Assembly (NCBI GenBank): GCA_000934665.2
Contig: JYFJ02002709.1
Span: forward strand, 1-52,276
From: Catajapyx aquilonaris
Lineage: Eukaryota
Direction: 5' to 3'
DNA: 52,276 nucleotides
Shown here: positions 1 through 52,276 of the stretch, piece by piece
How the letters are laid out: the number at the start of each line of letters is the position of its first letter
Numbering within the stretch: position 1 is the stretch's first letter
The notes under the pieces: model-generated
Told to the model about the DNA's origin: nothing
Databases searched by the model: none
What the model saw: the letters and a program-made list of their open reading frames with translations, nothing else
Made by a program: the position numbers and the translations under genes

Positions 1-422
1 GTGGTCAGGAGCATGGTAATAAGAGGGATATTGTGTTGAAGCTTCGAGACAACACGCTTCATCTATGCAATTATGAACGTAATTGGCCATACCAAATATT
101 GCATGTGCATCCAGTCCAAAAAAAAACACAATGGATGTCAGATTGTAAGCTCTGCCATGCTGGAGCTTCTACATTCTACATTAACTTCTACATTTACTGC
201 ACAACCTTCAATTTTTCATGACATACTTTTGCTGGATTTTGGAGGTGTATCGTGTATTTTCTTACAATCCGACATCCGCAGTGTGTTGTTTGGACTTCAT
301 GCACATGCAATATGCTCCATGTCATGGTATGCCAACATTGTATAGCCATAATTATTGCAAATCAATGAGTCACTCCTATGGAAAAGTATTTCATAACCCG
401 AGCAACGCCGGGTATCTTGCTA

Positions 423-423
<1 letters not shown>
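1..423 (+). mobile_element. Helitron 3' terminus (left boundary outside window or unresolved)
   Basis: GC-rich hairpin ACCCG-agcaacgc-CGGGT (396-413), then CTAG (420-423) and T: the canonical Helitron 3' end. It abuts a (TA)n tract. Confidence 0.65.

Positions 424-425
<2 letters not shown>

Positions 426-500
<75 letters not shown>
426..500. repeat. (TA)n microsatellite
   Basis: About 37 perfect TA units. Confidence 0.98.
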
Positions 501-502
<2 letters not shown>

Positions 503-1951
503 TTATATACCAGTCCTTCCTCAGTAGCAATCTCTCTCAAGCGGCGGCCGTGTCCTTCCTCAACACCAACCTTCCCCCTCCTGCTAATTAGTCCCTTCCT
601 GTCCAGCTCACCCTCTCCTCTCCTCCATGTAGACTTATCGGGTCATGACCCCGCGTCCTTCTTGCAACCCTTTTCCAATCCTCCCCCAAGCCACCTAGCC
701 TACCCTTGACCCCCAGAGTGAGGGACTCCATAAATAGGAGTTGGACTGGTGGGCTCTGCCCTCCCCTCTTTCACCCTATCCTTTGCCTGATCAGGTCCTT
801 CCTTCCTTCCTATTCCTTCTCACTGTATTTATGTATCATATTGTAATATACTAGTTATTAGCCCACCCTTGTATGTTATTCGCACATATCCCCGACGTAC
901 CGTTACAATACTCCCCCGGGTGGATTAGTCTAAGGAAATTCCACCCAAGACGAAGCCAGAGATGGCCCAACTCTGCACGAGATGAAGGGCTGGGATCACA
1001 CCCGGGCGCATAAGTTACCTCAGCGACACTCCGTCTCCTCCGCTGCAGCCGCTATATACTTACCATCTCATTGCGTGCCTTTTGTCAGGACCCTTCCGGA
1101 TTATCTGGGAAGACCTCTGTAAGTTGTTGAGGAACGCAGGTTTTTGATTCTGAAGCAACCAAGTGTGAATGTGATAAACCAACTCATTATTGGGTTTAAT
1201 TATACATAATATAGGGAGTAACCCCTTACACCAGAACAATGTCGGCCAAAATCTGAAAGACTTGGTTACAATCAGTAAGATAGTGGCATAATCATCAGGG
1301 CGGATCTTCTTGGGACACACGCATGCTTGGCTATGATGGCAAGTTGTCCATCCTTGTGCTTCGGCAGCCAGTGCAGATCATCCGGACACAAGTACTGGAC
1401 ATCACTGTCATCAAACATGACAAAATTAATGTCTGAATATTTTAGAAAATGGGGGGGTTGGGGGGTAATTGTTGGTTTGGTTGTTGGCATTGTTGAAGGC
1501 ATTGTGACGCTACTGACTTTACGTGGTTGCAACAGCTGTGATTGGCGCATTATTAAAGTGCACTTCTAATATACAGTCCATATCAAAATTGCATACACAC
1601 CATTGTTAAACTTTAATACGCTACTTTTATATCTTTTTAAAATCATACGCAAATTATGCTCATAAAATGAAATAGTTAATATGCCATGATTAATTGATTA
1701 CCTTATCTACGATGCCACTCAACGGTCTTCATCGCCAGAATCACACGTGCACTGTGCGATTGAGCTGAGTTTATCCTGGAAGTCATCTGTCCGTGAGAGC
1801 AAGAGAGATTGAAAGGTAGCCATCCAGTGTCAGGATAACCTGCACCTTGGTAGGACGGCCGCTACTCCCCCAGGAGACAGGCATCCCCCCAGTTTTTCGG
1901 CCCCGGTTCGCCCTCCGTGGTATTCCCNCCCCCCCCCCCCCCCCCTGTTTT

Positions 1952-2142
1952 GATCGAGCTCTTAGTCACCCTCGACCAGAGAGAGAAGGACCCGAAGGTA
2001 CATCTCGTCCCCAGTCAGGGGCGTCCAGCGGTCGCCACGAGGAGGCGTCTCGACCTGTAACTTAGACCTGACCAACTGGGGCAGCCCCCAGCAGTCTACT
2101 CCCACAGCACATGAGAGTCATTCAGTCATAGTTACTCCCGCC
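1952..2142 (-). ncRNA. HDV-like self-cleaving ribozyme, R2-retrotransposon type, with 28S rRNA-derived 5' segment
   Basis: Minus-strand fold: P1 GGCGGGA(2142-2136)/GACCGCU(2033-2027) with G.U at +1; P2 GGUCGAG(2055-2049)/CUCGAUC(1958-1952); P3 GCC(2046-2044)/GGC(2036-2034); L3 UCCUCGU; P1.1 GG(2026-2025); long P4 capped by cUUCGg; J4/2 ACUAA with candidate catalytic C at 1965. The 5' segment GGCGGGAGTAACTATGACT..CTC matches 28S rRNA just upstream of the R2 target site. Confidence 0.8.
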
Positions 2143-2143
2143 G

Positions 2144-2170
2144 GGAAGGAAGGAAGGAAGGAAGGAAGGA
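2144..2170. repeat. (GGAA)n microsatellite flanking the ribozyme 5' end
   Basis: About 6-7 GGAA units. Confidence 0.9.
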
Positions 2171-4252
2171 CCGGGACTAGGTGAGCTTTGGAAAGAATGG
2201 TGAACTGCGCTGCAAAGTGACAGATCGACCGACAGAGCTCCTGGTGATGAAAGCCCAACGGATCCTGGTGGAAGAATCTCTCTGCTGGGAGAAGGCCTTG
2301 TATGTTAGCCTAAATAGCGGGAACTTGGGCTGCAGGACCTATTGGGTCGATCCTTATCCTCTTTGAAGTACAGGTGTGCTGGTCTTCTGCCCGAGTGACT
2401 CTATAAGGCATCGGCCCAGCACGCCCAAACCGAAATGGGCGTCCGACTCGACGAGGCCAATAATATGCAGCCCAGTCCCCAAAATTATAATTGGGACAAT
2501 GTAACAAAAAGCGTCACAGATCATTCAGCTCATCACCATTCTTCATATTGTGGTAATAAAGCTGATATGAAAAAGCGATATACGCATCAGCCCAACCACT
2601 CGCCCTATTCTGACCTGTCCTATCTTTAGCCAAGTTTTTTTTTAATTAACATATTTTATAATATGCAATGACTGTTGTTATGAACCATGGTCTAATGTTA
2701 CGCCGTGCTAGTTGCTGTTTCAACATGTGGGTGTTTCAGTTTACCAGATACTGTGTAAGCCTGGAAAAAATAGGTTCGAGCCAAGGATTCGTGCAGGTTA
2801 CCAATAGCCAGACACCGGATGTTTCCAAGAAGCATTGTGGATAACTTAATGCATGATTTTCAGTTTCACCATTCGAGATAAGTTATGTAGTAGACCTTAT
2901 ACGTAGGATATATGTTAAGGGAACGATACCATGTTTGACCTTTTTGCAGGTTAAGACTGTGGAAGGTAGTTGCAGAAGACGGCGATAAAACCAATACCAT
3001 ATCAGGCAAAATGGCTTTGCCTGTCACAAGCATTCATCGTAAATATATTCACACCTTCAAGATAAATCAACGACAGCAGATGGTTACATTATCCGCTAAG
3101 TATGACACTCAGCTTTGACCTGTTCGTAAGCAACCTGTGCCATAAGCGGTTAACCATGGTTTTAAATACCATTTCACTCATCAGGACGTGGCCTTATTAC
3201 AACCAAAAATGTCACCCTCACGCCAAAGAAACCGTGCCTAAGAGGCAGTTACTCTGAGAGAATAAAATGAACATGAATATTGAGAATAAGACAGTCATTG
3301 CATTTACCACACCAGTGTACGTGAATTGCATAGTAACATTAACTTGGCTTCCTAACTATAACACAACCTGTTCACGGGATTATTTAACGATGGAGTGTAT
3401 GCAGAGTTAAATGTATAGCACATTTCTGTTTCAATATGACTGAATAGGAATCATTCAAAAATATTTGGCCCAATCGGAAATTATTATTACGGGAGCAAAA
3501 GTGTTTCAAATTAATAATTAAGATTCCTCATTCAATGTTAACAGTTTATTGGTGCAAAAATGTATCTTTGAGCCAATTGAATTGCAAATTGTAAAATATC
3601 TTGTAAAATATTCAAAACATAAAGAGTTATGCCTAAAGGGCATTAATAAAAATTCTAAGCAGCATTACCACTCTCTTTGATAGAATGTTGCCAAATAATA
3701 ATAAAAATCCACAACTCACCAATCCTCTTGAGCACTGAAAGCCTTAAAAAAGTCTAGATATATTCAACTAATCTGGAGTCTAGCTGCGATTGTGGCCTGC
3801 CAATAAAAATAAACTGATTTATATGGTGCGGTGATGAGCTGAGTCTGTTCTTCGTGTGTCAAGTTGACTGATGTACAGCATGCGACATGCTCGCAGGACC
3901 TGTGCGTATGACCTTAGCTGTGTATGACCTTTGCTGCGTATGACTAAAAATACCCAACGGCCTACACATGACCTACACACAGTACGGCCCAGGAGATACG
4001 CGCATTGCTGTCATCCGTCAACTTATGTTCATTTTAAAAAAGACACTGAAGGCGACCCTGATGAGATCATGACGCCGCAGGATGACACTCCATTAAGGGA
4101 AGTGGCATCTACTTGTTGCGGTGATTCCTTCCTCCACCAGGCGGCATGGCAGGATAATCACAGACGCACATCCCAAACGGTTTGAAGGTCAGGGCCACAT
4201 CTGATCCAGAGGAATGAGGGGGAAAAGGGGGAAAGGGGGAATGGAGCAAATT

Positions 4253-5940
4253 ATACTTGTTCATGGGATCATGAACATCATTGGACTTTTTTACTTGTTC
4301 ATGTGATCATGAACAGTCAGCTTAACTATTATTTGTGATCATGGAAATCAGCCAACTTATAATTACTCGTTCATGTGATCATGAAGATCATTGGACTTTT
4401 TTACTTGTTCATGTGATCATGAACAGTCAGCTTAATTATTATTTGTGATCATGGAAATCAGCCAACTTATAATTACTCGTTCATGTGATCATGAAGATCA
4501 TTGGACTTTTTTACTTGTTCATGTGATCATGAACAGTCAGCTTAATTATTATTTGTGATCATGAACAGTCAGCTTAATTATTATTTGTGATCATGGAAAT
4601 CAGCCAACTTATAATTACTCGTTCATGTGATCATGAAGATCATTGGACTTTTTTACTGTTCATGTGATCATGAACAGTCAGCTTAAATATTATTTGTGAT
4701 CATGAAAATCAGCCAACTTATAATTACTCGTTCATATGGGATCATGAAGATCATTGGACTTTTTTTACTTGTTCATGTGATCATGAACAGTAAACTTAAA
4801 TATTATTTGTGATCACGAAAATCAGCCAACTTATAATTACTCGTTCATGTGATCTTGAAGATCATTGGACTTTTTTACTTGTTCATGTGATCATGAACAG
4901 TCAGCTTAATTATTATTTGTGATCATGGAAATCAGCCAACTTATAATTACTCGTTCATGTGATCATGAAGATCATTGGACTTTTTTACTTGTCCATGTGA
5001 TCATGAACAGTCAACTTAAATATTATTTGTGATCATGAAATTCAGCCAACTTATAATTAATGTTCGTATGGGATCATGAAGATCCTTGGACTTTTTTTAC
5101 TTGTTCATGTGATCATGAACAGTCAGCTTAAATATTATTATTTGTGATCACGAAAATCAGCCAACTTATAATTACTTGTTCATATGGGATCATGAAGATC
5201 ATTGGACTTTTTTACTTGTTCATGTGATCATGAACGGTCAGCTTATATATTATTATTTGTGATCATGGAAATCAGCCAACTTATAATTAATGTTCATATG
5301 GGATCATGAAGATCATTGGACTTTTTTTACTTGTTCATGTGATCATGAACAGTAAACTTAAATATTATTTGTGATCATGAAAATCAGCCAATTTATAATT
5401 ACTCGTTCATGTGATCATGAAGATCATTGGACTTCTTTACTTGTCCATGTGATCATGAACAGTCAACTTAAATATTATTTGTGATTATGAAATTCAGCCA
5501 ACTTATAATTAATGTTCGTATGGGATCATGAAGATCCTTGGACTTTTTTTTACTTGTTCGTGTGATCATGAACAGTAAACTTAAATATTATTTGTGATCA
5601 CGAAAATCAGCCAACTTATAATTACTCGTTCATGTGATCATGAAGATCATTGGACTTTTTACTTGTTCATGTGATCATGGTCAGCTTAAATATTATTATT
5701 TGTGATCACGAAAATCAGCCAACTTATAATTACTTGTTCATATGGGATCATGAAGATCATTGGACTTTTTTACTTGTTCATGTGATCATGAACAGTCAGC
5801 CAACTTACAATTACTTGTTCAATATGGGATCATGAAGGTTATTTGACTTTTTTACTTGTTCATGTGATCATGAAGATCATTCAACTTAAATATTATTTGT
5901 TCGTGTGATCATGAATATATCAGCCAACCGAAATATTATT
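4253..5940. repeat. Tandem satellite, ~110-bp monomer (~15 copies) built from three related subunits of roughly 30-40 bp
   Basis: ATGAAGATCA recurs at 4381 and 4491 (period 110). Each subunit carries TGATCATG. The monomer contains the hairpin TGTTCATG-tgat-CATGAACA. Confidence 0.95.
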
Positions 5941-5989
5941 ATTTTCGATTCTTTTACTGGTTCAGGTCATAGGACCATAAAGGTCCTAA

Positions 5990-6550
5990 ATGGCCCGTCA
6001 TTACAAGTATACCCAATCAAGGCATACGTTGAAATAAAGCTCTGAAACTTAAACAACATGTATTCATCTGATATTGACCATAAAAATCAGTCACAATCTG
6101 AATTAGGGGGCACGGCAGTGCCCCCGCCAAGTTCTCGCCGCACTGCCGGACCACCTTTACCCGACACAACTCACGTCATTTTGACCCCCTCGAATCTTCG
6201 AACTGGTGAACAGACGTGGCTTCAAAATTTTTATTTGGGTAGATAAAAATCGATTAAAAATAATACCCCCTTACTTCCATGTTCATATCTCTTTTCATTT
6301 CCGACTTACAAAATCCTAAAAACTCCCAAAACGGCCAAAATATGACACTCACTCACTGACTCACTGACTCACTGATCATCAAAATTATACGGCACTTCCA
6401 GTGGTCCTAGGATGCTGAAATTTGGTATGCTGGTAGAGCTTGTCAAACAAACACCAGAATAAATCTGAAAACGGAACTTTTTTGAGTCCAAATGCTTTAA
6501 AAAAATTATTTTCACCAAGTCTGCTGCTGCTGACCAGATGCGGCATTTTT
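5990..6550 (+). mobile_element. Non-autonomous Helentron/HINE (DINE-like) segment
   Basis: Perfect hairpin GGGGGCAC-ggca-GTGCCCCC (6106-6125), (CTCA/CTGA)n microsatellite at ~6346-6375 followed by a GCTGAAATTTGG block, and a terminal stem-loop followed by a T-run (~6525-6550). This architecture is typical of insect Helitron/Helentron non-autonomous elements. Family assignment is from recall. Confidence 0.5.
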
Positions 6551-6669
6551 AACACGGATTACTTTTTACTTTGAATTTCCAGTTATGCTGGTGCTCCTCC
6601 TGCCTTCCCCACGTTCTCGTCATCTCCTCACCCCCTCCCTTCCCCCTCCCCCTCCTGCATACCTCTAGC

Positions 6670-6886
6670 CAACGACGTAGCCAGCCCCCCCCCCCCCCCC
6701 CCCCCCCCCCNGGAAATTACTAATTCATGATTTGGGTGGGGGGGGGGGGAAGTGCTACCAATTTCATCTAATACACACCCATTCAAATCTCCCATATTCA
6801 CCTAAGCTCGTGTGACCTTGAACCCGAAAAATTTCGCCTGAGGCGGACCTCCCCGCTCCCGAACTGGATTCCTGGCTACGTCACTG
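6670..6886. mobile_element. hAT-like MITE
   Basis: TIRs CAACGACGTAGCCAG / CTGGCTACGTCACTG. Near-perfect 8-bp TSD CCTCTAGC (6662-6669) / CCGCTAGC (6887-6894). About 130 bp of core is shared, inverted, with 14080-14210. Confidence 0.7.
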
Positions 6887-6988
6887 CCGCTAGCTATCTG
6901 ACTGAAGCTGCGATTGCATTTCATACAAATACAACTACAAATACCTAAATACCTAAACACCTAAAATACAAAATAATATACAAATACA

Positions 6989-7430
6989 AAATTTGAGGTC
7001 ATCAACAGCCTATGTGTACAGGGAACAATTCCCAATTTGTGTGGCGTATGCCATTACCATACGGAGGACAGAGCCAAGGCCTGAGTCTCACTAATGCACT
7101 CATCGATATGGGTTACTCTGTCTTCTCGTGCGGTCAAGCCTACGTGGCTCTTTCCAGAGTTAAAAGTATATCAATGGAGTGCATCTCATCAATGCCTCCT
7201 TTACTAACATCAAGAGCAGTTATTAGCTCTTGCTAACATCAAGGCTCAAGAGTCAGCTATTCTGGAGTACGATAGATTGAGATCTGTTTACCGACCAGAC
7301 TTATCCATACTCAAAAGGGCTAATAAGGCATCGACAGAAGTGGTTAAGGATCGCGAATGGGCTATGCGATCAGGTGTAGCAGATGTCCAATTCGCACAAC
7401 CAGAACAGAAAAAAGGAAGCGTAATATGAG
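6989..7430 (+). pseudogene. Degenerate Helentron/Helitron PIF1-family helicase fragment
   Basis: Frameshifted translation KFEVIN..AYVYREQFPICVAYAITI..QGLSLTNALIDMGYSVFSCGQAYVALSRVKS (PIF1 C-terminal motifs), then EYDRLRSVYRPDL...DREWA. Confidence 0.8.
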
Positions 7431-7635
7431 AAAGCAGAAGAAAATCATACCTACTCAGAGGAAAAGATAGAGTTTTACATACTTTCGTATATAACCTACA
7501 CATTTTGCTCTAAGTTATTCATTACCTTATTTGGAATATTTAACGGATCATTGCTCCCACGCCCAACCGTAGGGGGCTCCCCGAGCTTTCTTATAATTAT
7601 CCTACACTCGTCCTGCTTACAAAAAGAGGTGAGAT

Positions 7636-8126
7636 CCCACCAAAAACCTTTCAGTAAAAAAAGGCCAAGTTCTCCTGACTGCCTGGCCGTCAAAAGTGGT
7701 GAGATCTGAAATACGGCCAAGTTCAACGTCGTTGTCAATTACTGGCATTCTCAACTTCTTCAACCTAAACCACTAACTTTGTTTTTCCAGGTCGACCTTA
7801 AGTTTAATCATCGAAAGATTTTAATGGAATTTCTCTTGCTGTAACTTGGCCATTGCTCATGTCCGAGGTATTGTTGAATTCTACAACTGTTTCAATGTTT
7901 TAAGAGCAATGGTCAAGTTACAGCAAGAGAAATTCCATTAAAATATTTCGATGATTAAACTTATGGTCGCCCTGGAAAAACAAAGTTAGTGGTTTAGGTT
8001 GAAGAAGTTGAGAATGCCAGTAATTGACAACGACGTTGAACTTGGCCGTATTTCAGATCTCACCACTTTTGACGGCCAGGCAGTCAGGAGAACTTGGCCT
8101 TTTTTTACTGAAAGGTTTTTGGTGGG
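7636..8126. mobile_element. Palindromic (fold-back) MITE, CMC/EnSpm-like termini
   Basis: Near-perfect inverted arms of ~225 bp (CCCACCAAAAACC...GGTTTTTGGTGGG) around a ~45-bp spacer. Flanked by AT on both sides (possible 2-bp TSD). Superfamily is inferred. Confidence 0.8.
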
Positions 8127-11100
8127 ATAACACGTTTACTTCATGTTATTTGACCATGAGTGTCATACCGTAATTACCGTGTAGTTCATCTTAATTAGGA
8201 TCCAATCAAGGGATGCAACCGAAATGAAATTAAACTTAATATTTAATTTGTACAACTGTGACCGTCGACGTCAACATTAGTTAATCCGATCACGGGATCC
8301 ATCCTGATAGCACAGTCACTTAAATCAAGTTTCCTTGCTCCTGCGAGTGAGACAATCAAGGTCACGAAAGTAGCCTCTTTGTCCCCAGCCCTTCCGACGC
8401 CCCCGTACGGGCATATGCTGTGATTTTTAGCAAACCAAGTTTATACTAAAGCAAACAAGAGTTTAGATACAACAATATCAGGTTGCATGGAATGCCGCAA
8501 TTACAGGTCAGGGGTGGTGATATGTGGGAATAACATGGAAATAATTATGTGGTTATGGTTAATCGCGCAGGATTAATTAGCCTGGGCCCTAGCGGAAAAA
8601 ATGAAATACACAATCTGCATTACACAACGTTTCTCAACTTAAATAACATTAATATATATAACACCCCTCTAACCTCCCATCTAACACCTCAAAGAATGGC
8701 CAGCTGATAGCAGAAAAATCTATGATCAAAATGCGTTAATTTCAGCGGAATGCACCGCGTAATGGAAACCTACTGCTAACTATGCAAATTTGCGATTCGA
8801 CTACCAACAAGTATCATTGCATTTGTCAGGAAACTGAAGTTAAGCACATAGGGGCACATTACTTCGGTGACGCCAGCAGACATTCGACATTATCGAAAGT
8901 CAGCGTTACCATTTTTAATTCAGTCCTCATTTTATTCCACAATGATTGCATGCGATGCCAAAATGACATATGTTAAATGCAGCAATAACTGGTTTTGTTT
9001 GAAAAGGGCATTATCGTACACTGAAGGCCACAGTGATTTTTTAAAAAGTGGACGCAGAAAATTCATAATTCAACATGGGAGGCAACATAATATTCGCACA
9101 ACATGAACTCGTATCTTAACAGCACTTGATTGCCAGTGGAAAAGCGGCAGATCATTCTCATAAAATAATAAACAACGAGAATATGAAAATAGTTACAAAA
9201 TTTCATTTTCAAATGAGCCTGTCGTATGCCCCATAAATACAGCCTCTTCAGTGTTACTGCAAATAATTCCAAACTATTTTCCTTTTAAGAGTAATCTCAG
9301 ACTTTAATTACGTGAAACAGTTTGCACGCTTGCACAAAATTATAAAGCCGCAAAATTTGAAGTTGCCCCATCCCTCTCCACATTGCCTGCAACAAATTTT
9401 TTTTGACGCTCAGGAATTCTTCACTTAAAATCACAGCTCGTCAAATCACATTTTAGTAAATAAAAATCAGCTGTGCAAATATTCCCATGGAATGATTCTC
9501 AAATTATTGCGCTGTGTACAGAACCGCAAGGGTCAAATGGGACAACTATATATACGCCGACTGATACATGCCTATAGCCTACTGACTGTCGTGTGGACAC
9601 CATTTGACTTCCATCTAAACCGCTGTAATTATGCTTCTAATTATTGTAATTGTAACTCTTCCATAATTTTAAAATTTTGGACTACGAGTAGCCTACAGTA
9701 TAAAAAATTGTCATTAAAACTCGCTGCAGATGAAAATGGTCAAACAATGTTTTGCCATAAGGCCTCAGCCTCCACCGTTGTCTCGAGATCATTAATCGTC
9801 GCACTTAAGTCGCTCAGATAGCTGTCTTTTAATTACCGTACCTTATTGCGATGAGGTGTGCCGCACTTGACGCCGATGCGATGGAGGCCCCTCGCACACG
9901 AAGTTCACTCAGCTACTCGGCACGATAATCTGAGACGTAGCCTACTAGACAGGTCCAAAAAATATTCTTTGTGCAGGTCGAGTAAGGGAAAAAAAGATAA
10001 GGTGCGGACGTTGTCAAGTTTATTCAAGGCTCAGTATTTGGCTACCTAATGTCTTCAAATTAGTTACAGATAACAGATCTCTCGATATCTTTCTTTACAA
10101 AGTGGCTAAAGGTTCAGCTGCATGAAAGACACGTACTGTATAGAGTCGTTCAGTTTCATGACCATAACACTACAAAGTGATTGCAATGTGTTCCGATTAA
10201 ATAATTAAATACGTTTATTTTATTTTTATTATATATGTCTAATGAGTCCTCATTACCCACTTGGAGTCATTTACCTGGATCGGTTCGCCGACCCCTCTCA
10301 CACACATCTGGATTTTCCAATAAAAATCATGAATAATTAGTAATAATTTCTAATGCCATTTCCAACATTTCGGGGGGCTGCCCCCCCCCCCCCCCCCNGG
10401 CCGGGTCTTTTTCCGCTTTTCACCCGACATGCCGGAGCAGAATTGCACTCCCTTCTCTGCTCGGGGCCAGGAGAAAAGGCCTGGTGTTAAAGAATGTCAG
10501 AAATGGCTATCGCACGGCGCCCTCCCTTGGGAACTTCCCCTTCCCCCCTAAGAGGGCCACGAGCTCTATCACGGGGTAACAAAAAAAAAAACAAAAAAAA
10601 AGAATAATAAGGAGGCATCAAACTGGCACATTTCATTTCAAAATATTTGATAGTTTAACTCTTTTTTTAAACCTTTCCTTCCATTAAATGTTTAAAATTA
10701 TTTGAAGAAACAAAGCCAACTACTCTGATGAGGCTTAATAGCAATCATAATCCTCTCTTCCAGGTATAGGAAGAACTACTCTTGACTCTTGAGTTAATAC
10801 CATGGTGTTATGATTATGACGTGTCAATTTGCGCGCCAAACGAGAACAACCATCTGAATAATAATTCTCCAGAGCATCGATTGAGGACAAATCAATGCAT
10901 ATACAGATACTGTATTCACCTGATGTCTCATTCATTTATGGAGTGCAGTAGCCTACCTTCAGCAAATAATAATAGACATGAGGTCATGAGTTGTCGCATG
11001 TATACGGATGCACATGAAAATTAATATTTTAGCACACACAGTGGGCTCTAATTGGTTGACAATATAGAGAGAGTTTGCCAAGCAGTTAGCTAGTGTGGAT

Positions 11101-11389
11101 TCTCTGAAGCATCTGAAATGCCACTGGAACAATTCCATTGGGTCGAGCTGTTACCAAATGGAAGAAAGTTTGACTGACTTGAGGCGCCCCAATAAGTCTC
11201 TCTTGGGCGTGAACAGCACACAAAGAAATCACGCCAACCACATCGAACAGCCCAGTCTGTACGAAAGACTCAGCGGATTCAATGCAGAACAAACAGCAAT
11301 GCTGCAACTGAGGAGAACATAAGTGACCAGGTTCCTCTCAACAGCTATCCCTGCTGCGTCCAAGGAAGTTCAAGAGGTCTCATCAGAGA

Positions 11390-12330
11390 ACATAATACTG
11401 TCCAACAAGCCTTCCGTCCTCTGGCTGTCCTGGCCAAATTGGGGGGTTGCTTCCAACGACCAGGATCTGGAACGGACCATATGGAACTCCAGAATGGAGC
11501 ACTCCTGTTATCTTCTTATCTGCTACCATCGCCGTGATAGTCATCAATTTATAGGATTACACTAATGATGATGATATGACGCCCCTGCAGAAGGGGGCAC
11601 TAAAAAAGTCGTGGCCTTTGTTTTCAATCTGTTTTATGTTCACGGTTCTGATGCAGTCGTACATACTTCTGCTGGTCAACTTCAGAAAGATATGCTTGAT
11701 TTTCAACAAATTCGTGGAGTTTGATGGGAAGTTTGAGAACAAGGTGAACAAGTCCATGTTCTTTGAAGCGTTGGGAATGCTGCTTTGTGCTTTAGTGCTG
11801 CAAGTGGCTTATATCCCGGTTTGGATAGCAGCTGTTGGAAAAGCAGAATCCGCACTATGGAACTCTTACTTGGTCTTGCGGATATACACTGGCTTCTTCG
11901 ACAGAATCGGTACATTCATGGCTATTTTCCTGTCCAAATGTGTGAGGAACCGCTTCTCTGTGGTGAGTTCCTCTATTGAATCCGCCATTCAGCTTCTGCC
12001 TGTCACTTACCCATTCTCCGAGACTGAAAGAAAAACAATGTCCATCAATGGTTGCACCCCAAAACATCTGGCAAATAGCAAGCACATTAAGGCCCTGTCA
12101 GACCTGCACTGCTTGTTTCAATACCTGTGCATGACAGTGGATGCAATAATTGCAATCAGTGATGCCTTCGGATGGATCCTGCGCCTCGAGTACCTCCGAT
12201 GCATTGTCACCATCGTGGGTTCAGCAGCCTTCCTCATTTTTAGTGAGTGGAAAGCTGAATACAAAGAGCCAAAGTTTTGCTTCATCTTGGAGGTCATCTC
12301 AGCGTCTGTAATGCTTGTGGTCATGCCTTG
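11390..12330 (+). pseudogene. Gustatory-receptor-like (7tm chemoreceptor) pseudogene
   Basis: N-terminal HNTVQQAFRPLAVLAKLGGCF, a frameshift near 11455, and an in-frame TAG at 11552-11554. A hydrophobic multi-TM ORF follows, with GR-like motifs (FLSKCVRNRF, LHCLFQYL..AISDAFGWIL). Sequence after ~12330 looks unrelated and the C-terminal TM7 motif is absent. Confidence 0.65.
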
Positions 12331-13269
12331 TTCGCCAGTAGTTCCAGAAATGACCGTTGACTTGTTGGCTTGCAGGCATGGATCAAGGCTCCCAGGCTAC
12401 AGGCTAACTCACTCTTCAAGACGCAAGTACTACTACCGCTACATGGCGTGGAGGTTGCAAACGCACTCACCTCCACCAGCGCCATCTAGGGAGCCGAGCC
12501 GCCATAGACTCCTGCTACCTACGGTGGCGAGCCTCAACCCGGTTGGATAGCCACATGCCCACATCATTCATGTCTCTCTTTATAATGGACATATGGCTGG
12601 CCACTTTCCTCAGATATTATTAGGGAAAAAATTAGAACAGGAATTAGAGGTTCCGTGCCATTTGCCCCAACAGAGGCAGTGCACTACCCACAATTATTAT
12701 TTTTATTATTATTATTACAATGGCTGCAATCAGTATACAGTAGGGTAAAAAGCTTCCTTGTGGACGAGTAGTTACCAAAAAATTCGTTGTCACCACTAAA
12801 AGAAATTGCACTTGGGTTCTCATTCTCGCACTGCTTTTCTTGCTAACACTGGTCTGAATAAAGAAAATGTAGCATCCCATACCCTAAATGAAAAGCAGTT
12901 AGCTCTGTATACCCCCCAAATATTCGTACGTAATAAAAAAATCTCTACACTTATGCAAAAAATAAATAATTAAAAAAGGCACATACAATGAGGGGGATAT
13001 GTGGCACAACAATTTTCCAGTTGAAAACTAATGTCCCTTCTCCCAATTTTTTTTCCGGCCTACTGTGAATAATATTGCTGATCAAGTCTCCCCCTCTCCT
13101 GCAGTGTTGCCACATGGCAAGAGATTTTCTTTTTCCAAACCCATTACATAGGAAGGTGTATAATACACATATTATTGTTCATGATTGATTTTTTTTGTAC
13201 ACAAACTTTTAACGCATAACAAAACTCTCACACTTCAGTCTGATTTTAATTTTTGGAAGCACCCAAATA

Positions 13270-13521
13270 TCATGAGAGTGACTCTCTCAGAGCATGAAGC
13301 TGTTCTTCACCCAGTTTGAGTTTATCATCAATTTCCCTGGAGTCCATGATGAGCTTTGCTTTCATCTTCACAAAATGATCATAGTCTGCGTACTCGTCTG
13401 GGTTCAGGTATTGCCTCAGAAAGCCAGAAACCAGCTGGCTCCGGCGATCTATGCTTTCTTTAAGGCGCTTTGCTTCCTCTAGCTGCTCTCTCAGTTTACT
13501 GCACTTGCCCTCCAGAACTCT
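13270..13521 (-). CDS. Shroom: Shroom terminal coding exon (end of ASD2)
   Basis: Acceptor ttttccacag, phase 0. RVLEGKCSKLREQLEEAKRLKESIDRRS...DYDHFVKMKAKLIMDSREIDDKLKLGEEQLHALRESLS* is the ASD2 C-terminus. Confidence 0.95.
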   Translation of the reverse strand, partial: RVLEGKCSKLREQLEEAKRLKESIDRRSQLVSGFLRQYLNPDEYADYDHFVKMKAKLIMDSREIDDKLKLGEEQLHALRESLS

Positions 13522-13649
13522 CTGTGGAAAAAAAGTAACATTAGCAACAAGTAACATAATAGGGTAAGCAGTATTGTCAATAGGCTATAATAATAATATA
13601 GCCATATAATAATTGGGTGTAGTGCATACCCTCACAAGGGTTTTGCAGG

Positions 13650-13880
13650 GACCTTTATACTTTCCTCATCACGGATATACCATTTTTGTTTGATGAAGTG
13701 CCCAAGTCCTTAGGAACGGTGACTGGAAGGGGATGTGCAAGGTGCAAGTGCAATGTCATTGCTATGGTCATTTTGTGAGTTCCCCTGGTCTGTGTGATCG
13801 TGTGTGTGTGTGTGTGTGGGGAGGGGGGGGGGGGNNGGGGTTGAAAGACTGCCCCGGGCCCAGGTTTGTAACAGGTGCAG
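13650..13880 (-). mobile_element. Degenerate SINE-like dispersed repeat, copy A
   Basis: Reverse complement shares GACATTGCAC..TTGCACCTTGCAC..CCCTTCC..GGGCACTTCAT..GAAAGTATAA with 15856-15966. Confidence 0.55.
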
Positions 13881-13989
13881 GCCTACCTTTTTTTTAGAGG
13901 TACCATTATTATGACGTGTATTTTCGACGTCAATTAACAATAAGCTTAATCTTAACAAATAAATTTCAAGTTTCCAACTGCTAAAATGA

Positions 13990-14326
13990 TGCGGCGTGTA
14001 GGCAGAAAATTTCAGGTGGGGGCCCATTTCATAAGTACTAGGTGAACAGGCGGTAAAGGGCGTGGAGGAAGCCCACCGCAGGTAGAAATTTTCTTGGGTT
14101 CAAGGTCACACGAGCTTAGGTGAATGTGGGAGATTTGAATGGGTGTGTATTTGATGAAATTGGTAGCACTTTTCCCCCCCCCCCCAAAATCATGAATTAG
14201 TAATTTCTAATGCTATTTCCGGCTATTTCAAACATTTCGTGNNNNNNGGGGGGGGGGGGGGGGGGGAACCCGCTTGGGCCCCCCTCCCCCCTGCATACGC
14301 CACTAAGGATAATTCACTTGCCACGA
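13990..14326. mobile_element. hAT-like MITE related to 6670-6886
   Basis: Termini GGCGTGTAGGCAG / CTGCATACGCCACTA. Internal core GGGTTCAAGGTCACACGAGCTTAGGTGAAT...ATCATGAATTAGTAATTTC is the reverse complement of ~6713-6840. A further fragment lies at ~10323-10380. Confidence 0.6.
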
Positions 14327-14391
14327 GAAAGCAGGTAGTGCTCCCGACACTACTTTGACTCACTTTTTGATGAGGAATTGCTTACTATTAA

Positions 14392-15300
14392 GGGTGGGAT
14401 AAAGGTCCCGGCGCTTATGGAGGTTGACATGTTAAATGTCGGGCCTAATAACTCTGTAATAAATTTCTGAACAGAATTACATGAAATTTTTGACACAACA
14501 CGACACAACAACCCTTGTCACGGCTATGTTGAGCGAAACCTGTTCTAGGGATTCAGTTAATTATGAAAACCACGAAACTGAGAGGAATTTGAAGGCATGT
14601 GAGGAAATAATGTCCTGTGAAGAATAAGGACCAAATGAGCAAGATCGCTCAACACACCAGTGATGTAGAATGCTGTGACGAATGGGAAAAAAATAATCAT
14701 GTCCTTTAGTGTAGTTTCAACAGAGTCATTAGAAGATAACCCCGCTCTCTGAAACCCCTTGATGGTCATTTTGACTCAGATCTGATGATTCCTCGATCAT
14801 GCTGTCCGCCATTTTTTCTTCGACTTTTTGACATATGGCACTGGATAGCTTCCGTCATCCTGCATCCATGTGCAAATTTGCATGTCAAGTGGTTCACTCT
14901 GCATGACGTGATGACGCTAACGTGTCCGAACATGTGCATCTCCATGAGCGGGGTTATCTTCTAATGACTCTGTTGACACTGCACTAAAGGACATGATTAT
15001 TTTTTTCCCATTCGTCACAGCATTCTACATCACTGGTGTGTTGAGCGATTTTGCTCATTTGCTCCTTATTCTTCACAGGACATTATTTCCTCACATGCTT
15101 TCAAATTCCTCTCAGTTTCGTGGTTTTCATAATTAACTGAATCCCTAAAACAGGTTTCGCTCAACATAGCCGTGACAAGGGTTGTTGTTGTGTCGTGTTG
15201 TGTCAAAAATCTCATGTCATTCTGTTCAGTAATTACGGAGTTATTAGGCCCGACATTTAACATGTCAACCTCCATAAGCGCCGGGACCTTTATCCCACCC
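14392..15300. mobile_element. Non-autonomous DNA transposon with TTAA TSD and GG termini (Kolobok-like)
   Basis: TTAA|GGGTGGGATAAAGGTCCC ... GGGACCTTTATCCCACCC|TTAA, with ~350-bp near-identical inverted arms. Confidence 0.85.
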
Positions 15301-15675
15301 TTAAGCATTTAAGACTGGAGCTGGAGGTTCGTCAGTATCGTCACAAAGTAGTTAATTTTTAATAATAAAATAAAATATTTTAAAACTTTTTTTTGGGGGG
15401 GGGGGGCTAGCAGGGGGGCCCAGGGCGCTCGCACCCTGCACCCCCCACCCCCCATAAATCCAGCACTGGCTAGTAGAACTTAAGAGAGACTGAATTGTAG
15501 TGAAAAAAAATATTGGAAACGACAGTTTTGGGATTGGAAGCATATTTTTTAAGTCAAATTATTAGAACCACAGTTACTAATACTAAAGAAAAAATTGTCA
15601 ATTAGATCAAACAGAATAATTATCATTACAATTAATTGACTTTCAACATCCTACATCAGTTTTACTATCAGTAAC

Positions 15676-15970
15676 TGGGGGAAACATAGCGGCACTGCTG
15701 TAACGTATGCTCCCATGGATGGAAGGGTCCCTGGTTTGATTTCAAGCCCAGGCATTCCCCCACTTCATCTCGTGCAGAGTTGGGTCATCTCCGGCTCCAT
15801 CACAGGTGGAATTCTTTGTGACTAACCACCCCGGGAAACTCGCAAAATAAATGAGCAGCGACATTGCACATTTGCACCTTGCACCTCCCTTCCCACCCAT
15901 AGCTGCCTGCGGAATTCGAATCGGGGCACTTCATAAAAAGGGTCCAATATGCCACGAAAGTATAATAAAC
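15676..15970 (+). mobile_element. Degenerate SINE-like dispersed repeat, copy B
   Basis: Homologous to copy A in opposite orientation. Degenerate B-box-like GGTTTGATTTC near 15733. Confidence 0.5.
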
Positions 15971-16107
15971 ACCCATGCTACATACCTCGCAATGAGGTCA
16001 AGCACTACCTGGATTATATAATTATATCACAGTATATTACGAATCGTATTATATGTGGGGCGTTTGGAAAGTCTTCACATTTAATTTTTTTGCCACAAAT
16101 ACAGGGC

Positions 16108-16568
16108 TTATGCAGGTCGGAAGATAGGTACACATTGTCAATAGAACCCTCCTGGAGCCAAATTCACTGGCACCATGGGTGTGGCAACCTCTCCAGGCCA
16201 TCCAGGAACCACATTTTGGAGGTTCGGTGCTCCCACTACTGGACAACTGCTTCCTGCTCAATAATGTCCTCAAAATGGCATCAGCAAAGTGTTTTTTTTT
16301 TTTGTTTGTTTGTTTTTCATGGCNCGGGGGTACGACAGGTGTGGATGCACCCAAAGCCAGATCCACAGAAAAAAAAACCTTCACTGATGCCATTTCCAGA
16401 ACATTGTTGACAGTTGTTGACTGTGAGCAGTTGTCCAGGAGTAGGTGCACCGCACCTCCAAAAAGTGGTTCCAGGAGGGCCTGGAGAGGTTCCACACCCT
16501 TGACTTCTGTGCATTCAGCTCCAGAAGGATTCTATACATAATGTATGCTTATCTGCCGACAAGCATGA
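16108..16568. repeat. Diverged fold-back (old MITE)
   Basis: Arms ~16108-16300 and ~16370-16568 are reverse-complementary (e.g. CCTCTCCAGGCC..CCAGGAACCAC vs GTGGTTCCAGGAGGGCCTGGAGAGG). Confidence 0.7.
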
Positions 16569-16844
16569 GTTCTTTCCTAATGCCCCTCATATTATCTTAC
16601 AGTATATTATATTGTATTATATTATTATTAGAGCCTTTACAGTTGCTAGAAAATGAAATCACTTGGCATTTTCCACCTCTACACCTTCACTAAAAAGCAT
16701 TCACAAAAATATATCTACCAAGACTTAGCCTTACTGACACTGTCAAAAAAATTGTCTTTTTCAAAAGTGCCTAGCTTCCGCTTCTGGTAACACAACTCTT
16801 GAAAATAATCAGTAACTTCTACAAAGTCACAGTCTGTTACGAAC

Positions 16845-17117
16845 CCTTTCTTCCTGATTGGCTTCTTCAGGCAGGCCTCTGAGTGCATTCTCTGCTCTGG
16901 CAAGTCTTCCAGAAAGCCCAAGCAGCAGGCAGGTAATCTTGTCAATTTCTTCCACATGCAGCTGGAACTTGCTGTACTCGCTTGCCTTAGCCACTGACTC
17001 AACCCTCGATCCCACAGAGTCACCCAGCTGCTGGTTTAAATGGATCTCCTCTTGGATAGCCAGTTGCTCTTCACGCAAGATCTCCAGTTTGCGTCCAATA
17101 CTAGCCACCAGTTCTTC
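16845..17117 (-). CDS. Shroom: Shroom exon (ASD2)
   Basis: atctttcag|GAA...AGG|gttcgt, phase 0-0. EELVASIGRKLEILREEQ...EEIDKITCLLLGLSGRLARAENAL (ASD2 LLLxLSxRLAR motif). Confidence 0.95.
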
Positions 17118-17816
17118 CTGAAAGATTACCATGTCACAGAATCAAGTACTGGTATATGTCCAAGATATGTACTATCGGCAGGGAAATGGTCCGGACACTT
17201 GTCAATGCTCAGCCTACCTCCAAGTGTCCAGACCATTTCCATGCCAATAGTACTGACCATCACGAGAAAGATAATGGAGACAACTGGTCACGAAAATACA
17301 GAGGTCCCAGAAACGCTGTAATACATCAGTGGCAGGATGGTAGTGTAGCAATCCCTCATGGCCTTTAGTTGCCTCCAATCCTGATTTAAAAATCATATCT
17401 GTAACTAGCTGTCTCCAATTTTCTGCTCACATGCAATGAAACCTGAACGTAACGGACCCTGAGTATAGCAGAATATTGTCCACTGCAGATTTTTTTAAAG
17501 AATGGACATATGCATAAGACATAGGCTACATAATGAATTTTTTGACAAATCTAACGGAAACCTGACCAATGCAGAAACAGGATGGATTTTTGTCCCCTTG
17601 CATGCGAAATCCCTGTTCACAATGAAAATTAAAATGTTGACATTATCCTGTGAGCCACTGACACAACAACAGAAGCATAGGCAAGGTGCAGGAATTATCA
17701 TTACTGCAAAGCAGAAGGAATTAAATGGCTATTAAGCTAATTTTGAATTCACTTCAGAGCTCCCCAAGTTCACAAGTTCTCAAATCTGGCAGTATTGTCT
17801 TTGATGAAAATACTAC

Positions 17817-17900
17817 AGTAAAACCCCGATATAACGCTCTTCAAGGGACTGACCCAAAGTATAGCTAGACGCAGAAATTCGTTATATGCGGGAAATGTGA
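17817..17900 (+). mobile_element. pogo/Tigger-like terminal fragment
   Basis: TA|CAGTAAAACCCCGATATAACG with an internal CGTTATATGCG. The partner TIR was not found. Confidence 0.4.
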
Positions 17901-18461
17901 TTTAATTCGCCTTTTTCCTCAGGAAATGAATGCCTTCACTGTTGCTGGAATATTCCACTGTGCCGCCTTTCGCATAAAACGTCAAGGATGACTTGCTTTT
18001 TTAGTTGCAGCAAACTCTTCCTATCTGCCCCATACCAGTCACTGATTCCATTGCCACATCTTCGTCGAAAAGTTTGCTATGGTAATGTCTTGGGGCAGTG
18101 GCACTACTGGCAGATTTTAGAACTCATTCAGTGTTGAAGTGGAATTCAAAATATTCTCAATCTTATTGCCTGCTACAACACATAAATTATTGACTCTTTT
18201 TTACCAACTCAAAGATTTTTTGTGACACCTATGCACCACATCAAAATGCTCTTTAACAACCATTGTGTGCCAAATGTTCTGTTAATAATTAACAAAACAT
18301 TTATTGTATGATAAAGTGTAGTAATATTCAAATGCATGAATGCTGGTAATGATATCAAAGCATTAATAATTTGCTGATAATGACAATACCAAAGCATTAA
18401 TAAATTGCATACTTATAAAGTTCAGCAATACAGTAACACACAAAATTCACATTTCAATATA

Positions 18462-19193
18462 CAGGGTGTCCCTAAATGATAGTCAACATTTGAAAGTTGC
18501 TTAATTTCTATTAGTTGCGGTGTGCAATGACAAGACAGACATAGAATGAAAGAGCACATTTGGGAGTTTTTATTGCACACACTAGAAGTGCTCAATATGA
18601 GCACCTTTCGTCACACGACATGATAGTCTAATTCTCTACACAGGCCAGCATGTCTGATGTGATTGATTCCACAGCAGCAACAATCCTGCGTTTCAACTCA
18701 CACAGGCTGGTAGGTAGCCGTGGTACGAAGACCTGGTTCTTTACATATACCCCGAGGGGAAAAAGTCACATGGGGTGAGATCGGTAGACCTTGGCGGCCA
18801 CTGGAGAAAAACCTGTATCTTGCTGGCCGGCATGTCCGATCCGCCGATCCTTGCCCTTGCAAAGGCATCCCGTCGTCTGAAACTTCTGGAACCACCGTTG
18901 AATTATTGTAGGGAGGGGCATAACGTCGTCCGTACTGTCGCCGGAAGGCCTGCTGAACAGTAACTACCGAACCTAGCTTTGCAAACTGCAGGACACGGAA
19001 CGTTTTCTGTTCGGGAGACACCATTTTGTGGAGTGGCCCTGTGTGTCTCGCGGCAAAGTGCGGAACCAACTTTTCTGTGTGCAATAAAAACTCCCAAATG
19101 TGCTTTTTCGTTCTGTCTGCCTTGTCATTGCACACCGCATCTAATAGAAATTAAGCAACTTTCAAAAGTTGACAATCATTTAGGGACACCCTG
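18462..19193 (-). mobile_element. Internally deleted Tc1/mariner-superfamily transposon (rosa/maT-like)
   Basis: TA|CAGGGTGTCCCTAAATGAT...ATCATTTAGGGACACCCTG|TA with ~120-bp TIRs. Minus-strand remnants MVSPEQKTFRVLQFAKLGSVVTVQQAFRRQYG (N-terminal HTH) and WPPRSTDLTPCDFF (catalytic motif). Confidence 0.9.
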
Positions 19194-19278
19194 TATTTTT
19201 GGTCCAGGTATAGATTGCAGGTGTTGCAGGTACCATAATAATTATGGCACGGGTTTTAAAGCTCGACATACTGTCCTA

Positions 19279-19630
19279 CCTAGCCCCCGGACACTCATAT
19301 ACCTTATACATTGCTCCCCCTGTGAGCTCAGCTCTGCTCCCCCACCGAGGGCGTTTGCCATGGGCGGCGCTGGGATCAGGAGCCAAGATAGGTATGTCGC
19401 CACTAGCTGGAAATTCTGAAGCACTTAGCTCAACTCCAATTGGCTGGGGTAGTATGGGGACGCCTTAACTACTCCAGCCTATCGGAGTAGACCGAAATGG
19501 TTCAGAATTTCCCGATAGTGGCAGCGCACCTATCTTGGCTCCTGATTCCAGTGCCACCCGTGGCAAACCCCCCTCAGTGGGAGAGCAGAGCTTAGCTCAC
19601 ACAAAATGGCGGGGAGTGTCCAGGGGCTGG
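19279..19630. repeat. Imperfect ~350-bp hairpin (MITE-like) just downstream of a Shroom donor
   Basis: TGTGAGCTCAGCTCTGCTC...ATCAGGAGCCAAGATAGGT pairs with ACCTATCTTGGCTCCTGAT...GAGCAGAGCTTAGCTCACA. Loop at ~19455-19467. Confidence 0.8.
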
Positions 19631-19663
19631 TCCTATCATAAACTGAACACATCAAAACCATAC

Positions 19664-19808
19664 CTTTTTTCGTCTAAGCTCCTCCCGATCCTCAGTTTGG
19701 TTTTGCTCCTGACTCATGTCCTGGATGTACCTGGTGAGAAACTTGGCTTTCGATTCCGATGTGGTGAAATACGCTGAATTTGCTGGGAGAGGTGCAGACA
19801 AGTCCAAC
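19664..19808 (-). CDS. Shroom: Shroom exon (ASD2 N-terminal part)
   Basis: gccacag|G...AAG|gtatgg, phase 2-0. LDLSAPLPANSAYFTTSESKAKFLTRYIQDMSQEQNQTEDREELRRKK, containing the conserved SAY..SxxKA motif. Confidence 0.9.
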
Positions 19809-20013
19809 CTGTGGCCGCAAGAAGACCAACTTTATATCTTGACAACACAACAGCAGTCTACAAACTGCTCTCCCCCATATATGAGTCACACTTAAAATTA
19901 TGCCAGGTCATGCTCTGGTGAACAGGGATCAATAGACATCAAAAATTCAAGGGTGATTGGATGAGAATTGATTGGAGGGGAGTGAATGGGAACATGCAAG
20001 AGAATAAACTCAC

Positions 20014-20179
20014 TTGATTTCCTCCTGCAAGTCCTTTCTTGTGGCAGCATCTTCTGCTGCCCTTCTTCTGATAGTGTTTGGACTCTGGATCCTCCTTTGC
20101 AGGTGACCCCCACTCTCCAGCTCCAATTCAAACAAGCCTTTCATGTAGTCTGCTGTTGTCTTGTGTTCAGGACCAGGAA
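20014..20179 (-). CDS. Shroom: Shroom exon
   Basis: tactgcag|TT...AA|gtgagt, phase 1-2. VPGPEHKTTADYMKGLFELELESGGHLQRRIQSPNTIRRRAAEDAATRKDLQEEI. Confidence 0.9.
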
Positions 20180-20381
20180 CTGCAGTAATTTCAAAAATTT
20201 GGAAAATCAGATCTTGTGTTCTAGTTACTTATGATGCGACTTATTGGCTGATTCATATAATAAAAGCATGATAGTAATATTATGGACTCTGATCAGTGGG
20301 GACCATGGGTTGGGGACAAGAGGTCTGCAGTATTATACACACAACAAAATACTTCATGCTACATGGGTTGTTTTTTTTATA

Positions 20382-20916
20382 CAGGGTGCTCAAAAACTCG
20401 CGGAAAGTGGCCAAGTAGCCTGATAGGACTTGCAAAACTAATATAGGGATGTGGAAGTAGTTTTTGGCTAACTTGCATAGTTTTTGCTTACGACGCCTTT
20501 AAGATTTCGGGAGTTTCATGACGTCACATCCGCCTTGAGGCCCCCCATTGCGTCATCATACATGTTGTTGTGGCTGTTGCCATTGGCACTGATTATTGTT
20601 GCGAATATTGTCAACTGTGATTGTTGAGAAATAAACAACGATTTCAGCTTGTATCTGTGGCCAGTCGACACCTCAATTGCCAGACTGAAAGCGGTTTATT
20701 TCTCAACAATCACAGTTGACAGTATTCACAACAATAATCAGTGCCAATGGCAACAGCCACAACAACATGTATGATGACGCAATGGGGGCCTCAAGGCGGA
20801 TGTGACGTCATGAAAAACTATGCAAGTTAGCCAAAAACTACTTCCACATCCCTATATTAGTTTTGCAAGTCCTATCAGGCTACGTGGCCACTTTCCGCGA
20901 GTTTTTGAGCACCCTG
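20382..20916. mobile_element. Palindromic Tc1/mariner-type MITE
   Basis: TA|CAGGGTGCTCAAAAACTCGCGG ... CCGCGAGTTTTTGAGCACCCTG|TA. Arms are complementary almost to the centre. Confidence 0.9.
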
Positions 20917-20991
20917 TATAGTTTTTGGTGTGAGCAGGCAGATACAGTGGAAATACAGTAGTACAGTAGATGGCATGAGGGTGTTTAAGAC

Positions 20992-21345
20992 TGAGTGGAT
21001 TACCACTATCGTGCAGGGACAGGGTAGGGATAGGAGGGGGGACGCTGGTGCATGTGCAATGTCATCAAGTTGGGGGTCATGTGCAGTCCCTCATGGGGCC
21101 CGTTCGCCAAGATTACCCCCTAGATGCGAGTCAGAAATACCCCACTGACTCGCACCTCCTCCAGGGCAGGGAAAGGAAGGAAGCGGCTGTGGCCTATTTT
21201 ACAGTACAATCCCGGAAATTTTTCTTGGGGTGACCTTGGAAAACCACAGAAAACCAAAGTCAGGATCGACGGCCTCCGGATTCGAACCCAGGACCTCCCG
21301 ATTAGTAGTCGGACACCATATCCACTCCACCACTACTGCTTCGGT
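20992..21345 (-). mobile_element. tRNA-derived SINE (resembles the Talua/Lm1-type SINEs of polyneopteran insects)
   Basis: Minus-strand head with A-box TGGTGGAGTGG and B-box GGTTCGAATCC. Body GGAAGGAAGCGGCTGTGGCCTA..GGAAAACCAC. Perfect 11-bp TSD GTGTTTAAGAC (20981-20991 / 21346-21356). Confidence 0.85.
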
Positions 21346-23094
21346 GTGTTTAAGACATTTCTGATTATAAAATGTGGAATTTTCCAGGTGGACTGCAGTC
21401 CCACAGTGCCACAGCCACCACTGATTACAGTTAAATGTTTAATATTCCAACCTATACGACTTTATTATTGAGTGTGTTCCAATTGAAATGTCTGTAGTGG
21501 TGAACTATTTCATTGCACTAAGCTGCTGATTATTAAGCAGTTACCTTACACCATACAATAGCTACTTTCAATAGTTATCAAAAATATGCTCCTAGTGTTA
21601 TGCTGAACAGAAATGTCCCTTTAGGCTCTGAATTATGATTAATATCCTAATAACACAGCCCACCGGCACCTGAAATCAATGATTGAATGTGTTAGACTAA
21701 TTCGTTCACAGCCAATAACCTCTTGGATTAGTTAAGCACTCATCAATTGCAGCCTAATATGTGCTACTACTACTGTATTACCCCACCAGAGGGCTGGTAT
21801 AATGTGGTGCAAATGGTGATTTCCTTCTTCGTTTGAAAATTATTATATATTTTAATTAAAACCACTATTATGCCTACACATACTAGAGGGCAGATCGACT
21901 TGTAAGTCAGAAGTGTAAATGAACACTCATGGATATTTATTATTATTATTAAAACTTGGTCAGACAGTGACAGAGAAGTCACATTTTGTCACAGATATTG
22001 TGAAGTGAACAAGTGATAGATTAGAACCCTCATGAAAGGCTGCTGACCAATAGGGCTGAGTTCCCTGTATTTTCCCCCTTTCTTTGATGAAATTATTTTT
22101 CATTTACGGTAAAATATTCTTCAAAAGTAAAATATGGATGGCATTTCCTCGCTTTATACCCCAGGCTGGTGTAGTCACCAGAAGTGCCTTTTCAAAAATA
22201 TGGTTACCCAGTTTTTACTGAGGTGTGCTGTTATTTGCGGGTAATAAGGTACTTTTTTTTAAACCTCTACAGTGGCTGCTCCATAAACTAACGGCTTACA
22301 AATAAGCACCTAAGTGAAAAACAGTGACTAACCACTACAGACATTCATATCAGATCATACTACAAATTAAATAACTCACTGCCTAGGAATTAAAATGTTA
22401 AAAAGGGGTGAAAATATTGCAGTACATCAGCGTTCTGTACATACATCAAAACATACCTTATGTTTCTGCAATAAATTTGTGCAATATAAAAATAAACTTA
22501 CTCTTGCTTAATCCTCTGGTAGGCTAGGTGGTAATTTTAAAAACATATCACTACAATGCCATGAAATCAATAAGTGTCAACTTAAATGAACCCCATAAAG
22601 TCTCAGGCAAATTATTAACAATTCAAAAAAAAAAAAAGAAATTCGTGGGTGGTAGTTATTGTGGCTCACAAAAATTCCACTTGGTTCGAGTGCCTTCAGT
22701 AACGCATTATTTGCACCTGGTTATATTTTGAATGTTGATGGCATATTGCACAAAAGACCACTATCCAACTTTTTAGAAATATATTCTGAACAAATTATAA
22801 AATAAATACATGTTGAAGTGTTTCTGGAGATCAGGGTGACAACAGAGGGGGCTAATGCCAATGTTGCAGTGCAAACTATCTCTGTTTTGCCAGCATGATT
22901 TAAAAATTATTAATTGTATCCAATCTTATTAGTTACACACTTACACTATAATGGCCAGCCCTGCTCAAAAAATTCAATTGACACAACAGATATTACTTGC
23001 ATGCAGGCTTCATTCAGTGTCTTCACTGTTCAAACTGACATGTTTAGTAACACATTTTCCATCACCTGAAGGGAAATAAAAGGGCAAGCCTTAC

Positions 23095-23517
23095 CAAGAA
23101 GAGTCTGCAGCTTTGGATTGGGCTGTGCCATGTGACTGACCAAGTCTCTGGATAGCTGCTCGCACTCAATCTCCTCCTGCAGTTTGCACCTGCCAAAAGG
23201 CACCTGCAGAGGAGGAGGCAACTGACTCTCCGGAGCCACTCCAGTCTCCTGTGAAACTGTTTCCTCTCCTTCCTCTGGAGACTCTGGGGTGTCCGGACTA
23301 GACCGTACCAGGGGCAGAGTCAAAGAGGATGCTTCCTCTGCTTCTTTGGTTTCTGGTGACTTCATTACTTCTGGGTTTGGACTAGCCTCCTCCCTACTAC
23401 CATCCTCGTTGACGATACTCTCCGAACTGCTGCTCCCTTGGCTGCTCCTCATGCTGCTCTGGGATGTGAAGATGACTGTGGTGCCTGAGGTACGAATGTT
23501 GTGGTACTTCTCCCAGG
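23095..23517 (-). CDS. Shroom: Shroom exon
   Basis: ttttaacgcag|CC...G|gtaagg, phase 1-1. Ends KLQEEIECEQLSRDLVSHMAQPNPKLQTLL, the conserved pre-ASD2 segment. Confidence 0.88.
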
Positions 23518-24675
23518 CTGCGTTAAAAAAAAGACAACTGTTAGGTCCCATTTGATAAAAAAGACGGGTTGCATGCCAGCGGAAGGAAGAGCAGTAACTG
23601 TTCTTTCCTTCCCTCCTTTTTCACCTGCTTTCCTTCTGACCCTGGGAGCAATAACAGTGCCAGCTACCGGCCTTTTGTTCTTGAAAATTACCTCATCTAC
23701 AGTCATGTGGTGTATTTCTTTTCTGTATGATACATCCTTACAAGGCAGATAAGGCACTGGTAAAATAAATTACCAGTAGTCATTCTTTATGCCAAAGTAT
23801 TCCCTGCTGATAGTTCTCTGTAGTATGTCAGGGAAAGGCCTTGGCACATTTAAAGGTAACTTCCTAGCACAGATTAAAGTATTTTTATTGCACAACATCA
23901 GGTCAAACAAATCTTAATAGTTTTCTCATGTGGTTTTTCTATATATTGATGTATGGTATTCTAAAATATTATGAATTTAAATTTCACAACAGGCTCACAT
24001 GCCCATGCAGCTTTTTTTCATTATTACATAAACATAAAATTGGTTATAAGAATGCTGGCCTTGTTCCTCCATGTGAGTTAGGCTCCACACTGACTAGCTG
24101 CTTGTGCACTCACCACTTACTGATACAGCATAATGTGCTCCAGTTTACCACGCTCTTCTTGATTATCCAAACTTTCATACAAACATTTCCCACGCACCTG
24201 ATAAAATGAGCTGGTGACTGACGGTTGTTGATGAACTAACCCAATAATGACTCTTCCACCATTCGCTATCGGCGCCAGGCTGCCAAGTCAACTGAATAAT
24301 GCAACAACCTCCACTGTGGGCCAATGTTTACTGTCTAAGCTGGGAGTTGGGGAAACCACAGGAACAGAAATAGGGCTCGGGTGGAAGGAACGGGGGTGAG
24401 TGGGGGGGGGGGGGGTTGCTTCNTTCTCCAATTAACAACTGGCACTGCCGTGGGAAATGTTCACCAGATCATACGGATTGAACTTTCTTTCAAGACTTCC
24501 TCACCTCACTAACTACTTGTACTACGGTTCTGCGTTGGCAAGACACTCAGGCCTGCTGTTGGCAGTGTCGCAAGTGAAACCGGTTTCAAGGTCGTTTCCT
24601 TTCTATACTCTACACCGGGAGTCGCAGACAATAGGCACGGAACCACAGTTATCGACAAAGAACAGTAGCTCCTAC

Positions 24676-24833
24676 CTGTAGGGGTCAGAGTGGAGTCCAA
24701 CACTTTGTTGGTATTGGCAACTGTGGCGGTGCCCACCGTGCTTCCAGACGGCGACAAGGTCCTCCGGTACCTGCCTTCGTACCCCAACATCCTCTCCCTC
24801 CGATGCGCCATGTACGAATCCTTGTGGTACGTC
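24676..24833 (-). CDS. Shroom: Shroom exon
   Basis: ctttttcag|G...ACAG|gtagga, phase 2-1, which is the phase needed to link the flanking exons. TYHKDSYMAHRRERMLGYEGRYRRTLSPSG... Confidence 0.75.
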
Positions 24834-26103
24834 CTGAAAAAGACACCTCCATCAGTGTCCACCCGTCGGCAGCCAAAGATATCGGTACCGTTTCGACAAC
24901 CCTCTTCGAAGACCCATCCTACGGACAACCATCCCCGAAGAAGCTTCTGCAAGAGTGTAAACGAACCTGACGACCGTTACCATCCGACAACGTTCTTCAC
25001 CAGCTCCGTTTCCATTGGCTGAAGGCCAAGTGTTCTTGTCCGCCCAACCAACCGACAAGTGGAAGGCTTCCACAGGAAGTCCTCCAGTTGCTGGTCACGG
25101 ATGGTCTCCTCAACACCTCGGGGCATCGGCCATATTTTTAATCTAACCTCCACAACTCCTGGATTTAAAATGTCTCAAGTGACGTGGTAAAAGAGGAACT
25201 GCGCTTCCGTTCGTACTAACCGCGGTTTTGCGTCTAAACATCTTCCTGTCTAACATCACCAACTCAAGCCTCTCCGTACACAAGGGATCCGAAACCTTGA
25301 CCTACATGTGACCCTCTTCTGGAATTCGTGACGTAGCCCAATTTACCCTTACTCCTGCCTGTAAACAACATACTGTGCTGTACTGGGGATTATGCATGGT
25401 ACGCCGGACAAACGTATAAAAAAGGGCCAGGCCAGCATCGATGTGACGTCACCGCGACTATAATTACTACAGGTGACTACGTCAGAAGGCGACTCGGGGA
25501 AAAATAAGGTTAAAAGGTGTAGGACGAGGAAGCCTAGTGGTTGCCGCGGAATAAATCTATTAACCCGAGGCCGATATTGATGGGTCGGTCAGGGTCACAT
25601 ATTCAATCAGCATGTGCTGTACTGCACGCTGTACTTATACCAATTTGAAGGGGGGCGGCCTTCTGTTTTTTTTACCGCGCGTCCTACCGCTTGCTGGTGG
25701 CAAAGCTTTCACCAAAGTTGCGGTTACCAGTCCCGCATATCTCCGTCCTTGGCGGCACAACACACACTCACATGTCCATCCCACCGGCTCTTCTTATGTT
25801 CTAACCAGGGGGGGTGGATACGCATATTTTTTCAGTATGTGAATATCCATAGTGGAGGGCCACATATCTAGTGGGTAGATGTGTTTATGAGTCACCACCC
25901 CCGCACCCCATAAGGTCAAACACGATCAGTCCGGGGGGGGGGGGGGTGTGCCCGGTGTGACATGTCCATGTGGCTCAACACTGCCGAAGCGTAACGCCAC
26001 ATCTAGACAATTACGCCAAGAGTGTGGGAAAGCGGCTGGAGGTCAGCTGACTCAGCTTTTTTGGACAGCCTTATAAGGCACCTCCAGCAAAATGTGTACT
26101 TAC

Positions 26104-26649
26104 AGAAGGGAGCCGTCGGGTAAAGACCGGTCTTCCAGGAGGAACCGGACCTCGTTGGGGGTCGGCGGAGGTGGCAGTGGCTCGTCGGAGATGATGGCCT
26201 CTTCGGACGGTGGTGGCGGAGGTGGTGGTGGTGGCAAGTCGGGCGATGGACATCTCTCGGAAGCAGGTGGGGCTGGAACATTCTGGTTTGGACTCTCAGG
26301 CGCTCTTCGCTCCAGGTTCCGTAGCTCTTTGGCCGATTCTTCAATCCGCCGGAGCTCCACTTCGGTAGTGGTGGCTGTCGACGATGCCGAGGAGGTTGAA
26401 CACGACGAAGACGTGGAGGCCGTGGGTTGGTGATGCGGCTGCGATCTGGGCAATGGCGGCGGGGGCGACCCCGATGGTGATGGATGTCCATTGGCCTTCT
26501 GGAACTGTGCCCTCAAATGCGGCTTCTTCGGCGGCCTCTCCGGAGGAACCGGAGACAAATCCGGCAGCGGTTTCCTCGGGCTCGGGGGTGGCTCGTCGTT
26601 GTTCTTGCCCCAGGGTATCCCAGCTTTGCCCAAGAACGACAACCTCCCA
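26104..26649 (-). CDS. Shroom: Shroom exon (proline-rich)
   Basis: ttattttccag|T...CT|gtaagt, phase 2-2. PPERPPKKPHLR and SPDLPPPPPPPPP...DEPLPPPP (EVH1/SH3-type motifs). Confidence 0.88.
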
Positions 26650-27822
26650 CTGGAAAATAACAAACCGCCATTTGAAAACCCAGAAAACGTGACCTCCGAA
26701 AGAAACTCCATTCCCAGCGTGACAAAGGAAGCCCCAGGGACTGCTCATTTGCATTCAATTAGTTTGGCGTCAGGGGGGTGGAGGGGGCATCAAGAAATGT
26801 TTCGCCTTCTGCTGGTGTCTGTCACCATTTGCCTGGGACCGGACAAGCCAGCCTGTTTCGCGCCAGGCGGATGCGAATTATCTTTGTGGACGAAGCCTTT
26901 GTAGATAGACACTCAGGCGAACCATCTTCCGACGGTTAGGCCAGATTATTTTTAACCGGACCCAAAAATAGGGGAGTTATCTTTTCTGCGACAGCTGACT
27001 TTGGAACCACCCAATCAGGGGCCAACCCCTGGAGAAATCACTTGGCAGTGTTTGAAGCACAAAGACTATGTTTTGCGGAAATTGAACCAATGGGCGGGCT
27101 TGTGCTCCACAATATAAATAAACTCCTGCGCGAAAAGTAGCAAGCGCGGTTTTTATTTCCGGCCAGGCAGGTGTGACGCACAGGTTGCATACCTTTCAAG
27201 GAAGGTACCCACAAAACCGTGGCACGAAACAGTTTTCAGAGGTTTCAGCAATATTAGCTACTAATATTAGGGGTTGTATAAATCGAGAGTTGGCTACTCC
27301 CATAATAATCAGCCTAATATCGGCAACTACTGTAATATTTGGATATTAGTTGCTGATATTAGCCTAAACCGCGGACACGTCAAATGGAACACGCTCAACT
27401 GATAACCATCTCCGCAAATAAGGGCTAATCAGCATCTAATTTTGCATATGCGTGCCCTCTCCCATGTGCATATTTCATGATCAGTCCACACACGGCTATC
27501 GGAGAATAACGAGTCACTTAGGTGGTTTTGCACGCGCCTGACCTTACACCAGCTTCGGCAATGATGTCGACCTCGACCGACGCCTGATAAGCATCACCGC
27601 CCATGCCCATACAGCATGCCATAAACGCCGTTTCAGACACATAAACAAACCCAGCCCTAAAAATATTTTCGGAAGCCACTTATTGACCCCGATTCCAACT
27701 TTGTATAAGTCTGGTGTCACGGGCTACGGTACCCACGTGCACTTACGCCCAAAAGATAATCATGGCCTCTGATTCATTGCACCGCACCGGTTACCCGATT
27801 TAGACGAATCCGAGGAACTCAC

Positions 27823-27885
27823 CTGAGGAAGGGACTCCGGTACCGATCCCCGGTCGTGACGGACATGGCTACGAAATCCGAACTG
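27823..27885 (-). CDS. Shroom: Shroom small exon with tandem NAGNAG acceptor (alternative start 27882)
   Basis: gtgttgTAG|CAG|...CTCAG|gtgagt, phase 2-2, open frame SSDFVAMSVTTGDRYRSPFL. Confidence 0.6.
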
Positions 27886-29390
27886 CTACAACACGGCACC
27901 GCATTCCAATCCCCGCTTTTTCCTAGGGGAAGGTTGGGCTGGTTCCTGTTTGTATGGTTTAACCCCCCCGGAAAATCCTGGTCACCCAACCGACACAGCT
28001 GCCAGGACCTCTCTGGATATTTTTCGGTGGGGAATGCTGCCCCTGCCAGGTTACACCCCACCCCCCTCCGACTAATCCCCACCACTTACAGGCCCACAGT
28101 ACTGTACCATGGTTGCCAGATTCTTCAAGGTCCTAATCTTATGTCACGTGCGAATTACCAATGGTCCAGCAGGTGCTGACATACCCGGTAGCTTGCAAAA
28201 AAAATACAACAATGTCGCAATTGCTAGGTCGTTGCCATGCATGAAACATTCATGGGCAACAATCTGGCCGCCCAATCTCATTGAAATTCCTGTCCGCTGT
28301 CCGTTTCGGAATTCCTTGCCTTGGAAGGTCGCACCAAAAAGAAGGAAGGCGGATAAGAACCACGAGATTACTATAGAAAAAAAAAACTACTTTCCAACCC
28401 CGAGACATACAAAAACCCGGCTGGCAGATGGCACGTGGCCAGCTGCTTCCGGTTTCTTTGTTACCCTCAGCAACAAAGGCATGCTCGGGCTGTGAGACTA
28501 TGTGGCACACTTGCTGCACATGTGCTCTAACATTGTTTTCTTGCCCTTCACTTGACTTGGATCAAGTTACTAATGACCCCTTCATTCCCGCTTATATTTT
28601 TTTCTTTTACGTCAGTAACTGACGAACGTTGTCAACATTTGGTGCCAAATAGGTGACGTAATCGCACTTGTCGCCTTAATATTAAAAAATGGGGATCAGC
28701 TTCAGGGTATTGCTTCCAGATGGCAGAGCAGAGCAGTGATAGCGCCACAGGCAGGCGGTGGCAGAAACCACAACTACCACGGCCGGTAAGGTGTGTTTCC
28801 TTTAAAAAAAACTATTTGCGAAATATTTGGCAGGTGTTCGCAACAACAGCTGCCATTTAAACTATGGGAAACTGGCCATTTTTTCTTCTCAACCACCCTC
28901 CATGGTCATTTGGGTCCGGCTGACTAGCGAAGTCGAAAAGCATAATGGCGGCCATATTATAGTCCCAGGGGTCCTTGGAAGTTTACTGCCCAGACGGGTC
29001 GGGTTTTCAGCCAGGGGTTAACGAAGCGAGAGATTTTACGGGGGATACACAGTCACACACGTGGATCATCCCACACATTTGGACACAACCCATTTTTTAA
29101 AATGAGAGACAATCAACTCCAATGTTCCGCCCTTAATTACCCCCACTAAGAATGTGCCAAACTGATTAATCGCTACAATCAAGATTAAGATTGGAAGTAA
29201 CGGACTCTTTGAAGGAAGCTTTCAAAACAGTCCAGTTAAAAAAATTAAGTGCCAGTCTCAGACGGTCATATTGGCCATAAATAATTGGCCAAGTATTCCT
29301 GGCTGGCCACGCCAAGCAATTTACTACTCGGCCTTCGATGGTTGATCATGACCTGCCTGACCTTATCACCAGCAAATTGGTCACACTTAC

Positions 29391-29440
29391 CTCTCGTCGC
29401 CGACTTCCCCAGATTCAGTCTCGCCCTGCCCTGGCTCCAC
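29391..29440 (-). CDS. Shroom: Shroom 50-nt exon
   Basis: tattgttgcag|GTG...GAG|gtaagt, phase 0-2, which bridges the phase-0 donor at 32987 and the phase-2 acceptors downstream. VEPGQGETESGEVGDE. Confidence 0.7.
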
Positions 29441-32400
29441 CTGCAACAATATGGCGCAAAAAAATGTATATGAAACGCTTTATCCATATTCAATTTGCAC
29501 TAATAATATGGCTTATCTAATTATCACCACCTGTCACGTAACCACAACTGGAACACATGAGTGGTCAACCTTCGAAAATATCCCGTAACGAGTCACGACC
29601 CTTTACCAATGACCCTTTAATAATGACACGGCGTAATTAACAATGGTCATCTCAAGGTAGCAGGCACGCCCAAAGAATGCCATTTACGACACTGGAAAAA
29701 TAAAAGGTGTAACCAGATGACCTCTTCCGAGTCTACACCTTTGAGACTATGTCGTCCGAAAAAGGCAGAAAAGAAACAATGAGGTCACAAAGTGCCCTGT
29801 TTTTTGACGTCACAACTTTTTCCAATACAAAAATAAAAGCGCCAATAAATTCCTAGCGGGTCGTTACAGGTCCCGAATTTATCAAATTCCTATTCCACTA
29901 AATAGGCTCGATTAAACGAATGTACTGAAAAAAGTCGACCTTGAGAGCCAAAGGGGCCGACATTTTTGACGCTGACCAAGGTCACTTATTGCTTCATTTC
30001 CTAGCAATTTACAATCCATACCGTATCAATTTATTCTCTGTCATTATAGTTATTACAGTCGTGGTTTAATATTCATTAGGAGGGTGTTCACCTTAACCTT
30101 GCCTTACGCTCACCATTTTTATTGCACCTTCCCATATTCATAAATAATGGTGCCGACTTGATTTGCAGGAATGTCTGAAATTACTCCATTATTTAACTAC
30201 CCATATATTGCTGTTTACATCGCCCAACTCATCAGCCTCAAATTTACAACGCCCATTATGCTAATTAATAGCAAGAGTTATACCAAGCCCAAACATTTAA
30301 AGCCTCCAAAAATGTGCCATTTTAATTGCCGATTTTTCAACCATCCCCTAACCCATTCACAAAAAGCTACAACCCGAAAATTTACGACCCAAAAACCGAT
30401 TTAGAAACACGACCCAGGTAATGATCCCCTTTGCACCAAACTACCAATGAACGTTCAGAGGGCCGTATCTAGTGTCGAATATTTACCTACGCCCTTCTTT
30501 GCATCGGAAAAAAAACACGCGGACTTTGCGATTTACAACATGGTGAGGTCACTAGATTCCCCTTTGCCCAAAAAACACCTAAAAACTGGTCAAACCACCG
30601 GATCATTCTGCCCGGATCTGGCGCAAAATCCTAACCAATTCCTAGGACCCAGAACCTGTTCTCCTGCCAGTTATACACCCAGCTGTGCAACTATGCCCTG
30701 CGTATCGCCGCAGGATTAACGCCCTTGATTCAAGGCCGCCCCTATCTGACCACAAAAATATTCAGCAGCCCCGGATAGTGACCCTGAAAGAAGTCAACGC
30801 TCAGGAGGTTATTGGTACCCCCCAAACCCTTCCGGAAACACTGCCTGTGAGGCTGTGCAACTTGCTTCAGAAACACACCCTGATAGAGCAATTTTTGCAC
30901 ACCAGTTGATACCTGGTGGTTCAGTGAACCATGCTGGTGCCCAGTCAGTCAGTCAAGTTTCACCCCTGCCGAGAAAAGCGAGTCCGGACCATGCATCATC
31001 AGGAATTAGCCTACTGCTTGGGCCATTCCACCCTGACAGGTTATGGTCAAAATGGAGATGGCCACATAAACCGGTCCCACACATAGGAGACAAGAAGATG
31101 GGTGATGACCAGGCCGGAAATTAAAAATCCCAGCCTTATTTATTGGTTATTAACATACCTCGACATACTGTCTGACCTAGGACACATGTCAACTGCAATC
31201 AAAGCTAGGAAGCGGAAGATGGTCAATCTCACGTACAGGGTTCATCAAACGATGTCTAGTGACTCACTGCTATTTTTCTACATGCCCCTTTTTATGGCCA
31301 GTCTTCACGTGACACGTGCTTAGATGTCCACGCTGTTGACAGGACGATTTGACAATGGGCGTGTCGCATGTTTAAAATGGCCACTAAAATTGGCCCAAAA
31401 AAATATTACGACCCTTGCTATCAACATGGCAATTAAACTATGCTTCTCTCATCCAGTGTATGCAGCCATACCAGATTAGGTAACACCCTACACGTCAGGT
31501 CTTGCAAGGTTGCAACGGTGGCGGCGTCTACCCGTAGTACCCTCAGGGCCTATCGTCCTTTATATTCCGATGTGCTTTTTTTGTTCGGTCCTTATTCCTG
31601 ATTTTTTGGGCCCCTCGAGCCAAAAGGAAGGGCGTTGAGGAACAATAGGGTCCACAAAACAAATGAATGTGAATTGCAAATGGCCGCCGCGCAAGGCGAT
31701 CAGGGTTGACCGACAGGGAGGGGGAAAAAAGGGTCATGGGTGCCCTCAGGCTGGGATGGTGGAGACTGGTCACTGATCACGGGTAAAGGTCGGCGTTTCC
31801 ATTGAGTATAGGGCCCACGTCAAAATTCGCATTGGAGCAGAGACATTTCCATGTGACACATGAACGTCCATCCGCAATGTTGTTATGATGGGCTGGATAC
31901 CTACAAAAATCTAATTATACTTGCTAATACTCCGTGCCAGCGAAAGTATCTGAAGGTTCAACATTCTGTTACGAACCGCTGTCACACACTATCAACAACA
32001 TGGAAGCAATCCGCTAGGCCCGACACGCATCAAGTGTTATGTCACCTACAGTTCTAAAACAGCTAACAAATTTTGAATCTCGACAGCTACAGCTTGAGGC
32101 CGGATCCTCCAAAATTGGTCAAATCCTGGAACCAGAAAAAAAGAACAACACTGCCTCCATTGTAAATCCATTTGCTGAAGACGTCCCGGAACTGTTACCT
32201 ACTCATAAAACCCTGATGGACAAAGTGCCCGGAAAACTACACGACCTGCTACTAGTGTCTAGGCCCGTTTTACCTCCACTTCCAGCCTCAAAGTAGACCA
32301 AGGCATGACAAGATTTTCGCCTAAGAATCCGCTTCACCCTATCGACCTTTTACATTATCCCCGCCATCAGGAGATAAAACAAGATCAGCCCATTTCACTT

Positions 32401-32986
32401 CGGATTACATGGACACGAAATCAACGGATTAAGGTCCCATCTGCTTTGAAAATTCGTTTCAGATCTTAGGTCTCTTCTTGTCTAACTGACGGGGAGAAAA
32501 AAGTCACGATAAAACATGTGACAAGGTGGCGCTGCTCGTGACTGCCGGGTTAATTCGAATCTTAATTGTGCTAAGATGTCTCTCGAGTCGTGTTATGACG
32601 TAAGACGTGTAATTGGCAGGGCTGGAAGTCACCAGCTTAATCCAGGAGAATGCATGGCGCAATTTCACAGTCGGAATTGGCAAAAGGAGCGTGAAATACG
32701 GTTCCTAAATATTAAGCACTTGGTGAGAAATTAGCTTTTTTTTCGATTTTCCCCACCCTATACCACCTCGTTCCCTATGTTTACCCTGGAGAAATGTACA
32801 GGTGCCAGGTGGAAAAAAAATTCAACGCCCATATGTACTATTACTGGTTCCATTTGCGTCTCAGAATACTTCAAATGCCAGAAATCCCCTGCAATCTTTT
32901 CCTGGGCAGATATACGCAGAGTAATGAGGACTCCTATATAATGTGTATCCAGTTGTTGGCATATGAACAAATCTGGTTTGACGTAC

Positions 32987-35264
32987 CTGTTGAGGTGGTG
33001 CAGTCCTGCTGAACGATGGCACTCGGTCCCGGTGCGTGCTGGTGGTTTGGAGATCAGATGCTGTGGAGGACCTTCTGGAACTGAAGTGAGTCATGGAACT
33101 CTGACTAGAAGACCTCGCCAGCGGGGCCGCACCGACGAAGAAGTGCTGCTGCCCTGAATGCGGTGACTTGGGCGAGGAGGGCAGGTCCCCGCACTCGGGG
33201 TCGGCCTGTTCCGGAAGCCTCCCGAGACGAGATTTGGCCTGCCTTCCAGCAGCCAGCTCGGTCATCCTCTTGAACTCGTGGTAATAGTCCCTGGGCAGGG
33301 ACTGGGCCTGCTTCCTGGACAGGAAAATTGCATTGTCGTGTCCTTTGGCACTGTTGCTGTACGTTTGTGGTGCGGGCTTCCCGGTGTGACGCTCGTAGTA
33401 AGACAACACGGCTCGTTTCTGGAGGGCCTTCAAGGCAGGGTCTGACACCTTGTGCTTCTTCTCCGGATCCAAATACGAGTAAGAAGTCGATGGACTCTCC
33501 ACCAGACTGTTGAACATGTTCTGATAACTTTCGCTTTGTTCGTCGTCTTCGTCTGGACGTCTACGTGGAGACGTTGTAGCACCGCGAGCTTGCTTCTCCA
33601 GCTCCAGAATACGTTCGGCCACCGATGGTGGTTTGCTGGTGTCGACGGTCGGCGAGGTCTGGGGTGACCTGCCCGACTCGTCTGGTACCTCCACATACGT
33701 GTTCAGCGGGAACTTTTTCAGATTTGGGTTGTGTCTTTCGGGGCTGACCAAACTGAGCTGCTTGGGTCGTCCCTGCCTCTCCTTGTCTTCGCGGGTGTAG
33801 TACAGGACACTCTCGGAGTTGTGACGTTGCGGGGCTTGTACTCTTGCACTGTGGGCTATCAGCTGCTCCCGCAGTTCGTACCGTTGAGAACTACCTCCAC
33901 TGAGGACACTAAGGTCACTAGTCGACCCGTGCCACTTCAGTGTCTCGTTGGAACTGTTGGAGCTGCTGTTGGTCACCACTGTGGTTACGCTCTCGCGCCC
34001 GCTGGGGTGTGACGGTGGGTCGTCCTTGTCGTCGTCTGTACCGACACACAACTTTTCACTATCCCTCCTGAGCTGATCCAAGAACGGGGTGCTGCTTGAC
34101 AGGGACGATGAGGATTCACTGGAGATGTAACTATGGTACCCTTCTGAATGTGCGTAATGATGAAAAGCCTCGTCGTATTTCTTGGCGTACTCCTCCAGTT
34201 CGCTTTGGGTCAGTGTCTTCATCGAATGGGTTTCGACGTCACGTTCTGGCGGCGACGGTATTGTGTAGTCCTTATCGCCCAAGATCTTACCATCGCGGTC
34301 GTATTGCGGAAGATGTGACGAGTATCCTTCTTCGAGTAACACTTTGTAGTTCTTTTTGGGCTCGAAGGCCTCTGGAGGAATCTTCTCGCAACGTTCCAGC
34401 ACGGTCTTCAGCTGCTGCGTGTACGCCGGATTGGTCCTTTTCATGTAAGGTCTGGTGTACCCCACCTTTTCCTTCGGATAGTCCGTGTGTTCAGCCCAGG
34501 ACTTGCTTCGGTAGTTACCTCCAGCCGCTGGCTTAGGAGGAGGTCCACCTTCGACTTGGTTGGCTGCCGTTGCAGGTACGGGCCACGACGGGTACTTCTC
34601 ATGCCCAGGTCCATACTTGATATACTTCAGACTAGAGGCATCACGTACCGGAGGCTGCGGAGGCTGCGATGGCTGCACATTGTTCAGCATCTCCGGTTCG
34701 CTCTTGGTCCAGCTCTGGTGGTGAACATCGTGATGACCAGGGTCGTGATGACTCGGGTGGTACCTTCCTTGATCGTGGGTCAGGCTGTCGTAGGACGGAT
34801 ACCTCGCGTGAGCCGCGGGGAGCATGGCATACGACGACGACCTGACATGTGCCACATACTCATCCTTTTCTTGCTTGCCATGCCAGGCAGAGGTCGGGGC
34901 AAAGTTCAACCCCGACTTGTTCTGCAAATATGTATAAATAGACGCCTTTTTGGTCATCTCCAGGTGTTGCTCCAGATTCGGAGTTGACCTGGCGCTGACC
35001 AACGTAGCACCCTGCGGCTGGTATTGCGGCTGGTGGTGATGGTGCTGGTGCTGCTGGTACGGGGGGCGGTGACCCTGCATGTCGGATGGATCAGCGTCTA
35101 CATCCTGTGCCAGAGTCGGGGTCGACTTGGCACTGAGGATGACCCTGCTGGACTTATCCGCCGGTACCCGATTAAGCGAATCGGAGCTCGGAAAACGCGC
35201 CAGGACACGCTGGGACTTGACATGTTTTCGTCGACCTGGTGAAGCCCGCAGTTGAGGCGACTCC
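32987..35264 (-). CDS. Shroom: Shroom large exon (2278 nt; includes ASD1-like actin-binding region)
   Basis: tttgtgtttgcag|G...CAG|gtacgt, phase 2-0, open throughout. Motifs KYIKYGPGHEKYPSWPV, SNETLKWHGSTSDLS and YLDPEKKHKVSDPALKALQKRAVLSYYERH. Confidence 0.9.
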
Positions 35265-36749
35265 CTGCAAACACAAACAAAAATACTTAGTACGAATCAC
35301 TTCATTAATCAACAAGTAAGCGACAGATGGCGACACCCAGGATGCACCAACAAGTAAACCAGTCAGCACCTTGCAACATCGCCTTTTCAATGAGACCAAA
35401 AACACCGGTAGCCCATATCATCCCATAGGAAAACACACCATATGTCACTCTTGACATGACTTTCACTATGCGATTCATACGCTTGTGCAAAGTCTTCATA
35501 ACGGGGTCAGTTCGCTCACGTGGGGTAAGCCTGGTTGTGTTGTGATTGCCCGACGCCGCCATGATAAATCACAAGTCATTTTTAATAAAGATCCCGAATG
35601 GCAAAATCCTGTCTGCATAGACACGGTTTGTTGACCGGTATTGGTCGAACAAAAGGCCGACACAAGTCTTGCGGGTAGACCAACATGGCCGGTTCCCTTC
35701 AGGCTATACAAGTCTACCTGTAAAATGGCTTACAAGAGCTTGCTGACCAGCAGAGTGGGCGGTTCGCCTTGAACCTGACTGATCGTCAGTGAGGTTTGGT
35801 CCTGCATGCGGAACCAGTCACAACTTGGGATTGGCCCCCCAAAAAAAGTCTTTTACGCACCAAATTACATACAAGTTACAACAATAGGAGACCAAATTTA
35901 CTTTTCTGCCAGTGAACCTCGAAAATTCATCTACCATAAAAGTGTACGGACTTGCCCCACTTCACGTGTGTGCCAACCGACCCATATTGACGACAATATT
36001 TACCACACTTTCAGCAAGCACTGCTGCGACAAAGAGAGCAGGTACGCCCATTGGGTCCAACATTCATGTCATTTACATGCTCCAGCATGTCGCGTTTTCA
36101 CTATCCTCGAGTTAGTAATGCATCGCGCAAAGTGTAATATAAAATCACACACGTGGCATATCTGGCATGCCTTCGTGCCTTCTTCTGGTGAGAAATTCCG
36201 ACTCTCACTTTCCACAACCCAAGACATCGCAGCAAAAGCGTCGTCACGGAGAGCCCAACCATACCAAATCTCATTTGCGACCCTCATCTCTCATGTTATA
36301 CACAGGGGGAGGCAGGTAGGAGGGGAGGCCCACCTTCATCCTCACATGTTGCAATTTTCTCTTGACATGACAAAACTTTTCCACCAACACAAAAATATGT
36401 GGGAACGGCCCTTTTTTTTGTCAAACAACAAATGGCAAAACAACCCTCCGAAAAAAAAAGGGTCCCCCGCATATGTCATTTTTACGACTCCATGTTGGGC
36501 CAACAGCCTTTGGCCCAGTATTGAGAGTGTCGACCACCCAAAACCTAACGCCAGATCTGATCTCAGGCCTGAGCATTCCATCTGTCACACCACAGTATCG
36601 TTTGTAAACGGCCGGTAAATGCCTTTCACCTCTCAGAAATTCCTCATCGATCTGTGCTGCCTGTCACTGACAAAATGGGTGCTTGGAATTCGGCAGGTGA
36701 CTTACATAGCGTTTAAATAATGGCGCCATTATTATTGTGACGTCCCCCT

Positions 36750-36765
36750 CCACTAGATGGCGGGG
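36750..36765 (+). promoter_or_regulatory. CTCF-like motif (forward)
   Basis: CCACTAGATGGCGGGG fits the CTCF core consensus. Confidence 0.45.
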
Positions 36766-36829
36766 ATGTCGATTGGTGGACCTGGTCCTGGTGGGAGGCT
36801 CTCGTGTGTTTTTCAGTCGTAAGGTAGCC

Positions 36830-37408
36830 CAGGTTGAGGCTAGGTCTATTACCGTATTACCTCTCATATTACAGCACGCCGGTATAAAACGAGGTCGACC
36901 AGCATGGCGGTATAACCCGGGGTTGGCCGTCATGCCGAAATAACCGAGGTACATTTCCGTAATTTTGATCCTTGCCAAATTTTTTGGAATGCTTCTGGTA
37001 CCACACTAAAATAATGTTACAATGAAAATGAGTGAGTTCTGTTGCACAGTGCATTAAAAAAGGTAGAGTGTATGACCCATCCCATCGTCAGCCTGCTTTG
37101 ACAGGGGAACCCCCTGTTCTAACATAATACTGTTTAAATAGAGATTATTGCCAAACACGGCAATTGAAAACAATATATGGTACCCTATTTGGAAAATGTG
37201 CCTTTTCGATAGCCTTTGCGTGAATTTCGATTTTCAGGCAAATGTCAAGTTCAGAAAGGATAACGTAACTTATGTGAAAACCTCGCCTTATACCGGCATG
37301 CCGGTATAGCCACCAGATCATGCATTTCTAAAAACTGGTCGACCTCACCTACACCGGCATGCCACAATATGAGAGGTAATACGGTAAATAGGTACTGACC
37401 TCTACCTG
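36830..37408. mobile_element. Diverged MITE with ~75-bp TIRs
   Basis: TTACCGTATTACCTCTCATATT...GAGGTCGACCAG versus CTGGTCGACCTC...AATATGAGAGGTAATACGGTAA. Confidence 0.65.
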
Positions 37409-40400
37409 AAGTAGCTCCCAGCGACGTATATTAAAATATTTTAATCAAATTAAGAACTGTCTGCAAATTAGGCAGAAATCTGTTCAGGAAGCATGGGCAT
37501 ACTTGGCAAATAATTTTTGCTGGAATAACCTTTCACGTGCAGTCATTTGTTTCCCCCTCAGCAACTGCATGCTCGTAATTCTCACAAGGCGCTATAAAAG
37601 CTGGCCATGCATTACCAAATGCGTTCGAAACGCTTGTGTCGTCACACCGCGCAAAAACACTTCGCATATAAGATGTGGAACACGTTGCATAACTCAAAAA
37701 ATGCACATTTTGTGTCCTGAGTGTCAATACCGACATGGCAAACGGTGTCCTCGCCCGGACAAAATTAATAACCTGCAATTGGGACTTGCACAATAGCATC
37801 ATTACCACCGCCCCTCGGGGGATATGTCCTACATTATATTCCAGTTTCAAAAAAAGCAACTAAAACTCTCCGACACAATTCATTCATACCTTGCAATACT
37901 TTCTCCGATCCTTTTTGTGACAACCGAATCAGAGTGCCCTCAATATACATGAGGGGGTTACGCCATTATTGCCCGGGCTTATGATGCGAGATAAGTCGAG
38001 CTTTAGCAAGGTCAGAGCAGTAGGCCAAGGTGTAATTAAGGTAGCGGTCCTTCCTCATGTGCATTGTTATGGTGCACTAACTGTACGTGCGTTCCATTAC
38101 GGTAGTGCAATCAAATTGCTTCAATCACTTATCAAAGTCTGCATAGCTGGCAGCCATCACACGTTGCACGGTGTTCCAAACAAGGTCATCTGAAGTTATT
38201 TTACAAGAAAAAAATATATATTGGTCGCCTTAACTGTTTCATCACGCCTTCCTTTCAAATCACCCTGTACAAAACGCCCGATGTAATGGAATCAAGTTCA
38301 AAACGTGGTGCCAAAGGTCACGTTTCTGTTCAGGTTTTCTGCCCCTGATGAGACTGGGGTCAATAGCTCAAAAAATTCGCCGATCACTTCCTAGACCCCT
38401 AGAATCGTGATCGAGATGCATCGCTTAAAGGTTATTGGGTTATTGGGGGGGAAGTTCTTTTTGGTGCTATATACGCGCTTTTTTCTCTTTTCGCGCCCAA
38501 TTGAATCCCGTTATCAGAGGGGGGTCAACCTATGGGGGGTTGAGCTCGCACTTTACAGTACAGCATTTTTGCACGCTGCACGAGATATTTTCTCTGTACA
38601 GAAAATTTCGAGAAACCTTGACCTTTTCAATATCTTTTTTTTTTCTATCGGGGTTTATGACACACATAAGGAGCAATAATATAAAGATCTGGCCCTACCT
38701 TGATCCCCTTTTCCACACAATGGCTTTGTTTTCGCGGCGGAGACAATGACCAAACATGGGTCATTTGGCAAGTTGGACAATGGAGGCTGAAGGTCACTCA
38801 GGAGCGGGAGGGACATATTGACCCGTGATTTGCCATCCTCTTCTGTACAGTATATTTTGAAATAGGCTCATTTCCTAGGCGACTTTCGTTTATTCGGATG
38901 CGGCCGGACCGGTTGCGGAGGAAGGAAAGGGAAATGGGCAAAAAGTTACGTGTTACGTACAAGGTAGTTGCAAGTTTCGCCATAATGAAAACGACTACCG
39001 CATCCATTATGCTCGACCAGAACTACATAATTATGCAATGATGCACTTTTGCCTTCGACAATTGAAACGGCCCATTCTCGGGTTTGAAAATTATTACAAA
39101 GGGAGTGGGCCCTGTCCAGAAATTATTTAGCAAATGCATGACGAGGTCAAACGGTCGCAGTATATTAGAACACTGTCAAAATAGCTGTTAAAATATTGGT
39201 TTGAAGGCGGCCATTTTGTTGCCACGCCATCACTCATAAGGCATGGCGTTGTCAGTATTCTGGGCTCTAACTACCCCCTCTAATAACTCCGGATTCGGGA
39301 CAACCTGATCCCGTTTCAGCTCACACAGTACGTCCATTCACCTTGAAATCCCACCCAAAATGTAACCCAAAATCCGGTTGGCAAGGTCCAGTTTTCAGAT
39401 GGAAAACACACGAGACCACTCTTGGTCAAATAAAAAGTCACCCAGGTCATGATCACGGTTTTGCTCAAGTTCAACCAAACCACCCTCATTCCCCCAACCG
39501 AAACGACCGTGACCTTTGACCCAGACCTAACCGGCAAATCTCGCACCCCCTACCGACATGTATCCCCCCCACTCGTCCCAACCCACCCCAACCTCTCTTC
39601 AACATCCCCAGACCTTTCGGGCCGGACAAGGTAACGGTGGAAAAGGAGCCTCCGACCTCATTTTCGCCAACGGAATAAAATTTCGCAAAAAGGCAACAAC
39701 AACACACACTGCTCGCATATCACTCACAGACTCGTTTCAGACCTGGCCAACACATGCTCCAAAAAAAATGGTGAAACAAAAAAACCGGGTCTGAGGACTA
39801 ATTACTATTCGTCCGTACGAGTATGTTGGTTCATGTTAGGATACGTGTCAGCACGGAAAATGGCTAATTAAGGGGGCCTTGGCCGAATGCCATATACCGT
39901 AATCCCTGGATTACCATACGCATCCGGACTGACCCGTGGTAACGTTAGTCGGGATGCACCATCCGGACTGACCTTGTTTGTACACTACCTAAATTCAGTC
40001 ACTAGAATATGAAATAGACATGTCCGATGTGATTGTTTGACCTCCCCTATTGATATTAGGTCATTTGCTTCCTGAGTAAGAGAGAGAGAAAAAACAGTAT
40101 TGGTGGTCAACAACTCTCTCCCTATTGTCCAGACTGTTTTGTGCTCTCATTTTCTACCTGGCTTCCCTCTTATCTGACAAAAAGAAAACGGCGGGGACAA
40201 TAGTGCCGGACAATGGCGGGTATGGCGCAGAATAATAATTGGCGAATTGACAGGAGACGCAAAAATAGACTATCAACACCGCACGTGCTGAACTTTGCAC
40301 TCGAATTTGCTAGAAAACAAATTGCCTGATATGGCCTGCCCCCGCCGTTTTCAGGCCGTAGGTCAAGGGTGACCAACCGAACTCCGACACTATCAAGAAG

Positions 40401-40648
40401 TCCAGACAAACAAAGAGTCAAACTTCGACTTTTCCTGGAGCAACAGTCGCAGTGACTTGCTCCAACTGGTCCCAACCAAGTATTTAATTAATTATTTATT
40501 TATTTATTATCGTCCCCCTATACATATTTAAAATCTGAGAACAGGGTAAACAAATATATAAATAAATAAGCAGTATGGATGTAGCTCCAAGAAAGCTATC
40601 CATCTTAAGATGCCCTGAAGGACAAAAACGGGGCCGGTTAAAGGATAC

Positions 40649-40689
40649 CTTCTCCTCATCTTGGAGTTCTCCTTGTTCATCATCATCAT
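40649..40689 (-). CDS. Candidate upstream or first coding exon of Shroom (MMMMNKENSKMRR)
   Basis: An ATG run followed by AAG|gtatcc gives a phase-2 donor compatible with the 35264 acceptor. No homology or transcript support is available. Confidence 0.3.
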
Positions 40690-43600
40690 CGTCTCTGCTG
40701 GATCTTCGGGACACGCAACTTGGGCAGGTGATGGCATTTCCGCCTGGGAAACTCTCCCATTACCCAGTCACACGATTGGCTATAATATCATCCACCCCCC
40801 ACCCCCTACCCCCCTTCCAAGCATTCCCTCCAAAATCAAAGGCCTTCCATACCCCAATTATTGTTTCGAGGGGGGTTCCTTTGCCTCTACCCGGACCCAC
40901 AAATTGGTCCAGATTGACTCCCGGATCCGGCCAGTTTTGGGGCCCAACTTAACCCATTTTTTGGCAGCACCTTAAGTTTTTTTTGTAGTTCTGGAGAAAG
41001 CTGGCGTCTTACGTTGGTAAATTCCGGATTGGTCCTGACAGCTCCATCCGCAAATCGGACGTAAAACCCCGATTAGTTCCTCCCGACCTGATTAACCCAA
41101 ATTGCCTCTACAAACGTAACCGATACTGATTATCCCACCAGCACCACTCTTCCTGGAATGTGATGTGCAATCCTCATTTCGCAATCCAGATTGGCCCGAA
41201 GCGTTCTTTTCCACCAGTTCTCATTAGACCTCTTTTTCTGTCCGAGTATGTGTGTGTGTATGGTAGGTCAGCTAAAACTCATGTCCCGGATCCAAACTAG
41301 ATGCGAAAGGGAAAATGTGTGAAAAACTGACAATGGATCAGACATAGTGGACGGTTCGATTAGCTTACCGTCCACTTAATTCGGCGGTGATAATGGAAAT
41401 TTTATTATACACCAATCTGACTCAGCGCTCCTTGAATTACGTGTGCGTTAGAAACGCTCTACTTAACGTAGTACCAACCAAAGGAAAAGGAAAACAACAC
41501 GTTTTTCGCAAAACATCTTTGTCGTTAAGCACTGTCCCATGAAGTTAGAAGCAACACTATTTTTTGCTAGTCTTTTTTTCCCCTGAAGACCCCTACACAA
41601 TGCTCTTGACTATATATTTTGGAAAGAGCACTTATCTCACGTCCAAACACAAGCACTTGAAGTAGAAAAGAGACTTGCCAGTGAATTTTTGGACGTGTTC
41701 AACAGCAGAAAGATGGGGGCCTTAGATGGACGACGTAGCAGAAAAAAAGCGGAGGGATGCCAACTTACAACAAAAAAATACTCTAACGATTAACCCTTTT
41801 TTTCCAAGACTCGCAGATCGAGACTCTGATTACTAAAATTAGGTACAGTAATTTTTAGTTGGGTCAGAGCCGAGTGAAAGACGGAGCCGTGTAGTGTCTG
41901 CCCTAGAAGAATAACCACTTTGGTCCTATACAAGCTATCCACCTATTTACCAATAGAATTTCAATTTACAGTTAATTTGTCCTATGAATTTGGGGCTGCT
42001 TACATGCACCATTACTGTGTATTATCCCCGTTACAAGTGGGACGATAAAGTACACTATGACAACCACCAGAAATTATTCCCAGATTTGTCGCGTCGAGTT
42101 TTCTTTATGAATTCCGTCCATAAAAAAAGGAGTAGCCAGAAGCAAATTGCAACCGCTTGTTTCCCATTAATTAGACTCCATACGCATACATGTAGGCTAC
42201 TTCCCGCGGCCATTTCTCATCGCATGATCCTGAGGTATGCCCCCTAACCTAACAGTTTCGAAGACGGTTCGCAACAATAAACACGATTCCCCCACCCAGT
42301 GCACGCGCCATAATCCCCTAGCCATGCTCGGCGGCCATCATTGGCACCGTGGCCAGACCCAGCGCCTCGTGGCCACCCTCTCCCTCCCCCGACAAAGGCC
42401 AAGATAAGATGGCTCCTAATCGCAACTTGAAAATGCTTTATGGCAGAAGCGTTGGAAAAGTCAGACGGGTGTCTTGAAGGTCGTGCGCCGAAATACGAGC
42501 GCCGTAAAAATTTTATCGCGTGGCACCACTGCTTCCTGCATCGGACGAGTCTGGGCTTGCACAAGAGGCCCGCCGAAGGGTCAGGCAAGACATGAGCGAA
42601 TGGGAGTGACAACATTCATCAAGAGGATATAAAAAATGTCGTAGGGGCCAGGCAGGGAATCCTGATGTCCAGGCTGGCGTTTCTGCAAATTGACAATCGT
42701 CGTGACAAATAATGACCGTGGCAGTGGAGCCAACTTGGGGTGAAATATTGCTTCTAGGATTCTTTCTCCCGGCTCCACATTTTTCTCCCGTCTGCAGACC
42801 AGAAGAGAAGGAGGAAAAAAGAAGAAAGGTATTCGGCCTTGGAAAAAGGAAGGTATCATTCTGCTGGGTAGTAAAGGATCCGGATAAAGACTCAGACAAA
42901 CAGCATCCAATCTCGCCTTTGTCTCTAAAGAGTCAATTCCGGTAGCTGGACAAACAAAGCGCATCACGACTCGCTTCATGTTGCACCTATGTCTATCTCT
43001 GATAACATGCCTTGCGCAGGTTAGATTCTTAAGAGCTGGTCCACACCACACACACAAAAAATTAAGAAAAATTCCTGCCCTATCGGGTGGCCCACCAATG
43101 CTTTTAGTCAATCACCCCAAAAGAAAGCGATTTCTAAGGCATGTAGATGCTATTCCCAAACGAAAGTTGTTTTTGTAGGTAATTTACAGTCAGACGTGAA
43201 TGCTGAATGTAACAATCACTGTTCATATTTCTACCCCATAAGAAGTACACTCAATAGCAGTACGCCATCTTGTATCGGACCAAAGAGGTTTATATTTCAG
43301 TTGGAGAAATAGTGCCACGACAAAATGTTTATTTAGCCAGAAAATCAACAAGGTTTCAACCTTACATCGTTCACTACACTAAACGAATTCGCTGAATCAC
43401 TTGTACCCACATAGCAAAGCAATGCAAATAATGTATTAGTTCAAGTCGAGTGCTTTGGCGCCAAAAAAGGTGGCCAAAAAAAGGGCATCAGCGACAAAGG
43501 AAATAAAATGAGTGGCGTGACATGCGCGTAAATAATTCGAATTCGAGTGTGATGGTAGAGGTTGGGAATTCCGAAAGGGGAATGTTGTATACGGATCGAT

Positions 43601-45450
43601 TCATTTCTCCGGCCCAGTGGTCCAGCTGGGAACACATTCCTTCCACTTCTCACCGGAAAACACTGTGAGGAAGAACCAACCAGCAAGAAGCAAGACAGAC
43701 CAGAGAGAGGGAGAGAGAGAGAGAGAGAAAAAAAGAGAGAAAAAAAGCCCCAAAAGTTTTCCCTTTTATTCTGAAGATTATTCTTTCCAAGTCAAGGCTG
43801 AGAGATTCTCCGTCACACTCACTCAAACCGGACTTTCCCCCAATGTTTCAGGTGTTGCCAACAGGTAGAAAAACAGCGATATGTGTACAGTACTACGTAT
43901 ATAGAAGAAAAAGCTCGTGTGGTATCCCAGTATTCAAGTCTCCATTCATTAAGGCTTCAATTCTAATATTTCCCAAAGTCAAGCTTATGATTAAATCGAT
44001 TACAATGATTAGAAATTGTTACTACTCGTTAACCTGAAGGGCTCAAATCTGATTCAATAAAAGTAATGACATGCCTAGATCAATCATAAGATTTGTCGAC
44101 AGCATTAACCGCAAGCAAATAATACGCAAATAAATCATAAAGACTCATATTTACCTGGGTAAATTACTGGCAGTAAAATCGTCGCATGCCCGAGCCCTAA
44201 TGCCTAAAACGTGTTGCAGAGTGGGCTTAAAAATCTCCGCACCATAAAATATTAATGTTCCTCCCGCGTACTACACCTCATTTTATGCTCAAAACGAATG
44301 TTGCCTTGTGACATCACCCGTGAACGTGACCTTCCTTGGGGCCAAACGTGAGGTCAACCCAAACCAAGTGACGTCCTCCCCAGCATCTTTTCTCCTCTCC
44401 ACATGAGGCTCTGACAAGATAATTGACGACCCATACTTTTTTTTAAAACCTTCATTCCGAAGAGACATTTTATTACGGATCTGAGACACACTTTATCCGA
44501 CCGGTTTTTCAGTTCAATACCGATGATTTGCATGTACTTTCAGGAAACAAAGGTCCGTAACTAATAGTCCTATAAGTGGGTAGAATCATTTAGACCTACC
44601 CAGATGGCCATTTGATTACACCAGGCTATCCTGAAGGGGGTGACTCTCCACTTATCCCACTCAATTACGTCTCTTTAATACACCATCTGACATCACTCGA
44701 GTTTTTTGACGCAAATTGGTCGCTATTAAGTCTGGCTAGATGTGAATAAGCTGTCAAATGTCGCCACGGCCCATAAATCATTTGGGAGGACCCGTAAATA
44801 ACAGGCTTGTTAGACCCAATTGGATGCCGCATGTCATGTTGTGTATCTACATGTCGCTACAAGTGGGTCGACCTCTCCAAAAAATGTGCTTATCTACCCC
44901 AAAAAAGGGGACATAAATCCCAAATAATCTACCCAGCCATTAATAACAGCTAAGTGAAACGGGGCCAACTTGAGGCAAAACAGTACAGGGTACATCTGAA
45001 ATTCTCGTATGATCGGAAATGCACTGAGGCATTTGTTACATGGCAATAAAGAGTTAGAGCGTGGGCATAACAAGTTGGCTGGGGAGGAGCCACCCTAACC
45101 CCCCACGCAAGAATGCACCAAATCCCCGGGCGCGATTACTAACCTTGCCGATCCTTACCTTATAAAGGCATTTCTCTCTCCCCCCCCCCTCCCCCCACAC
45201 CTTTCTGGCTGGCTCGTCAATCACTTCCTAACACGTGACCATGAGCATTTAAAACAGGACTTTCTCTTTCTTTATTCCAGTTCTAGTGTCGATCATGTAA
45301 TACGGTTCAGACCAGAATTTGCGTGAAATATTCACATTTAAGCAGTAGGTTGTCACTCCTGATCCTGACAGATCACCTCAGGATCGTGGTCGTGGTCCGC
45401 AACCTATTTATTAAAACTAGCCTCAGCCGAGTCTAGCTTATTGCTGTATA

Positions 45451-45729
45451 CAGGGTGAAGGGACATGGGACAATCGCCAGGTAGACTGACAGTACTCGTA
45501 AAACGAATATAGGGATGGGCAATTAGTTTTGGGCGCCGCTGCGCAGTTAATGCGTACGGTGCCGTCAAAGTTTCGTGACGTCACATCCGTTCCGCCAGCT
45601 TCAAAGAAGCAAAAGCCAGCTAGAGCGCCTCCGAACAATCCAGCCTTGGGTCCATAACACATCCCTATATTAGTTTTGCGGGTACTATCAGTCTACCTGG
45701 CGATTGTGCACGAGTTTCCCTTCACCCTG
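45451..45729. mobile_element. Tc1/mariner-type MITE related to 20382-20916
   Basis: TA|CAGGGTGAAGGGA ... TCCCTTCACCCTG|TA. Shares AATATAGGGATG and TGACGTCACATCCG with the 20.4-kb element. Confidence 0.8.
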
Positions 45730-45779
45730 TATACAAACTCAAGCCTCTCCCCAGGTTCGCCTAGGTTCACCACACAACA

Positions 45780-45795
45780 CCCCGCCATCTAGTGG
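45780..45795 (-). promoter_or_regulatory. CTCF-like motif (reverse)
   Basis: CCCCGCCATCTAGTGG is the exact reverse complement of 36750-36765. Confidence 0.45.
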
Positions 45796-48700
45796 TAGTA
45801 ACAAATGTTCGCATAATCACCAAATCGCTGCATTTATCACTATTCCTGGAAATCGAGGCTATCATTGTTTACACTTGATCAGATACCTCACAGCAAACGT
45901 GCCGTCAGAGAAATCCCCGCCGCAAAAATTCCTTTCGCTCAAAAATTATTTCTCCCCGCCGTTTTACAACCTGCCAGTCGTCGTCCCCTACGAAAAGAGG
46001 TGGTCCCCCCATTTTCTGTGGGCTGTAAATCGGTTTAGCAGATGCGTATCCGCTTGGGTCCGCCAGGTATTTACAATACATCCTCTGGGACATGAAAATG
46101 GGTCCCACACCTTTTGGGAAGAATCTCTTCTCCCCCACCTTCAGACTGGGGGCAAATAAAAGCAATGGGCGTAGGAGTCCGGGTAGGGGGGGGGGGGGGN
46201 CCAAAAAAAGGATCCCGTTCCCAGCACGACCCTAGGAAACAAAAAGGCAATCTCTTCGGGGTGGAGATGATTTTCGGCCATTCTCACCTCTCTAGGGGGG
46301 TGGATTTTCACAGGGGCGTGAAAACGTGCTCAGTTTCCCGTATTATGTCACGTCTGAAGCAGGGTGACGTCACCTGCGGCAATGACCCATTTGGTGCACT
46401 GGGTCTTCATATATTGCACGGTAGCACACACGCCCGGTGTTGTTGACACTAGCCCCACCCTGGATGACTCCCCAAATTCTAGTGTCCATCAGTGAGTCAC
46501 AAGCACGTGCACACTTAATCACCACCTGAGATCTCGGAGAAACTAGTCTGGAAATAGTGCCGACAAGTGGCTTAACGGTCAGCCGACTGGTCGGTGGGTA
46601 TCCGGGTGTCCTTCGCACCTCCGGGTTCCGCCTTTATGCCAGATCATACCTTTCTTTTTATTCGTGGCTTACTGCCAAATTCGACTACAACTACTAGGGG
46701 GGATGACAGCCACCGGAACGTACCATCAAGAATGCGAGGGGCACTGACACCATACCCAAAACCGGGCCGGACAACTTTTGTAGCAGCCCATCACACCCAC
46801 CTGAAAATCCGGGCCACTTCATTCAAGAGGCTGGAGGGGGACCCATACCTACCTAACTACGGATCAACCGAGTCATCCTGCAAAATGCACGCCGCGCCAG
46901 GTCCAGACATGTTTATTACTGCATCTCACCCGAGCCGCTGTAACTTTTGCCCGTGACCTTGATTTCAGATGCGAAAACCGTTACGGGGCAAATAACCCGA
47001 GACATTCCGACGGACTCTGTACTGTATTAAGATGTTTAAGCTGACGAATTAGCACCCAATCAGTGGTGCTAACAACCAGAAGCCCTCCCATTGCCTGGCC
47101 CTTAAAAATCTGAATCATAACCATATACACCGGAACATTCCGGCATAATCTAATTTATACGACACGGCCGCCGATGTGAAATGAGTCACGAAGTCGCCTT
47201 GAAGCAAAACAATGCCAGACTGAAACCTGAGGAAGATCAACCGTGATTCACCATCGTATGTCCACTTGGGGGATGACACAATGCATTTTTTTTTTTTTCA
47301 ACATGAACATCCGATGGATTTACAGGCCCGGCTCAACTTGCATCATGCCTTCAATTGATAAGATTCTGGTCCGACCGGAGGAGGCCGGAAAAGGACAAAG
47401 TCGTGCTACGGATATTCACCTCAACAACTCCAAGAAGTCCTTCGTATTAGGGAAGGGCGCTCCTTACTTGTCACGGAGATTCGTGGTTTCCTGCGGATCT
47501 TGAGGGGGACCCTCCCTTGGGAAATTTTTTTCGCGGTGTGCCTCGCATTATGAACCCTGCAGATCCTTGGACAAATTTACGATGCAATAATATTCCAAGT
47601 TCCGCAATCCCACGTTATTCTAGCATCAATATATATATATGCAGAAGTGTCAGGTGGATTCCTAGGTATGTACATATGACCCTGACGTAGTTTCTTCCAA
47701 AAGAGCTTAGAAATTCTCATAATTAGAATTGTTTCTTGCCACCTGACAATCACAATTCTAGCACCTGGAGGTCAAATAGTCTCTGGATATAGCGCACTTA
47801 ACCAAGGTGCCTATTCAAGAAGGCAATCTCACGAATCTTCTTCAAAAGAGGTCATGTTTTAATTAAGCAGCTTGGATTACGAAAGTCCTCCGTAATTCTC
47901 TCACACTACTCGAAATCCTTGGGATTCAGTTATCATTGGGGGTGGACGGGGGAAAAAATATAGTTTTGACGGCCTTCCACTTTTCCTTCATTTCTGTCGT
48001 AATGACCACAATCATTTGGCCATCTATCAAGTGGCATCCGGTTCAGCACACTACTTCCTGGATACGCAGCTTTGTTTACCAGCCCCCAGAAAGTACATGG
48101 TGATTTAAAAAACGGGTCAAGAAAGGTGCGATATGACAGGATTAAAAATGATGACCAGCGGAAAACCAGGGGCTACGGGAGGAAAAAAATCACTAGACTT
48201 ATAGTCGTACGGATCTGTAATAGTGACAAATTGCCGGGTTGCAATGAATGATGTCACTCGTCAAGGGCGCTGTTGAAATGTAGAAAGGAGTTCCCAGCTT
48301 TTTTGTGTCACAAATGTGTCACGGAATGCAAATGGTCATCTGCCAAAAATTCTCTGCCCATCGCCCAACATGTGATCATTTATAATTTGTAAGGCCAGCC
48401 ACCGATTGCGCAACAATATGAGGTCGTCCAGGCATAAATGGAGTACGTCCTTCCCTAGCACATTACAAAACAAAAGCACTACCGTACAGACTCTAATGAC
48501 ATGCAAGCCTCAGGCTATTCTTCATCCGAATTTCAATTTCACTCTACCGTCATCGCCCTTTGCTGCTATTTTGTAACCTAGTTGGCAAAATAATGAAGGG
48601 GACCCACCCCAAAAAAAAATATTAGACGTGGGTGCAGGTAAAAGGAGGACCGGTTTTGTTCTTGGGTATGGTGGTTGTGGTAAAGATGGCGGAAGGTTGA

Positions 48701-51700
48701 GGGGGAAGGAGGCAGAGGGGGGTATGTAAGGTATCACGCAAAAGGGATAGGAAACCTGTGATCAAGAAACGGAACCGAGGCCAACACTTCCTGGTTGGAA
48801 AAAAAGAAGTGATATTTTGGCACATGTGTACCCTTGTGTTTTTTTGAAGGTGGGTGTATACATGTGGTACAAGGTGGGGAGGAATAAGATGAAACAGGGT
48901 TCCGATTCTTCCTTGATCAAGGCAGGAAACAGTTACGACTGGTAATGCCGTTCGGGATCATTTCCAATGTAAATGAACCGGCGTCTCAATTGCCCTTAAC
49001 TCATCCAACACTGGCCATGTCCCGAATAAAATCATGAAAACATGCGATTCGCATCTCAGATTGGGTTAAGATATCCTTCGTGCATTCCAGATTGCGGCTA
49101 CTGTGCTCTTAAGTATTCCCACGGAATAATTACCGCCAATTAAAATACCAGTAGCTGGTTGAGGGTTTATCAATTATATGTGTGGCACTAGCCCTGTTCC
49201 CATCGTGGAGGCCACTCAAGATCAGAAGTTCACTTTCGGGAGCTCCAGCAATGTGAATAGCTTCCCAAAATTAATTACCATTTTGTTATATTAAATTTAG
49301 TTTAAAAAATTTATATGCCTGTTTCTCTGGCCAAATGGACGATTTTAGCATCAGGGACGATGGGAATGAAGTGATTAGTCGTGTTGTTGTTGTCTAAATT
49401 TGAACTGAAATTATCACAGCACTGCCATGTCATCCACTGAATATCTGCAACATTCTGGTCACAAGCGGAGTTTTTCCTCATGATGTAACAGCTATGAGTA
49501 ATAAAGTAGCTTTCAGTCTTGCAGGCGGGGGAAAAAACCGCGCGCAGAATCAGCAGTCACTTTTTCTTACACACGATGCAAATGTAATAATTTCACCCCA
49601 CACCGCAAAAAGGACAAAAAAAAATTGCAAGGAAGTGCATAAGTGAAAACCTAAAAAGTGCTGCACGAAAGCTGGCCTAACAGTTTCAAGTATCCAGCAG
49701 GTGATATACCCCCCTGATAAGCCTACTCCATGTGGACGCCCACTACTACATGTGCATGACGCCATCTTGAAAGCGGCCACGCTCCGGAAATGCCATTCCA
49801 GCCACCCTCTTCGTCTCCTGCCCCAGGGTATATCCAGGCACTTGACTTATAATGTGAGAGGGGAGGCTACATATGTTCCCAAGGAGTTGGGCAGTGAACA
49901 GGTCACACAAGATGGTTGCCTGGCCGGTAGGGCCTGCAGGAGAAATATGGCTCGGGACAAAGGAGTCTGACTGGAAGGACCAGGTCAGGAATGTCATGCC
50001 CATTTCAACTGGCCTGAATTAATTAGTCATACGTTTTAGATTCAGGTGCGATTTCTCAAAGCTTGGCCTCCTGCGCAAAGTTCATTCAGGAGTAATGTTT
50101 GCTTTTCTGCCACGGCATCAGCAGGGTTATTAACACAGGGTCACAGGCCCGACCCCTTCTGCTATGCATCGGCAACAGGGATATGATTACACTCCCCTAC
50201 ATTATAATCACCCCGGGATTATGTAAACTACAGAATCTTACAATTACCAGTTTCCAGTGTATATTTATATTTTGTTACATATTAGTTATATAATATTTTA
50301 ATATTTGTTGTTGTTATTGTTGCATGAGTGATTCAGCACTGGGCATGCATTCCTGCCAGGAGCAAAGAATTCACAACAACGCATGGCTATCAGTGTTTAT
50401 TATGAGTCACCTGCAAAAGTAGGCTAATCGTTATATCGCTCCGCGAACACGGCGCTATTATTTTGACAAAAGTGCGTGAAATCCTCAGCATGATCAATGC
50501 GTACAAATGGCGGGCATTCTCTTCACCTTTTGACAACCCCGCGCAACAACAATATCATTAGCGAGCTCCATATTATCGCAGACCATATGTTCACACGCCA
50601 ACCCCTTGGTGTAATTACCCACGTCCGTAATCAGGTTGTCATCACGCTCAGTATTCCCAAATCCGACGCACCGGTGCATTGTTCTGGGCGTCGACAATGC
50701 ATGCAGCAGCGACACTCGCCCAATTACCATGGTTATCTCCGGACCCGTACGCGTAACCCTGAGCCGGACTTAATTTCATCTCAACTCCGGAGGATGCTTT
50801 GCCATTGTCTTGGCCTGCTCTTATCCTTGAATCCACTCCCACATCATATATAATACATGCATTCCTACAACGTGCCGCCGCACCGCACCTGAGCTGGCTA
50901 AAGTGCGTAACCCGAACTGCGTCTTATCGCCGATGACGTCAACAGGTGTCAACCGCTACCATATGTCGAAACCGAATCGAGATCGGGTTGTAACCGCAAA
51001 TATGGGCCAAGATCATCCCGGAAAGTGAAAGGTGTTTGTGGACAGACACCTGTTGCATGGCTTACCTGGGTGCAAATGATGGACCCCTCCCGAACAAGAC
51101 ACGAATCCGCACTTGTCACCACACTAGCACACCTCTGCAACAGTCACTGATGTCTGGTTCATGCGGAGGCACGTCCCTGCACGTCCTAGCCTGCCCGATG
51201 CCGGCGACCGACTGAAGTCTGGTGAACCCACGACAGAAGGAGCTGCTGCGGCTTCTCCAGTCCTTTCCCCGGGAGCGACCGACCGACCAACCAACCAAAC
51301 CACGGCCTACCAACTCTTTCTAGTGCCAATGAAACTCAGCCTGCAGGCCAACACTGCTACCAACCTCAGATACCATGCAGTAAGACATATCGGAATTGGT
51401 TCATGTAGTTCATTCGTTCTTGATTCGGGTTTTTTGTACGGGCGAGGGGTCGAATATTCGGACAAAACGTACCAGATTCACTGTGACTTACCTGTCCGAC
51501 CTTTCCAATTCGTGGTTTTTGGGGGATGTCACATTGGCTATGCAACTATAGTGGTGTTAAATTACTAGGACGAAATTGTGATGTGTTAAGACTGGCTTTA
51601 TCCAACTCTGAGGGAGAATGCGTACAACAGGTTTTTCATGCTGGGAACAATATATCAAGCAATGGCATTGAAAAGCCCGCGATAATTACATCATAAACCC

Positions 51701-51988
51701 TGCAGTGTTATGTTCAGTACTCAGTCCCTGTGTCACATAAGTTATACAATACCAAGTGTCACCTTTGCCATTAATCTGAATAGATATACCCGGGCCTAAG
51801 CTGCATATTCTAAAATAATATTGTGCTTTAAATCCATTCAAGCTGCTGAGTGCAATCAACGAAAAACTGTTACTTTGTAATAAAATTACATTAAATGCAT
51901 TTTAGTTGTGTACTGTATAACATAATTATTATAATGACATAATAAACACTACACATTTAATTTAAAAAATAAAATATACCGGTATTTA

Positions 51989-52149
51989 TAGTTGAATCTG
52001 GATATAACAGACTTCATGGGATCGCGGAAACAGTCTGTTATAACCAAGGTCTGTTATAGCCGAATACACAAGCCATAATATGGAAGTATATGCTGGGACC
52101 CCCCTTTCGAGTATGTTATAGCCGAGGCTGTTATATCCGGATTCAACTG
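51989..52149. mobile_element. pogo/Tigger-type MITE
   Basis: TIRs TAGTTGAATCTGGATATAACAG / CTGTTATATCCGGATTCAACTG, TA flanks, and internal GTTATAGCCG repeats. Confidence 0.75.
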
Positions 52150-52276
52150 TACTTATAATGTAGGCCTACATGCAATATTCATGTACTTGCCCTGATCTGA
52201 AAATATTGGGACACCCCCAAAAAATGGAGTGGTGGGGTTATACACAGGATGTGATAAAAAGTTTCCATTAAGATTA

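Follow-up and report, generated by a model that had tools for sequence, protein, structure and literature searches.

An R2-type HDV-like ribozyme outside rDNA in Catajapyx aquilonaris, probably a relic of self-cleaved R2 RNA

The minus strand of the stretch of DNA analysed here (contig JYFJ02002709.1 of Catajapyx aquilonaris, 52,276 nucleotides, hereafter the window) carries, from 2142 to 1952, a complete R2-type HDV-like ribozyme of about 191 nt, an identification confirmed at the level of sequence reading. We regard it as probable that this ribozyme is the relic of a self-cleaved R2 RNA that integrated outside rDNA. An R2 retrotransposon transcript would have cleaved itself, at least the 5′ part of the R2 RNA would have been reverse transcribed and then integrated at a non-rDNA site, and the remnant would be the ribozyme module alone, low-copy and without R2 coding sequence or a target-site half. 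The ribozyme and its leader are the two features that point to an R2 origin; the RNA-mediated origin, competence for self-cleavage and any present-day activity are what we infer.

Results

All strands of the HDV double pseudoknot are present in order (P1, J1/2, P2, P3, L3, P3′, P1′, P1.1, P4, J4/2, P2′; numbering from G2142 as 1), and the R2-type fold that an earlier note on this DNA had described could be traced strand by strand. The P1 5′ strand GGCGGGA (2136..2142, minus strand, with the predicted cut 5′ of G2142) faces the P1 3′ strand GACCGCU (2027..2033). Positions 1-5 pair with 112-116 as G.U, G-C, C-G, G-C and G-C, and the top of the helix holds two mismatches, G6xA111 and A7xG110, so that the P1 of the earlier note, opening on a G.U at +1, is recovered pair for pair. 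Five pairs with two mismatches are within the range of R2 ribozymes (Eickbush 2013) but weaker than the canonical 6-7 bp or so of HDV-like ribozymes. The two strands are separated by, among other elements, an 80-nt J1/2 domain (2056..2135), a three-way junction of -35 kcal/mol closed by 28S GUAACU with element AGUUAC, a pairing which indicates that the element evolved against a 28S leader. P2 joins GGUCGAG (2055-2049) to CUCGAUC (1958-1952) with 7 of 7 pairs, one G.U among them, and its 3′ strand contains the last assignable ribozyme position.

The P3, L3 and P3′ strands lie in the core GCCUCCUCGUGGC (2034..2046). P3 is GCC/GGC, with a longer form CGCC/GGCG possible, and L3 is UCCUCGU. Inside this 13-mer the conserved active-site sequence CCUCCUCGUGG is exact at 2045-2035; it is the most conserved sequence of R2 ribozymes (Kojima 2016). 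P1.1 would form between the GG that follows P1 (G117 G118, at 2025..2026) and the CC of L3 (C101 C102), and J1.1/4 is AC. P4 (1968..2022) is a long stem of -28.3 kcal/mol with a c(UUCG)g cap, and J4/2, GACUAAGAG (1959..1967), holds the candidate catalytic C, C1965, in the context C-U-A-A. Thus P3, L3, P1.1 and the capped P4 of the earlier note were all located as well. In a minus-strand transcript, the 28S-derived leader would pair with GACCGCU as P1, P2 would span P3/L3 and P4, and the RNA would be cut between C2143 and G2142, using C1965. Six nucleotides separate C1965 from P2, and three separate the catalytic C from P2 in HDV. The predicted activity is not assured, because P1 has only five pairs under two mismatches and J4/2 has these three extra nucleotides. 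Among Drosophila R2 ribozymes, J4/2 contains a stop codon in 18 of 19 (Eickbush 2012).

A chance origin of the ribozyme is rejected on the uniqueness of the core and on shuffling of the 28S pattern, P2 and the folds. The 13-nt core has one exact match in the 52-kb window, at 2046-2034, and only this exact match carries weight, since a search permitting 2 mismatches gives 2 matches against 0.61 expected. A 22-nt 28S pattern fits a single place in the window, with 3 mismatches, and 0 of 100 shuffles contained any match. A 7-bp P2 preceded by C-N-R-A appeared in 3.0% of 200,000 shuffles of the 3′ part, and a 7-bp P2 alone in 14%. Folded in silico, P4 and J1/2 form independent domains, neither of which was equalled in stability by any of 200 shuffles (z = -2.91 for P4 and -4.07 for J1/2).

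The covariance-model check proposed in the earlier note lent the assignment no help, as Rfam gave 0 gathering-level matches over the whole window. The best weak match, to HDV-F-prausnitzii (RF02682), reached 15.6 bits (E = 3.1) where the cut-off is 44. Its alignment is limited to the P3/L3 core, with a gap over part of the model, and the score leaves out the 80-nt J1/2 and the pseudoknot pairs.

The leader (2113..2142, minus strand) is derived from 28S. Its first 19 nt are identical to 28S positions -28..-10, the string GGCGGGAGTAACTATGACT printed in Eickbush 2013. An 8-nt insertion repeating ATGACT follows, then CTC (-9..-7); the final 6 nt of 28S ahead of the R2 site are missing. The 28S strand with a small duplication that the earlier note had pointed out is therefore as described. 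Junction deletions or duplications, once arisen, are copied into RNA and propagated (Eickbush 2013), and both the 8-nt duplication and the 6 missing nucleotides fit such copying into R2 RNA.

The P1 5′ strand GGCGGGA at 2142 is 28S sequence that begins 28 nt upstream from the R2 insertion site, and -28 is the commonest R2 self-cleavage site (Eickbush 2013), so the proposed start at the predicted cut holds. A single C (2143) stands between G2142 and the microsatellite, breaking its CCUU register and equalling 28S -29. This C may still belong to 28S, as its last base, or may have been added without a template, and the boundary of 28S identity is accordingly -28 or -29, within 1 nt of the predicted cut, as the earlier note had held. 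The microsatellite that adjoins the element on its 5′ side (2144..2170) reads (GGAA)n on the plus and (CCUU)n on the minus strand, with 6.8 copies of a 4-nt unit at 100% matches in Tandem Repeats Finder. It is not 28S, and no 28S lies upstream of -28. The most economical account of this boundary is a 5′ end defined at the RNA level. We also considered the upstream (CCUU)n as the 3′ tail of a SINE, joined by a template jump, or as a match to the (GGAA)n at 796-811, and dropped both, as alignment with two SINE-like copies gave no common body.

The ribozyme is outside rDNA, as the earlier note had claimed. The window has no rRNA match at gathering level in Rfam, and neither the downstream half of the 28S target nor a 28S gene carrying R2 at its target site is found in it, the upstream flank being the microsatellite. 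The claim that no R2 ORF is visible holds for the ORFs scanned. Reverse-transcriptase matches were absent from 89 of the 97 ORFs of at least 85 aa (Pfam scan) and from 9 minus-strand ORFs of at least 50 aa downstream of the ribozyme, and the 1.95 kb downstream contains an intron, a SINE-like fragment and a (TA)n run, with no R2-like ORF. This is weaker than it sounds, since the window ends after those 1.95 kb. A 7tm_7 match was seen among the window ORFs, below its cut-off. About 11 kb upstream, on the same strand, is the end of a Shroom-family gene, represented by Shroom ASD2 exons; these match human Shroom2 and fly Shroom with about the same score. The local observed/expected ratio of CpG is 0.64, the window median being 0.70, which is nothing special for a CpG island or promoter.

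A DNA-level origin would dispense with an RNA copy: recombination or repair could have relocated a piece of R2-inserted rDNA, or an ectopic R2 of full length could have decayed, its body deleted or lying beyond the window start. Extra-rDNA R2 copies, often incomplete, occur in 5 of the 8 R2-bearing Drosophila species with a stated result in the portion of Stage & Eickbush 2009 drawn on here, and the nearness of the window end leaves room for such a body. We nevertheless hold this origin to be improbable, as a random breakpoint within 1 nt of the cleavage site would be rare (a few percent at most by our estimate, with breakpoints spread over at least 100 nt), there is no other rDNA in the window, and the downstream 1.95 kb lacks an R2-like ORF.

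The relic reading has a difficulty of its own. 5′ truncation is normal in non-LTR copies, and for one to keep nothing but its 5′ end a second event is needed, such as a deletion, template switching or the capture of a short cDNA. No target-site duplication of at least 9 nt (up to 1 mismatch) was found between the 33-nt upstream flank and the 1951 nt downstream, and no 3′ R2 end or 3′ module was found downstream of the ribozyme. Both blanks count against the relic reading.

Assembled contigs from three DNA runs of the same organism bear on copy number. At the listed variant sites of the ribozyme each run contributes 1-2 contigs of at least 80% likeness, against 39-104 contigs in the same runs at the neighbouring SINE-like repeat, so the ribozyme is a low-copy locus and not a visible family; contigs show presence rather than absence, and older copies below 80% likeness would be missed. 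The window itself holds no second copy. The earlier note had read the copy as an ectopic retrotransposition of a self-cleaved R2 RNA, or of a related non-autonomous RNA, possibly from an undescribed ribozyme-headed family. The first part survives as the best reading, and the contig counts give the family no support. A copy of such a family, SIDE-like or a hybrid with the 3′ end of another LINE and spreading outside rDNA, has some parallels. Drosophila SIDEs join an R2 ribozyme to an R2 or R1 3′ end and retain R2 identity over the ribozyme plus 5-8 nt (Eickbush & Eickbush 2012), and the recognisable R2 part here likewise stops just after P2. A metagenome contig (L046) has a similar ribozyme, also without 28S flank or ORF. 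Besides the low contig counts and the single copy in the window, the missing 3′ module and target-site duplication and the location of known SIDEs in rDNA (Eickbush & Eickbush 2012) make a family of this kind improbable.

Six bases past the ribozyme lies a poly-G run (1925..1945 on the minus strand, poly-C on the plus strand) with one N in it. This N, together with a 5′ junction that falls inside a microsatellite (2134-2177 was left out of the contig mapping, and none of the listed DNA contigs spans the junction), might suggest an assembly artefact in which an rDNA or R2 read was fused to unique sequence. DNA-run contigs bridge the poly-G run with length differences, joining 2045, 2004 and 1969 to 1853, 1675 and 1814; contigs of all three runs link the ribozyme core to unique downstream sequence and carry substitutions of their own. 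An rDNA chimera should also retain 28S upstream of -28, and none is present. We consider an artefact very improbable.

Spliced RNA is found directly downstream of the ribozyme, on its strand. Contig 30 of run X5, which comes from another sample, matches 1818->1702 and then 1404->1194 with 0 mismatches, the gap between them having GT..AG ends, and a second X5 contig (31) covers 1905->1789; the splice joint is the single ground for taking X5 as RNA. Together they define a first mapped exon of at least 1702..1905 (0 mismatches), an intron of 297 nt (1405..1701; donor AAG/GUAAUC, acceptor ...UGACAG/U, given by the aligner as a skip of 297 with CT..AC on the plus strand), and a second exon of at least 1194..1404, where the contig ends at AUUAAA. 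No open reading frame runs across the splice. We had noted AAGG/UAAUCAA at 1702/1701 as a pseudo-target resembling the 28S R2 target AAGG/UAGCCAA. The X5 joint shows that it is a 5′ splice site, and the pseudo-target was dropped because the likeness follows from the splice consensus.

X5 cover begins 47 nt past the last base of the ribozyme and is zero over 1937-2700, from which we draw no conclusion. This proximity raises the idea of co-option: an R2-derived module in a host transcription unit would trim the spliced minus-strand RNA at G2142, the double pseudoknot replacing a cap. The fold is intact in silico, and an HDV-like fold is argued, in a 2024 RNA paper, to stabilise uncapped 5′ ends. 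The DNA contigs point the same way, as their listed variants spare P1, P2, P3/L3, P1.1 and J4/2. In P4, pairing survives in 3 of 3 listed variants that fall on paired positions, and a fourth variant turns a C:A mismatch into a pair; in J1/2, 2 pairs are broken and 5 nt deleted. This pattern comes from 1-2 contigs per run and the listed variants only, and by a rough estimate four structure-neutral transitions would occur by chance about once in ten to twenty times. None of the RNA contigs listed contains the ribozyme, hence a link to the transcript is hypothetical, and the missing ORF across the splice and the indirect status of X5 as RNA also weigh against co-option, which we consider unlikely. 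Its stronger form, that the ribozyme is kept as the 5′-end-forming and -protecting module of a spliced, RNA polymerase II-type but uncapped host lncRNA that arose from a retrotransposon leader, is a long shot.

Discussion

The ribozyme copy most likely represents, in an unusual place, the fossil of an element whose kind is already known. A genomic copy that starts at the predicted cut would be in-vivo evidence of R2 RNA processing at -28 in Catajapyx aquilonaris, and it would imply that non-rDNA sites can receive copies of R2 RNA after its processing. The leader would preserve, in its 8-nt duplication and the loss of 6 nt, the 5′ junction of the parent element. If co-transcription with the spliced RNA were true, the host would have recruited a retrotransposon ribozyme to form the 5′ end of one of its RNAs, a rare occurrence. 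For the present, the copy is a well-preserved representative of a known RNA class.

Searches of public collections added little. A degenerate core-plus-P1′ pattern occurs at 120 or more loci in metagenome contigs, yet an 18-nt 28S match (up to 3 mismatches) within 700 nt upstream was found at 0 of the 120 metagenome loci listed, and a 12-nt 28S-like match at 1 of 126 listed loci (L046). The 28S-anchored patterns had 0 matches in genome_contigs and 0 in viral_contigs, and the core pattern had 6 viral loci, none with 28S-like sequence upstream. These blanks say little, because the collections are essentially microbial.

Several known systems invite comparison. The CPEB3 intron ribozyme is an HDV-like ribozyme inside a host transcript, and the ribozyme described here resembles it in having an HDV-like fold in or beside a spliced host transcription unit. 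The differences are the evident R2 origin in our case and a place inside the transcript that is putative.

Drosophila also has rDNA-specific elements outside rDNA, often incomplete, in the form of extra-rDNA R2 and non-28S R1 copies (Stage & Eickbush 2009). The 5′ ends of the non-28S R1 insertions retain 7-28 bp of 28S from upstream, read in that paper as the 5′ end of the transcript, and the extra-rDNA R2 copies are pieces of the resident R2 diverged by 1-2%. In Catajapyx, unlike these Drosophila copies, only the ribozyme survives, and its leader is defined by the predicted ribozyme cleavage. Like R2 and R2/R1 SIDEs (Eickbush & Eickbush 2012), the copy is ribozyme-headed and its R2 identity ends a few nucleotides past the ribozyme. 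SIDEs, in contrast, occur in many copies within 28S genes, at the R2 or R1 site, and their 3′ end is recognisably that of R2 or R1; none of these traits is seen here. R2-lineage sequence at non-rDNA sites is likewise known from R2NS-1_SMed and R2NS-1_CSi (Kojima, Seto & Fujiwara 2016), which are multi-copy autonomous families with ORFs, whereas ours is a single ORF-less ribozyme with a 28S leader.

Close counterparts in structure are the R2 ribozymes that cleave at -28, which include those of the earwig, jewel wasp Ng, silkmoths, flour beetle A, zebra finch and planaria (Eickbush, Burke & Eickbush 2013). The Catajapyx copy departs from them in lying outside the 28S gene, with a microsatellite on the 'substrate' side, no R2 ORF and an activity that is predicted only. 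It shares with them a P1 5′ strand that is 28S from -28, a long structured J1/2 and the core CCUCCUCGUGG (Eickbush 2013). It also agrees with R2 ribozymes in the mismatches at the top of P1, reported for about a quarter of R2s, in a P2 of at least 5 bp, a J1/4 of 0-2 nt and a variable P4 (Eickbush 2013), and the 28S deletion and duplication at the junction have counterparts in springtail, sow bug and silkmoth (Eickbush 2013).

Results

The predicted ribozyme lies on the minus strand and is numbered with G2142 as position 1. The 5′ strand of P1 (2142-2136, GGCGGGA) is followed by an 80-nt J1/2 (2135-2056), the 5′ strand of P2 (2055-2049, GGUCGAG), P3/L3/P3′ (2046-2034, GCC-UCCUCGU-GGC), the 3′ strand of P1 (2033-2027, GACCGCU), the GG of P1.1 (2026-2025), the AC of J1.1/4 (2024-2023), a 55-nt P4 with a c(UUCG)g cap (2022-1968), J4/2 (1967-1959, GACUAAGAG) and the 3′ strand of P2 (1958-1952, CUCGAUC). 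Five pairs (G.U, G-C, C-G, G-C, G-C) topped by two mismatches make up P1, P2 has seven pairs, and P3 has three, or four if extended. The candidate catalytic C1965 in J4/2 is directly followed by UAA.

Folded in isolation, P4 (-28.3 kcal/mol, z = -2.91) and J1/2, a three-way junction (-35 kcal/mol, z = -4.07), were each equalled in stability by none of 200 shuffles. The whole 191 nt stands out less in its nested minimum-energy fold (z = -2.46, 4 of 200 shuffles as stable). That fold contains a competing helix between the 5′ strand of P2 and the 3′ strand of P1, as expected, since double pseudoknots are beyond what a nested predictor can represent. When the 3′ part was shuffled 200,000 times, 3.0% of the shuffles gave a 7-bp P2 with C-N-R-A at most 11 nt before it. 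The 13-nt core has its only exact occurrence in the window at 2046-2034. As nothing in the window reached gathering level in Rfam, membership among HDV-like ribozymes rests on anatomy rather than a curated model, and rRNA gene fragments long enough to be recognised are absent from the window. Under permissive settings the sole ribozyme match was HDV-F-prausnitzii, on the P3/L3 core (15.6 bits, E = 3.1, against a cut-off of 44).

Positions 1-19 of the leader, the 28S-derived 5′ strand, are identical to GGCGGGAGTAACTATGACT, the 28S string given by Eickbush et al. (2013). An 8-nt insertion repeating ATGACT and then CTC come next, and the six 28S bases nearest the R2 site are absent. A 22-nt 28S pattern matched a single place in the window, this leader, and had no match in 100 shuffles; the 28S target's downstream half was not found in the window. 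In the predicted fold, the helix closing J1/2 pairs 28S GUAACU with AGUUAC of the element, which argues that the element sequence was shaped against its 28S leader. Immediately 5′ of G2142 there is a single C and then a (CCUU)n microsatellite, and the 28S boundary is the predicted cleavage site to within one base. Given the exact core, the 28S leader and the shuffle tests, the observation in the earlier note is real and not due to chance.

Five runs of one organism match part of 1500-2600, with shares of 0.44-0.52 in four runs of one sample and 0.14 in the fifth, from another sample and study. Contigs from three DNA runs and the fifth run were placed on 900-2700 at a likeness of at least 80%. 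Several cross the poly-G run from the ribozyme to the downstream sequence (1853-2045, 1675-2004 and, three times, 1814-1969), so the downstream side of the ribozyme is not an assembly artefact. Among the contigs listed, none bridges the 5′ junction, where 2134-2177 was skipped as a repeat in placement.

The earlier note had also proposed that the ribozyme might head a non-autonomous family, like the short internally deleted elements (SIDEs), of which it would be one member. This proposal is unsupported: in the contig placement, which reaches copies up to 20% diverged, the listed variant sites of the ribozyme carry one or two contigs per run, against 39-104 for the SINE-like repeat at 910-989, and the window has no second copy. 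Summed depth, which does not equal copy number, was 33-98 for bins of the ribozyme, 25-147 for the flank upstream of it and about 50,000-100,000 for bins of the SINE-like repeat. The contigs, which demonstrate presence and not absence, point neither to a multi-copy family nor to an rDNA-borne R2 that is abundant and whose 5′ end has a likeness of 80% or more. The SINE-like repeat lies at 910-996 (minus orientation) and 15754-15835 (plus), and its copy number in the source organism is very high; the 15.7 kb copy retains a tRNA-like B-box stretch that the 0.9 kb copy lacks.

Among the contig variants listed, those in P4 fall at 1978, 2005, 2015 and 2018; three at paired positions preserve the predicted pairs, and the fourth turns a C:A mismatch into a pair. 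The 2015 variant is found in one contig per run, and in one of the DNA runs (X3) that is the single contig placed there. The variants listed in J1/2, at 2101/2102 and a 5-nt deletion at 2108, break two pairs, and P1, P2, P3/L3, P1.1 and J4/2 are untouched by any listed. Relative to the predicted fold, the pattern among these variants may be taken as a hint rather than a test.

A spliced RNA exists on the strand of the ribozyme, as indicated by a 328-nt contig from the other-sample run that matches 1818-1702 plus 1404-1194 with no mismatches across a gap of 297 nt ending CT..AC on the plus strand (GT..AG on the minus). The minus-strand splice flanks are AAG|GUAAUC and UGACAG|U, a second contig of the same run covers 1905-1789, and the mapped part of the RNA starts 47 nt past the last base of the ribozyme. 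No ORF was found across the 1702/1404 splice. The donor region at 1700-1706 (minus), AAG|GUAAUCAA, resembles the 28S R2 target AAGG|UAGCCAA at 11 of 16 bases, a likeness that we judged a coincidence of the splice-donor consensus. Co-option, in which the ribozyme would form the 5′ end of this neighbouring RNA, is compatible with the intact predicted fold, the downstream splice and the variant pattern, but no RNA contig joins ribozyme and exons.

In character, the window is ordinary chromosomal DNA of an animal. Apx/Shroom ASD2 exons on the minus strand (16830-17141 and 13273-13584; strong matches of 1.9e-28 and 6.5e-34), together with an 811-aa open exon at 32864-35296 on the same strand, show that a Shroom-family gene has its end about 11 kb upstream, on the strand of the ribozyme. 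Human Shroom2 and fly Shroom score about equally against the ASD2 exons. Between the gene end and the ribozyme, a 331-aa open frame (11555-12547, plus) weakly matches the 7tm_7 chemosensory receptors (E = 0.00098, 19 bits, under the 26.6 cut-off), which, if genuine, would point to a non-vertebrate animal. At 4177-5930, about 1.7 kb of satellite-like tandem array is built on TGTGATCATGAA motifs; its unit is 110 nt long, and periods of 222 and 452 nt form a higher order. Several nearly perfect inverted repeats of MITE-like or foldback type (7629-8133, 14388-15304 and 20378-20920) have arms of 230-243 nt that are 97-98% complementary.

No reverse transcriptase or endonuclease family matched in 89 stop-to-stop ORFs out of 97 with at least 85 aa, the other eight being other-frame overlaps of the 811-aa exon, or in the nine minus-strand ORFs of at least 50 aa in the 1.95 kb downstream of the ribozyme. 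A decayed full-length R2 continuing beyond the window edge is a possible source of the ribozyme, but what the 1.95 kb available to it within the window contains is an intron, a fragment of SINE-like sequence and a (TA)n run, not ORF remnants.

Discussion

If the source were DNA, a fragment from an rDNA unit carrying R2 would only rarely end as precisely as this 28S boundary does, and such precision is automatic for an RNA 5′ end made by the ribozyme. R2 copies outside rDNA, often incomplete, are described in five Drosophila species, and Drosophila R1 insertions at non-28S sites begin, at their 5′ ends, with 7-28 bp of upstream 28S, read as the transcript 5′ end (Stage & Eickbush 2009). The boundary at the cleavage site and these precedents together argue that the feature is probably the relic of an R2 RNA that cleaved itself and then integrated outside rDNA.

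The feature keeps the 5′ module alone; non-LTR copies usually lose their 5′ end. The body may have been deleted later, a template switch may have involved a short, very stable ribozyme fragment, or a short cDNA may have been captured at a break. None of the features that would decide between these routes, whether a target duplication, a tail or a 3′ module, was found around the ribozyme.

A pattern search of public collections returned another HDV-like fold with the same core organisation, in a metagenome contig (L046, 89-235, plus). Its P1 pairs GGCGGGU with GCCCGCU (seven pairs), its core is ACC-UCCUCGU-GGU with GG available for P1.1, and a P4 with a GCAA cap is followed by C-U-G-A and a short GUAC/GUAC P2. 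Over its first 13 nt it agrees with 28S from -28, the position 28 nt upstream of where R2 inserts, at 12 positions. The upstream flank is T-rich and not 28S, and no ORF of at least 100 aa lies on the ribozyme strand within 1.5 kb. Judged by sequence, it may be a second orphan ribozyme of this kind.

According to Eickbush, Burke & Eickbush (2013), many R2 ribozymes draw the 5′ strand of P1 from 28S sequence, and the commonest cleavage position is -28 (earwig, jewel wasp Ng, silkmoths, flour beetle A, zebra finch, planaria). P1 has 6-7 bp, with one or two top mismatches in a quarter of elements, P2 has at least 5 bp, J1/4 has 0-2 nt, P4 is highly variable, and the distance between P1 and P1′ ranges from 23 to over 700 nt. 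Junction deletions and duplications, once arisen, enter the RNA and propagate. Our ribozyme fits these features, although its predicted P1, with five pairs and two mismatches at the top, is weaker than the canonical form. The UAA after its J4/2 C recalls the J4/2 stop codons noted in 18 of 19 Drosophila R2 ribozymes (Eickbush & Eickbush 2012), and the most conserved R2 ribozyme sequence, in fly and zebra finch, is given as CCUCCUCGUGG (Kojima et al. 2016). Ribozymes cleaving at -28, both native and designed, are reported active in a 2024 RNA paper. In the parts of the literature searched, we found no description of an R2 relic reduced to its ribozyme, lying outside rDNA and starting at -28; its ingredients, namely -28 ribozymes, R2 copies outside rDNA and 28S leaders on ectopic R1, are already known.
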